This document shows positions 1-64,000 of a stretch of 64,000 bases of DNA, piece after piece. The notes below the pieces were generated by a model. It ran no database searches, was not told the origin of the DNA, and was given only the letters and a program-made list of their open reading frames with translations. This DNA comes from Blepharisma stoltei ATCC 30299 (lineage: Eukaryota; Protista; Ciliophora): the NCBI GenBank assembly GCA_965603825.1, contig CBFDEM010000023.1, positions 620,001-684,000 on the forward strand, in the 5' to 3' direction. The translations under genes were made by a program, and so were the position numbers. Positions within the stretch are counted from its first letter, which is position 1; each line of letters starts with the position of its first letter.

Positions 1-1612
1 GTTTCTCACTTCTTCAACTCTTAATTATTTCTTCTTCTGTATCTGTCAAACTATTTCTATCCCTTTTGCGTTTTGGCCCAGGAGTTATCTCATTATGCTT
101 ACTCGATGAAATTAACCCACAAAACGGGGATTTCCTTTTCTTTTCAGAGCTTAATAATTCATTTTTAGAGTGAGGCTGATGGATTTTTCTAGTACTTTTC
201 ATTAAAACATCATACTGTTTATTCATTTTGTAATATTTGCTATGAAAAAATTCTATTTCTTCTTGAAGCTTTAATAAAGTTTCGTTTTTCAGGTAAAGCT
301 GATTATTTACTAATTCTAGCTCAATTTCTAAATTTTTCATTTTATCAAAAGCAGCTTTAGGCTCATATACAGACTTCACAGCAGTTTTTTTATAATTTTG
401 AGCCTGCACTAATTTTTCAAGCCTTTCTTTGTGCTCAGTTTGTTTAGCTTTTCGATATACACTTATTTTTGTATATGTGTCATTTTTGACTTGCTCTTCT
501 AATTTGACAGAGAGCTCCTCTAATGCTTTTTTCTTTTTATTTGGAATTTGATTTCTTAAATTTTGTTTAATTTCGTCTATTTCTTGCTGGTAATGCAATT
601 TTATCTTATTGACTTCATCATCATTTGCTTTTTGAAATTCATTTTTAGCTTCGGTAATTTTATTATTTCATTGCATTTCGTCATTTTTTAATTGCAAAAT
701 ATCAACTTCTAAGGCTTTTATAGAATTTTTATATTCTCTTTCGATTTTATTTTTTATTTTAAGCTTCTCTGTTTCAAAATGCTGGGTGCGTTCATAAACA
801 TTTTCATAAAACCCCTGAGTAATCTTTCGCTCAATATCTAGTTCAGCTCTTAAATTGTCTAATTCTTTATTTCCAGGCTCAGTTATCATTGCTAAATCAA
901 TTTCTCTTTGTGTGTTTTCTTTAATCTTCTTTATTTCTCTTCCTTTATAATCTTCTAATTTTTCGCTTATTTCATTTAGAATATTCTTTGTTTTATTTTT
1001 CATTTTTTTTATCTCTTCATCACAATTTGTTGCAATTTTTTCTTCATATGCAAAAACCTGCATAATCTTTTTGGCTTTTAAGTATTCATATGTATCTTTT
1101 TCTTCTTTTTCATATTTGGCCTTTAATTCTTTTAAACTGTTTTCAAATTTCTCATTAATTTCTTTTGTATTTTTTTCTAATTCAATATCATATTCCTCTT
1201 GAGTTAATCTTTTATTAGGAGGTTTATGATTAGGATTTGGCACTGAAAATGGCAAATTATGACTATGAATCTTTTTTTGATCTTGTATAGGCAATATTCC
1301 ATCTTTATCATCATCTTTTCTCAGCTTAATTTCTTTTACTTCTTTAGCGATTATTTTATAGATAGCATCACAAGGATGCTCAAATGTTTTTTCGCCTGTT
1401 TCTATATTTAGATAATAAATATCGCCATCTCTGGTTTGAAAAGGTTTTCATTCTTTTGGTAATGGAGCTTTTAGAGCATCTCTTGCAATATAAAGTAAAC
1501 TTTCATCTTCTGGGAGAATAAGACCAATATATTCTCCATATTCTCTGATTTCTGCGTCTGTAGGTTCGTAGTTCTCATCAGCTATCTCTTCAAGCATAAG
1601 ACTCTTTTCCAT
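1..1612 (-). CDS. CEP164: Centrosomal protein CEP164-like (N-terminal WW domain + coiled coil); 3' end runs off the window
   Basis: ATG at 1612 gives MEKSLMLEEIADENYEPTDAEIREYGEYIG...ARDALKAPLPKE(TGA=W)KPFQTRDGDIYYLNIETGEKTFEHPCD, matching the CEP164 N-terminus (PLPGEWKPCQ..GDIYYFN...DHPCD). In frame with ORFs 668..1294 and 14..598 through TGA at 668-670 and 14-16. Confidence 0.85.
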
Positions 1613-1688
1613 TTTTATGAAAATTTAATTAAAAGCGCTATCAAAAGTTTCAATTTATTTACTATTTATAACAAAATTCAGCTGAGGT

Positions 1689-2156
1689 CTATTTTTTAGT
1701 CCTCTTAGTGATTGCGGGCAAAGGATTTTTTTGATATCTTGCCATTGTGCTTTTGTATCTCTTTTGAACATAATTCTCTTTCCTTTCAGTTCTTTCATTG
1801 GGAATTTTAGATTTTAAAGTGATTTTATTGGCAGGTGAAGGAGAAAAGAGAAATAAATGCTTGAAAGATTCAAAATCTTCAAGTTTTGATTTATTCATAG
1901 AGCTGCCTGATAAAGGCGCATTCCAAAATTCATTTTCGCTACTCCCATAATTTTCTGTGACTTCACTTCTTAATTTTCTAGCTTCTTTCATCAAAATTGA
2001 TGGATCTTTAAATGCGGTTCTCCTTAATTTAAATTTTAATGTCTCAATTTTATATTCTTTTTCTTGTAGTTTTCTTTTAAGACTTTTAATTTCTTTTTCT
2101 TGATTTTGGCATCTGTCAATGAGCCCTTCTCTGGACAATGACAATATTTCATCCAT
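1689..2156 (-). CDS. Hypothetical coiled-coil protein, 155 aa
   Basis: ATG to TAG open frame; heptad-rich N-terminus; no recognisable domain. Confidence 0.6.
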   Translation of the reverse strand: MDEILSLSREGLIDRCQNQEKEIKSLKRKLQEKEYKIETLKFKLRRTAFKDPSILMKEARKLRSEVTENYGSSENEFWNAPLSGSSMNKSKLEDFESFKHLFLFSPSPANKITLKSKIPNERTERKENYVQKRYKSTMARYQKNPLPAITKRTKK

Positions 2157-2422
2157 TAATTTTTTAATTTAGCCTTACCGCATATAAATGCAAAGCATAA
2201 ACTAATATTTATTGTTCTTTGCTTGTCTGATTTTAATTTGTAAAATTATTGCACAAATTATGATTTCAGTTTAATTAAATAAGATTTTTTAGTTAAATTG
2301 GAATTATTGATTTGAATATAATTTAAAATTAAAATATTTAAGGTAATTGAATAATTTTCTTTCTATTTACCTAAAATAGCACGAACAAGCTAAATTCATC
2401 TATTTGAAATCATAATTTAAAA

Positions 2423-3861
2423 ATGAAAAGTAACTCTCAGCCAAACCAAAGGTAAATTCTAATAAGAGACCTCGAAGCCCATCTGGGAAAAAACCAAAAG
2501 CAGACCCAAAATCACAATACCTTGCTCTTTCTAACAAATTTAAATGTCCTCCAAATAAAAATTTAATTGAAAGGTAAATATAAGGCAGTTTAACTGAAAA
2601 TCAAATCGAGCTTTGTCTAGACGATATTTCAAGTCAAGAGCTTCGGCATCTGCCTAATATCCTATCAAATATAAAACAAATAAACTGTATAAAACTGTGA
2701 ACAATAGGCTATGAAAAGAAAATTAAGGTAAAATCCGCAAATAAGAAAAATAAGTCTTCTGAGCCTAATGCAAAGCCCATCGCAGCAAACCCTTCAATTA
2801 TGCACAGATTTTCGATGTTTTTGTGCAATAACTTGGCAAAAAACCAATGCTTACAGCAGCTTTGCTTGTTTGGGCTAGAATTTCAAGAAAGCAGCTGGCA
2901 GCAGCTTGCAAGTGGCTTGATTTCTTCATCTGTGCTTTCGCTAGTCATAAACCATTGCAAGTTTTCAGAGCCACAGCTTGAAATATTATTATCTGCACTC
3001 AGTAACCAAAATCAATTGAAAAGTCTAGATTTATCATGAAATGAACTAGGTGAAAAATCAGGATATATGATATCAAGAATTATAGGAAAACAAGGTGAAA
3101 GAAGAGATACTGAAACCTGAGCACAAAGTTTAAGAGGATCAATAGGAGGAAACTCTGAAGGCCTTGAAGAACTAATAATAGGCTACAACCACATTGGCGA
3201 CTATGGCTGGGAGCAGATTTTAACTGCATTGCATTGTGATATATGGCTGAAATATATTGATATCCGCGGCAACCATCTTACTTCAAAATCTTTTATAGAA
3301 ACTGAAAGACTTTTAGACGAAAATAAATATTTACTTGTAATTGATATCCGCGACAACAAAGACTCAATGAATTTCTTAACGAGAATTCTTAATAAGCTTG
3401 TCGATAATTTTACATCATATCCCCACACAGCCCTTACTGATAAATATACAATTTTATATGATCAGATTCTCAATGACCAGCAGCCTGACCCTACCTTTAT
3501 TGTTTCAGCTTTTAAACCAAGAAGAACTCTCACAGCATCTTTTTCTAAGCCAAAAAATGAATCTTTCAGAAAAGCAAGCCCAGAGCCAAATTCATATGGA
3601 AATACCAGAAATAATGATAAATGTATGAATAGGGAATGCAATAAAATCATAGAAAATTTGCAGAGGGAGTGCTCAAGATTGTCAATAGAAAATGAAAGAT
3701 TGAAAAGGAAGCTAGAAGAAGCAAGTAGAAGGGCAACTTTTTCAAGCCAAGATGAAGAAGAAACCGAAGAATATTATGAAAGTAATAGAAATATCCCAAG
3801 CGCAGAAGGGCTTCTAAGCGAAGTTGACAATATTATAAAGCAGCTCGAGAGTTTTCCTTAA
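2423..3861 (+). CDS. CEP78: CEP78-like leucine-rich-repeat centriolar protein
   Basis: ORFs 2800..3039 and 3229..3861 join through TGA. The translation LDLS(W)NELG...GERRDTET(W)AQSLRG...CDIWLKYIDIRGN...NKYLLVIDIRDN resembles CEP78 (RRHEETWAESLR...EDLWLRALDL...NTTLVVLDIRKN). 15-nt intron at 2574..2588. The 5' junction to ATG 2423 is unresolved. Confidence 0.75.
2574..2588 (+). other. 15-nt spliceosomal intron (CEP78-like)
   Basis: GTAAATATAAGGCAG; removes an in-frame TAA; A at position 10. Confidence 0.75.
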
Positions 3862-3876
3862 TTTTAAAATTTTTAT

Positions 3877-5235
3877 CTAAATCGGTGCTTTTCCTCTAGT
3901 AATCGGGGTATGAGAAGGCAGCCTATAGTTCTGAGGTCTGGACATAAAAATGTTCTGTATTGCATTGTTCCTATAAGATTTAGTTTTGCCTGAATCGTAG
4001 GTAACAGATGCTGATCTCGTTGAAGGTGTATAAGCCTGCATAAAGGTTACCCTATCTAAGCTTCTTCTCCTTTCAGGAGTTATTGATTGATTAGTTTTTT
4101 TAGCACTAACAAGCCTTTTAGCTTGCCCAAAATCTCCAAATTTTGCTATAAAGGATTCTTCTGGTGTTAATTCTGTTTTTTCTAAAAACTCGTCTTTTAA
4201 TTTTTTTAATAAATTTTGATTACTTTCACTGTTTCGCCAACTTTTGCAAATTAATTCCATATCAATTAAAAATTGCTGCTGGGGACCGAGAACACTTCCA
4301 GGGCGGCAAACCCTGATTCATCCAATAAAAGCTGCAGCTGAAATTTCATAATGCTTCATAGCATAACAAGCTATAAGAGTCCCAGTTCTTCCTAGTCCAG
4401 CTTTACAGTGGACTGCAATTCCACCTGGCTCAGTTTCAGCGATTTTTATGAATTTTTTTACGATTTCTTCAGACGGGCAGCTGCCATCAAGAAAATACAG
4501 CTCATAGTGGTTTATTCCTTCAGCCTTAAATCGGTTTGCTTCATAAGTCCTTTTATTTAGCCTTACGACAGTAGATATTCCTAATTTTTTAAAAACAGGA
4601 CAATAATCCTCAGGTGTAAAACATTTATACCCATCCCCATCAACATTATTTGGGCTTGGCGAGCTAAAAGCCAGCATTTTTTCTGGGATAATTCAGTTCA
4701 TATCTCCGTTTTCTATCCTTTGTAAATTCTCGTACTCTTCAAAATTAAACGTTTTCGGGTTAAATCAATTAAGCTTTAAAGCTCTTTCCAGCCCTTGAAT
4801 GCAATGCAATATTGTACATTTATAAGTACACATCCCAAACCCTGCATCTCTATAGTCAAGAAACCTCGGCAGCACAGAAAATGGCATTCATGCTGCTTCA
4901 CTTGTTTTATTAAGAAACAAAACTTGATACGCACACATTAAATAAGCTGCATTTGTCCTCTTTACGGGATCCAAAGCAGTATAATGAAAAATCTGATGCT
5001 GAGATAATGAAGGGTTTTTTATAAGCTTGTCTAGTTCGACGCAAAACCTATATGTCATTCCTAGGTTAATTGGTCCGAAATCTTGATTAAAAGGCTCATA
5101 GGTAAGCTCCTATATATCTTTTACATTATCTATACAGAAATATGAGGAATTCGCTTTGTTACGGGGTGGAGATTTGTTACTTATTCAGTAGAGTCGGTTA
5201 GGGATAATTTCAATGGCTTGATTGTAAGATAACAT
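3877..5235 (-). CDS. CDC14: CDC14 dual-specificity phosphatase, ~447 aa
   Basis: YEPFNQDFGPINL, NGDMN(TGA=W)IIP, VHCKAGLGRTG catalytic loop and (W)IRVCRPGSVLGPQQ; one intron at 5110..5124; ends at TAG. Confidence 0.95.
5110..5124 (-). other. 15-nt intron (CDC14)
   Basis: GTAAAAGATATATAG; contains an in-frame TAG; removal restores FCIDN-ELTYEPF. Confidence 0.9.
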
Positions 5236-5372
5236 TAAGTAATAATAAAGTAAATTGAAAAATTAATTTATTAAGAGGTGATATGAAGGAATTTTTTTAT
5301 TAATTAAGTTAATTAGAGAAACAAATAGCCGGCAAAGAATTTAATTAGCAGATAAAATTTTATAAAAATAAA

Positions 5373-8300
5373 ATGATAGTAAGAGGTTCAAGCATTAACC
5401 CCAGCTCTTTTATGAGGGTCGATAGCTATAACCCTGGCATTGAAAAACTGAGTGAAAAGGCACTTGGAACTGGTATTATCAAGAAAGAGAAAAATTTCAG
5501 AAAACATAAGAAAAAGCAGGACTTGGAAATGCAGACTTATATAAAATTAACATCCACAAGTGAGCATGATTTTCATACAAAATGAGCGATGCTAATCCTG
5601 ATAGTAAATTTATACAACATTTTTACAGCAACATATTTTCTAGGGATAAAAGGGTTTCCATCGTCTATATGGCTAGCTATTGAGCTTTCTTTTGAAATTA
5701 TTCTCTTATGTGATTATATTTCAAGATGAATTTTAAAAAATTTAGAAGTGTGGAGCCGTATGTGGATGCTCCATGAGAAGTCGACGTATTTGCATAATAT
5801 TTGCTTATTTATCTCGTCTATACCCTACTCATTCTTTTCCTTGATAATGTCTGTAAATCTAGATGGCTGGGGCGTTGCGATAGTCAGGATACTAAAAACT
5901 TTAAGGTTTTTTCAATTTTTTACATTTTTTGAAAACCAAGAAATTCTATTGAAAAAAGCATCTGGCGGTTTTCTTATGAAAGTATGCAAATATCTGATTC
6001 TTTTATTAGTAATTTTTCAGTCTACAGGAATGCTTCTACTAGTTGTAGGAAGAATTGAAGTTGAAAAAAATAACCCATACAATTGGCTACAGCCTTGAAT
6101 TGATGGGGACGCCCAAACATATGAAATTTATACAGACGCTTTTTATTGAGCAGCAAGCATGATATCAAGAATTTCTTATAACAGCCCAATCCCAAATACA
6201 GCAGGAGAAAAAGTAATTTCTGCACTTATTATGATACTTGGAGTTTTTACATGTGCTTTTATATGTGGACTGATTGTTCATATGCTGATTACAGTAAAAG
6301 CAAAAGATTTCGAGACAGAACAGAAACTAGAAAGAGCGAAAAAATGGTGCAGGCTGCGCCATATAAATTCTCATCTAAAAGTAAGGATTTTGGCGTATTA
6401 TTACTTTGTGAGGACTCAGTTTTCGCATTTTATTGACTGAGGATTCTTAGATGAGCTTCCTTTATCACTAAAAAGTGAAATTTCTGTGTCTATACATTCA
6501 GATATGATCCCTAAAGTCGCGATTTTTGAGATGGCGGACCCTTCTTTTGTACTGTCTATTGTAAGATGCCTAACACCTAAAGTATTTATGGCTGGAGACT
6601 ATATAATTAGGCAAGGAGACTATGCAGAAGAGTTATTTTTTATTAAAATAGGAACAGTTGAAGTGATTGCTGCAGATTCTGAAACCATTATAGCTTATTT
6701 AGAGGAAGGTGACTATTTTGGAGAGATTGGGGTATTATTAGACCAGAGAAGGTCACTATCAGTGAGGTCTTATAATGCGACAATGATATCGTCAATATCA
6801 AAAAATGACCTTATGCCTGTACTTCAAAACTATCCTGAATATCATGAATTTTTAAAAAATGTAGCTGAGCAAAGACTTAAAACTACAAACACCGAAGATA
6901 TTGATTACTTATGTGATCTACAAGTTGACGAGTCAGACTCTGATTCTTCAGACAGCTCTGACGAGAACACAGATCCCAGCTTTGGGACTCATATCGACCA
7001 CTCAGAAAAAACCTGCATCCAAAGGTTCATTTCAGTCGCCAAAACCAACGATGTCCAAGGGTCCTACATAATTGATCCTTTTTCTCAGTTTTTTTATATC
7101 TGGCTGCTTACTATATCCATTAGTTTTGGTTTTTATCTTTTTTATGTCCCATTTATAATTGCCTTTGAATATCCTGATTTTGATTTATGACTGTCATTTG
7201 ACGTTATAGCATACGTAATTTATATTGTTGATATCGCTGTATGTTCTAATACTTCTTTATATACAGAGCATGGGACTTATAACAGTGATATTGATGCAAT
7301 AAGAAGGAACTATTTAGAAAATTATTTATTAATGGATATAATTTCGTCAGTTCCTATTGATTTTCTATTAATAGCCTTTGACGCGCCTCGATATGCAGCA
7401 GCATTTTTTAAGCTTGTGAGGTTTTTTAAAGCGAAAAGAATTTGAAATTTATTAGGATTTTTGCAGCAGCATATGAAATCGTCTATAATATTGATAACTC
7501 TTATTGAGTCAATAACACTAGTTATATACTATGCACATTATGTAGCTTGTATTTCTTTTTATTTAGCAAAATTACAGTACTGAATTAACCCTAATACTAG
7601 GTTCAATAAAGAAAATTTCATTAACCAGTTTGCTCTTAACAACTACTATAACCCTGATGACACAATTCTAGATATCCCTATTTTCGACCAGTATGTAAAC
7701 TTACTTTATTTTGGCTACTCTATAGTAACTCTAGGGGTTTATGGAGATATCCCAGTCTGCACGACAGCTGAAAAAGTATTAAGCATGATATTTCTGATCG
7801 TGTCGACCATTTTAGAAGCATTTTTAATTAGCAGAGCTTGGAATCTTGCTACAAATTATCATAAAAATCATACAGAACACCTAGCAAAAGTGTCAATCAT
7901 AAAACAATGAATGAGCCATTGCAAACTTTCTAAGGATCTCCAGCAACGTGTGCTAAATTATTATAATCTTCTATGGACCAAGCTTCAAGGCTGTGATGAC
8001 GAAGAAATTCTTTTGGATCTTCCTGAGTCCCTCAGGACTGATATCCGATATTTCCTATTTGCAGGGCTAACCAAATCAGGGTTTTTCCCTGAAGATGAAA
8101 AAGGTGCTATTTTATCTATCATAAGAAGATGCAAACTTTCTATGGTATGTGGAGGGGAAAGAATAGTCACAGAAGGCGAACTTGGCTTAGAGATGTACTT
8201 TATTTTAGAAGGAGAAGTAGAAATAGTGTCCTCCACAGGCTTTGTGTTTAATACGCTAGGCAGTGGCATGGTTTTTGGAGAAATTGCTCTGCTTAAAATA

Positions 8301-11300
8301 GTTCCTTCTGTTAGAAGTGCAACCGTAAGAGCAAAAATTGACACAACTCTGGCTATACTGTCCATGAGTGATTTTAATTTTGTTATGAATAACTACCCTG
8401 ATTTTTCTCAAAAAGTAAGAAAAATTGCAGCAGAGCGAGAAAGAATGAACAGGGTTACTATGCAAAACAATAGTATGAAAGCACTGGTTACATATGTAAA
8501 TGACTCAGAAACGCTTAAATTTACATCATTGGAAAATAAAGAAGAAGAAAAACCGAAAGATATATCAAATGACCAAGATGAAAATAATGCAACGCAAGAT
8601 AATATGGAAACTAAAATATTCCCGAATGGAGATGTCCCTGTTTATGTGTTCCAGTTTAACCCACTTTTGGTCAAATTTCATAGCTATAGATGGAAGCAGT
8701 TTGTATATTTTATCGTGAATTTTTATAATTTCGTATGGATGCCGCTCCAAATTGCGTTTGAGTACAAGTATGAGCATTGGTCGATCAGCTTGGAAATCTG
8801 CTCAATGGTGATTTATTTAATCTTTGGCATGTATTATTGGATGTTATATGATGTAATATCTAAATGCCCACATTCAGCAGTAAAAAAGAAATTTCCTAAC
8901 GTCAAGCCTAAAACAGCCTTTTGAAAATCCGTCCACAATTTTGTTTTATTTCTCCCATTTGCTATGATATTTTCGCTAAGCGAGACACCAGAGCCAAGAT
9001 GGATAATATCAATACTTTCAATAATAAGAATTTCTGGAATTTACTGTGTGGTTGAAGTTTTTGATTATTTAAAACATAGAATGAAATATTTTATTTTTTT
9101 CAGATTTTTTGAAGTAGCTGTAATATATTTCATGGCTAACCATTTATGTGCATGCTTTTTTATTGAAATTGGTAGAAGTGAAGATACAGTCCACTCATGG
9201 TTTTATAAAATTTATTTATCAAAAAGTAACTTTAGCGTACATGATTCACTGTCAAATTCCACAATTTTGGTCCATGCTTACCATTGGGCTTCTATGGTTG
9301 TGTCCCATGTTGGGTATGGATATATTACTAGTGTGTCTCCTTGGGAAAAAGTTTATAACTGTTTTATGTTCCTTCTAGGATTTTTTGTATTTATTGTGCT
9401 TTTTGGAAGCATTTGTTCACTGTTCAAGGAGCTTATTTCGAATAGGAGGTATAAGCTTAAAGATAATTATGAATATGTCAGGGATTTCATCAAGAAGAAA
9501 AAAGTTGACCAACAATTCATGAAACAGATAAATGACTATTTTAATTATTTATGAAAAGCAAATAAAGGAATAATTGATCAAGATATCCTTAAACATCTGA
9601 CACCGACTCTTATGTCTGATATACAACTTTATAGGTATAGGGAAGCTGTTCAAAATTCTCAATTGTTTAGGAAAAAGGATGGAAAAATACATGAGCAGCT
9701 GGCGAGAACAATGTTTAGACTTTGCCATACAGAATTTTATTTAATTGGGGACCCAATTATGCATGGTGGTGAAAGGAATAACGATTTTTTTATTATGCTA
9801 GATGGTGAAGCTGATATTATTGATATTAGAGGAAAAGCTAATGTAAAAACACTTAAAACGGGTGACCATTTTGGAGAAGTTGGCTCATTTATTCCTGAAA
9901 TCCCAGTTAGGACAGCAAGTGCAGTTGCAATTAAAATTTGCCAAGTAGCCAGGCTAAAAGCTGATCAGCTTGAAATGCTAATGGATGCATTCCCTGAATG
10001 ATATGAATCTATGCAAAAACTAGCTGAAAACAGGATAAAAGAAACATTTTGCGCAGAGAGCATCGAAGAAGCTATCGCAAAATTTGATAAAATAGCTAAA
10101 AAAATTTCAAATGATCCAAGCACAGCCAAAAAGTACCAAAAAAGAACAGAAAAATTAATGGCGCCCAAAATTTCAAAAATCCTATCAATAGAGCCAAGCA
10201 ATAGATGAATGAATTTAACTTTGCTTCACATGGCTACTCTAATATACACAGCCTTTGCCCTTCCTCTTGAAGTATGCTTCAATATAAAACTAAACTATTT
10301 TCTCTATATAATGGAAGTTATCTGTGTATCAGAATCCATAGTATTTTTTGCAATAATTACAAAATATACTATTTTCTCAAGGAAAAAAAAGAATGATGAA
10401 GAAATGGATATTGAGCATCATAAGCATTTTATTATTTTCGACATATTAGGAATGTCGCCTTTTAACTTGATATTTGACATGATGAGAATTGAGCACCCGT
10501 TTTACCTTATTATTTTATTAAGATTATTGAGGATTGCTTCAGTGTTTAGGCTTCAGTCATTGTTTTCGAAGATGGAAATGCAGTGGAGACATATATCGTT
10601 TATTTTGAACTGTATAAAAGCGACAGTTATAGCGGTCATTTTTATCCATTGGCTAAGCTGCTTGTGGTACTTTATGAATTGGCAAGAAGATGGATATTCC
10701 TGGGCTGAGTCTAACCATCTAGAAGATTCGACAACCTGAAATAAGACCTCATTTTCATATTTTTATATACTAAATATCCTAACCTTGACAGGCTACTCTT
10801 TTATGCAAGAAGCCAATGATACTGAAAGAGTGGTCACGATTTTCCTGATTTTTATAGGAGATATGCTTATCGCTATGCTTTTTGGGTTCATGGCAACTGT
10901 CATTGAATCCCACAAATCTGAATTACAAGACTACATTAATAAGCTGAATTCACCATTTAGTGTCACAAATAAATCTGAAAAATCTGAACAATTAATGAAA
11001 AAGCTAAAATCATTTTATGCATTTTCTACATCTTTAAGCCAGGTGCATGGGCCAATTGATTTTAATCAGTTATATATGTATTTGCCATCGAATATTGTGA
11101 ATTCGATTATTTATGAGTGCAATAGGCCAGTTCTTAAAGAAGTGACATACCTTCAGCTAACAGATTCTGTAGAACTGTATGAAAGTTTGGCTATGTTGCT
11201 TAAGCCAAGATTATTTTTACCAGAAGATTATATCATATATCATTATGATTTTGGCTGCGAAATGTTTTTTATTATAGAAGGGTCTGCTGAAATACGATCT

Positions 11301-11864
11301 ATAGATGGCAAAAAAACAATAAAAACTCTAACAAAAGGCTCTGTAGTTGGAGATATTGAATTAATTACTGATGAAAAGCCTTTTTACTCAGTTGTCGCTA
11401 AAACTTTATGCTTAAGCTATTTTGTGGGTAAGACTGATTTTCATAAACTGGTTATTCAGTTTCCTGATATTTCTGAACAAATTAAGTTAGAAACAGAAAA
11501 ACTAAGAAGGGAAAGGACAGATTTAAATGTGATTATTGAGCAAGATTCTTATATAGAAGAAGATGGATCCCCGCTTGTAAACTCTCAGGACATTATTAAT
11601 TCTATGACTATATATAAGTTAGTGAATTTCCCTATTATTCAAGAAGCGAGTGACACGAACTGGATTGGAGCTTATTCAGGGCTCAAAAATTTAAACTCAC
11701 AGACAATTAAAAAGCCTGGAACATTAGCTATAACAAAAAAGTCATCAAAAAGAAGACCGCACTATTCAAAAGAGCACAAAAGAAGGTTTAGTAGAGAATT
11801 TATTGGGAAAGAAATCATGATATCAGAGCTTTCTTCAATTTCGATTAAAACAGATAAACCTTAA
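5373..11864 (+). CDS. Four-repeat (pseudo-tetrameric, CNGK-like) cyclic-nucleotide-gated cation/K+ channel, 2163 aa
   Basis: Ten ORF-track pieces all lie in one frame and are separated only by TGA (14 by my count), with no TAA/TAG until 11862-11864. There are four 6TM + pore + C-linker + CNBD units (FGEIG..RS, FGEIA..RSA, FGEVG..RTA, VGDIE). Confidence 0.9.
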
Positions 11865-12027
11865 ATATTTGAATTTTTTATATATTTGATTTATTATGTA
11901 ACCCTAAAATAATAAAAATTATCCTTAATTTAGATCCAAAAAAGCAAGCTAAAATTAATTACCTAAAACCGCTTTATTCAAAATCAATGATTTAATCGCT
12001 TCAACTCTCCATAACTGCCATTAATAA

Positions 12028-13473
12028 ATGCCAGGCAAAGGTAAAGGCAAAGGAGCCAAAGAAGGTAAAGGCAAAGGTAAAGGCAAAGGCAAAGGTAAAA
12101 AAGGTGGTGAGGCCGAAGCCCGCCGCAAGGCAGAAGCGGTCGAAGACATCGAAAGCGAAGAATACAAAACCAACCTCATGCTTGAGCTCGCAGAGCTCCA
12201 AGAAGAAGCCAAAACTGAGAACGGCTTTGCTTCTCTTTACCAACAAGAAAGAGAGCGCATCAACTACTTCTGGATGGCCGAAAAAAAGCTTCTTGAAGAA
12301 AAGCAAGCCGATTACCGCAATAAAGAATGAAGCCTCCAAGAACTTCGAGAAAAGCACGACATTGAGATTAACGTCTGCAAACAAAGGGTCAAGCACTTGC
12401 TATTTGCATCTCTTGACAACTTAACTGAAGAGAAAACCCAAGCTGAAATGGGCCTGAAAAACTCAGAAGATGAACACAGGCTGAAACAGAGAGAGCTTAA
12501 ATATGACGTAAGGGCACTTAAAGTACAAGAAAAAGAAAAAGAGGTCTGTCAAGATGACTATTTAAGATCACTTAAAAAAGATGAGGACAAAAAGAAAATG
12601 GAGCTGAGGCACGAATTCGAAAGACAGGCTATTGACTTAAAAGATAAATACACAGAAAAAATGAACAGGCTGAGGATTGACATGGAAGAAAAAAAGAAAA
12701 GAATCATTGAACAAATTGAAGCTAAAATGAACGCAGCCATCAAAGATTTGACCAAAACACACCAACAAAAGCTGCTTGATATACAGAATTACTATAAAAA
12801 TATAACAGATTCAAATATTTCTCACATAAAGCAGCTACAAGAAGACGTGGTTAGGCTTAGGAAATTAGAGGTGGCTGACTTGAAGACCTTACACAAGCTT
12901 CAATATGAAAATAAACATTTCGTGAACCCTCTAAAAGAAACCCAGCTGAAAGTAGAAGAGAAGAAAAAAGAGCTTGAGCAATATTTGAAAGACAAAGAAG
13001 AACTCCATACCACATTTAAACGTATTACAGACATTGAAGAAGAAATCAGAAATTGGACCTGGGAGTATGAAGTTTTACTACAAGAGCATGATTACATAAT
13101 GAAAGAAAGAGATGAAATCTATGCAAGGTTCCAAGACTCTATATTAGAAGTTCAACAAAAAGTTGGCTTACGAAACCTAATTCTTGAAAAGAAATTAGAA
13201 ACAATTCAAGAAACACTTGAAGCCAAAAATGTTCAGCTTTATCAAATCCTGCAATCAGCCCAGCTTAGACCAGAAGCAATTGCAATGGTAACTTCTTCCC
13301 TTGAAGACGTAGAAAACTCTAAAAATGAACAAATCGCCGCAATTCAAACTGAGCTGAAGAAAATCAGAGAAGCACACAGCAATATGGTGAAAACCTATGA
13401 AGGGAAGCTGTTTGAGTTTGGAATTCCTGTCGAGGAGCTTGGCTTTGATCCTCTTGTCCCTGCTAATGTTTAA
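12028..13473 (+). CDS. GAS8: GAS8/DRC4 (trypanin) nexin-dynein regulatory complex subunit, 481 aa
   Basis: GK-rich N-terminus, QQERERINYFW, KQRVKHLL, VQQKVGLRNLILEKKL and YEGKLFEFGIPVEELGFDPL; ORFs joined through TGA 12328-12330. Confidence 0.92.
12031..12110 (+). repeat. Coding (GGY AAA)n Gly-Lys repeat
   Basis: ggcaaaggtaaaggcaaa... encodes GKGKGKG..GKGKGKGKGKGKK at the GAS8 N-terminus. Confidence 0.8.
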
Positions 13474-13495
13474 AATAATTCTTGTTTAATAAAAT

Positions 13496-14098
13496 ATGAA
13501 CTGGCCTGCATTAGAAAGCGACCCTGAAATTTTTACTCAATATTTCCGTACAATTGGGTTGAGTAGCCAATGGGAATTTTCTGAAATTTTTTCTTTTGAT
13601 GAAGAAGTAGAAGGAAGCGCGATACTTTTGGCTTATAAATTTTATGAGCAAAGCTCTGTTTTTGAAGGAGAGCCAATTCAATTAGAAAATTTTATAAAGC
13701 AAACACCTGTATTAGACAATGCGTGCGGATTAATTGCTGCATTGCATGGAATTTTTGCTGCAAATGCAGATCTTCAAGAAGGAAGCATATTATTTGAGAT
13801 AAAATCACAGATTGCTAATAAAAGTCCTTTAGAAGCTGCTGAGGTTATTATTAATAACCAAGCCTTGCATGATATTCATTTACAATTTGCAGCAGAAGGT
13901 CAATCAGAAATAACTGACTGTCCGAATTATCATTTTGTTGTGCTTTTGCCTGGGTTTATATTATATGATGGAATCAAAAATAATCCAATTCGGCTACCCT
14001 GTGAAGGGAGCTTGTCTATGGGATTTTTTAATTTAGTGAAACAGTTGATTGAGACTGAAAGGATTGCTGAGGATATGAATATGATGGTTCTTATTTAA
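13496..14098 (+). CDS. Ubiquitin C-terminal hydrolase (peptidase C12, UCHL3-like)
   Basis: WPALESDPEIF, Q....NACG catalytic Cys, HFV, and YDG. Confidence 0.9.
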   Translation: MNWPALESDPEIFTQYFRTIGLSSQWEFSEIFSFDEEVEGSAILLAYKFYEQSSVFEGEPIQLENFIKQTPVLDNACGLIAALHGIFAANADLQEGSILFEIKSQIANKSPLEAAEVIINNQALHDIHLQFAAEGQSEITDCPNYHFVVLLPGFILYDGIKNNPIRLPCEGSLSMGFFNLVKQLIETERIAEDMNMMVLI

Positions 14099-14199
14099 AA
14101 TAAAGATATTAACAATTTAATAAATATTTATTAATATAGGTACATTTACTTTATATAAACTTAGGCTTAACACAAATTTCAGTAAAAATCTTATTAAAA

Positions 14200-15348
14200 T
14201 TAAACCAAATTACCTCTTCTTTCTTGTTCTTGTTCCAATGATTCAAATAGGGCTTTAAAGTTTCCAATTCCAAATCCATTGTTATTATGTCTTTGAATAA
14301 TTTCGTAGAACAGTGTGGGCCTGTCTTCTACTGGTTTTGTGAAAATCTGCAATAAATACCCCTGGTCATCAAAGTCAACCAAAATATGAAGGTCTTCAAT
14401 CCTTCTCAAGTCTTCTTCGATTTGGACAGTAGAGTGTGCAAGTCTTTTTCTTAAATTATCGTAATATTTAGGAGGAACTTCTAAGAATTCAACACCTCTA
14501 GCCCTTAAAGTGCTTATTACTGAAATAATATCATTGACTTTTAGTGCAATATGCTGTACGCCTGCTCCACCATAATATTCAACATATTCCTGGATTTGAC
14601 TTTTTCTAAGTCCATCTGCAGGCTCGTTGATAGGCATTTTGATCACTTCATCCCAGTCAGCAACCACAACAGACCTTAATGCTGAATAATCTGTATGAAT
14701 TACAGACTCATCAGCTGACCAATATCGATGAAATTCTAGATATTTCTCATACCATTCCACTGTAGGAGTCATATCGCCGCCAGGCTGATTTCCTACAACA
14801 TGATCAATAATATCATAATTTACCTGAGGAAAAGCAGAGTTTAAAGGATCATCTTTTGTAATTGCTCTAAAGCCAGGCAAAAAGGGTCCTGTATAATCGA
14901 CATTTTGGACTAGCGTATGAACAGTGTCTCCATAAGTCTGAAGAGACGCTATTATGACAGATCCAAATTGGTCTTGCAAAACTTGTGGCTCACGGAAGCT
15001 TTTGCAGCCTTTAGCTATCGCTTTTTCATACATCCCTCTTGCGTCGCTTACACTAAAGGCAATGTCTTGAACTCCGTCACTGTGCTTGCCAACGTGACGA
15101 TTCACTTCATTGTCTTCAGGGGTGAGAGCTGAGGTAAAAGCGATGACTACATGGTTGCTTCGGACCACATTGGTACAGAATTTCTGGTTCCCTGTTTCCA
15201 ATCCTTCATAGGCAACTGGGGAAAACCCAAAGCGAGATGTATAGAAGGAAGCAGCTTGCTTTGAGTTGGAAACGTAAAAACGAACGTGATGGAACCCATA
15301 GAATTCTCCAATCTCTGGACGCGTTTCTTGCTTGGCGTAATAAGTCAT
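14200..15348 (-). CDS. HPD: 4-hydroxyphenylpyruvate dioxygenase
   Basis: DHVVGNQP, KMPINEP, SQIQEYVEYYGGAGVQHIAL, YLLQIFTKPVEDRPTLFYEIIQR and GFGIGNFKALFESLE. Confidence 0.98.
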   Translation of the reverse strand: MTYYAKQETRPEIGEFYGFHHVRFYVSNSKQAASFYTSRFGFSPVAYEGLETGNQKFCTNVVRSNHVVIAFTSALTPEDNEVNRHVGKHSDGVQDIAFSVSDARGMYEKAIAKGCKSFREPQVLQDQFGSVIIASLQTYGDTVHTLVQNVDYTGPFLPGFRAITKDDPLNSAFPQVNYDIIDHVVGNQPGGDMTPTVEWYEKYLEFHRYWSADESVIHTDYSALRSVVVADWDEVIKMPINEPADGLRKSQIQEYVEYYGGAGVQHIALKVNDIISVISTLRARGVEFLEVPPKYYDNLRKRLAHSTVQIEEDLRRIEDLHILVDFDDQGYLLQIFTKPVEDRPTLFYEIIQRHNNNGFGIGNFKALFESLEQEQERRGNLV

Positions 15349-15897
15349 TTATATTATAAGGTCTGAGCCATAAGATTTCTAGATCAAGATATGGACCCAT
15401 AAATGGGGTGAATAATTTAAATCTAAGAAAATAAGCTGGAAATTTGGGGAAATATTAGCGAAAATAAGGATTTTAAATGAAAAAGTTATGGGATTAAATG
15501 TAAAAATATTGAATTAGCTTAAATTTATGCAAAAAATTTATTATGAAAAAAATTGATTTTAGAGAAATTGAAAGACTTTTGATGGTGAAAACCTAAATAA
15601 AAGCATAAAAAGTTATTTAAAAATACAAGTTGAATAATTTAGTTTATTTTAATATGTAATCACATTTTAATCCATTTTAAGATTGACTATAAAGCCATAT
15701 ACACAAATAAATATTTTATTTATCATACATTTCTTCTGGTTTAATATCTATCGAATTGCACTTAATTATAGTTAGCTCAAATCATTATTAAATTGGAATT
15801 TTATTTTTATTTTACATTAAAATAAAATTAATTGAACTTTAAATCACAAAATAATTTTTATCGTATGATTTATTAATGGCAAATTTAACACCCGGTT

Positions 15898-16929
15898 TTA
15901 GAGACCTCTAGTTTTCTCGATGTGATAATTCGATAGAAATTCTCTTATAGTGCTTATTTCTTTCACTGCATTTTCTAAAGACTTAACAACAGAGTCTGGT
16001 GATTGATTTGATTCAACATGGACTTGACATGCCAAAAGAATTGCAGCTAAGCTCACTTCTCCCTTTGACTGAAACCAATTAATAAAGCTTGATAGCTGAG
16101 ATAGCTCAGATGCTATCTGAAATGAATATTTCGTTATTTCTTCCATTCGAATTTCTTTTATTTGATTTCTTAAGTCATCATTTTCTTTAGTAAGTTGAGT
16201 ATGAATGTCCTGGATCTTTGAAATCTGAGATTTAAGAAATGCAATTTCTAATTTCGTCTGAGTGTCATTAGTAAGCTTTTCGTTCATGTCTTCTTCAAGA
16301 CTTAACATCTGCAACTCAAAAATCTTTTTTTCTTTGGCATAGCGAGATGTTATTTCTTTTTCTTGAAGTTTCAGCTTATTTTCAAGTGCTTTAATTGTTT
16401 CATCTTTATTTTTTTCGTTCTTTTCTGAGCAGATTTCTTGGTTTACAAGTAACTTATTGAATTGATTTTCATTTTCTTTTAAAAATTTTTCTAAATAACA
16501 AATTTTTTCATCTTTTTCTCTGATTTCTTTCTTTAATTTTGATATCGTTAATCTCAAATTTGTAATTAAATCGTTAGCTTCTTCTATTATAGCTAAGTGT
16601 TTGCAATCGCAACTTGATGAATTTTCAAACGATTTCTGAGTTGAGGCTTCAGAATTTCCTTCAAAATGATTTCTTTTTGGGCTATTTAAAGCTTTCTTGG
16701 AAATGGGACACTCAAACTTAGAAAGCGCTGTGTTAAGAATTTTCACCTTTTGAATAGGACTTCATTCATTGCAGCTCCTATCTGTTTTTGGACTTAGGTG
16801 GGGAGATTTTAATGCTGACCCAGGTGGAGAACGAGGGTCATATTTGTTTGTGCTTCTGTGCTTTGGTGAAAAGGTCAGACTTAAGTCAAGCTTTGTCATG
16901 TTCTTTTTAGGTTTATGAGCAGTAATCAT
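15898..16929 (-). CDS. Hypothetical coiled-coil protein, ~343 aa
   Basis: ATG 16929 (MITAHKPKK) is in frame with ORF 15898..16746 through TGA 16762-16764; S/P-rich N-terminus followed by coiled coil. Confidence 0.7.
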
Positions 16930-17269
16930 TTTTAATGTATGGGTATAGTTATTATTTAAAATGGAAAATAATTCTCTCAACTCTTGTATTCACTGCAAGT
17001 CTAACCTATATTAGTTAGTAAGAAAAAATATTAATTTATACTTAAGTTCCTTAGTCAATTATCACAATTGCGATTAATTAACAATAAATTCTGTTCATAT
17101 AATAATTAGGTGAACTACTATAAAATTTATAATATATAGGATATCAGGATATTTTAGATATTTTAATTAAAATTTATATTATCCGCCTTTTCACAAATAA
17201 GAAGCTTTTGATTATAAAATTTCAATAATTTTTATATTCTAATTCCTTAAATATAATAATTTACCCAAG

Positions 17270-18175
17270 ATGGACTCTATGCAAGATAAACAACAAACAA
17301 TAGACCGACGAAAGTGGACAGTAGTCTGCAAGCACTGACTCAAAGGTCTGTGTCAAAAGGACGACAAGTGTGAATACCTCCACCAATACGACCTTTCCAG
17401 AATGCCGATCTGTTCATCAATTACCAAAGGACGTCCATGCACCTCAGAAGACTGCGTTTTCAAGCACATCGACCCAAACCAGAAGCGCTGCCCTCGTTAC
17501 GAGCTTGGATTTTGCATAAAAGGTCCTCAATGCAAGGAAAGACACGAAAGAACTAACGAACCACCTACATATCTCCCCGATAAATATTTTGCTGAGATAA
17601 TTAATCCAATGTTTCATTCAATGGTGCCTATGAAAACTGATTCTTTATTTCTCCCTGCAGGGCAGGTCCAATTTCAAGGGACTTCCCGCTATTTTATTGC
17701 ATGCGGAACAACTGAGGCAGTTCAGACAGCCCTCATTCATTCTGCATGGGCTACTACAAATTCAAACTTAACTGTTTTGAGAAATTCATTAAAACAAAGC
17801 GAAAATGTTGCTTTGATTTTTAGGGATGATAAATATTTTTATGGGTTTGCCAAAATCGTAGGAGATATTGACCCTAATTTTAAGCCAGGAATTTTTGGAG
17901 ATGACCCGTCTACTGCTGCTAATTTTAGAATTAGATGAATTAAGAAATGCAGACTAGAACTAGACTCCACAAACCACTTAAGAAATCCATTTGATGGGAT
18001 GTTAAGGGTAAGAATGGGAAAAGAAGCCCAAGAAATTGAAGGAGAGGTCGCAGAAAAAATCTGCTCAATGATGGTGCCGCTACAAGATTACGAAGTTTTA
18101 GAGTACAAGAAATCTAAGAGGCAAAGAGAAGATGAGAAGAACGGGAAACATCCTGATAAAAAACACAGAAGTTAA
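17270..18175 (+). CDS. CPSF4: CPSF30/CPSF4 (3 CCCH zinc fingers) fused to a YTH domain, 301 aa
   Basis: TVVCKH(TGA=W)LKGLCQKDDKCEYLHQYDLSRMPIC and CPRYELGFCIKGPQC..RH, then RYFI...SAWATT...VALIF...FYGFAKI...FRIR(W)IK...HLRNPFDG.RVRMGKEAQEIE (YTH-like). Ends at TAA 18173-18175. Confidence 0.88.
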
Positions 18176-18182
18176 AATAAAT

Positions 18183-19757
18183 TTATGAATTTTTAATTAA
18201 TTGCTTCATAAATGCTACGAATTCTTGGTAGCTTATAAGGTTATCGTGGTTTTTGTCTAAGAGTTTTATGAATTCTTGGAGCTCTTCTTTTGGAACTTTT
18301 GGCATTGAGTATTGAAGCTCGGATAGATTTAAAGACCCATCTCCTGAGATATCATACAATTTAAATGCCTTTTTCAGCTTTTCCTGCGATATCATTTTAT
18401 TCCAATCAATAGCAGCTGCCAAAAACTCAGAAAATTCAATAGTTCCATTCCCATCAGCATCACAGCTTTTCATAATCGCATCTATATCAATAGTTGCATC
18501 AATATCCATATGTTCATACCCAGCCTTCAGCTCCTCTTTGCTTAATTTTCCATCCTTATTAGTATCAAGCTGCTCAAATAAATCAGTCAGCTGCTTTTCT
18601 TCTTCTTTTGTTAAGGTATTTGAAGCTATGAAGGTTAGGATGCATTTTTCGAATTTTGATTTTTTTCTGAAATCGTTTAGCTGAGTTAATGCACTTGAGT
18701 ATAGAGGATTTGCACCTGAAGGACTGCTTAAATTAGACTGTATTCAAGGATGGTTCATTGCTTCAAATGCTGAAGGTCTATCAGCAGGATTGAAAGCAAG
18801 AAGCTTTTTTAATAAGTCTATTAAAGATTCAGGGTATTGAAGTCATTGTGGAGTGGTTAAGTCCAGTCCTTGTTTGGTTAAAGCCAAGATATCTTTTTTA
18901 TTATTTCCTATGAACGGAAATTTTCCAGTGATCATGATATGTAGGATAACTCCTGCACTTCATAAATCACTTTTTTCATTAGATATCCCATTTGAAGCTT
19001 CTGGAGCTTTATAATACATCTAAGTTACCATTACATCTCGGACTGTAGTTTTTACATTTTTCTTACCATATAAATAGCTAGAAAGGTCAAAATTCGCAAC
19101 TTTAAGACGAGAGTCTGATGATTTGGCTTCAAAAAATAAATTTTCTGATTTCAAGTGTGAATGGATAATCCCTCTTTGATGACAATAATTTAACCCATTA
19201 AAAATATCATACATACACTGGCTTGCAATAGAATCACTCAAATATGAATCACTTATGATTTTTTTTAATAACTCGACACCTCCAAAATACTCAGAAGCAA
19301 TATAATAGCATGAGGATGTTTCGATTGACTCATAAGTTTTTTGAATATTTGGATGATCCTGCTTATTTTATACCATTTGCTTTAGAATTTCAGCTTTTTC
19401 TAAAAACAGCTCACGAACTTCTATATCATTTTTAGGTCTTGGGTATTTTTTCAAAACTCTTTTGGTTTGTGTTCTTTTGTCTATTGCAATTAAAAATTCT
19501 TTATCTGTGCCTTTGCATGCAATTTTTACAGTTTGGTAATATTGCTTGAGAGATCCTTGTAAGTTATTTGTAATAACTGGCTCGATTATTTCGCTGACAT
19601 TTGTATTGGGTTTAAATGAAGGTTTTCTTGAGAAAGCATGTGTGCGAGAACTTTTGATAGGATTTTGCTTTATTGACTGAATTAGGGAATCTCGGCTTTT
19701 GTTGGTTTCGTTGTCAGCTTTTGTTTCTTGTTCAGGCCTCGGAGCACAACAGCCCAT
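18183..19757 (-). CDS. Calcium-dependent protein kinase-like pseudokinase with 4 EF hands, ~514 aa
   Basis: MGCC acylation motif; kinase fold with HSHLKSEN and NFD in place of HRDLKPEN and DFG; YYKAPE, DL(W)SAG and EF hands; introns at 19359..19373 and 19020..19034. Confidence 0.88.
19020..19034 (-). other. 15-nt intron
   Basis: GTAATGGTAACTTAG; in-frame TAG; removal restores the YYKAPE region. Confidence 0.85.
19359..19373 (-). other. 15-nt intron
   Basis: GTATAAAATAAGCAG; in-frame TAA; removal restores ILKQM-DHPNI. Confidence 0.9.
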
Positions 19758-20051
19758 TTATATAAATATAGTATCATATTAAAAAGGAATGAGGATAATG
19801 TAAAACGTATAGGCCATTTATATGAAATGATAAAGATCAGAAAATTAGCCATAATAACATTTTCAATGTTTTTAAAATATAGACATAAGTTTTGACTATT
19901 TTTATGATCTCAATAATTGACGTACCTATAAAGCTTTAATTTTTTATACTAAAAATAGACTATTTTATATTATCTAAGCCAATATTTTTATTATGAAATT
20001 AACTAAAAAGTCTTCAAAAATGCATAATTTTATTATAGCTAATGAACATTT

Positions 20052-20552
20052 TTAATGAACCAAATTTCATCTTTTTTCGTTTTCTTTTTTTACACTTGAT
20101 CTTCTAAGTATTATTTGGGGTGAAAGAACCTTTGTTCTTATCTTAAAACCAGTGGATAAATTAATCAGTTCCTTTTGGCTTTGGACTTTGTTAGTTTGTT
20201 TTGAAACTCTGCTGGCTTTTTTCACTGGCTGCTGCTTTTCTTTTATTTGATCTTTAGTTTGTTCCATCAGTTCAACAAGGTCTCTAACCAATGAATCTTC
20301 TTCGCAGAAATTGTTTTCACAATTAGAATTAATTGGCTCTATATCCAAGTTATTGCTAAACCCCTTATTTTTATAAGAAGAATCAGAAGCATCCTCCCAA
20401 TTTTTGTTGACAGGGCTGTTAGGGCTACTCGGGCTTCTTTGTATAAGCGTGAACCTTTTTATTACAGGCCTTTCTATTTGGCCTAAGTTTGTAGTTGAAC
20501 GGCTAGCTCTTAAGCTGAGCTTGTCTAATTGAAACTCTTTTCTTTTGTGCAT
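20052..20552 (-). CDS. Hypothetical low-complexity basic protein, ~166 aa
   Basis: ORF 20067..20552 extended through TGA to TAA at 20052-20054. Confidence 0.6.
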
Positions 20553-21281
20553 TTTATCCTATATAATATTTTATTACTTAATTTTGGCAGCTCTTAGGTA
20601 ATCATTTATTTTAGAATAAAATAATTGCTTATTTGTATAAATGTAAAAGTGACAGTAAGAATGCATGAATGCCTCCTTTATGAGACAAAACTGTTGAAAT
20701 ACAAATCTGCAAATTTATAATAGCAAATTATGGGTATTACAATAAAAAAATTAGCTTCACGACTTCCTCGATTTAGAATAATTTCTCCATAAAGCTTATA
20801 ATGAAGCCGAAAGCTGTCAAGACTCGCCAGATCTTTTGTATCAACCTCTATCCATTAATTGTGCATATACATTCTACTTTCAAAAATATCTCTTTCTCTT
20901 CATGTTCCACTAAAAGACTCAGTCTTTTATAAGCATCTCCCAAAAATCATGCTCAAAGATAGCATTTAATTGCGCATTATTCTCTAAAGTCCATAAGTAG
21001 AAACATTGATACCCCAGGGCTTTATGTAGAGCAGACTTTCTGTTAACTATTATATGCTGAAATATAGGAAAGATTATTGAAAGTTTCATCTTAAATTTTG
21101 AAACCCAAAATATCGAAAATCTCTATAAAGAACTAATGATATGCAGTTTATTATGAAAATTATTGTCAAAAATATCATCATTATATTTTGCTATATAAAT
21201 AAGAGTTATAGAAATAAACCATTAATTATTAAGCTGCTTATAACTTTACAAATTTAATAATCTAAAGAATGTCTGAGCTAA

Positions 21282-21314
21282 GTGTAAGACATCTTTATTA
21301 AGATGTCTTGACAC
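21282..21314. repeat. Short inverted repeat upstream of DPM2
   Basis: GTGT-AAGACATCTT-tatt-AAGATGTCTT-g-ACAC; perfect 10-bp stem. Confidence 0.7.
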
Positions 21315-21333
21315 GTTTACAATAAAATTTAAT

Positions 21334-21588
21334 ATGTCTTCCAAAGCATTTGGTGGTGCATTAATGTTGGCCGGAATCACGATTTTTGTGTATTACACAT
21401 TTTGGCTGGTCGTAACAGTATGAAATATGTAGCCTTATCTTGATACCCAAAGCTTTATTCACAATTTTTACCCTCCTAGAGAATGGGCTATGCAAGGTCC
21501 GAAATTTTTATTGATTTTTGGAGTAGTCACTTTATCTGGGCTTATTGGGTATTTATTTATGAGCACTAGGAAACCTAAACAGGCATAG
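21334..21588 (+). CDS. DPM2: Dolichol-phosphate mannose synthase regulatory subunit DPM2, 79 aa (missing from the ORF track)
   Basis: After removing intron 21418..21432: MSSKAFGGALMLAGITIFVYYTFWLVVTPYLDTQSFIHNFYPPREWAMQGPKFLLIFGVVTLSGLIGYLFMSTRKPKQA. This matches the DPM2 pattern F.YYT.W....P..D....H..F.PR..A. Confidence 0.9.
21418..21432 (+). other. 15-nt intron (DPM2)
   Basis: GTATGAAATATGTAG; in-frame TAG. Confidence 0.9.
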
Positions 21589-21662
21589 AATGATAATTAA
21601 ACTGAATATTCTAATTATGATTTTTATAAGCAAATTTTATTGTTAAATAATTATTAGCCAAC

Positions 21663-23687
21663 TTATAAATTAGGACTTCTATAGATGTCTTCAATAAGCT
21701 CTGCGTATTTCTGTGCAACAAATTTCCTTTTAAGTTTCATAGTTGGGGTCAGCTCTCCAGTGTGAAGTGAAAAATCAGTTGGCAAAAACACCCATTTCCT
21801 GACGTGTTGTGCTTTTGAAATAGCCTTTTTATTTGCTCTATCAATTCCTTCTTGGATATATTTTTTGACTTTTTGGTCATTCATAGCTTCATCGTAAGTT
21901 TTAGCTGTGCTCCCAATTTCTGCCAAAATTCTTAGGGCTTCTGATGATAAATTTCTTGTCAACGTCATATCTGGACCAGGCTCCGTTTTAATAGCTACTA
22001 GTAACGCTAAATAATTTTTATAGTCTCCAACCAGCATACAGTTAGAAATAAGCCTGCACTCTTCTTTAATAGCGTCTTCTATCAGAACTGGAGGAATATT
22101 TTCCCCACCAGCTGTAATAATCAGCTCTTTAAACCTCCCTGTAATAAATAAAAATCCTTTTTCATTGATATATCCTTCATCTCCGCTATGTAAGAACCCA
22201 TTTTTGTCTATTGTCGCTTTAGTCTCTATTTCGCTTTTATAATACCCCATAAATCTGTTACGTCCTCTCATGCAGACTTCGCCACGAGTTCCTCTTGGGA
22301 CTTCTTCTCCACTTTGACTGAGGATTTTAAGTCTGGTTCCATTAATAGGCTGTCCAGCGCTCCATACATTGTTACTATGAAGATAGTTCATTGTTTCAGG
22401 GGCTGCGCATTCTGACATTCCGTAAACATTCATTAGTGGTATATTCAAACTGAGGAAAAATTCAAGCGTTGCTTTAGATATTGGTGCAGCGCTCACAATA
22501 AAAGCTTTGCATCTGTCTAGGCCTAATGCTTGTTTTACCTTTGAAAACACTATTGTATTAGCTAGGCTATATTTCCAAGAAGTCGGCTTCTGCTGCAGCT
22601 GATCCAAAGTCGCTTTAAGCCCTACCTGCTTTGCCCATATCCCAATTTTCTTTGCTAAATCCCCTTTACTTGCCGCAATCGCCTTGATTTTTTCTTCAAT
22701 TTTCTCATAAACCCTAGGAACTGACATAAAAAATGTTGGCCTTGCTTCTTTCAGCGTAACCCCTAAAGTCCCTTGCAAACAATTTTCATCAGCAAACCAT
22801 AAAGCGGCTTTCTTATAAAGTGACCCAAAAATATCAATAATTTGTGCAGCAGAATGGCTCAGTGGCAAATAAGAAACTACCACATTTTCCCCTTCCTCCA
22901 TTAATTTAGCGTCATCTATTGTAGTTTTGGCGCACCAAATATAGTTATCATGGCTTAGCATTACACCTTTAGGTGGTCCAGTTGTTCCAGAAGTATAGAC
23001 TACAGTTGCACATTGAGCTGGACTTATATCCTTCATCCTTTTGGCTAATTCTTTTCCTTCAGTATCGCTGCCAGTTGCCATGAATTCTTCCCAGGTATAA
23101 ACTTGACGGCCTGCTCTAATAGCTTCTAGCCCTGCTCCAGGCGAATAAACAACTACAGCTTTTAGCTTAGGAAGTCTGTCTCATATAGTCAGGTATTTTT
23201 GAAGCTGGGCTTCATTTTGCACTATAATTACTTCGGCTTGGCTATGATCCGCCACATAAAAGCAAGCTTCTGGGCCATTTGTGGTATAAACACCAATAGG
23301 AACCAAGCTTGCAAATAAAGCTCCGGAAAAGCTGATTAGCCACTCAGGGGCGTTAAAGCCAATGATATTGACAGTTGCCCGAGATCTTATGCCAAGATTA
23401 ATCAAAGCTCGGGCGAACCTTAAGGAATCGTCATAATATTGCTGAAAAGTCCATGTGATCCATTTGCCTCCACGTTTTACACGCAATGCTGCCTGCTGGG
23501 CGTGGGTTTGTAGAGCGTCTTGGAAAATATTGATATATGTCAGCGGAGGAGTGGAGCCTTGACCTGAAGTTTCCATGATAATAGGAAGCTCAAAGTTAAT
23601 GTCGTCAGTCCAATAGAGATTTCTACCATCTGGCTGGACAAATTGACTGTAGGCATTCTTAGACACCCACAAGTAAGTTGAGTCCAT
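21663..23687 (-). CDS. Long-chain fatty-acid CoA ligase, bubblegum/ACSBG family, 674 aa
   Basis: YTSGTTGPPKGVMLSHDN, SYLPLSH, YGMSE, LHSGD, ITGRFKELIITAGGENIPPV and GELTPTMKLKR; ORFs joined through TGA 23181-23183. Confidence 0.95.
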
Positions 23688-24660
23688 ATTTATAACACCT
23701 AAGTCTAGAAGAGGGTTTTGTATAGGAAAAACTTTGGTTTGTGATATTAGGATTTTAGAGGCAAATATTTTTAGGAGATGATTAAAAGAATGGAATTTTT
23801 ATAATTTTTCAAAAATTAATTATACATAAAATTTTTAGATTGAAGGAATGCGTATATGAAATATATAGTGATAGGTGTAAGAATTAATTTAATTTAATAA
23901 ATGAAGATTCCTTTAATTAGAATTTTCATTTTCGTGATGTATAGAGATTTACCATATTTCATGAATATTAAAGCTCAAAGACCATTTTGCTCCTGTTATA
24001 CAATTACTTATTGCTAAAATAACGAAATAGTTTGGTAAATCAGTTTGTTTAATATAAAATAGACTGCTGATAAAAAATTTATTATAATGCCATTATTGTA
24101 TATTAAGAAAGTTTAATTCTTCGTAATATATGAGGATAAATTCACAAATATTAATTTGCGTAGAAATAAAGGATTTACGATTTTTCAAGAAATATAAATA
24201 TTAATTCTAGCATATATGAATTATAATCTTTATTTTAAAATTTCCTTTCTTATTATGACTGAAGAGCACTTTTCAATCACAGGTGAGCATTTTTTAATTC
24301 TTATAATGACTTAAGCCTAAATTTAAAGCAATTGACTAGCTCTTATAAAAGGATTAATCTTCAGCTCTTTTCAATCTTGTTTGGATTAATTAGAACTGGT
24401 GTGCTCCAATTCTCGGAAATTTCCATAAAAGAAAAGAGATAATTTTTTTTGAGTCAAATGCCATTTTATGCTGAACTTGCAATGCAATTTATATATTATC
24501 AACAGTGACCTGTATAATTGCCTCTTGCACTTATGTCCTAAATGGCTTTTTTTATTTAACGTAAGCTCTTGCCGTAAAAGTTTTCAATTCTACAATTCAG
24601 AGTATATTTAGTCAGCTCGAAATTGTGTATGGAATATAGGGTGCGGGTGGGGAAATTACT

Positions 24661-25290
24661 TTAAGTTTTGAATTTTATTTTTGATTCATCGATGGAGATA
24701 AATTTTCCAGCAGAATAGTTAACATCTCATCTTTTACGAATCATAGAGAATATTGGTTCTTGCTTGGATAATTGATTTATTTGAAAATCTTGCGGAGCAG
24801 ATAAATGCAGCATGCGACTTATGGCTTGGAATCTCCTAGATGTCATAACTTCATATATTTCCTGATTTTGGTAAAGAGAGACTGTAGATAATTTTCTGTT
24901 TTTTGAAAGATTTTATTGGACCAATCATAGTTACTATCCCAAAACATTTCTTAAGCTTTTGAGAAGTAATTAGTACCATATTATTCTTTCTTCTAGATTG
25001 ATTCGTGCTTTTGTAAGAGCTTCTGCATAAGAATTCGAATTCTTGATTATTCAATAATAATTTCTTCGACAAAAAAGGCCTAAATAAATTCAATGATGTA
25101 ATTCGAGTCTGCAAGTAGATTTGATATGGGCTCATTGGAGGCCTGCCATTTTTTCTATTGAATTCTTTTTATTTCAATTCAATTTTCAGGAGAAATTTAT
25201 TCTTCAGAGGCTTCATCTTCATCACTTGAGTACATTGCATCAGATGAAATACTTGGTGAATTTTCTGCTTCAATTTCGATTTTAATTTTT
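24661..25290 (-). mobile_element. Decayed piggyBac (DDE_Tnp_1_7-type) transposase fragment
   Basis: Across frameshifts and stops: acidic N-terminus SSDEDEASEE; AFFVEEII..SNSYA; ITSQKLKKCFGIVTMIG; EVMTSRRFQAISRMLHLS...LSKQEPIFSMIRKR(W)DVNYSAGKFISIDESKIKFK. The order matches the piggyBac motifs MSR.RF..I.R.LH and SIDESM..FKG. Confidence 0.75.
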
Positions 25291-25396
25291 TAGCAATCAC
25301 AAACAATATAAACTTAAAAACGAACTAAGAAGCCTACTTATCCAAAAAAAATCATTAAAAGTAATGCAACTACCTTTTATTCATTGCTAAAAGCAC

Positions 25397-26293
25397 CTAA
25401 AAGAATATGCATTGATTGCCGACTATGTAGCTATTTTCTGGATCAAAGCATGATTCACAGGAATTCCGATTTTTGCATTTACCACATCCTAAACCACAGG
25501 CAGAGCATTGATGCCCTTCTTTAAAAAACCCTGGCTTGCAAGTATGGCAATACACACTCCCCCAATAGTCAAATAACTCAAAACTATGTCTATCGCAGCC
25601 CTCAGGAATAGTTCTAATTTGACATGAGCTACTAGCGGGAGAACTAGTGTATTTCCAGCCTTGATTATCACATCGACAAAATAATCCGTAATTGGTTGCG
25701 TCCCTTGCCCAGCATTCTATACATCCATTGATATCACAATGTTTGCATCCTTTTGGACAGAATTCTATATGGCCTGTTGATGGATTATAAAAAGTTCCAA
25801 AATTATTTGTAGGACATGACCCGTCTGAGTATGGCACTGAAAAAGGCTCCATACATCGAATACAACTTGAAGAATCAATGCAGTCACCGCATCCTGAATT
25901 GCAGCGAGAGCAATGCTTCATTATAGGATCTACGTAATATCCATGCTTGCATGTGGTACAACCCTTTCATGTACACCAGTCACATAAGTTGAATTTTCCA
26001 TGACACCTCCTACACCCAGGTCTCCCAGGATCAACATACAAAAAATCATCATCTCTTGACGGACAATAATTCCATGCACAAGCTCCTACTCGATCTACAT
26101 ATTGTTCTAGAAGTCTACAAGTGACGCATTCAGTCCTTTCATTATTGCACTCAACGCAATCGTTTTGCCCTTCAGTGCAATTTTTTTGCATTTGTCTCTC
26201 TGTTGTGGAAGGCTGTTCACTTAAGGATGTATTATGAATATTTGTGGCACCTAAAAGCTGTAGAACTAAAAGCAAATATAAGACTTTTGACAT
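25397..26293 (-). CDS. Secreted cysteine-rich (furin-like CxxC repeat) protein, 298 aa
   Basis: Signal peptide MSKVLYLLLVLQLLGA; ORFs joined through TGA 25967-25969; family motif PYSDGSC...GTFYNPSTG..FCPKGC. Confidence 0.85.
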
Positions 26294-26579
26294 TTATTAT
26301 GATTGTTTTTTATATGGAAAATATATTTTCATTATACTAAATATTTAAAAAAGAATGTATATTTTTTATTTTATATATTTAGAGGTATGTAGGTTTTATA
26401 CATCGAATATAATCTCCTTTTGATAAAAATCAAAAAAGTATTGATTAATAAGTATTTAAATTTTTACAAATTTCTAAAAACATTTAGGCTCTCCAAAAAG
26501 AAGAGAGAGTTAGAATAGCTTTTCTAGATCTGGATGATAAATACAAATTTTATTTCCGATTAAACTTAGAGTAAGTCGA

Positions 26580-26898
26580 ATCCCAATGCACTTATTTGCA
26601 ACCTTTTAATGTGCATCAGTCACATAATTTAACTTATTACTGCATCCTAAACAATTAAGGCGAACAGGTCAAAGTAATAAAAAATGACAAGAAATACGCA
26701 AACTCCTGCTGAATTTACCATTTGTTCTAGATATCTGCAAGAAAGACAAGCTGTTCTTTCAGAATTGCAAGCAACTCAACTTCTTCCCTTCAATGCACTG
26801 TTTTGCGTTTTTTTCGCTGTTTTAGGAGCTTAATTACTTTAGGAGGCACTGTTCACTTAAAAGCTGCAGAGTTAAAGCAAGCATAAGTCCTTTGACAT
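26580..26898 (-). pseudogene. Degenerate paralog of the 25397..26293 Cys-rich gene
   Basis: ATGTCAAAGGACTTATGCTTGCTT... aligns with ATGTCAAAAGTCTTATATTTGCTT...; ACNSERTACLSCRYLEQMVNSAGVC matches ECNNERTECVTCRLLEQYVDRVGAC; multiple stops and frameshifts. The 3' limit is approximate. Confidence 0.75.
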
Positions 26899-27881
26899 TT
26901 ATTATTTATCTCACCTTTAATTTAATGTGAAATAAATTTTTACTAATAAAAATGAATACTAAATAAGGCCAGCTATTAACTTTCTACTCATGACTAGAAA
27001 AATTTCTGTTCATTTATGAAGGATTAATTTTTTTTAAGTCAGTGATTTGTAAAAATATAATAACAGAAATTTACAATTGCAATTAATTGAAATCGCAAAG
27101 TTTATGTATAGCTAGATATTTATGGTAGTGTCTTTCTTCAAAGCAATCTTCTTCTCCAATATTTGGAGCAGATCGGAAGGGTCACTTAAAATCTAAGCAT
27201 TGAGTCATAAATTTTTGTTTTTGCAAATTAAAATTATATTTTTCAAGCTCACTAAAATCGATTAGAAACAATTTGATAAGCCATTAAAAGTTTTTATGTT
27301 CTAGCGGCTATCATTCTTCCTCAAATAGCTTTTAGAATAGAACTAAGCTTATTATGGAGTATAAATTATTGGTGTTTCCCTAATCTCTTTATAAAGCTGG
27401 GAATTCTTTGGCCTTATGTGGTTAAAACAATTCACCACTCCATAATTCAATTCTTATGAAGAAAGCTTTATAGCATGACTTGTTTTTATAAATCTTTATC
27501 ACTAAATCTTAAGCTTTATGCTTTCTAAATATTTTATTCAGGCTTCATTCTATTTATTCGTGATTTTAAATTTACTCGTTTATTGTCAGCTTTTATAACT
27601 AACTCTAATAATAATTTGCATATTTAATAATTATTACCTAATATAAGCTTCATTACAAAAATTAACCACAAATTATGATAATTAATCAGTTTTACCGAAT
27701 ATTCTAAAAATCAGTTCTCTCAACAAAATTTCTAGCAAATAAGCTCTTTTTAATAAAATATACAAATACTTAAAATCTAAAAATTAAGGAAATTTTTCCT
27801 TGTGAATATTTAGTTAATTTGAGTTTCAATTTTCAGGAACCAAGCTTATTTTCATATTAAAAATTGTAGATGATATAATAA

Positions 27882-28495
27882 ATGTTAAAAGCTTTGTGCT
27901 TATTTTTAGCTCTGCAGCTTTTAGTTGCCTCAGGAAATAATCAGACGTTATCAGACGAAGAGCCTTCAACATCACCAAGAGAAATGCAGCAGCATGCATA
28001 GAGGGGCAAGACTCCTGCGTTACTTGCAATACTGATGGGACAGCTTGTATTACTTGTGACCAAAACTACGATTTATCATCCACTGGAGTTTGCGTATACA
28101 GGCAGAGCTGTCCACGCTCATTTTACTTTGACCCTGATTATAATACATGCTTGAGTTGCGGGACAAAGTTCAGTTTATGCGATACTTGCACATTCAATAC
28201 TTGCAGCTTATGCAATATTGGCTATTACTTAGATGCAGCCAGTCAGCAATGCGCTCGGTGCAATTCAGGATGTGGTGACTGTGCTAGCTTTTCGACATGT
28301 ATTGGATGCATGGAGCCATTTGCTATGCCATATAATGATGGCTCTTGTCCTACTAATAACCTTGGAACTTTTTATAATCCCTCAACAGGCCATGTAGAGT
28401 TTTGTTCAAAGGGATGCAAAACTTGTGATGCAAATAGCTGCACAAGTTGCTGGGGATGGGATGCAGTCATTAGTGGCAAGTTAAAATTAATATAA
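27882..28495 (+). pseudogene. Frameshifted and truncated Cys-rich paralog, inverted orientation
   Basis: Signal peptide MLKALCLFLALQLLVA; 1-nt deletion near 27990 (ATG CAG CAG CA TGC ATA GAG GGG CAA vs paralog ATG CAA AAA AAT TGC ACT GAA GGG CAA); shares CMEPF..PY.DGSCPTNN.GTFYNPSTGH.EFC; stops early. Confidence 0.7.
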
Positions 28496-28709
28496 TGGCG
28501 GCTAAATATAGCTTTGATAGTGATGCACGGAGTTAGTTACAAAAATTGCAAAACCAAGGTTTTGTTGACTGGCCGTATGATGGGTAACCTTGGGAGCTAG
28601 TTGATAGTAAAAAACAAAGAAGTTAAGAATAAAGTGACATATGAAAATGATGATTTAATAAACAAATCCGAAATAAAAGATGAAGTAACCAATAATGATT
28701 ATTATTTAA

Positions 28710-31218
28710 CTAACCACGGTTAAACTTGAATCTGACGTCGATTGGGAGATCACTGTCTTGAAGATTAGTAGTAATCATGTATTGTCTTGGAGTAATTTGG
28801 GTCATGCGCCATGACGAGGTATCATAATTCCCTGGACTCTTTATAATAATTTCTTTAAGACTCAGCGGCTCTGGGAGATCATACGCAAAGTCAAGGATCA
28901 AATTGCCATCTTCAAAGCTCGTCAAGTACCCTACTGAGTTGTCAGAAGTGCAGGTTGATGACTCTTTTTCTACAGTTGTCCCACACAAATAGCACCCAGG
29001 GTGAGGATCGCAGCTATTACAGGACTCAGAACAAGCTAAATAAAATCTTACATAAACATTCTAAGACTCCAGAATTATCATAAAGAAAATGCCCTTGCTC
29101 ACATTTAGAGCACCCTGAAGTTCCATATTCTGCACAATTAGCTGTTGAATTCTCTGAAGCTGAATTCTCACAGCGAAATGTAGATGGGTTATATGTCATA
29201 TTTCCGATGCAAGAGCATGTTCCATAACTTTTTATCATATAGTAAGGATCATAGCAAGCATCACATATATATAAGTCAGTATTGCAAACTGCACATCCAG
29301 ATGGGCAAGACTGGCAAATCCTTGGGGATGAGTAGTCAAATCCATACCCAGGAGCACACTCACACTGCCCAAAAATATTTTCTATCATATTTTTTCGATC
29401 TGAGCACTTAATTTCTGATACCGGCTCAATACATTTGACCCAAACATTATTCTCCGTCAAGCTTACAATTTTACAGGTTTTACAACCCCAATCAGAGCAA
29501 GGCTGGCAATAAAAGCCGTTCCCAAAGACATAAGAATTAGACCGGCAAGAACAGGTTCCGTCTCCATTGTTAATCATCCCTGAAATTCAGCATTTGTTGC
29601 AGCTCGTAGAATTATTGCAATCTCTGCATCCATGCGAACAAAACCCGTAAGTATTTGTAAGGGCATTTAAATAGATGCCTTCATCACTGAGTTTTTCGCA
29701 AGTTCCGTCAGAATATGGTGTACTCATATATTCACAATTCATACAAGACGTTGAATCGATGCACTGTCTGCAGCCTGGAGTGCATGGTTTGCATTTTCCA
29801 TCGCTGTCTCTGTAATAGCTATAATCACAATCCATGCAGTAGTCCATATTGCAGTATCTACAGCCTTCATAAACTTCTGAGCAGGATATGCAAGTACCGT
29901 TAGAGTTGGGGATAGAGTTATAATCACAGCTAAGGCACCCCGTCTCATCGCAAATACTGCATAAGTCACCAAACTTCTCAGAGCACAGCTTGCATTTACC
30001 CTCAGAGCTTCAATAATAACCACCATCACAATATGCGCATACACTTGGATTTGCCTGGCAGTCTTGGCAATGATCAGGGCATTTGCTGCATACAAAATTG
30101 TCAAAGTCCAGGTAGTAGCCCCTTTGGCAGCTACCGCAGCCTCTTTGATCGCAATAGGTGCAATTACTTGAACAAGGCTGGCATTTATAATTGCTATCTA
30201 GATAAAAGAGTGAATCGCACCGTATACATTGCCTCAAAATGTTGCATTCAAGACAATTTTTATCGCACGTGTTGCATTTGCCGTCTGGAGCTACATAATA
30301 CCCATTGAGGCAGACTTGACAGCCTGATTTGTCACATGTATCACAATGTTGAAAAGTTGAAGAGCAGCGAGTGCAATTAGCAAACCCATCATTGCCATTT
30401 GAATCTAAATGATACCCTGCATAGCAGACTTGACAGCCTGATATGTCACATTCTTGACAATAAGGAAATGCTGAAAGGCAATTAGTGCAGTAAGAAAACT
30501 CATTCAAAAAATATCTATCATAGCATTTAATGCAAGAAGTCGCGTTACATTTCTCACAGTACATATCACATGGTAAGCACTCACCATCAGGGTCCATATA
30601 ATAATGATCATAGCAGCTAATACAGCCTGTCTGGCTACAAGTAGCGCAACCCTCTGGGCATGCAGTGCATGTTCCATCAGCATTGAGATTGCCTAAAATG
30701 CAATAATTGCACGCTGTTTCATCGCATGACCAGCATTTTGGGAACTTCGTATGGCACTCAGTGCAACTCCCAGTTCCGCTGTCAAGGTATTGATCTTGAT
30801 TGCAACCGTTTTCTTGAAGCTTCCTTTCTGCCGGTGATGAATTGTTTAAATCCTTTATACTTCTTCCAAGGTCGTTCATGCTATTTGGAAAGCCATAAGG
30901 ATTTTGGCTCGTTCTATATTCTGCTGATCCTCCATTTGGAATTTGGTTTATTGGAGATTTGTTGGGACCCTGCACTTTTCTTGAGTCCGTAACTGCCTCA
31001 TTTGGATTTTTGAATGAGCCAGAGTCAATTGGTGAGAAATTTTGATTCTGGTTTCCTCTATTTAGGCTGTCTTGGGTTTGTGATCTTCCAGAGTCTGCTG
31101 GTGACCGATTCTGATACTGCTTTTTGCCTTTGATTTCGGTCAATTGTTCTGAAGGGTTATAGAATTGGTTTGATGTGACGAGCACAAGCTGAAAAGCTAT
31201 CAAAATTATCCAAACCAT
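28710..31218 (-). CDS. Secreted cysteine-rich repeat protein, ~830 aa
   Basis: Signal peptide MVWIILIAFQLVLVTS, N/Q/S/P pro-region, RKLQE and CxxC repeats. TGA read-through at 30010 and 29587. A 16-nt intron (29036..29051) links to the C-terminal domain ending FKFNRG-TAG. Confidence 0.88.
29036..29051 (-). other. 16-nt intron
   Basis: GTAAGATTTTATTTAG; the frame shift joins ORF 29026..29577 to 28710..28988. Confidence 0.85.
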
Positions 31219-32473
31219 AATAAATGTTAATTCATCTACAATTTTTTCTATCAAAATTTTAAACTCTAAAGTGAATATCAAAAAATTTTGAAATAATTTA
31301 TAATATTTGTGATAGATTTAGCTCACTTAAAGGCTGAGAGCATATAGAAAAGGCTTACCATTTTTCGCCAGTGGATTTTTATAAAGGGTATCTTAAGCAT
31401 TTTGTTTGCATGACTAAATTAAATAAACTTCAAAAGTGACGCAAATTGATTTGATTAAATATATAATTGATTCTAAATAAAGCATTTGAAATGCAATTGT
31501 TATGAAATTTTGACAAAACATTAAGCAAGTTTCACATTTAGACTTTTTAAAACCCTATAAAATTGCTTTTAAAATTTCGGGCTGCTTCTAGAACTTATTA
31601 TGCTAAACCAAAGCTTTTATTGGATTGATTATAAAACCAAATACTTATGCTTCAATCTGAAAGTTCGGGTTTAGGATTTTTAATGTAGAAAAGAATTTTA
31701 TTAAGTTATTTAGTTTAAGAATTAGATTTTATAACTTTTATGCTATAAATTATGCTTCATCTAATGCTTAATATTATTACTTGAAATCTGACCTTTTATT
31801 CAATTAAGGTTCCTAATCCTATTAATGGAATCATGCATCATAAAAATCCCTAATAATTTTCATAAATTTCTTACAGGAAATAGTTCCCTTTAAAATAGAC
31901 AGACCTTTAAAATTTGCTCTATATTTGGTCTTACACCTTAGAATAAGAAATCATAAGCTATTTGAACTCAATAAAAATCCCAACTTCTTTTTCCATATAA
32001 AAATTTTTATTGTTTATGCTTCTCCTAGCCAAAGATAATTTCTGTTGAGAAAATTTATAAATAACTAAATTAAAATTGATGCTGCAAACATTTTGGTAAG
32101 CTAAAAATTTGATTATCAAATCCATTTTGGCATAATCAGAAAATGGTCTAAATTATCTTTGCTGGCTTAGAAAAATGTTTGCATAATTAATTTGATTTCA
32201 GTTAGCTAAAATTAAATCAACAGCTTTTATTTTAGAATGTAGAAGCGCACTGAAGAGTTTTCTCTTGTAACTTTGCATCTTTTTTTGTTTTAATGTAATA
32301 AAAGTTTTTATTATTAAATAATTCTTATTTTAAAAAATGTATTTTACTCTGTTAGCTTATTTAAATGTATTCATTAGCTGAGATATTAAAGAAATTAGTG
32401 ATAAATAAATGAACCATTTATAAACTAATTTTCTAAAAAGAATATAAGTTAATCATAAATAATGATTACTTAA

Positions 32474-35189
32474 CTATCCACGATTAAACTTGAATCTGAC
32501 GTCGATTGGAAAATCGCTTTCTTGAAGATTAGTAGTAATCATGTATTGTCTGGCAGTAATTTGAGTCATGCGCCATGACGAGGTATCGAAATTCCCAGGA
32601 CTCTTTATAATAATTTCTTTAAGACTCAGAGGCTCTGGAAGATCATAGGCAAAGTCAAGGATAAGATTTCCATCTTCAAAACTGGTTAAGTACCCTACTG
32701 AATTGTCAGAAGTACAAGTCGATGAGTCTTTCTCTATTGTAGTCCCACATAAATAGCACCCAGGATGAGGATCGCAGCTATTACAGGACTCAGAACAAGC
32801 TAAATAAAATCTTACATAAACATTCTAAGACTCCAGAATTATCATAAAGGAAAAACCCTTGATTGCATCTAGTACACCCTGAAGATCCATATTCAGCACA
32901 ATTAGATGGTAAAAATTCGCAACGGAAACTAGTCTGGTTAAAAGGCATACCAGATGGGCAATAGCAGATTCCATTCAAGCCATTTATCATATATTTCGGG
33001 TCAAAGCAAGTCTCGCACCAGTCTTCTCTGCCCTCACAATTAGCACATCCAGATAAGCAAGGTTTGCAAGAATGAGTTAAGTCATCCCATCGATAGCCAG
33101 GCTTGCAATAACACGCCCCTGTCTTATCATCAATTAGCATATTATCAGGATCGAAGCACTTTTTGCATTGTTTTGTAGAAGCACTGCATTCAGAGCACCC
33201 AGATGGGCAGCTATAGCAATTTCCACTCCATAAATAATGCCCATCTTTGCAAGTCAAGCACCTAACACTATAATCATTATAGTTGTAAGAGGAGGTAGTA
33301 CTATAATAATTATAGTTGTAATCAGAATACGTCTTTATATCTATTCTTTTGCATGTTTCACAGGCATAATCTGAGCAAGGCCGACATTGACCATTTGCAA
33401 AGACATAGTTCTCTTGGACACAAGAGCAACTCCCATCACCATTGCTAGCCATACCTGAGGCCCAACATTTTGAGCAGCTTTCCGAATTATCACAAGATCT
33501 GCATCCAACATTACAAGAATCGCATCGATTTGTAACACTATTAAAGAACGAACCCCTAATATTGCATTCACAAGTCCCATCTGAATATGGAAGTTCACCA
33601 TTTAAGCAGGTCTTGCAAGAAGTCGGGTTTAAGCAGTCTGCGCAGCCAGAACCACATGGATTGCAGTTGCTGTTTATATCCATATAATACGTTAAGCTGC
33701 ATTTAAGACAATGGTTATGATCACATTGGTCGCAGCCTGGAAACCAATCAGAGCATTTAGCACATGTCCCGTCAGTGCTTGTGAAAAAATGATTATCACG
33801 ATAGTAGCAAGCCGCTTCATTGCAGCTGTTGCACAGGTACCCGAATTTTTCAGAACATGAGTGACATTTATTATCTGTGCCTACAAAAAATCCATAGTCA
33901 CAGTAATTGCATCCTGCTTCGGTGCAAGAATTACAATTATCTGGGCATGGTCTGCATTTTTCAGAGGAATCTAAATAGAAGTCTGACTTGCAGCTAAAGC
34001 AGGTAGTAATATTGCAATTGAAGCAATTACTAGTGCACATTTTACACTGGCCATCAGTGTCTAAGTAAAAGCCTTTGTCGCATATTAAGCATTCTCCATT
34101 CTGGCACCAGTCGCATCCTTTAGGACATAGCTCGCACTGTCCATCTGAATTTACACCATATTTTGATTTGCATTGCTTGCAGACAGATCCATCGCAAAAT
34201 TGGCAATTTGGGAACTTAAATTCACATAAAGAGCATCCCCCAACTTCATCTAAATAATGCATAGAATTGCAAACAGAGCAGGAAGTATTATTGCATACTT
34301 GACAGTTTTCGATGCACATAGCGCATTCTCCATCTGTGTCTAAGAAATAGCCGCTGTAGCATTCATTACAGCTTGTTTTTTCGCACCTAGAACAATATTT
34401 TGGACAGGAAATGCAGCCATCATTAGTAAGAAATTTATTGGCATCACACCACCAACAAGCTGTTTCGTTGCATGATAAGCACCCAGGAAATCTCGCACGA
34501 CAATTTGTGCATAATTCAGTATTGCTGTCAAAATATTGGTCATAGGAACAGCCGTGTGATGTACCGTTTGATTCTTGTAGGCTTCTTCCATATAGGTCAT
34601 CAGGGTATTGGTTCACCTCGTAGTCCTCTGGCCCTTCTTTATGTTGTGTGTGAGGCGGCAGGTTGGGATTTTGAGCTCCTCTTGGTAGCTTTTTTGAGTT
34701 TCCAAAATCTGATGGTAAGTAGTGATTTTGGTTGCTTCCAGTAGGACTGTTTTGGTGTTGAGGTGAATCATAGCTTGTAGTAGGCTGATTCTGGGTTTAT
34801 ATAATATGCTGATTTTTAGCAGATGCACTGGGAATAAGATGAAAGTACTTCCTCCTCGCATTTGCTTCATGGTCAAGAATCTAACCCATATCAAATCTAC
34901 TACCTACTCCATCTAATACCTCTAGCGCATAAAATATTTGCATGGGAATAGTTTTAATAGATAAATGATGGAGCTAATAGTTATACAAAAATCTTTATCC
35001 CCCATATAGATTTATTAACAGTGAGTCATTGATCAATCAAGGATGGGGTAGTAAGCTCACAACTTATTATGAACTCGTAACTATAATAATTTAAAATTGA
35101 TTCTGAGCTTCTCTGTCAACATTGGAGTAGTAGTGTTGATTTGAAACCGCAGAGACCAGCTGTAAAGCTGCCAGACATATTAAAATCAT
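32474..35189 (-). CDS. Secreted cysteine-rich repeat paralog interrupted by an insertion (~795 aa if the insertion is removed)
   Basis: Signal peptide MILICLAALQLVSAVSNQ at 35189, homologous to the paralog at 31218; insertion at 34794..35097; RSLQE; same 16-nt intron (32800..32815) and near-identical C-terminal exon. Confidence 0.75.
32800..32815 (-). other. 16-nt intron
   Basis: GTAAGATTTTATTTAG, identical to the paralog intron. Confidence 0.85.
34786..35105. mobile_element. 304-bp insertion flanked by the 8-bp direct repeat TGATTCTG (TSD- or pointer-like)
   Basis: Repeat copies at 34786-34793 and 35098-35105; removing 312 nt restores the frame (..EAQNQ|PTTSYDSP..); the insert carries multiple stops. 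Confidence 0.65.
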
Positions 35190-36740
35190 ATTTATTATTA
35201 TTCTATACAATTCCATAATTTGTGCATGCTTTACTATTTATTCAACATTTTACTATTATATTTTAGGTATATTTTGATAATTCTGGAATGCAAATATCTT
35301 CTGTAAATGGTGCTTCTAATATATTTGCTTACAATAAATAAGTCATTTAAAATACAATTAAAAGACTTCGCACGAATAAGTGATATAATCAAAAAGGGTA
35401 GTAGGTATTAATGACAAAATTTTACTCAATTATAAATGCACATTACCCAACAACTTCAATCTGAAGTACGTGCATATTATATATATAGTGTAAATGAAAA
35501 GAGGACGTCATAAGCCTAATATTTCAACTTTTTATTATTTTAAATTAAATTCATCCTTAGACGAGAAGAAGGACAGGCATAGCAATTAATGATAAACATA
35601 ATTAAATCCAATAAGTTTTCTCCAAATGCAATTCATTATATATAAGAAAGATATATGATCTGAATTTTTGTCTGGAGAAGACCTTAAAGCTGAATATGCT
35701 GCTGGTGCATAATTCTTTTTCTAGGATTCAAGAATTTATTTAGTTCGCCTATTGATTTATTCAGAATAAGAACAATTTTAATAGAAATTAAGCATACAAG
35801 CGAAAGAAGGGCAAGTATAACTTTTAGAAATTCCACAGCTTAGATGACATTAAAATTGACTAGAAAATTTAGCTTTCCTAATATTTATTTAGCTTTAGTA
35901 TTAAATATGGCCATTAGTTCGCCAGAATCAATTTTCTTGCACTCAGAAGTTATGTGATTTATAACATTCTTAATTTAAGGATAAAATCTTGGTTTGTTCA
36001 AAACAAATATTTAGATAAGCAATTAGATAAATGGAGCTTAAAGTTCATGCTTTAGCGAAATTATAAAATCTCTTTGACATGAATTTTTGATAAACGAATT
36101 AAGGTATGAAGAAAAATTGAAAATGCATTTTATTAAGTTTTCTTACTCCAAGAATACTTTAATTAGGAAAAAATTTATCAAGATCATTAGCTGGATGCAC
36201 AGACGTCATCTTTATTCTGTGTTCCATATTCCTTTCCTAAAGCCTAAATTTTCTAATAAGATAAACTTTTATTTGATGCCTTTTATATAATAAAATATCC
36301 AGAAAACTCTCCTCTGATTATGCAAAAAAATCTTTTCAATAAAATTTGATGAAATTGACCTATAAATATGATAAAGTGATCATTAAATTTGATAATTATT
36401 TCTTAATAAATATTTGCTTAGTTTTAGGCTACTCTTTAATGTTTATCGCTATTTAGGCGAAAAAATACCTTTAACTATAAATGTAATTCATGTTTCATGA
36501 GTAAAAATTCTTCACAATTAATATTTAACCATCTCATATTGATGCATACAGAATTTAGCGTAGGCTCGCAAAATCGCTATCATACCAACGATTTAAAAGC
36601 CAGAAGTCGCTACTGCGGCTTCATAGTAATATGATAGCATTTTTAATAAAATACATAAATATTAAAAGGTTCAAAGCATATCTTGAACTCGTTTCAATTC
36701 AATTCATCTATAATTTCTAGCATTTAATGCATTATAAAAT

Positions 36741-39700
36741 ATGTCGAAACTAATTCTGTTTTGGTTTCTCTTGCCGTTCTCCCTACTTCAAGCGGTAGAA
36801 CTTGATGATTCAGTTTTAGTCAATGACGGAACAGACGTTTATATCGAATTTACTTTAGTTCCAAAAAGTCACGCCAAAAAGCTAAATCAGCAGTCAAAAA
36901 CAGACACTAAAAGACTTCTTCAGGACAATTCAGAATCCTGTGAAAAAGAAATGATAATTGATGCAACTCTCTTTAAGTTTAGCACTGGATGCTGTCCCAA
37001 ATCTACTTATTTTGATGGGAAAAAATGCATTCCTTGTCCTGATGGATGTGTGGACTGTAAAGATATTACTGGAGAATGTATCAATTGCAGACCTGAGCTT
37101 GCATTAGATGTAGAAATAATTAGGAAGAGTCCTTGTTGCTTGGAAGGGTCTTTTTATAGTGGATCTGGCTGTGAGAAATGTCCTGAAAATTGTTTAAGCT
37201 GTAATAGCACAACCTCATGTGCTCGGTGTCGATCTGAAATGACTGCTGACATTAAAATTAAAAGCAAAAAATCTTGTTGTCCTAAAGGCACATTTTATAA
37301 TGGCTCTGAATGCGCTTCTTGCACTCCTAATTGCTCTGAGTGCGAGGATATAACTCAAAAATGCATAAGTTGTGAGAAAGAAATGGCCTTAGACATAAAA
37401 ATAGCAAATTCTAAGCCTTGTTGTAGCCCTTCGAGCTACTATAATGGAATTAAGTGCATGCCTTGTCCTGAAAATTGCTTGGAATGTGATGATTTTGGAA
37501 TCTGCAAGACTTGTGATAAAGAGATGGATCTTGATATTACTATAAAAGGCAAAGGAAAGTGTTGCCCTAAAGGCCAATTATATAATATCATAGAAAATGA
37601 ATGCAAATCATGCTCGCCAAATTGCCTAGAATGTGAAAAGCTAGGGAGCTGCAGCACTTGTGATAAAGAAATGACTCTTGATCTAGCTATAATTATTCCC
37701 AAAAAATGTTGCCCTCAAGGACTATTTTATGATAAAATTGAAAAAATCTGTAAATCGTGTTCTACTAATTGCTTAGAATGCGAAAAATCTAATGAATGCC
37801 AATCTTGCGATAAAGAAATGACGCTTGACATGATTCTTGTAAGTAGATCAAAATGTTGCCCGAAAGGAAAATTCTATGACTTAGCAGAAAATATATGCAA
37901 AACATGTTTAGGTGGCTGTTTAGAGTGTGAAGGACCAAGTAAATGCAATTCTTGCGACAAAGAGATGACTCTTGATATTGCTATTTCGAATTCTAAAAAA
38001 TGTTGCCTTGAAGGAGAATTTTATGACTCAACTCAAAAAATATGTAAGTCATGCTTACCCAATTGCTCAGAATGTGATGGTGAAAGTGACTGTCAATTGT
38101 GTGAAAAAGAAATGACTGTTGATACAACTATTATAAGCTCAAAAATGTGCTGTCATCAAGGACAATTCTATGACAAAAGCGAAAACGGATGCAAGCCATG
38201 CTCAGATAACTGTTTAGAGTGTTCTGGAAAAGATAAGTGCTATTCTTGTAAAGAAGAGATGACTTTGGACTTAGCCATTAGCAAGACCAAAAAATGCTGC
38301 TCTCCTGGGGAATTTTATGATAAAAAAGAGAAGATATGTAAACCTTGCTCTGCCAACTGCTTTGATTGCGAAGATTCAAATGATTGCAAATCATGCGATA
38401 AAGAAATGACTGTTGACACTACTATTATAAGCTCGAAAAAATGCTGTCCTTCAGGACAATTTTATAGCACTCCAGATCATGAATGTAGGCCTTGCTTATC
38501 CAACTGTTCATTTTGTGATAATCCAGATAAATGCCGATCTTGTGATAAAGAAATGACTCTTGATGCGCAAATTGTCAGCTCTAAAAAATGTTGTCCTGAA
38601 GGAGAATTCTATGATTTTTCTACAAAAGGATGCATCCCTTGTTCAGAAAATTGTTTAGCATGTGAAAATGCAAATGAGTGCAGTTCTTGCCAAAAGGAAA
38701 TGATTCTTGATATTGAAGTATTGGGCATTAAGAAGTGCTGCCCTACAGGCCAATTTTATGATAAAGCTGAAGATTTATGCAAAGATTGCTCAAGCAATTG
38801 TTTAGCATGTGAGGGACAAAGTGATTGTAACTCTTGCGAAAAAGAAATGACTCTTGAAACTCTTATTGTCAGCTCTAAAAAATGTTGTCCGCCAGGACAA
38901 TTTTATGATTCTTCAGGGAAAAAATGTACACCTTGCTCAGATAACTGTTTAGACTGTGATGATCTAAGTGATTGCAAATCTTGTGGCAAAGAAATGACCC
39001 TGGATATAACTCTTACAAGCTCATCAAAATGCTGTCCTAAAGGAGAATTCTATGATTTGGCTGAAAATGAATGCAAGTTATGTTTGGGTAACTGCTTAGA
39101 GTGCGAAGGGCCAAGCAAATGCAGATCTTGCACTAAAGATATGACTCTTGATATAGCGATTGTCAGCTCAAAAAAATGTTGTCCTGATGGTTATTTTTAT
39201 AACTCTACTCAAAACGCATGCCAATGTAGCCCTGGAAATTATTTTAATGGAAGCAAATGTTTGCCTTGCCCTAAAGGTTGTATTGAATGTGAGGATATAA
39301 CAGGAATCTGCAAAGACTGCAGCAATCAAATGATCGTAGATTTGAAAATAAAAAGCTCTAGGTCCTGCTGTTCTTCAAGCCACTACTATGATGGTTTGGA
39401 TTGTCAACCTTGCCAATCAGGCTGTTTAAATTGCAAAGACATATCAGGTGAATGCTATTCCTGTAAGCCAGAAATAGCTCTCGATGTCGCTATTATCAAA
39501 AAAACTACTTGTTGCCCAGATAAGCATTATTCTGATGGTCTTAACTGTCTTCCTTGCGGGATTATGTGTGATGACTGTATTTCAGCTACAAACTGTTCTG
39601 CTTGTGACGACCAAAATTTACAAGAAGTAGATTTGCTTAGCCCAGGGAATTGCAAATGTGTCGGATCTGCTTATTATGATGGAGAAACATGTCAAGCTTG

Positions 39701-42700
39701 CAGCTTTTTGTGCTCAGTTTGCAATGCAACTGAATGCAGCCAGTGCATTGATTCGGCCAATATGATCCAAGATCCATCAAATATTAGTAGCTGTAAATGC
39801 AAGGAACAATTTTATTATGAAAATACTACAAAGCTCTGCCAGCCTTGTATGGAGAACTGTCTTACTTGTTTTGATGCTTCTTCATGCACTCAATGCAAAT
39901 CTGGCTATTATTATGATGGATTTTCATGCCTGATATCAAGCTGCCCTAATGGAACATACATAGAAAATAATACTTGCACGGATTGCATAGCTCCTTGTGC
40001 TACCTGCTATAATTCTTCTTTTTGCTATTCTTGTATAAATCCAGAAATAATGGTATTAAATCCTACATCTGGGGTTTGCTCGTGCCCATCTGGCCAGTTT
40101 TATGACGCTAATTCGCAAGAATGCAGCTCTTGTAAAAGTCCTTGCTCAACTTGTTTTGAGTCTGCTGATTTCTGCTTAAGTTGCATTGACTCGACGATGG
40201 ATTATGATTCAACTTATGGAACTTGCTTATGCCAAGTGTCTAAATATCTGGAATCTGAAAAATGTATTGACTGTGTAAGCCCATGTGAGACTTGTTCATC
40301 ATCGGATTTCTGTTTAAGCTGTGCAGATTCTGCTATGGTTTATGATGAAATATCTGGAGTTTGTGCCTGTCCTGATAAAAAATACTTTAATTATTCTACC
40401 AAATCATGTGAAGATTGTGAAGGAATCTGTGAGAAGTGCTTAAATTCAACATTCTGCCTTACTTGTAAAGATTCTACGATGACTTATAACTCAACTACAG
40501 GGACGTGTAGCTGCCCTTCAAATTATTATTTTAACAAGGATAGCTTATCTTGTCAAAGCTGCCATGAAACCTGTGAGGACTGTTTAGACTCAACTTCATG
40601 CACCTCTTGTATAGACTCTGCCATGAAATATGACAATAATACAAAGCTCTGCACTTGTGGCGAAACTCAATACTTTAACTCAGCAGCAAAAGCTTGCCAA
40701 GACTGTAAAGGTCCTTGTAAGTCTTGCACATCGGAGACATTCTGCACTTCTTGTCTTGATACATCTACCCTTGATATTTCCACAGGAACTTGCTCTTGTT
40801 CTCAACATGAATATTTTAATGCTTCTCTTTCTCAATGTAAAGAATGCTCTGGGCTATGCTCAACCTGTTTATCTGATGCTATCTGCGATTCATGTGTCTC
40901 TAATACCAATCCAATAAATAATGGGATTTGCTCATGCTTAACAGGGTTTTATCTTTCATCCAAAGAATGCTTGCAATGTCCTTCTCCATGTTCTTCATGC
41001 TCTAGTAATACAAAGTGCGACACTTGCAAAAGTCATGCTTATCTTGATTCAACTGACCAGTTTTGTCACTGTCAAACTGGCTTTACGCTTAGCAGTTCTG
41101 ACTCTTCTGGCTACTGCAAAGCAGATTGCAATAGTTATTGCACAGAATGTGACATTGATAATGGAAATAAATGCTCCAAATGTATTACAAATGCAGAGCT
41201 CTCAGAGACAACTTGCTCTTGCACTGAGAACTCCGCTTATGATAGTGCTACTAAAAGTTGTCTTTGCAATAGTGGATATATTCTGTCTAACAGTAAATGT
41301 GTGGCTTGTAAGAAATATCTTTCCCCAACTGATATAAAATCAGCAGATTTCAGCTCGGCATGGACTTATCTTTATGTCTACTTCAACGTCAAACTTGATA
41401 CCTCACTAGATCCAGGCTGTTCCAAAGTATTTGAGGCTTCAACTTATGTTTTACTTGGAAGCAGCCCAATTTGCTCTTGGGCAGATTCCAAGACACTTAA
41501 GGTGGCTCTAGGAACTTATTATGGGCTAAGAACACAAACTATTTACCTTGATGGGACATATCTTGTTAAAGATACCACAGATTCCTGCACAACTGCATAT
41601 CAGCCGCTTTCTATAGCTATTTCATCAACTGCACCACCTTCTCCAATTGCTGTTATTAGTGGCCAAACAAATCTTTACTTAAGCTGTGGGACAGATGCTC
41701 TTGTATATTCTGGCGAAAGATCTCAAATGGGGTTAGGCTCTCCTCTATCTTATAGCTGGTCTGCTCGTATTTCTCCATCTAATAAAAGCCTACTCGATTT
41801 CATAACTTCTCAGAATACTCCTTCTATCTCCATTTCTAGATCATATTTCCCTACATCTGTATCTACCACTTTAGCTGTTACTTTAAATGCAACCAATTTC
41901 CTAGGGTACTCAAACCAAGCATCGCTTACGACCACTATTAATGCAGGCAGCGCTTTGTCTATTATATTTGACCAGGGCAACTCAGTCAGTATGTGGTATT
42001 CCTCATCAAAAACCCTCAAAGCAAAAATCACCTCATATTGCTCCACTTTTACATCCAGCCCTGCTTCCTGGACATGGAGTTATGATACATCTACAAGTCC
42101 TTCTATCAACTATGATGCAATACTTAAAAACGCTAAATCTGATAAATTGACGATCCCAAAAAATACTTTACCTGTAGGAGGGCCATATACTTTTATTGCT
42201 TCTGCTTCACAAGTGAATGCTAATGCTACATTGACTGGAAGTGGCAAGGTTTCTATAACAGTCACTGCTTCACCTTTAATTATTCAGTTGTCGAAGACCA
42301 GCGGTGATGTTTCTCCCAGCGAAGATTATATAATAAACGCTATTGGCTCAAAAGACCCTGATGATCCCAATGGAACCTTAAATTATAAATGGATTTGCCA
42401 AAATAGCGAAGACGAGTCAGACTGTTTAGGAAGTGACGGAGAAATACTGCTAGTTGATGAAACAGCTGCAACTTTGACAATTCCTACAAGTAGGATGGTT
42501 AAAGGAGCCTTATGGGACATTATCTGCACGATTTCAAAAGACACTCGAAGTGCAAGCGCAATGGTAGAAATCAACATTTTGAATATTTCCACTGAAATCT
42601 CTATTGCAATAACCATGACTTTGCAAAAATTCAGTCCTCAGCAAAACATTCAGTTTTCAGCATCTATTAATTCTAATGCTCCTGCTCAAATTCTTTGGTC

Positions 42701-44999
42701 AGAAAAAACAGGTGCAGATATTTCTATTTCTCCGAATTATCTATCATCTATTTCATTCCCATCTAGCTCTCTGATAGAAGGCTCCAGCTATATTTTTACT
42801 CTTACCATCACAATAGACTCCTCAAATCTGCAATTCGTTACTCAGCTGCCAGTCACAGTAAACTCAGGGGCTTCCTGCTCTGGGGATTTCATATTAAGCC
42901 CAAGCAGCGGCACAGCCTTAGTCACTATGTTCAATCTCGGGATTTCTGGCTGCTATGACAAAGATGAGTCAGACTATCCATTAACATATACATATTTCGA
43001 TGCCTGAAATAGCAAACTTTATGTCCTTGGCTATACCTCAGAAACCAATTCTATACAAGCTTATTTGCTTCCTAATAAAAACAGTCTGACTGTCCACGTT
43101 TGTGATAGTCTGAAAACGTGTGCGGATTACTCAACTGAAATAACTACATCAGAATATTCCAGCAGACTGTTACAAACTTCTTCATTAATGGATGCATATT
43201 TGATGAATATAATAGATACTGATAATATTCCATCTACTATAGCCATTTTTTGTAGCTCTGCTACAATTGAGGCTTCTTTGTTTTCTCAGATGTGGAGTGA
43301 CTTACAGAGTTATGTGGAAAATAATGATATTGATGAAAATTTGCTAGGAAGTGTGCTAGGATCGGTCTATGCGATGGCGGGACAGACTAGTTTAGTGACT
43401 ATTGAGATGTTCCAGAGTATGTTTGACTGGCTTGATGGAATACTTTCTGATAATCCTACAGTAGTGCCTACACAAGAAAATATTAAAATTGTTGTAGCTC
43501 TAGTAGATGATTATCTTTTGTATGGGAATTCTACTAATTATGAGGGAAAAGCTTTAGAAGAGTATATAATAGCTGCTGACAAATTCCTATCAACTTGGAC
43601 AGTTGCAGCTACTGCTAACGATTTGGTAACTCAGAGCGCACTAGATGGCTCTCAAAATACAATTCAGACTAAAGTTTTTAAGCATAGAAACTTCCCAAGT
43701 GCAATGACTAATAAAACGATTTCTCTAGGAGAAAATAGGACTGTCTCATTCCCATCTCATTTTAGCTATCCAGATACAGATATTATGAACATCAAGGTTG
43801 ACTATTATAACACCTCAAATGATTATTCAGACGTTGCAGTACTTAGTTTTGCTCAATCTGGAGCTTATAAAAGCTATGCGTTAACAAAATCAGCAGAAGA
43901 GTATGTCCCATTTTCAAGCCAGGATTATCCAGTAACGTTAGAAATGCCGATTTATGACAGTATTGAGGATGGCTATAACTGGACTTGTGTATTTTATAAT
44001 GAAACTGATAAAGACTGGGTATATGATGGCTGTAGCATCAAAGAAATCAAAGAGAAAAGCATCATTTTCGAAGTTTATCATTTCTCTATGTACAAGCTCG
44101 GCCAAACCAAAATCGCAATCCCTGACCTCCCAACCCCTACAGACTCAGAATCATGCCCTCAGAACTATGCTCCTGTCTATATTTTGGCATCTGTGTTTTT
44201 CTTTATTCTGATTTTAATTCCTATAATAATCTTTTTGGACCGGGCTGATCATAAAGAAAAACGCAGCATTAAAGTGGCTCCTGTTAATTCCCCTGCAGAT
44301 CGCAGTTTAGATAATTCTCAACAAAAGAATGATAATCTGCATTTCGGACAAAATACTTTTGTTCAAGATTTAGATGGATCTGTTGAGATAAAGCACGAAG
44401 AAATTGTTGAAAGAAGAGATATTATTCTAGAAGAACCAAAAATAGACGAGAAAATAGAATTAGAGTCTGAGGACGTGTCTAAAACTGAGCTTGCTCTGCT
44501 GTTTGAAGGTCACTTAGTTTTTGGGTTGATATACTATAGAAAAAATTATTCAAGAAAAGCTAGACTATTTGTATTGGGAACTGTTATTGTTTTTGAGCTT
44601 TTCTTAGAAGGGCTTCTGCTGTATGTTTTTGAAAATACTAAGTCAGGATTCTCAGCATCAGCTGAGACTCTGTTTGGAGACTACGAAGGGAAATATTTCG
44701 CTTATATCGTTTTGGCGCTTGGGATTACAATACCTATTGAAATATTCTTAAGCTTGGTGTTTAGCACTAGAAGAATTAAGACTCTAGGCTTGCTTGTTAC
44801 CGTTACTTCAATAGAAATTATCATACTCCTTGGATCACCTATTGGTATTATAATGCTGAGCAACATATTCTGCTCGGAATGGAGTGGATATTGGGCAATT
44901 AGCTTCCTCTACGGAACTCTCTTACAAGTATTTGGATTCGAAACAATTTATATGTGTGTGAGGTATTTTATACTTCAAGCAGTTCCTCGAAATAATTAA
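36741..44999 (+). CDS. Giant polycystin-1/REJ-like membrane receptor (Cys-rich repeats, REJ-like region, GPS motif, ~5 TM), 2752 aa
   Basis: Two ORFs joined through TGA 43005-43007. Signal peptide, Cys repeats, REJ-type motifs (S.DPDD....L.Y.W.C; C.....P.SG.AL.T.F), GPS-like WTCVFYNETDKDWVYDGC...HFSMY, then TM segments. Confidence 0.88.
36938..39590 (+). repeat. About 18 tandem ~49-aa (~147-nt) Cys repeats, consensus CDKEMTLD..I.SSKKCCP.GQFYD...CK.C..NCL.C.....C
   Basis: Counted directly in the translation; bounds approximate. Confidence 0.85.
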
Positions 45000-45231
45000 G
45001 CTAAATACTTTACGAAAAATATCTAAAACAATTAAATTCTTAAAGGACCTAATTTTTCCATATCTAAATCTTTAAAATATTAGATTAATGATAATGAGTC
45101 TCGATCATATCATAAATTTATTATATTAAAAATTTTAAATATTATCTTCCTCATAAAATTCAAAAAGATCTAAAGATACTAAATCCAATAAGCACAATAT
45201 ATAAATATTTAGAAGACAAAGCAAAAATAAA

Positions 45232-45447
45232 TTACACTTTTAAATAATTATTAGAACCATAATCTTGACTTTCATTCAAAAGTCTTTGAATTTCGCATTC
45301 AGAAAGCAGTCCAGCCTGACAAATTTCATCCTCTTCTAAAATCGACATTCTCTCGCTCTGCTCTTTTCCCAATATTTTCTTACCTTTATATACCAACCTC
45401 CAAAAAGCTCCATAGCAGTCATAATTCAAACTTAAACTTCCTCCCAT
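45232..45447 (-). CDS. Small hypothetical protein, 71 aa, possible N-myristoylation (MGGSLS)
   Basis: ATG in an AT-rich context, ending at TAA, 23 nt downstream of the granulin gene. Confidence 0.45.
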   Translation of the reverse strand: MGGSLSLNYDCYGAFWRLVYKGKKILGKEQSERMSILEEDEICQAGLLSECEIQRLLNESQDYGSNNYLKV

Positions 45448-45470
45448 GTTTATTATATAAGCGAATTATA

Positions 45471-46181
45471 TTAATCTTCAAATAAAATGCTTATCCCTCT
45501 CCCGAAATAAAACCCTTTATTTTCCGAACTCGCATCAGCTATTTTTGCCCATTCTCTCCATATATAATTGCTTTTACTTAAAGCATTCACAAGTACCAAT
45601 TTTTCCAAACTTTCATAATTGCTGATTTGGCTAAAGAATTTTTCAAGCTTTGCAAGTCCTGGCCCTAAGGCAGTCGAGCACTCATAATTTGCATGTGATA
45701 AATGAGTCAAAGCTTGGCTTAGCTGCTGAATCGCCAAGTCAAAGTCAAAAGTAGTAACACCTCCAAATGAGTCCAAAGATTCTGTAATTAGAGTTAGGGC
45801 AGAAGATACGTCATTAAAACACTCTGTGACCAACTCGCCTCCTATTTGGCTGCCGAGTCCTTCAAAAAATCCTAATACAAATTCTGCCATTTCGACTCCA
45901 GAGCTTTTTAAGGCTGGCTCTTTGATAAGAATTTCTTTTGTTTGCCCAAGCAATAGGTGGTTTGTGCATTTTTTATGCTTGATATCGCAGACTGGGTAGC
46001 CTAATGGACAACAGTGGCCATCTGAATCAGCACAACAGACAGCTTGTGAAAGAGGGCAACAACCATAGCCTCCGTCTGAACGAGCACAACAGGTTGTCCC
46101 GATCTTGCAAGCGTGGCCATAATCGTCACAAAGGTAATATTTTTGAGCCTGGGCTAATGCTAGAAATGCAAGCAAAAACAT
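45471..46181 (-). CDS. Secreted granulin-domain protein, 236 aa
   Basis: Signal peptide MFLLAFLALAQA; granulin C..C..TCC....YGCCP...AVCC.D..HCCP.G..C....C; C-terminal helical domain. Confidence 0.88.
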   Translation of the reverse strand: MFLLAFLALAQAQKYYLCDDYGHACKIGTTCCARSDGGYGCCPLSQAVCCADSDGHCCPLGYPVCDIKHKKCTNHLLLGQTKEILIKEPALKSSGVEMAEFVLGFFEGLGSQIGGELVTECFNDVSSALTLITESLDSFGGVTTFDFDLAIQQLSQALTHLSHANYECSTALGPGLAKLEKFFSQISNYESLEKLVLVNALSKSNYIWREWAKIADASSENKGFYFGRGISILFED

Positions 46182-46912
46182 TTTTATTGATATGAAAAAT
46201 AGGAGAAGAATGAGAATTCGCAATGCAAAGAGAGGAAGAAAGCTATTCATGAAGAGAGCGAAAAATCAGGATTAAAGGAGAATTTTTTAAGCAACAAAGA
46301 CTTGGTGAAATTATTCATAAATCCAAAATGAACATGATGAATGAAAAACAAGAAAATTTTTATTTGATTATTTTTCAAGTATTTTATCTTTGAATGGTAA
46401 ATTATTGCAAAATTGGATCTGCCAAGTGAAATTTCCAGGTAAATAAAAATTTTAAAAATTATCTTAATTAATATATGCGCGAAATACTTTAAATTGTATT
46501 GTTCTATATTATTAGAGTTATGAAAAATTGATTTGCAAAGATGAAAAGATTTTGCTTGCTTTTATTAAAGTTCCATTTATATAATAATTTTATTCTAATC
46601 ACACTTTTGGCTCTGTTGACCAGGATCAGCTCTTTATCTATTCCTTAAAGCAGTGCCTACATTGATCCTCTAATCTTTTCATACTAGTTATTCTAGCGTG
46701 ATTATTCCTTTAGGAACATATATTAACCAGAATAATAAACTTTCTTTGCTTAGATCTCTGCATAATCTAAAAACAGAACTAGGTCAAATTTATTATATGC
46801 AAGAATTGTTTTTCTTGCTATATTTAGTTAACTACTTGGAAACTAGAAAGTTGGACTATTAGGATTTATGTGCTAAATTTACTATAAGCCCATTAATTTT
46901 TCCATGAGTTAA

Positions 46913-48151
46913 CTATAAACTTATATTTAATTGCGTAGTCATTAGTTTCAATAGCAATTTTTGCATTTTTGTGTAATGATATAATACAATTTTCCTTTCT
47001 TCTTTTAGATATTTTACTATTTCCCTATAAATTTGATCTTCAGTATACTCCTCTTTCTCAAATTCTTTGTCTCACCTTACAAAATCTCTGAAAATCTTCA
47101 TATAGCTCTTCATACTTTCAATTAAGCTTTTTTTGCTTTCTTTTCCTTCTGATTCTGAAGGCAAATCTTCAAAAAAATCTTTTAAATTCACAATTTTTTT
47201 AACTTCTTCTCCTGATTTTTTTACTCTTATAGCCTTCAATAAATTAGCATTAATTTCATTTCTTTTGATCTTATATATGCATTTCCCCGCGGTCCACTCC
47301 TCCAAGCATGATTTTTCATCTCCAAGTTCATATTGGAGGTAATCATAAGGATTATTTTCTACAGCAAATCCATAAAACATAAGCAGCATTATATTTTTAT
47401 CCTTTCTCCCATAACTTCATACAAATTCTTCATTTTCTGCAAAATTTCTTTCAGCTCTCAATATCAGTTCTCCTCCTAGTCCTACTTTGTAGCCGGACCA
47501 AAACTTTTCAACATAGCTTGGGTCGTAATTCGCTAGATCAAGAATAGGTGCTATTAAAAGCTCTTCAGTATTATTGACATTGTAAAGAAAAGCTCTAGAA
47601 AGAATCATCGATATTCCTCATTTTCAATTTTCAATTGAGTGCATACATGATGACAAAATTTGATGAGATTGGAGAATTTTGATATAAGATGAATAATCAC
47701 TAAGAAAAAATGGGTCATTTAAGGGAAATTCAAAGGAAAATTTATGATTTTTGAGGAAATTTCAATGGGTTTTATTCCAGAATGGAAAATTTGGGAGGAA
47801 AGAAGGGAAAGATTTAATGTATCGGGTATGAGTGTCAGTGTTTATTGAGCAATGATAGTAAATAAGCTTTATTATAAGCTGGGAATCTCGGGATAAACCT
47901 TGAAATACATTCGTGCATGGTATATCAGAAAAGGAAGAAATAGATAAAGACTTGGGGATTTCTATTACTGTTTCTCCTAAATTAAATGATTTTTTTGCAT
48001 ACAATCCGTATCCTTTATCTTGAGTTCAATCTAGTTCTAAATTTCGTGTATATAGTTTTAATAGGTCTTCATAAAACTCGATTATAGACTCTGATAGAGA
48101 GATTATGCTGACTAGTGAGGGTAAAATGAAAAATATCGTGATTATCCTCAT
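46913..48151 (-). CDS. SET-domain (Rubisco LSMT/SETD3-like) methyltransferase with a hydrophobic N-terminus, 412 aa
   Basis: Three ORFs share one frame and join through TGA; KGYGLYAKK...GETVIEIP, ILSRAF, PILDLANY, and SYG....LL.FYGF...NPYD; ends at TAG 46913-46915. Confidence 0.85.
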
Positions 48152-48419
48152 TTGAAGCAAAATTTAATTTATAAATATGGATTAAAGCTGACTATGAAAT
48201 ATCCAATTTATATTGTCTTTCAAAATAGAGATTGATGATAAGAAAAACATTCCAAAAAATATAATAATAGCCACCTAAAACAATATTGATTTTAATTCCC
48301 TTTTCCCTAAAGCAAAATAAATATAACTTGCACTTTAAAAAGTAATTTTCCTAAAAAATTAACTATAGAAAAAAAATCCATTATTTATAATTTACGAGAC
48401 TTTAATGAAGCAATTCTAT

Positions 48420-49670
48420 TTAGAATACAACACAATTCGATTTTTGCAGACACTCAGATTTCTCTATCTCAGCACTAGTGGATCTCATCCTAACCAAATT
48501 TTCCTTACAGTAGCTCTTTTGAGCTTTCTTTGCGAACAGAAAAGACATTGGCAAAGTTTTGGACTCCGAAAGTCCTTTGCAAGAATGCTTAGGAAGAATT
48601 TCTCTATTGAGTAACTTAGGAAGATTAAGCTTTTCAACAGTTCTTGAGCTTTCTGATGATAGCTCTTCATGGAAAAGAGAACTCAAAGTCCTAAATCTAG
48701 TGTCCCCTTCTTTACTTTTTGACTCCTTTTCTATTGTCCGTGTTTTAATCATTAAAGTCTCTGTTTTTGTCATCTCTCTGAGTGGTAAATTTCAATCAAA
48801 AATTGCTTCTGCCATGTTGATTTTTAGCTTGATTGAGGATAAAAGCCCTTTCATATAGTTGTAATCAGGCTCTGTGTCAAAGTTAAGCCCTCTTACATAT
48901 TTTAGCAGCTCACAGAATTCAGGTGGGAAGCCTTTCATAAGCTTTGCTGGAGAAGTTCTAGCTTTTATTTTCCGAATTTTTGTTTGCGAATATTTTTTTT
49001 TATTTCGGGAAACTCAAGGCAAGTCTCCATTAAGCAAAAACGCAATAGAATAGCACATAGACTCCAAGTCATCCCTTCGCCCTTGCTGAATTCCCACATG
49101 ACAATTAACCGATGCATAATGGTAAGTCCCTACAAATGAACGATTTTCAGCATAAGCTGCATGAACCCCTGATTTATTTACATATTTTTTTGCCAGTCCA
49201 TAGTCTACCAAATAAATAGTATTTTCTACGTCATTGTAAGAAGTAATAAACTGCTGCGGCTTGATGTCTCTATGTATATAGTGATACTCATGCAAAGTCC
49301 TTATCCTTTCCAGCATTTCTTCTGATACTAGTAGCACTGTTTTTAAAGAAAACGTTTTATTGAATCTAGCGAATTTCGATCTGATGCTTTCTCCTAATAG
49401 CTCCATTGCGAGCAAGCCATAGTCACCGTCTTTGGAGGAATAGAGGTATTTTGGGACCCCAGTGACGCCTTTGAGCTTCTGGAGGATTTTTACCTCGTTT
49501 AGAAGCTGGCTGTGCTTTCCTTTTTTTGTCTCAATTTTTACTGCGACTTCTTTGTTGGTTTGTGAATCCACAGCGGAATAAACTCTTCCAAAAGTCCCTT
49601 TGCCTACAAGTGCATTAACGCAAAATCGTTCTGCGAGAAGTGACCCTTTCTGGATGTTTAGTTCTTGCAT
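48420..49670 (-). CDS. Casein kinase 1-family kinase, 416 aa
   Basis: GKGTFG, VAVK, HRDIKP, DYGLAK, YASVN.H.G.QQGRRDDLES, GDLP(TGA=W), FDTEPDY and FD(TGA=W). Confidence 0.92.
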
Positions 49671-50450
49671 TTTTTTAATTTTTATGCCATCTAAAACAGC
49701 TAAAGATCAGGATTTTTATTAGAGTCATAAAATTAAAAAATTAGAGGATTTTAGGTAGATACTAATATTTGTAATAAAAATAAGTGAAAAATTGCATAGC
49801 GCCTGAGACTAATTATGAATTTAATTAAAATCATGCATAGCATCCATTAGTATATATATTTAAAATAGGCCATTAAAGATGTTTTATCTAGTTTGTAAGA
49901 CTATCGTTTTGCAAAATTATTTAAAAATATTTTATTGGCTATGTGAAGACCTATTGATCAGATTTTTGAAATCTGAGACTCAGAAAAAAGGTCATAATTA
50001 ATTAAATCATATTGAAATAATCACCTTATTAATTAGAGCATCTTAATTGATACCGATTTTATTGCTATTTTGATTTTTTCTGTTCCCAGTAATTTTTGTC
50101 ATTTAATTTGAAATTTAAATTTTTTGATTGAGCTCAGAATTCCACATTTTTGCACAAAACTGCAAAACTGCCTACTCTTGATATATTTTTATCAATAATA
50201 ATCTGTAAATAAAAAATACAAATGCTTATTAGTTCATTTAAATTAATTTATTGTTTTCAAAAGCTGACCATATTATTTGCATATTTATTAGTTGCTGTTT
50301 TTACAGTGTTATTTATAATTGATTCATTTAAATATAGTCTTTAATAAGAAATAATATTTTTAAGACTTTTTAAAATAATTAACACTTTATTTCTATTTAT
50401 AATTTTTATTTCAATTTTATGATTAAATTAAATTTTACAATTTTATATAC

Positions 50451-51365
50451 ATGGAACAATCCCGCTATATAAGAGTTCGATTTTTAGGGAAAGGTACATA
50501 TGGAGAAGTACATCTCTACACTGACACCCAAACTGACACAAATGTGGCCATAAAAACCATCAAAGTCTTACAAGAAGGAGAAGGCATCCACTTTACAGCT
50601 TTGCGCGAAATCATGATTTTACAAGAGCTGATTCATCCAAACATCATACGTCTTCATGATGTTTTTTATAAAAATTCGAATATCAATTTAGTATTAGAGC
50701 TAGCAGAAAGTGCCTTAAATGATGTAATTCATTTGACTAGCGATGAATCAACAACCAAAGGCTTGCTTAAACAATTACTAGAAGGTCTAGCATTTATGCA
50801 TGAGAATTCAGTGATGCATCGGGATTTAAAACCAGGAAATTTATTAATTTCAAGGAATGGGCAAATAAAAATCACTGATTTTGGGACAGCAAAAATTGTC
50901 TGTGATGTAGAAGCGCCCAGAACTACTGGAGTCTGCACACTGTGGTATCAGTCTCCTGAGCTGCTATTTGGCACCAAACATTATGGAAAAGCTATGGATA
51001 TGTGGTCAGTTGGATGTATTTTTGCGGAAATGATTAATAAAGAACCATTTTTGAAAGGAAATACTTCTATAGACCAAATCAACAAAATTTTTAATACACT
51101 AGGAACCCCAGGAGAAGAAGACTGGAAAGGAATGAATATTCTTCCCAATTATTGACCATCCCCCGCATCCCCACGAATTTCCTTTGTAAGAGCCTTCCCT
51201 ACAGCTAGCAATGAGGCGAGAGATCTACTAGAAAAAATGCTTATGTATGACCCTAGACAAAGAATTTCTGCATCCCAAGCGCTTCAGCATCCATATTTTT
51301 CCACAGGAGAGCCTCATGCATCCTGTGGAGATATAGCAAGAATTTTAAGCAATTATATAAGATAA
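50451..51365 (+). CDS. CDK7/CDKD-like cyclin-dependent kinase, 304 aa
   Basis: GKGTYG, EGIHFTALREI (CDK7/CDKD-type helix), HRDLKPGN, DFG and PELLFG; extended through TGA 51153 to TAA 51363-51365. Confidence 0.85.
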
Positions 51366-51380
51366 TTTTACTAATAAATA

Positions 51381-52376
51381 CTACGGCGAAACTTGCCCAT
51401 TGCTTCTCTTCTGGAAAAATTTCAGCAGATTTGGCCCTTTCAGCAGCGAAATGCTTGCATCTCTCTTTATATAAGCTTCTCCTTTATTCGAAAAATAAAT
51501 TTCATTTTTATCTCCTTTTTTTACCTTAATCTCAATCACATACAAGTCATTGATCCTCTGCCCATCTTTTCCATGGACATTAGCAAAATTAATCTGATAG
51601 TCATCAGCACTTAAATGTGGGGTAAATGCATTAAGCACTGAATCAATAATTGTGCTAAACTGATCCCTTAATTTTCTAGTCAGCGTAACCCCATTTACCA
51701 GTCCATCATCTCTAATCCCATAAAATAAAGTCCCGCCTTGTGTATTTAGAAAGGCACATATATAAGGGGTAATTAAATCAACCGCTAGGTTTGGGTTAAA
51801 GACTTTGCCTGAGCAGGCTTTAAATTCTGTATGTCTGTCTTCGAATTTTTTTACCTCTTCTTTGAGAACATAATACCCACGCTCACTGGGGAGTCTTTTT
51901 AGATCAGGCATTCTAACTTCTACAGGCACCGAAGTTTCTTTTTTAGCGATAGGTTTAGCCTGAAGAGGCGTTTCGCTTTCGCTTTCAGACTCGTAGCCTT
52001 CGTTGTCGTGGTTGTGCTTGGTCATATTTTCTCGTAATAGCTGAAATTGGTAGCGCTCTTCTGGAGAATGAAAATAAGGGCACGATATAAATGTGCAGGA
52101 AATGCCAAGTTTGCGGTTTACGCACTCTCTGGTTTTAAAATTCTGAGGATGATAGATATACTCGTTAAAATTTCTGCAGAACTTACAGGTTTCATGCAAA
52201 CAATGGTCGGACGTGATCGAGTCTAAACAAAGAATGGGCTCATATGATAAGTTTAAAGTCCGCCGACGGTCTGTTTCGTCGTGAAAAAATGTGCAGTACT
52301 CCTTTTGGCTGCATTCCTGGTTCTTTAGGATGCTGTTACATTGTTTTGTCTTGTAAACTTTCCAAACACTTTCCAT
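51381..52376 (-). CDS. Unkempt-type CCCH zinc fingers fused to a Schlafen/AlbA_2 domain, 331 aa
   Basis: YKTKQC..C..CTFFHDETDRRR and EYIYHPQNFKTREC...CPYFHSPEE, then FEDRHTEFK and ICAFLNTQGGTLFYGIRDDG.V.G. Likely start is ATG 52376. Confidence 0.85.
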   Translation of the reverse strand: MESVWKVYKTKQCNSILKNQECSQKEYCTFFHDETDRRRTLNLSYEPILCLDSITSDHCLHETCKFCRNFNEYIYHPQNFKTRECVNRKLGISCTFISCPYFHSPEERYQFQLLRENMTKHNHDNEGYESESESETPLQAKPIAKKETSVPVEVRMPDLKRLPSERGYYVLKEEVKKFEDRHTEFKACSGKVFNPNLAVDLITPYICAFLNTQGGTLFYGIRDDGLVNGVTLTRKLRDQFSTIIDSVLNAFTPHLSADDYQINFANVHGKDGQRINDLYVIEIKVKKGDKNEIYFSNKGEAYIKRDASISLLKGPNLLKFFQKRSNGQVSP

Positions 52377-52409
52377 TAAAAGTATCTTATATGCTAATTT
52401 TACAATAAT

Positions 52410-53906
52410 ATGGGACGCAGAAATAAAAAAGAGGCAAAGCACCAAGAGTCCCAGCAAGCCAGAGAATTTTTAAAACATCAAGAAAAAGCTCCAAGCTACG
52501 CTGAGCTCTCCAAAGAAGAAAAAAGAATCGAAATCGCCCATGCAGCCACCCTGATTTTGTCTAGCCCTGAGATGCAGCATACCAAAATATTGGCTTTAAT
52601 CGAGTTATGTAATGACCCAAGTGAGTATATCCAAGCTCTTGCTATAACTTCTCTGTGCTCGATTTTTATTGATATTCTTCCTGGGTATGAAATCAAAACT
52701 GAAGAAGAAAAAGTCGAGCATTCCAAAGAGGTAAAAGCTGTCCAGATCTATGAAAACACATTATTAAATTACTATGACAAATATCTCAATATTCTTACAG
52801 TGAAATCTCAGGCACAAAAAGGAGCTTTAAAATGTGTGGCACGGCTTTTATCTGAGCTCATGCATTTTAATTACAGAGAAAGGCTGTTAAAAATCGTTTT
52901 AAGCTCTGCTACAAAGCAGCCAGAGATTGTGATCCCTGCGATAAAGGAAATTTTGCAGTCGAAAGAGCTGGAATTTAGGTTTAAAGCTATAAAAGAAATC
53001 CACCAATTAATAAAAAGCACGTCGTACAAGCTGATACCAGATGAGCTGATTGAGGTTATAGGAGAAATGGACCTAAACCAATTAGAAGCAGAAGAAAACG
53101 GGAAGCCGAGAAAGAAAAAAAAGACTGAAGAAGACTTCGAAAAAGACTTAGAAGAAACCAAAGAAGAAGTCATGAAGCAAAAACTTGTCCAAAGCAACCA
53201 AAGAACATTAAAAGAAGTTTTGGCCATTTATTTCAGGATCATTAAGCAGTGGCCTAAGTCCTTTATTTTTGCCAAAGCTCTAAAAGGCACTGCTAAATAC
53301 TGCTCTCTGCTTAACATTGATTTAGTTTTAGACCTTGTCAAGCATTTATTGGGATTGTTGGGGTCGGGGAAATTAAAAGGAGAAAACCAGCTGCAATGCA
53401 TACAATCCTCAATAAAAATTTTAAGCTTGATAGGAGAAACTGCAAATATAGAGCAGTCCACGCTGATAAAAGTCCTTTACACCTCAATGCTTTCTATCCC
53501 GACTACCAAAGAAGCCCAAAAGACTTATATTAAAGCATTATCATGGCTTTTTTTAGATAGAAAGCAATACTCCTATGAGATGGTTGCTGCCTATTTAAAA
53601 AGAATTTTGCAAATTGCTTTTCACTGTGAGCTCCCATTAATGAAAGCTATGATTTCTCTAGCCAAATCCATTATAAATACCTACCCCAAGGCAGCTAATT
53701 TATTAGAACAAGATGACGAAGGAAACACAGAAATTTACGTCACAGAAACAGATGATCCTTTACTATCAAACGCCAGCAGCTCTAATCTATTATATGAAAT
53801 AAAAGCCTTAAAAACAATCAACGAAAAAGAAGTCCAGGGACTTGTAAAAAGCTTATCTAACCCAAGAGAGCCGCTTAAAAAGAAACCTACACAGTATTTA
53901 TCTTAA
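52410..53906 (+). CDS. NOC3: Nucleolar complex protein 3 (NOC3, CBF/Mak21 domain)
   Basis: SL..IFIDILPGY.I, SKEV.....YE..LL.YY..YL, HFNYR, YFRIIK, and AAYLKRIL. Confidence 0.85.
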   Translation: MGRRNKKEAKHQESQQAREFLKHQEKAPSYAELSKEEKRIEIAHAATLILSSPEMQHTKILALIELCNDPSEYIQALAITSLCSIFIDILPGYEIKTEEEKVEHSKEVKAVQIYENTLLNYYDKYLNILTVKSQAQKGALKCVARLLSELMHFNYRERLLKIVLSSATKQPEIVIPAIKEILQSKELEFRFKAIKEIHQLIKSTSYKLIPDELIEVIGEMDLNQLEAEENGKPRKKKKTEEDFEKDLEETKEEVMKQKLVQSNQRTLKEVLAIYFRIIKQWPKSFIFAKALKGTAKYCSLLNIDLVLDLVKHLLGLLGSGKLKGENQLQCIQSSIKILSLIGETANIEQSTLIKVLYTSMLSIPTTKEAQKTYIKALSWLFLDRKQYSYEMVAAYLKRILQIAFHCELPLMKAMISLAKSIINTYPKAANLLEQDDEGNTEIYVTETDDPLLSNASSSNLLYEIKALKTINEKEVQGLVKSLSNPREPLKKKPTQYLS

Positions 53907-56045
53907 AAATTTTTTAAAATCTGAATTGTTCATTGTTTTTTTCTTTTTGGAAGGATTTGTGTTTGCGCATTTTTTAATAACGATTGGTCTTCCTTCTATT
54001 ACTGGGAATTCAATTTCTAATGCGTTTTGGGCGTCTTCTTCTTTTTCGAACTCAATGAAGGCGAAACCTCGGGGTTTGTCTTTTTGGTCTTTGGGTAGCG
54101 TCACTTTGCAGTTTCCTTTGAAAAATGAGGATAAGCTGTCTTCGGTGATGCCGTAAGGCAAATTGCTAGCGTGCAGAGTGAAATTTTGGGATTTTTTTTC
54201 TGATTTTAAAAGCAGCACGTTTCGGCCTTTAATACTGATTTGAGCTGCTTTGATGGCGTGTTCAACAGCTTCTTTTTCGTGGAATTCTACATATGCATAG
54301 CCTTTGCATTTTCCTTCTAAATCCCTAATAATTCTTATAGTAGAAACATCTCCGTAGTTACTCAAAATTTCTTTTAGCTCGTTTTCTTCTATTTCATATG
54401 GCAAGTTATTCACGAAAAGCAAAAATTCATCGTTTTTAGTTTCTTCTGGAGGCTTGGAAGCTGCTACAGTTATTTTGGTCCCTTGTAGCTCGATTCCATT
54501 GAAAACTCTTATGCATTCCTGTATGTCTTGTTCTGAATTTAAATCAATATACCCGTACCCTTTGGATTTTCCTTCACGATTTCTTACAATTCTGCAAGCT
54601 TTGACTGGAATTACCTGTGAAAAAATTTCTTGAAGCTCTGTTTCTTTCATTTTCAAAGGAATCGGCCGTATAAAGACTGTAAATCTTGCAGTCTCAGCCT
54701 TAATTGGCTTAGCCTGCTGCTTTACTTGCTTTTTTGGAGGCTCTAGATTTCTCCTTATTCTGCTATGAGTTTTAGTAATACTCTGGATTATTTCTTCTAA
54801 ATTTCCGTGGCTTGACTCCCATTCTTTATATTTCCTTGCGATTTCTTGAGGATAGTCCTTTGTATATTCTAATGCTCTTCTGAAAACTTCTCGAATGGAT
54901 TTATTATCAGATTTTTGGATAAGAAAATCTAGATATAGGGTCCATAAGGTGTAGGAATCGCCTTTTTCTCTGACGATTTCTTCATATAAAGAATGGTCTT
55001 TTAGAAGAGAAGCCCTATAGGATTTTAAGACTAAGTGCTGAGGAGGCATACAGTCTTGAAGCCAGCTTTCGCCTTCTTCTAAGATAGCTAGCTGGTCACC
55101 GCCAGATCTTTTTATGTGGTTGCTATACTCTTTTCAAAACTCTGTGTAATCTGATGCATTTGTAAATGAGGAAGTCAAGGCCTTATGCTTGATGTCTAAT
55201 TATTTCTTACTTTCTGTTGGTTTTCCAGCACGCTCATATGCTAAAATTAGCAATTTCCATAAGCCTATGTCCCAATAGCAATTCCTAACAGCCCTTTTTG
55301 CCACTTTTTTATATAATTTCTTATTTTTTACTGCAAAATTCAAATAATCGTACCAAACCTCAGGCAATTTTTGTGCCTTCTGTATGGTCTCTTCCAAAAT
55401 ATATCCTTTTATTTTATCATCTTTTATATTTTCTAAATAAACTTTTAAATTTGCCAGTAAAGCAGCCTCACTGTTATTTTCAATAGACAAATCAATTTGA
55501 GTTTTATATTCACATTCTTCTTGCCACTTAGCAAAGGTGTCAAGGTATTTTTCTTGGATTTTTGTTTTTATTTCTAAATCTCTTTCCCATGCCAGGTAAT
55601 TTTGAAAGGATTTCTCCATGTATTCCATAGGAATAGAAAATTGTTTATTATAGAGCTCTCGGATTTCATTTAGGTCAGTTTTAATGGAAATATAGTATTC
55701 TCATAGAGGCTGATATCGGATATGCCAGGTTAAATCAGCAAAAATTTTGGCATGCTCAGGAGTATTTTGCTTTGGGAAGAATTTTAAATAGAGAAGGCAA
55801 ATACTTGGGTCTAAATAGAAATTACAGTAAAAATCTTTAAGTGAGCGAGCAAAGAGGCCACTAGATGGCTCGTCTTCAAGCCATTCTAGTCACATTTTTT
55901 CAGATAATGGAGTAATTTCTCATAGTCTTTCTCTTGCAGCATTAGCTTCTGTAATAAAGCCAGATTCTCTATAAGCTTTAATCAAATCTTCTTTAATTTT
56001 TGTGTCATAAGGGAGTTCCCTTTCCTTTTCTTCAAGTTCTTCCAT
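53898..56045 (-). CDS. SART3: SART3/Prp24 U4/U6 recycling factor (HAT repeats + 3 RRMs), ~705 aa
   Basis: PLSEKM(W)LEWLEDE, RAVRNCYW...W, FRRAL..TKDYP and three RRMs, with C-terminal MNNSDFKKF; introns at 55811..55825 and 55196..55210. Confidence 0.88.
55196..55210 (-). other. 15-nt intron (SART3)
   Basis: GTAAGAAATAATTAG; contains an in-frame TAA. Confidence 0.88.
55811..55825 (-). other. Probable stop-less 15-nt intron (SART3)
   Basis: GTAATTTCTATTTAG; removal gives KDFYYPSI, which aligns to SART3 KDYICPNI. Confidence 0.65.
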
Positions 56046-56742
56046 TTCCTATTAAAACTAAAGCTATGATTTATAATAATTTTCCATTAATTTATATCTC
56101 TTAAATCAGGGAATTGCTTTCTTATATAGCATGCTCAGGGTATAAAAATGTTACAGCTTATTTTAAAGCCATTCATAAAAAATTTCAGCATATTTTTGAT
56201 TTTCTTTTCAAACGGTATATTTTATTAAAATGTAAAATTAAATATCAAGGAAATAAATTAAAATTTTAGCTAGATAAGAACCGAAATATTAAGTAACGAT
56301 TAATAAATAAGCTATTTCCTCTTATCCAAAAATTATATTTACTATTAAAATTTAATTATTGCATAAATGCAATAATTATAATGGATTCTATGGTTGAAAT
56401 GTAATGAAAAATTGGAAAACGTTTTTGTAAATTCATGTCAAAAATAAATTTAAATGTCTATTAATAACTAGAAATATTATCTTTGTCCAGATTTTGCATA
56501 AAAACTAAACCCCACTTCGCGAAAATTGTTTGAAATCTTCATGAGCATTTTGTGCAATCTTCTTGACACATCAATATACAAATTTCTTTTATCTTTTAAC
56601 ATAAAGTTTTCTGCGAAATATCATTACTTAAAAGTTTCATATTGATTTATTTTTTGATCTATGAAAAAGATGGAAATTCCAGACTTTTCTAAAGCAACTT
56701 TTGAAGCATTGACAATTTTTAAGCACTGTTATAATACTTAAT

Positions 56743-57195
56743 ATGGACGAAAAACGCGACCTCTACAAGATTTTAAGTCTCCCACGAACTGCATCACAAA
56801 AGCAGATACAAAAGGCATACTATAAACTGGCAATCCAGTGGCATCCCGACAAAAACAAGTCATCAGAATCCTCCGCGAAATACGAAGAAATATCAGTAGC
56901 CTATCACACTCTTCATGATTCAAGATCAAGGGCTTTCTATGATTTGTTTAACTATCCTCGAATCTCCATTCCCAAAACCCTTGATGTCCCAAAAAAGAGA
57001 CCAATTGATCCTCTTTTCGATTTTTCAGCCGCCGATAGAGAAGAAAACGAGATTTTAGGAAAACTCGAAAAAGTTATGAGAGGAATTAAGTCTGATTTTG
57101 CGTTTGCACCAGCTATGAAAGTGCAAAAACGCAAAGAAAATGATGACGCATATAATGCGAAAATTGAAAATAAAGAACTCCCTAAGCTAGAATAA
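56743..57195 (+). CDS. DnaJ-domain protein, 150 aa
   Basis: DLYKIL, IQKAYYKLAIQWHPDKN, and EISVAYHTL.D...R..YD. Confidence 0.9.
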   Translation: MDEKRDLYKILSLPRTASQKQIQKAYYKLAIQWHPDKNKSSESSAKYEEISVAYHTLHDSRSRAFYDLFNYPRISIPKTLDVPKKRPIDPLFDFSAADREENEILGKLEKVMRGIKSDFAFAPAMKVQKRKENDDAYNAKIENKELPKLE

Positions 57196-58810
57196 GACAC
57201 CAAAGCCAAAATGTTTGAAATATTATATAAATCTTCTTATAATATTATAGGTAGGAAAATATTAAATTCCAGATCTTTTAAATGAAAGTAAATTTTTTTT
57301 TATTTTTGCTGACTAAAGACTAAAGAAGAAATTGGAAACTGAAGAATTTAGGCAAGTAAAAGATAATTAAAAGTGCATGAATATTATATTTTAGCTTTTT
57401 AATCTATCAAATCCAACATAGTCGGAGAAAGCGTCCCTTTATTAAAATTTTTAATTAAATTGAGATTATTCAAAATTTTCTGTGAAATTAGCTATATCAG
57501 TTAAAAATTCATTTCAAGATTATGAGCTAACTTTACCACTTGGTAATTTAGCATAAAATTCTTTCAAAAGAAATATTATTGGATAAAAATTATTTTTCAC
57601 TGTTTTTATAAATTGCGAGATCAAAAAATGTTTTACTTTATTTTGACAGCGTCTAGGAAAGTAATTGCTGCTCAAATCTCGTTTGCGATTTATTGAGTCT
57701 TCTGTCTCCATTTGGAAGTCTTTATTTTTTTCAAATATTTATTTTCTAGCATATCATCCCCTTGCTAGATCAAGTTTTAAGAGATAGGTGATTAATTTGA
57801 GCTCGGACAAGCGGATCTCTGAAATGTGTATTTAATTGCTGAGGGGGTCTGAGAAGCATATTAGGGCAGCTGAAGTTATTTAACTAGAACACATCTTAAA
57901 ACCCCAGGCCAAAGCAAGGCTCAATCTCATTATATAAAATAATAACCCAATTGAATATAAATTAATCTCGAAAGAATTTCAAAGGAGCGAAAGAAAGATT
58001 GCTACTATTTCAGGTTTTGTATTGCAAGCTTAGCTGAATGGAATACATGAAACTCAGCATCATTTATTGTATTAGTTTCCATCAATTTTAGAATCAATTA
58101 TTAAAATAGCTATGAGAAAGCACATCGAATAAGAAATAAAAGAAATTATCATGCAAGCTAAGGTCAGCTTCTACAAATTACTATAAAAAGATGCTCCTTC
58201 TCTAAAAAGATAAATGTGCTTGATAAAAATAAATAACACTAAAAAATTTTTTACTCAAATATTTTATAGTTAGTTAGAAGAAATGCTAAAGAAAATGCAA
58301 ACGTGTTAAGTTATTTGAAAATCTGCTTGAAAAATAAAATAGCATTGCTCTCTGACAGAAGAGCCTGCATAGCAAAGCCAAAAAATATATGAATCACCTA
58401 AATGATGCAATCAAAAATTCAACTATCGCAAGTCTACGAAAATTAAATTCTTTGACTATAAATAAACTGATCAAACTATATGCAAAATAGTGAATTGAAA
58501 AAATCGAACTTACTCAGGAATATATTCAAAAATCCTAAAAAAAAAGTTTTTGTATAAGGCTAATAATTCGTATTTATAGATATAGAGTTAATATATATAT
58601 AAATCACAGACTATATGATGTGAGTTCTTTTTAGTATTTTCTAAATATATTTAAAAAATATTTATATAAGCAAAATGACTCCCAGAATTTTTCTTAATCT
58701 AATATATTGCATTATTTTATGAAATTTCAATTAAATTCTTGATGCAAAAATTTGGATTCTAAAATGATTTTCATTAAAAAAAAGTAACAGCTTATAAAAT
58801 CTATATAATA

Positions 58811-60256
58811 ATGGGCTGCATTCCTCGAAAACACTTAGGGGCAAAAGCTACAAAACCTGTAGATCTCGTAATTACTCCTAGCATCTTTGTTCGTGAGAAC
58901 TCTCTGGACATAAATGAAGTATATGACTTTGGTCAATCCTTGGGCAGAGGTGCCTTTGGAGAAGTTCGTAGAGCCAAGCACCGTAGCACCAATCTTTTAA
59001 GAGCTATAAAAATACTACTCAAAGACAAACCCTCCACGGAGGCGAACACAGAGCTTTTAAATGAAGTTGAAATGATAAAGGCAGTTGACCATCCCAATAT
59101 CATAAAAGTCTTTGAGTACTTTGAAACCCCCAGAAAATCTTATATTGTAATGGAGCTTTGCCAAGGCGGAGAACTATTTGACGAATTTTCTAAGAGAAAC
59201 GTCTTAAAAGAAGACGATTGCGCGACCGTAATTAAACAGCTGTTATCGGCGGTTTCATATTTGCATAGCCACAATATAATTCATCGAGATTTGAAGCCAG
59301 AAAATATTTTGATAGAAACAAAAGGTGATATTTCCAATGTCAAGATTTCTGACTTCGGGACAGCCACATTGTGTGCAAAAAACGCAAAAATTCGTGGAGC
59401 CCTTGGAACTGTTTATTACGTGGCTCCAGAGGTGCTACTTGGGAATTATGACTCAAAATGCGACATGTGAAGCATTGGGGTTATAATTTTTACTTTATTA
59501 AGCGGGTGTCCTCCATTTGACGGAATCAATGACAACGCAATCTTGAATAAAATATTAAAAGGGAATTACTCATTTACAGGGCCAATATGGGCGAATATAT
59601 CTAGGGAAGCTAAAGACCTAATTTCAAGCTTGCTATGTCCTGTAGAGACAAGGCTGACTGCAGAATCAGCATTAAATCACCCTTGGATTCAGAGAAGATG
59701 CCCGAATAATCAAGACCTGCATTCATTAGGAAATGTTTTAACAAAATTAAAAGATTTCCATTGTGCAAGTAAATTAAAAGAAGCTGTAAGCATTTTTATT
59801 ACGTCTCAATGTATAACTTCTGATGAAACCAAACAATTAAAAGAAGCATTTAAAACCCTTGATGTCAGTGGTGATGGAAAAATATCCAAAAAAGAATTAG
59901 CTGACCAATATACGAAATTCATGGAAGGAGGAGAGTCAAAAGCTGCTGTTGAAGAAATAATGGCAGATGTCGATAGTGATAAAAGTGGCTTCATTGACTA
60001 TACAGAATTTCTAAAGGCGACACTTGATCGAAAAAAATTAGAATCAAGCGAAAATTTAAAAGCTGCATTTAATTTGTTTGATAAAGATAAAAGTGGGACT
60101 ATTTCTGCAGCAGAAATCAGGATGGTTTTAGACACTGGAAATATGGCAAATAGTAAAATCTGGGATGAAATTCTAGGGGAAGTTGATACTAATGGGGATG
60201 GGGTTATTGATTTAAGAGAATTTGAAGCACTTGTGAATAAAAAGACCATATTATAA
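58811..60256 (+). CDS. Calcium-dependent protein kinase (CDPK), 481 aa
   Basis: MGC, GRGAFG, HRDLKPEN, DFG, YVAPE, CDM(TGA=W)S and four EF hands. Confidence 0.95.
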
Positions 60257-60301
60257 AAAATATATTATTTTAATATAAATTCTTACTTTAATTTTAGTTA
60301 T

Positions 60302-61999
60302 TTATACATTTTTAAGCCAAGGATGGGCTTTGATTTGCTCTAGAGTTGCTCGTTGCTCTGGGTCTTTATTAAGCATCTTTAAAATCAAGTCTTTTAAGTC
60401 CTCATTAAACTTATCAGGAACGACAACCTCTTCATTCTTAACAGCTTCATATAAATCAATTAGTCTTCTCCCATTAAAAGGCGTTTTTCCTTCTATCATA
60501 TAAAATAATGTCACCCCCATAGCTCATATATCAACTGGCCTGCCTTGAAACGACCCATTTCCTCCATGCAGCTCAGGAGCCATGAATGCCCAAGTCCCTG
60601 CACTATTAGAAAATTCGTCTCTGCCGTTAGCCATTTCTTGTGCAGACCCAAAATCAGATATTTTCAAATTATTATTTGCATCGAGTAGTAAATTTAGGGG
60701 TTTTATATCTCTGTGTACTACAAGAGCCTTTTCATGGAGATAATCCATGCCAAGGACTAGCTGCTTAAAATAATGCTTGGCTTCTTTTTCAGACATAGGT
60801 GAATGATCATTTATTGTTCCTCCAGGGGCGAACTCTAAAATCATGTAGATTTTATTAGAATCATCATTATCAATGACTTCTAGCAGCTGCAAGACATTAG
60901 GGTGTTCAAGCTTCTCCATTACTTCTATTTCACATTTTACTGCAAAAAGCGCTGTCTTTGCTTTTCCTATCCACCTATGCCTCAGCTGCTTTTTATTATA
61001 TATTTTAATAGCTACAAGATTTCCGGAGCTGTCTTTGGCTTTATAAACTTTTCCAAATGCTCCCTGCCCCAATAAGCCTTCAGCTGTGTATTGATTTAAC
61101 TGAAATTTATCTGCTCCAAGCTTGACTTTGTTGACTTCTTTTGTGCGTAAAATTTCTAGTTTTTTATTTGGTAATAAAGAATTTCTAGATGTAGGTCTGA
61201 GAGTTGATTTTTCAACGCTTGAGCTTTCTCTTGAATAATTTCTTGAAGAAGATACATATTTTCTCATAGTTTTCGCAGTTTGAAAGTCTTTAGTTGAATC
61301 TTCCAATGGAGCATGAATATCGACAGGAGATATTCTGCCCTGGAAAGAATCAAAACTTTCATTGAAAACTGCAGAATCCTCGCTGAGAAATGACTCTTGA
61401 CGATTAATTGCAGTTCCTGGAATATTCAGAAAAGATGATGTCTTGGATAGTAAGTTTCTATTTTGAACTGGGGTGGTTTCTGGGGTAAGTCGGCTCATGT
61501 TTAAAGACATAGTAGGTGATATTTTGATATCACTTGTTACTACGTGCCTTAAAGATATTTCTGGCTGTACTGCACTCATCGATATAGGACTATCAAAACT
61601 TGGGTTCCTCGTTCTAATTAAACTCAATAAATCCCTTGGCCTGCTTTCAGGGCTTCTAGAGATTTCAACTGCGCTGCTCATACTTCTATATGGAGGCTGT
61701 ATAAAGAAATTCTGTTTTTGATTTTCTTCAATTTCGTTAAGCGGAATTAATGGCAAGTTCGATCTTCTCGAATCTCTTCTATTATTTTCTATCTCGTAGC
61801 CATTATTTTTTATGGCTTTTAGGTCTTTTCGAGGGAAACTTGATGAAGAGCAACTCCCTTCAATACAGATTGTGCTTACAATAATTCCGATATCTCGGCT
61901 TTCAATTTTTGCAGTTTTGGACAATCTTTTCGTCATTATTTTACCTGCAACTAAGGCAGTTTCTTTTGCTTCTTGTCTTTTCACGCAGCATATTCCCAT
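60302..61999 (-). CDS. CaMKK/GRIK-like protein kinase, 565 aa
   Basis: MGICC, long S/P/R-rich N-terminus, LNQY...GQGAFG, HRDIKPLN, AGTWAFMAPE, and DI(TGA=W)AMGVTL. Confidence 0.9.
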
Positions 62000-62964
62000 T
62001 AGGTTTTTATTATTTTATTTATAAGAAGTGAGACCATATTTTAGAAATTTACAGATTAAGTTTTACTAACAATGTTTTAATGCAAATTAGGTAATACAAA
62101 GAACTAAATAGGTAAAAATAATTAAACAATTAAGAATTCTCCTATTTGTAGAGAATTTGATAATATAAAACATTATTAAAGGCTAAAGCACAAACTTTTG
62201 AAACTGGCTATCAATTTTTTTTATATTAAGGAATTTTGCAAAAATATGAAAATATAAATAGAAGCAATTATTTGGAATAATGATAGAAAGAATATTTAGG
62301 CTATATCTTAAATAAACACTGAAATTGGTTTTTTTTTATAATAAAGAGTTTTCATATCAGATTTTTTTCTTTATTAAACTTAAAGAATTCAATTGTAAGA
62401 TGGGCATACAAAAATTATCAAAAAATTCGCGGCTAATTAAAATAGAGACGAAACTGTATAATTTATTATTCTATGATATAAAATATAAACTGTAGCCTTC
62501 CCGCCTTGGTGGGCGAGAAATTTTTTAACCACAATATAATATTACAAAATTATTGAAATTCTTAAAAAAAAAATGAGACTATTTCTTCAAATTTTTTTTA
62601 TATTCTTATCTTCACACTGAATTTTATATACTTATCTAGCCATATATACCAAATTTTTACTCTCCAATTTTAACATAATATTTAATGTTAAAATTAGAGT
62701 GTTCTTCATAATTTTTACGTCACTTTCTATTCTGAGCGAGCTCAGAATTTTCCATATTATCCTCGTAAAATATAAATTTTCAATACATTTTTTATCTATA
62801 GCCAGGGTATATTTCCACATAATTTATTCTATCCAATCTCTGACTTATCTCTCTATTTCACTTTAAAATCCTCAATCAATTCTTCTAAATAAAATTTTAC
62901 TGACAACTTTATTAAAATGAACGATCTTCCGATTTAACCTATTTTTATATCCTCACAGATTAAA

Positions 62965-63726
62965 TTAACTAGAGTCCTCTGAATTGTCATTTCTCATCTC
63001 CAAATCTTCAGAAGCAGTATCAATCTTTATATCAGAAACTCCAGCCTCTTCTGATCCTCCGAAATCATACTTGGGGAGAATTATTTCTGAAGGAACTATA
63101 GGCTCGTTGCCTAGTTCACTTATCATATTAAATTGAATAACATCCTTCATTAATAGCCACTTTTCAACGCAAGTTCCATCATGTCTCCGCTTCTTGCAGC
63201 ACCAGAAATCAAACTTGTCGCACAAGATTTCTGGATTTAATTCTGAAAACACCAGTTCAACATATAAAAAATAGCTTTCCCGTATAGAAGCTGGGCTAAA
63301 ATAAGACTCACAGAACGTGACATTAAAGCTGTTCTCGACATGAGCCAAAGGCGTGTGCTTTCGCTTTGCTCTTCCATCTGTAATTGGGCCCGATGATGTT
63401 TCACTGAGTCGATCAAGCTCCTCAGCATTTCTATAGTAGCAGCTCCTGAGCATATCAAAAAGTCTGCGAGCGCTGTGACTTGAATGGTCAAATCTGTTCA
63501 GCGTCTTTCTAGGCATCACGCACTTTCTTAATTGCCTCAGAATGCGCTTGTGACCTCGAATTAGCTTGCAACGCAGATATTCTTTTTTAGGTGGCTTCAG
63601 GGCCTTACTCTTTGGATTGCAGAAAAAAGTGAGAACAAGCGATCAATGCTTCAATTTTCTCTTATTTTTGTAAAATGGTATGATGGTTTTAGCAATTAGT
63701 TTGTCCATCGATGGAAGCCTATTCAT
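62965..63726 (-). CDS. Uncharacterised protein with PKKEY.R.KLIRGHKR motif and C-terminal C/H cluster, 253 aa
   Basis: ATG 63726 is in frame (through one TGA) with ORF 62965..63519; ends at TAA. Confidence 0.75.
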
Positions 63727-64000
63727 TTTTTGTAAGCTGAACAGCAAACCATTTTTAGTTTTGCTATTGCAAATTTCCATTAGTTATTAGACAATGTTTA
63801 GCAATTATAAGTTTTTTTGACTTGAATATGAGAATAAGGGGCTTTTAGGAAAAAATTTTAAGCTCTTCTGGTACATTTAAGCTTTTAGAATACCTGCAAA
63901 GTTATACCCAAAAAAACTGAAAATTTCAAATAATCATAGCAGAATATATTTCATACGTGATGATAAGCTCTGGAATGATGAATCATTGATTTGATTGCTC

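What the first reader, a model, noticed from the sequence alone, without database searches (positions are those of the whole stretch)
5373..11864. Single-polypeptide four-repeat CNG/K+ channel with four different, mostly non-canonical selectivity filters
An intronless 2163-aa frame holds four 6TM-CNBD units, the architecture of the CNGK channels of sea-urchin and fish sperm. Instead of four TxGYGD filters it has RISYNS (6168-6185), LGVYGD (7731-7748), HVGYGY (9306-9323) and LTGYSF (10785-10802). This implies an asymmetric pore with possibly novel selectivity, analogous to how four-domain Ca/Na channels diversified. It is a candidate for cyclic-nucleotide-dependent motility or photophobic signalling in heterotrichs (inference). 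Standard-code annotation hides it as ten fragments.
Basis: partly seen in the sequence, partly recalled or inferred. Interest (0 to 1): 0.8.

Follow-up and report, generated by a model that had tools for sequence, protein, structure and literature searches.

The report
Ciliate four-repeat cyclic-nucleotide channel, drifted pore
This is a real, intact gene of the ciliate Blepharisma for one protein that strings four different ion-channel units together; it belongs to an old, apparently undescribed ciliate family that joined its units separately from the animal sperm channel CNGK and lacks the usual potassium filter, and this copy's pore has changed further than those of its closest relatives.

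Summary
Confirmed. 5373-11864 is one 2163-aa frame (TGA = Trp, 14 times) with four 6TM-CNBD units. The four hexamers sit at filter positions in the fold models. Contigs of probable RNA runs show no splicing and bridge all three junctions. It is not a CNGK member: same-position orthology with CNGK repeats is rejected for all four repeats, and only 3 of 74 family units keep [TS]xG[YF]G. It belongs to a family shared by Blepharisma (three intact genes), Stentor and Tetrahymena, whose repeats are specialised by position: His at the filter Thr position of repeat 3 (51/53) and an intact phosphate-binding cassette in repeat 1 (30/30). R, L and L in repeats 1, 2 and 4 are private to this copy, whose pore branch is 4-5 times longer than those of its three nearest relatives. 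Most likely a cyclic-nucleotide-gated, poorly K+-selective cation channel; a non-conducting copy is the main rival. The protein is already deposited at full length. No paper describing the family was found. This scan noted the family before on a paralogue (s1-634291).

The parts
5373..11864 (+). Single ORF, 2163 aa, TGA read as Trp (14 times); four 6TM-CNBD units
5556..6896 (+). Repeat 1 (aa 62-508): S1-S6, C-linker, CNBD
6168..6185 (+). Filter 1 RISYNS; nearest relatives TIGYND/TIAYND; Arg at the first position in 1 of 29 family units
6720..6755 (+). Phosphate-binding cassette of CNBD1 (GE...RS), intact in 30 of 30 family members; best candidate ligand site
7074..8459 (+). Repeat 2 (aa 568-1029); the most charged S4 (5 R/K here, family mean 4.4)
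7731..7748 (+). Filter 2 LGVYGD; nearest relatives SGAYGD, Tetrahymena mostly QGAYGD
8277..8318 (+). CNBD2 cassette GE...RS, intact here
8667..10058 (+). Repeat 3 (aa 1099-1562); S4 nearly uncharged (1 Arg)
9306..9323 (+). Filter 3 HVGYGY; His1312 is the family hallmark (51 of 53 repeat-3 units)
9873..9914 (+). CNBD3 cassette GE...RT, intact here, degenerate in one paralogue and in Tetrahymena
10188..11525 (+). Repeat 4 (aa 1606-2051)
10785..10802 (+). Filter 4 LTGYSF; nearest relatives CTGYGF/CTGYGG
11349..11387 (+). CNBD4 cassette degenerate (GD for GE, Lys at the Arg position); probably binds no nucleotide

Best explanation
The gene encodes a complete pseudo-tetrameric channel: four 6TM-CNBD units in one chain, each giving one pore loop (shown by sequence and fold models; assembly of the four around one pore is inferred from CNGK and Cav/Nav). 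It belongs to an old ciliate family in which each repeat has its own fixed role (shown). Gating is most likely by a cyclic nucleotide bound to CNBD1, the one site intact in every member, with Thr/Ser after the Arg, which by established knowledge of CNG channels favours cGMP; CNBD2 and CNBD3 may add to this here, CNBD4 not; voltage dependence is probably weak because only repeat 2 has a well-charged S4 (inferred). With no ring of four TxGYG loops and a His in place of the Thr of repeat 3, the pore is probably not K+-selective but a non-selective or weakly selective cation pore, so opening would depolarise rather than hyperpolarise, possibly in a pH-dependent way (inferred, untested). This copy rebuilt its pore helices, filters, turrets and S6 after it split from its nearest relatives while its sensors and nucleotide domains changed at the normal rate (shown), so its conductance or selectivity probably differs from that of the two paralogues (inferred).
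For: One open frame and TGA = Trp. Contigs of probable RNA runs bridge all junctions without joints. Allelic differences are 32 synonymous to 8 non-synonymous against 24% synonymous expected. Each unit folds like CNGA1/HCN. Same-position repeats of paralogues are 44-59% identical, repeats within the protein 19-25%. Four position clades span Blepharisma, Stentor and Tetrahymena, each 100/99-100. [TS]xG[YF]G in 3/74 family units against 35/39 CNGK-clade units and 26/27 single-unit channels of this genome. His in 51/53 repeat-3 units. CNBD1 cassette 30/30. Pore branch 0.44 against 0.09-0.10 in the three nearest relatives, with similar branches in VSD and C-linker/CNBD.
Against: No current, ligand binding or localisation has been measured. 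Filter sequence predicts selectivity only loosely in an asymmetric pore, and no four-repeat model was built (1200-aa limit). The ratio of pore to CNBD change in this copy (about 1.6) is within the range of more distant family members (0.9-1.6), so the pore may be weakly constrained across much of the family. Arg, Leu, His, Leu at the inner filter position could block the pore. The RNA nature of the runs is a guess and contigs do not prove one transcript. Family counts include about ten close Tetrahymena genes, so they are not independent.
Confidence: 0.58

Rival explanations
1. This copy no longer conducts ions. It is kept as a membrane-bound cyclic-nucleotide sensor, scaffold or regulator, and its pore drifts under relaxed selection.
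For: Private changes are concentrated in pore helix, filter and S6 (51 of 68 private changes among four relatives) and include Thr to Arg, Gly to Ser, loss of outer Asp, and a Glu in S6 of repeat 2. Three CNBDs stay intact.
Against: His1312 is kept; all helices are intact in the models; allelic changes in S5 and turret are 9 synonymous to 0; similar pore-to-CNBD rates occur in other family branches. In P-helix to S6 only one listed SNP falls (non-synonymous), too few to judge.
Confidence: 0.2
2. Despite the sequence, the family or this copy is still K+-selective and works like CNGK, hyperpolarising on cGMP.
For: Backbone carbonyls make the K+ sites; GYG or YGD remnants persist in repeats 2-4; some members keep GFGD or GYGD in up to three repeats (P0189).
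Against: No repeat of this copy matches [TS]xG[YF]G; by established knowledge, single changes at the Thr or first Gly (weaver-type Gly to Ser, as in repeat 1 here) abolish K+ selectivity.
Confidence: 0.1
3. The pore is charge-reversed or proton-controlled: His (repeat 3) plus Arg (repeat 1) at the inner mouth with only one outer Asp left make it anion-permeable or shut at acid pH.
For: His is nearly invariant and is replaced by Lys in one of the two exceptions; this copy adds Arg266 and loses outer acids in repeats 1, 3 and 4.
Against: No precedent known to me in this superfamily; the side chains may point away from the pore; Arg266 is private.
Confidence: 0.09
4. The ciliate genes and CNGK descend from one four-repeat ancestor, and the trees mislead through long branches or homogenisation of CNGK repeats.
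For: A sister relation of all ciliate units with all CNGK units is not rejected (p-AU 0.45); the mixture-model tree did not finish; four-repeat CNBD proteins also occur in stramenopiles and Rhodelphis.
Against: Same-position clades with CNGK are rejected: repeat 1 p 5e-7, repeat 2 1e-4, repeat 3 5e-11, repeat 4 0.016; CNGK units form their own clade at 100/100.
Confidence: 0.1
5. Artefact: separate genes, an assembly error or a pseudogene.
For: Two broken partial copies of a paralogue exist in this genome; one contig shows a 1-nt insertion at 5734, 15 nt from its end.
Against: 6.5 kb with no TAA/TAG; full-length collinear relatives in many species, including standard-code ones; purifying selection on alleles.
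Confidence: 0.02

Closest known systems
CNGK (tetraKCNG) channels of animals and choanoflagellates (PMC4749565, PMC7576140)
   Same: Four 6TM-CNBD repeats in one chain; not all CNBDs functional.
   Different: CNGK has GYG/GFG in its pores and is K+-selective; the sea-urchin channel is gated through CNBD3; its repeats are described as unspecialised (PMC6259924). Here the filters differ by position, the conserved site is CNBD1, and no repeat is the orthologue of the same CNGK repeat.
[quoted passage not shown]
   Same: Tandem 6TM-CNBD units with repeat-specific clades, in SAR protists.
   Different: Two repeats; that survey found deviations from TVG[YF]G rare and reported no tandem channels in ciliates.
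Metazoan CNG (CNGA1/CNGB1, TAX-4) and HCN channels
   Same: Best sequence and fold matches per unit (about 22% identity, TM-score up to 0.86); ligand-gated, weakly or non-selective; rod and olfactory CNG are asymmetric heteromers.
   Different: Single-unit subunits; TIGE or CIGYG filters; no His at the filter Thr position.
Four-domain Cav/Nav/NALCN channels
   Same: One chain, four position-specialised pore loops.
   Different: No CNBDs, another filter type; an analogy only.

Membership tests
CNGK | Four 6TM-CNBD repeats in one polypeptide | tested here: met
CNGK | Canonical GYG/GFG K+ filter in the repeats (PMC4749565) | tested here: not met
   0 of 4 match [TS]xG[YF]G, 1 of 4 has GYG; family 3/74 against 35/39 in the CNGK clade
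CNGK | Repeats fall in the CNGK clade, orthologous by position | tested here: not met
   AU tests reject all four positions; LG+G4 only
CNGK | Repeat 1 related to 3 and 2 to 4 (PMC7576140) | tested here: inconclusive
   best tree joins 3+4 (98/87); a 1+3 clade is not rejected, p-AU 0.245
CNGK | K+ selectivity; gating by cGMP or pH | not testable with these tools
   needs electrophysiology
CNBD channel superfamily (CNG/HCN/KCNH/CNGK) | S1-S6 with pore loop, C-linker and CNBD fold | tested here: met
CNBD channel superfamily (CNG/HCN/KCNH/CNGK) | Phosphate-binding cassette GE...R for nucleotide binding | tested here: met
   present in CNBD1-3, absent in CNBD4; binding itself untested
Stramenopile four-repeat CNBD proteins (Cantina, Platysulcus) | Repeat 3 orthologous to their atypical repeat 3 | tested here: inconclusive
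   weakly rejected, p-AU 0.029, with two stramenopile rows only
Ciliate four-repeat CNBD family (undescribed) | Position-specific repeats, His at filter position 1 of repeat 3, intact CNBD1 | tested here: met

The most novel reading that the evidence does not exclude
Ciliates, and perhaps chromerids and Rhodelphis, have a separately evolved 24-TM cyclic-nucleotide-gated channel family whose asymmetric pore uses a single His as a selectivity or pH element not known in any studied channel; this Blepharisma copy has retuned that pore again (Arg/Leu/His/Leu) to a different ion, possibly an anion.
Probability: 0.25. Interest if true: 0.88.

Novelty: new variant of a known kind. Interest (0 to 1): 0.7.

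Why it matters
Four-repeat CNBD channels were described only as the K+-selective CNGK of animals and choanoflagellates; a 2020 survey found no tandem channels in ciliates and a 2018 review held that CNGK repeats never specialised. This family shows a second route from a K+-channel scaffold to a one-chain asymmetric pore, the step that produced Cav and Nav. Because one chain makes the whole pore, it can be expressed and mutated loop by loop, and Tetrahymena members can be knocked out. It offers candidate genes for cyclic-nucleotide-gated conductances in ciliates, and this copy against its paralogues is a natural experiment on the filter.

Tried and rejected
Other codes: TGA-only-stop and standard codes fragment the window; TAA/TAG-stop gives long frames throughout. 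Tiny introns: 14 GT-AG 15-mers lie in the frame, but contigs show no joints and the paralogue alignment shows no matching insertions. Self-BLAST of the whole protein showed no internal repeats; they appear only when units are compared apart. The word search with a stop-free piece found only fragments, so the one large search was used. A simple filter-versus-rest test of private changes was not significant (p 0.15); the signal appears only against the relatives' own rates and for the whole pore. The C20 mixture tree did not finish. The ESM Atlas gave only generic CNBD-channel clusters. No solved structure of a four-repeat CNBD channel among the best 60 matches. Nine paper searches found no description of the family or of SteCoe_14822; the library lacks most subscription papers. 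A photophobic role could not be supported from the library. No whole-pore model was built.

Full report
Source and code. The window lies in a 41.46-Mb, 64-contig genome of about 34% GC. A stretch of this genome is 100% identical to a record of assembly GCA_914767885.1, which from my own knowledge is the Blepharisma stoltei macronuclear genome. Long frames appear only if TAA and TAG are stops and TGA is sense; 9 of the 14 TGA codons of this gene face Trp in both paralogues.

The observation. 5373-11864 is one frame of 2163 codons; the four hexamers are at the stated places. Pfam finds four cNMP-binding domains and ion-transport domains, and a unit profile places four complete units at aa 62-508, 568-1029, 1099-1562 and 1606-2051. 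AlphaFold2 models of each half are confident (pLDDT 86-87) and put each hexamer directly after a pore helix; the fold matches CNGA1, HCN and TAX-4. The exact protein is already in NCBI/UniRef, so the remark about hidden fragments holds only for standard-code gene callers.

One live gene. Contigs of four runs guessed to be RNA cover 5382 onward, show no joints, and bridge repeat 1-2 (6766-7128), 2-3 (7360-9091) and 3-4 (9028 to beyond 11339). The 40 listed allelic differences are 32 synonymous and 8 conservative or minor replacements, against 24% synonymous expected, so the gene is under purifying selection.

A family. The genome has two more intact four-repeat genes of 2127 aa and two broken partial copies of one of them. 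Collinear relatives occur in Stentor coeruleus (OMJ84131.1), in Tetrahymena thermophila (EAR89827.2, EAS07210.2, EAS07209.2 and more on the same contig), in other Tetrahymena species and in many metagenomes. Each repeat forms its own clade from Blepharisma to Tetrahymena (100/99-100), so the four-repeat form and the division of roles predate the split of these lineages. Two Chromera velia units and a Rhodelphis marinus protein lean towards the family (repeat 3 clade, SH-aLRT 97 and 94; Rhodelphis has the His), on long branches; that is a lead only.

Not CNGK. CNGK units form a separate clade (100/100). Forcing each ciliate repeat together with the same CNGK repeat is rejected (p-AU 5e-7, 1e-4, 5e-11, 0.016). 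A sister relation of the two whole sets is not rejected (0.45), which would mean a related single-unit ancestor but separate quadruplications. These tests use LG+G4; the mixture model did not finish, and the joining of all ciliate units in one clade may owe something to long branches. I left out units covering less than most of the profile.

The pore. Only 3 of 74 family units keep [TS]xG[YF]G, against 35 of 39 CNGK-clade units and 26 of 27 single-unit channels of this genome. The conserved pattern is by position: repeat 3 has His at the Thr position in 51 of 53 units, repeat 2 ends in YGD after a non-Gly, repeat 4 keeps GY, repeat 1 is the most variable. About ten close Tetrahymena genes inflate these counts. 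CNBD1 has GE...R[T/S] in 30 of 30; the other three sites are lost in various branches, CNBD4 in all Blepharisma-type copies. S4 carries on average 2.7, 4.4, 1.4 and 2.8 basic residues.

What is special to this copy. Its three nearest relatives (two paralogues and a gene from another TGA = Trp species, L036, 57% identical) share nearly the same filters, and this copy differs from all three at 7 filter positions. At columns where the other three agree it differs in 30% of P-helix-filter-S6 columns; the same count for each of the others is 3-6%; VSD, C-linker and CNBD give 10-21% in all four. With outgroups its pore branch is 0.44 against 0.09-0.10. However, more distant members show similar pore-to-CNBD rates, so the unusual ones may be the three conserved relatives, and relaxation cannot be told from positive selection.

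How it most likely works. Shown: architecture, intact fold, conserved CNBD1, position-specific filters. Inferred: a cyclic nucleotide, probably cGMP, binds CNBD1 and opens a weakly voltage-dependent pore that lacks the four-fold K+ cage and passes cations with little selectivity, with the His as a possible pH or selectivity element; this copy has altered conductance or selectivity (0.58). Rivals: non-conducting sensor (0.2), still K+-selective (0.1), anion- or proton-controlled (0.09). A role in motility or light responses is untested; the neighbouring GAS8/DRC4 gene is not evidence.

Novelty. PMC7576140 lists four-repeat CNBD channels only for metazoans and choanoflagellates and found no tandem channels in ciliates; PMC6259924 states that CNGK repeats show no specialisation; PMC4749565 defines CNGK by GYG/GFG. 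I found no paper on this family. The layout is known, the lineage and pore are not: a new variant of a known kind, interest 0.7.

Noticed in passing
L001:1348-7731 (+), L002:2005-8388 (-): Two intact four-repeat paralogues of 2127 aa in the same genome with nearly identical filters (TI[GA]YND, SGAYGD, HAGYGW, CTGYG[FG]).
   Followed up: yes
L003:2460-5887 (-), L010:3150-5618 (+): Two broken partial copies (repeat 3-4 part) of the L002 gene, about 96% identical, with frameshifts and stops; the deposited annotation calls the L003 copy as three short proteins.
   Followed up: partly
P0040, P0043 and about 50 other proteins: Further four-repeat 6TM-CNBD proteins in stramenopiles (Cantina, Platysulcus; long Phytophthora proteins also hit) and unnamed marine eukaryotes, in at least three groups; in two groups repeat 3 also has an odd filter (VVIGD, VCFGD). 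One protein (P0160) has six units. These seem undescribed too.
   Followed up: partly
P0060 (Rhodelphis marinus), P0104 (Chromera velia): Possible non-ciliate members: Rhodelphis repeat 3 carries the His; two Chromera units group with repeats 3 and, unsteadily, 4.
   Followed up: partly
Tetrahymena thermophila contig of 367,094 bases: At least five four-repeat genes on one contig, apparently a tandem cluster, with strongly conserved filters (GS[SC]FGD, QG[AS]YGD, HVGVGD, TCGYP).
   Followed up: no
window 12028-13473 (+): GAS8/DRC4 gene (PF13851), a ciliary dynein-regulatory subunit, 164 bases downstream; not shared as a neighbour in the related loci checked.
   Followed up: partly
window 3877-5109 (-): Upstream gene 49% identical to a dual-specificity phosphatase-like gene two genes upstream of the channel in metagenome locus L011, a trace of shared gene order.
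   Followed up: partly
window 36738-44999 (+): A 2753-codon frame with no Pfam match in its two stop-free pieces; an earlier scan note calls it polycystin-1-like.
   Followed up: no
window 5734: One contig of run X3 has an extra A here, 15 bases from its end; probably an error, possibly a frameshifted allele.
   Followed up: no

What the first reader, a model, noticed from the sequence alone, without database searches (positions are those of the whole stretch)
51381..52376. Unkempt-type CCCH RNA-binding fingers fused to a Schlafen RNase domain with an intact E-x4-E-x-K motif
The C-terminal domain has FEDRHTEFK and CAFLNxxGGxLxxGxxDDGxVxG, hallmarks of Schlafen/AlbA_2 nucleases (tRNA-cleaving SLFN11/13, the nematode piRNA-processing PUCH, prokaryotic defence Schlafens). 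Coupling to sequence-specific CCCH fingers suggests a targeted endoribonuclease. In a ciliate it could act in small-RNA biogenesis for genome rearrangement, in mRNA decay, or in antiviral defence. I know of no description of this fusion, and it is my best candidate for a novel system here.
Basis: partly seen in the sequence, partly recalled or inferred. Interest (0 to 1): 0.85.

Follow-up and report, generated by a model that had tools for sequence, protein, structure and literature searches.

The report
Ciliate zinc-finger Schlafen RNA nuclease
Ciliates carry a conserved, apparently undescribed protein that joins an RNA-gripping zinc-finger module to a Schlafen-type RNA-cutting domain with an intact active site, so it is probably a targeted RNA nuclease that can be tested directly in Tetrahymena and Paramecium.

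Summary
Window 52376-51381 (minus strand) is one 331-aa ORF in the Blepharisma stoltei somatic genome; contigs of four probable RNA runs cover it without gaps. Residues 1-106 model as an Unkempt three-finger module (Z 12.4, rmsd 1.9 A to ZnF4-6); residues ~161-325 are one Schlafen/AlbA_2 domain (Pfam E 8e-19; Z 16.0 to SAMD9). E179, E184 and K186 align with SLFN14 residues needed for cleavage; D223 is also kept. One correction: finger 2 lacks its histidine ligand in nearly all fusion relatives. The fusion is pan-ciliate: two Blepharisma paralogues, Paramecium, Tetrahymena and Protocruzia. Of 50 representatives, 33 keep E-E-K-D. An ankyrin-containing variant sits on probable chlamydial contigs. 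Low copy number and divergence equal to the neighbouring NOC3 gene favour a regular cellular role over an arms-race immune gene. Most likely it is an oligomeric, metal-dependent endoribonuclease aimed at RNA by its fingers; activity, substrate and timing are untested, and nothing links it to genome rearrangement. Ten literature searches found no description; two key papers were unreadable. The scan had noted this locus and its paralogue before. Verdict: new variant of a known kind.

The parts
51381..52376 (-). Single-exon gene, 331 aa, Unkempt-type zinc-finger triple plus one Schlafen/AlbA_2 domain
   Evidence: ORF; contigs of four probable RNA runs cover it without gaps or joints, X1 51353-52373 in one piece; 74-76% identical syntenic orthologue in a second TGA=Trp species
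52059..52376 (-). Unkempt-type three-finger module, aa 1-106
   Evidence: AlphaFold2 pLDDT 92; VIA Z 12.4, rmsd 1.9 A over 103 aa to 5ELK and Z 10.2 to 5ELH; profile E 3.6e-21
52278..52358 (-). Finger 1, canonical C-x8-C-x5-C-x3-H (C13, C22, C28, H32)
   Evidence: C13, C28, H32 invariant in 42 rows
52170..52247 (-). Finger 2, atypical: C50, C59, C64, C67, His ligand replaced by R68; cysteines lost in Paramecium and Tetrahymena relatives
52065..52142 (-). Finger 3, C-x8-C-x4-C-x3-H (C85, C94, C99, H103)
   Evidence: 39-41 of 42 rows keep each ligand
51897..52004 (-). Variable, probably disordered linker (aa 125-160), acidic at its start
   Evidence: pLDDT under 50 at 124-140; length differs widely among relatives
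51402..51896 (-). Single Schlafen/AlbA_2 domain, aa ~161-325
   Evidence: PF04326 E 7.9e-19; Foldseek E 2.7e-9 to SLFN12; VIA Z 16.0 to SAMD9, 12.6 to SLFN12 and SLFN5
51819..51842 (-). Catalytic E-x4-E-x-K motif (E179, E184, K186)
   Evidence: aligns with SLFN14 E206, E211, K213, needed for cleavage (PMC12135189); motif defined in PMC13056530
51708..51710 (-). D223, third carboxylate of the active site
   Evidence: aligns with SLFN14 D249; invariant in alignment A2; catalytic role of the equivalent SLFN11 D252 is from memory

Best explanation
A conserved ciliate endoribonuclease in which the Unkempt-type finger module binds a short single-stranded RNA motif and, through a flexible linker, brings a single Schlafen domain to cut nearby in a metal-dependent way. 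Because it has one Schlafen lobe, it probably works as a homo-oligomer or with a paralogue, active or dead. The most likely job is post-transcriptional control: cutting selected mRNAs or other cellular RNAs. Shown: gene, probable transcript, both folds (predicted), catalytic residues, conservation. Inferred: RNA binding, cleavage, oligomer, substrate class.
For: Folds. Catalytic residues match SLFN14; 33 of 50 fusion representatives keep E-E-K-D and 4 more E-E-K-N. Fusion kept in heterotrichs, Paramecium, Tetrahymena and Protocruzia, and both PF04326 loci of this genome are such fusions. Fingers 1 and 3 are as conserved as the active site. Unkempt ZnF4-6 binds UAG in mRNA with sub-micromolar to micromolar affinity and Unkempt represses translation (PMC4358403, PMC11436793). 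dN 0.154 with saturated dS equals NOC3 (0.154), synteny kept for both paralogues. Other single-domain Schlafens act as oligomers: PUCH trimer, RorSlfn5 hexamer, Cash filament.
Against: No biochemical data. Most characterised Schlafens cut tRNA or rRNA, not mRNA. The two domains have no predicted fixed orientation (pTM 0.58). Unkempt base-reading residues recalled from memory (Q288, R310) are not kept (I74, F96), so the RNA motif cannot be transferred. SLFN5 shows that the fold does not guarantee tRNA cleavage (own knowledge). 13 of 50 relatives have lost the motif.
Confidence: 0.5

Rival explanations
1. A latent tRNA or rRNA nuclease for stress or defence: the fingers act as a sensor of foreign or aberrant RNA and switch on a Schlafen that shuts down translation, as in sensor-fused bacterial Schlafens and SAMD9.
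For: Best structural match is the SAMD9 tRNase domain (Z 16.0). Sensor plus Schlafen is the rule in bacteria. The same protein search returns Schlafen fused to NB-ARC, WWE and a GCN2-like kinase. Probable chlamydial contigs carry a variant.
Against: Only two copies in this genome, kept synteny, rate equal to a ribosome-biogenesis neighbour; 89-90% identity among three Tetrahymena species. No PADLOC match. Transcript seen in all four runs.
Confidence: 0.27
2. A small-RNA processing enzyme like nematode PUCH, cutting precursors of development-specific small RNAs that guide genome rearrangement, possibly with catalytically dead paralogues as partner subunits.
For: PUCH is built from single-Schlafen subunits, one active and one lacking catalytic residues (PMC10567574). 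13 of 50 relatives look catalytically dead. The family is pan-ciliate.
Against: No expression-timing evidence; no mention in the supplement of the Blepharisma somatic genome paper. Known ciliate scan RNAs are made by Dicer-like enzymes (own knowledge). Both Blepharisma paralogues are catalytically intact; no membrane anchor like that of SLFL-3/4 is evident in the model.
Confidence: 0.12
3. An RNA-binding regulator whose Schlafen domain mainly binds nucleic acid or mediates oligomerisation and rarely cuts.
For: Several subfamilies keep the fold but lost the catalytic motif.
Against: E179, E184, F185 and K186 are at least 90% conserved in the 86-row alignment and intact in all close relatives.
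Confidence: 0.07
4. A pre-rRNA processing nuclease co-regulated with NOC3, to which it lies head to head.
For: Start codons are 33 bp apart here and 9 bp apart in the second Blepharisma-type species; Schlafens can cut rRNA.
Against: The neighbourhood is not kept in other heterotrich-type loci or in the paralogue; tight head-to-head spacing also occurs with an unrelated gene in L004.
Confidence: 0.04

Closest known systems
Vertebrate SLFN11/12/13/14 RNase domain
   Same: Same fold as the catalytic C-lobe, same E-x4-E-x-K motif and downstream Asp.
   Different: One lobe instead of a two-lobed pseudo-dimer; no SWADL linker or helicase domain; N-terminal Unkempt-type fingers instead.
SAMD9/SAMD9L AlbA_2 tRNase domain and bacterial Avs9
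   Same: Single AlbA_2 domain; best structural match, Z 16.0 over 164 aa.
   Different: No SAM, SIR2, STAND NTPase or TPR; 16% identity.
SLFNL1 (vertebrate stand-alone Schlafen-like 1)
   Same: One C-terminal Schlafen domain with conserved catalytic residues, function unknown (PMC12492265, PMC10567574).
   Different: N-terminal part is not a CCCH module (RRM-like from memory; RRM plus AlbA_2 clusters seen).
PUCH (TOFU-1, TOFU-2, SLFL-3/4) of C. elegans
   Same: Single-Schlafen subunits, active and dead, acting as an endoribonuclease.
   Different: Trimer with a mitochondrial membrane anchor, cap-dependent; no fingers; no orthology shown.
Prokaryotic Schlafens (pSlfn5, Cash, SLFN-pAgo)
   Same: Ex4(E/D)xK nuclease fused to an accessory module; oligomeric.
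   Different: Accessory module is a phage or second-messenger sensor; here it is a eukaryotic RNA-binding finger triple.
Unkempt (UNK/UNKL) and related plant AtC3H23-type tandem zinc fingers
   Same: Same compact three-finger fold.
   Different: One triple rather than two, no RING, finger 2 lacks His, nuclease attached; UAG specificity cannot be assumed.
Regnase-1/ZC3H12A (own knowledge)
   Same: Same logic: CCCH finger plus endoribonuclease for targeted mRNA decay.
   Different: Unrelated NYN/PIN nuclease fold and a single finger; analogy only.

Membership tests
Schlafen/AlbA_2 domain superfamily (PF04326) | Profile score over the curated cut-off | tested here: met
   68.8 bits against 25.3
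Schlafen/AlbA_2 domain superfamily (PF04326) | Schlafen core fold | tested here: met
   Predicted model: Z 16.0 SAMD9, 11.6-12.6 SLFN5/11/12, next unrelated 5.2
Catalytically active Schlafen RNases | Ex4(E/D)xK motif plus downstream Asp | tested here: met
   E179, E184, K186, D223 align with SLFN14 206, 211, 213, 249
Catalytically active Schlafen RNases | Metal-dependent RNA cleavage | not testable with these tools
   needs purified protein
Vertebrate clustered SLFN family | Two-lobed RNase domain with SWADL linker and optional helicase | tested here: not met
   only the catalytic lobe aligns; 331 aa in all
SAMD9/9L | SAM, SIR2, STAND NTPase, TPR and OB domains around AlbA_2 | tested here: not met
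   none found
PUCH subunits | Heterotrimer with membrane-anchored SLFL-3/4 acting on capped piRNA precursors | not testable with these tools
   no complex prediction or substrate assay available; no membrane helix evident in the model
Unkempt-type three-finger module | Compact fold of three clustered fingers with YKT..C and YHP motifs | tested here: met
   Z 12.4, rmsd 1.9 A; profile E 3.6e-21
Unkempt-type three-finger module | Three complete CCCH ligand sets | tested here: not met
   finger 2 has Arg at the His position; only 5 of 42 rows have His there
Unkempt (UNK) orthologues | Six fingers and a C-terminal RING | tested here: not met
   three fingers, no RING; other B. stoltei genes carry one to three triples, several ending in a RING-like Cys pattern, without Schlafen
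Unkempt (UNK) orthologues | Binding to UAG | not testable with these tools
   structure paper not held; recalled base-reading residues only partly kept

The most novel reading that the evidence does not exclude
Ciliates have an ancestral, sequence-programmed Schlafen endoribonuclease, with active and dead paralogues as subunits, that makes or destroys a defined RNA class such as development-specific small-RNA precursors; protist-infecting chlamydiae have captured the module to act on host RNA. It would be the first Schlafen whose cut site is chosen by a fused sequence-specific finger module.
Probability: 0.2. Interest if true: 0.85.

Novelty: new variant of a known kind. Interest (0 to 1): 0.62.

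Why it matters
Characterised eukaryotic Schlafens are all animal proteins in the literature searched. A conserved family in ciliates with orthologues in two genetic models (P. tetraurelia GSPATT00029501001 and GSPATT00024817001; a 679-aa T. thermophila 'divergent AAA domain protein' on scaffold GG662691) makes it possible to ask what Schlafens do outside animal immunity, and whether stand-alone Schlafens such as SLFNL1 descend from ordinary RNA-processing enzymes. A small nuclease with a separable RNA-targeting module would also show how Schlafen specificity can be set by a fused reader. The probable chlamydial copies suggest that symbionts of protists took up the module.

Tried and rejected
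Frame or code artefact: rejected, the ORF has no TGA, TAA or TAG inside and is kept in other species. Chance fusion or mis-joined genes: rejected, single ORF, single contig across both domains, 50 non-redundant relatives. Bacterial contamination: rejected, flanked by a CDK-type kinase and NOC3, syntenic in a second species. Conserved gene neighbourhood: only within Blepharisma-type loci. Viral origin: no fusion in viral contigs; only plain Schlafen folds in BFVD. Chlamydial variant in GTDB genomes: only ankyrin matches. NCBIfam and PADLOC gave nothing. Ten paper searches found no description. Expression timing: no hit in the Blepharisma genome paper supplement or the Paramecium expression supplements, where the atlas file is cut and uses other gene ids. 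Murn 2016 and Burroughs and Aravind 2020 were not held, so an earlier computational mention is not excluded. A dimer model could not be run. Trees are quick searches with weak deep support.

Full report
Source and gene. The window is G000:C23:620001-684000 of a 41.5-Mb, 64-contig assembly. The paralogue found in the same assembly is letter for letter a protein named Blepharisma stoltei, CAG9314208.1, and long reading frames in the window need TGA as a sense codon, so this is the B. stoltei somatic genome. The finding is one ORF, 52376 to 51381 on the minus strand, 331 aa, with no TGA inside. It lies tail to tail with a CDK-type kinase and head to head with NOC3, start codons 33 bp apart. Contigs of four runs from one study, guessed to be RNA, cover the gene without gaps or joints; one contig spans 51353-52373, across both domains, and none lies on the intergenic stretch 49700-50315. 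That pattern fits an unspliced transcript, but the tool does not record these runs as RNA and contigs give no level or timing.

Schlafen domain. Residues 179-309 match PF04326 at E 7.9e-19. The best solved-structure hits by sequence are SLFN14, SLFN12, SLFN13 and SLFN5. The AlphaFold2 model (mean pLDDT 88) gives Foldseek E 2.7e-9 to SLFN12 and VIA Z 16.0 to the SAMD9 domain, 11.6-12.6 to SLFN5, SLFN11 and SLFN12, with unrelated folds at 5.2 or less. In the alignment E179, E184, K186 and D223 fall on SLFN14 E206, E211, K213 and D249. E206 and E211 are the catalytic centre of SLFN14, and a K213A/R214A mutant loses cleavage (PMC12135189). The Ex4(E/D)xK motif is required in bacterial Schlafens too (PMC13056530; PMC13462974). 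The role of the Asp rests on my memory of SLFN11 D252. Only the catalytic lobe is present.

Finger module. Alone, residues 1-125 score below Pfam cut-offs. A profile of 42 relatives hits Unkempt ZnF4-6 at E 3.6e-21 and ZnF1-3 at 4.5e-10. The domain model (pLDDT 92) aligns to 5ELK at Z 12.4, rmsd 1.9 A over 103 residues, and to 5ELH at Z 10.2; the next hit is 3.7. Fingers 1 and 3 are canonical and nearly invariant. Finger 2 has lost the His ligand in almost all fusion relatives; in heterotrich-type members C67 or H61 could replace it, and in Paramecium and Tetrahymena its cysteines are mostly gone. From memory, Unkempt ZnF4-6 contacts RNA through Q288, F289, R310 and F316; the aromatic pair maps to Y75 and Y101, while the polar pair maps to I74 and F96. 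I could not read the structure paper. RNA binding is therefore likely, but the UAG preference of Unkempt (PMC4358403, PMC12136788) cannot be assumed.

Family. The genome has two PF04326 loci and both are such fusions; six other genes carry Unkempt-type triples without Schlafen. Both paralogues have syntenic orthologues in a second TGA=Trp species. A profile search of 1.84 billion representatives returned many proteins with both modules: 50 non-redundant ones, of which 33 keep E-E-K-D, 4 have E-E-K-N and 13 are otherwise altered. The search was seeded with the fusion, so these counts show breadth, not frequency. Named members are in Paramecium (two P. tetraurelia genes, GSPATT00029501001 and GSPATT00024817001), Tetrahymena utriculariae, T. 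thermophila and T. malaccensis, and Protocruzia adherens. Several apparent non-fusion neighbours are truncated gene calls whose cluster mates have the fingers. Three more intact loci came from metagenomes. On a quick tree of finger modules the fusion label needs 5 changes against 23 for shuffled labels, and one origin is not ruled out; the ciliate-type fusions fall apart from the other Unkempt-type genes of B. stoltei. The Schlafen-domain tree puts most of them in one weakly supported group (SH-aLRT 81) but some elsewhere. An origin early in ciliates is the simplest reading, not a proven one.

Rate. Against the second species the gene has dN 0.154 with saturated synonymous sites, the same as NOC3 (0.154) and lower than the next RRM gene (0.245); the paralogue is faster (0.357). 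Tetrahymena orthologues are 89-90% identical. Purifying selection, two copies and kept synteny fit a regular cellular function better than a fast-evolving immune gene, though they do not exclude defence.

A variant outside ciliates. Proteins with a winged-helix-like region, the same finger triple, ankyrin repeats and a Schlafen domain lie on gene-dense, bacterial-looking contigs: two in tandem beside a MYG1-HIT-isochorismatase operon (L021) and one beside folP-cdaA-ybbR-rsmE (L092). The named close relatives of that CdaA include two Parachlamydiaceae proteins at 80-82% and one labelled Micropruina at 84%, so these are probably environmental chlamydiae, with that conflict noted. Some keep the catalytic motif (P0045, P0119), others do not. 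They were not found in GTDB genomes or viral contigs.

How it most likely works. Shown: a transcribed-looking single gene, two well-modelled domains joined by a disordered linker, an intact active site, deep conservation of both modules together. Inferred: the fingers bind a short single-stranded motif and the Schlafen domain cuts nearby with Mg or Mn. Other single-lobe Schlafens act as oligomers (PUCH trimer, RorSlfn5 hexamer, Cash filament), so self-association or pairing with a paralogue is likely; dead relatives could serve as partners as TOFU-1 does. I put targeted cutting of cellular RNAs such as mRNAs at 0.5, a sensor-switched tRNA or rRNA nuclease at 0.27, PUCH-like small-RNA processing at 0.12, a non-cutting regulator at 0.07 and pre-rRNA processing at 0.04.

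Comparison and novelty. It is a member of the Schlafen/AlbA_2 superfamily by profile, fold and motif. It is not a clustered vertebrate SLFN, not SAMD9 and not an Unkempt orthologue. It works by analogy like Regnase-1 (own knowledge) or SLFNL1-type proteins, which pair an RNA-binding part with one nuclease domain. Ten full-text searches found no paper on this architecture or on ciliate Schlafens; the one mention is a 273-aa T. thermophila 'divergent AAA domain protein' in a ciliary proteome table, matched there to SLFNL1 (PMC10522465), whose architecture I could not check. Databases name family members either as C3H1-type or as Schlafen AlbA-2 proteins, so the combination is implicit in automatic annotation. 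Burroughs and Aravind 2020 was not readable, so an earlier computational mention remains possible. The scan itself noted this locus and its paralogue before; those notes are not independent support.

Verdict. A real, conserved, apparently uncharacterised Schlafen architecture across ciliates with a probably active site and ready orthologues in model species. New variant of a known kind; interest 0.62.

Noticed in passing
L089:5054-5941 (G000:C11 about 1057053-1057985, +): Paralogue of the same architecture, 312 aa, catalytic motif intact, 48% identical; evolves faster than the window gene (dN 0.36 against 0.15).
   Followed up: yes
L021:3527-8148 and L092:926-3817: Winged-helix-like region, Unkempt-type triple, ankyrin repeats and Schlafen domain in one protein, on probable environmental-chlamydia contigs; tandem pair in L021. 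L093 carries a similar gene on a gene-dense contig of unknown origin.
   Followed up: partly
protein P0044: Three repeats of the finger triple plus ankyrins and a C-terminal U-box, related to the chlamydial-type finger modules, without Schlafen.
   Followed up: no
protein P0120: GCN2-like kinase (RWD, kinase, HisRS-like) fused to a Schlafen domain and an NB-ARC-like NTPase; source unknown.
   Followed up: no
proteins P0030, P0007, P0033: Schlafen fused to WWE domains, P0030 also with classical CCCH fingers; parts recall ZAP/PARP13. Sister group to the heterotrich-type fusions in the quick tree.
   Followed up: no
proteins P0065, P0078, P0135, P0064, P0066: Other Schlafen fusions among the hits: cold-shock domain (one with UBA), RRM, NB-ARC.
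   Followed up: no
window 52377-52409; L003:5992-6000: Start codons of this gene and NOC3 are only 33 bp apart here and 9 bp apart in the second species, so 5' leaders must be tiny or overlap.
   Followed up: partly
G000 C20, C56, C15, C53, C41, C1 (L011-L020): Six B. stoltei genes with one to three Unkempt-type triples, several ending in a RING-like Cys pattern, although Unkempt orthologues were reported as limited to animals (PMC4358403).
   Followed up: partly
T. thermophila I7LVP2 (PMC10522465): A 273-aa Schlafen-domain protein listed in the wild-type ciliary proteome and absent in FAP256A/B knockouts; relation to this family not checked.
   Followed up: no
protein P0017: 2337-aa protein made of about 20 repeats of a partial Schlafen motif; may be an assembly or annotation oddity.
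   Followed up: no
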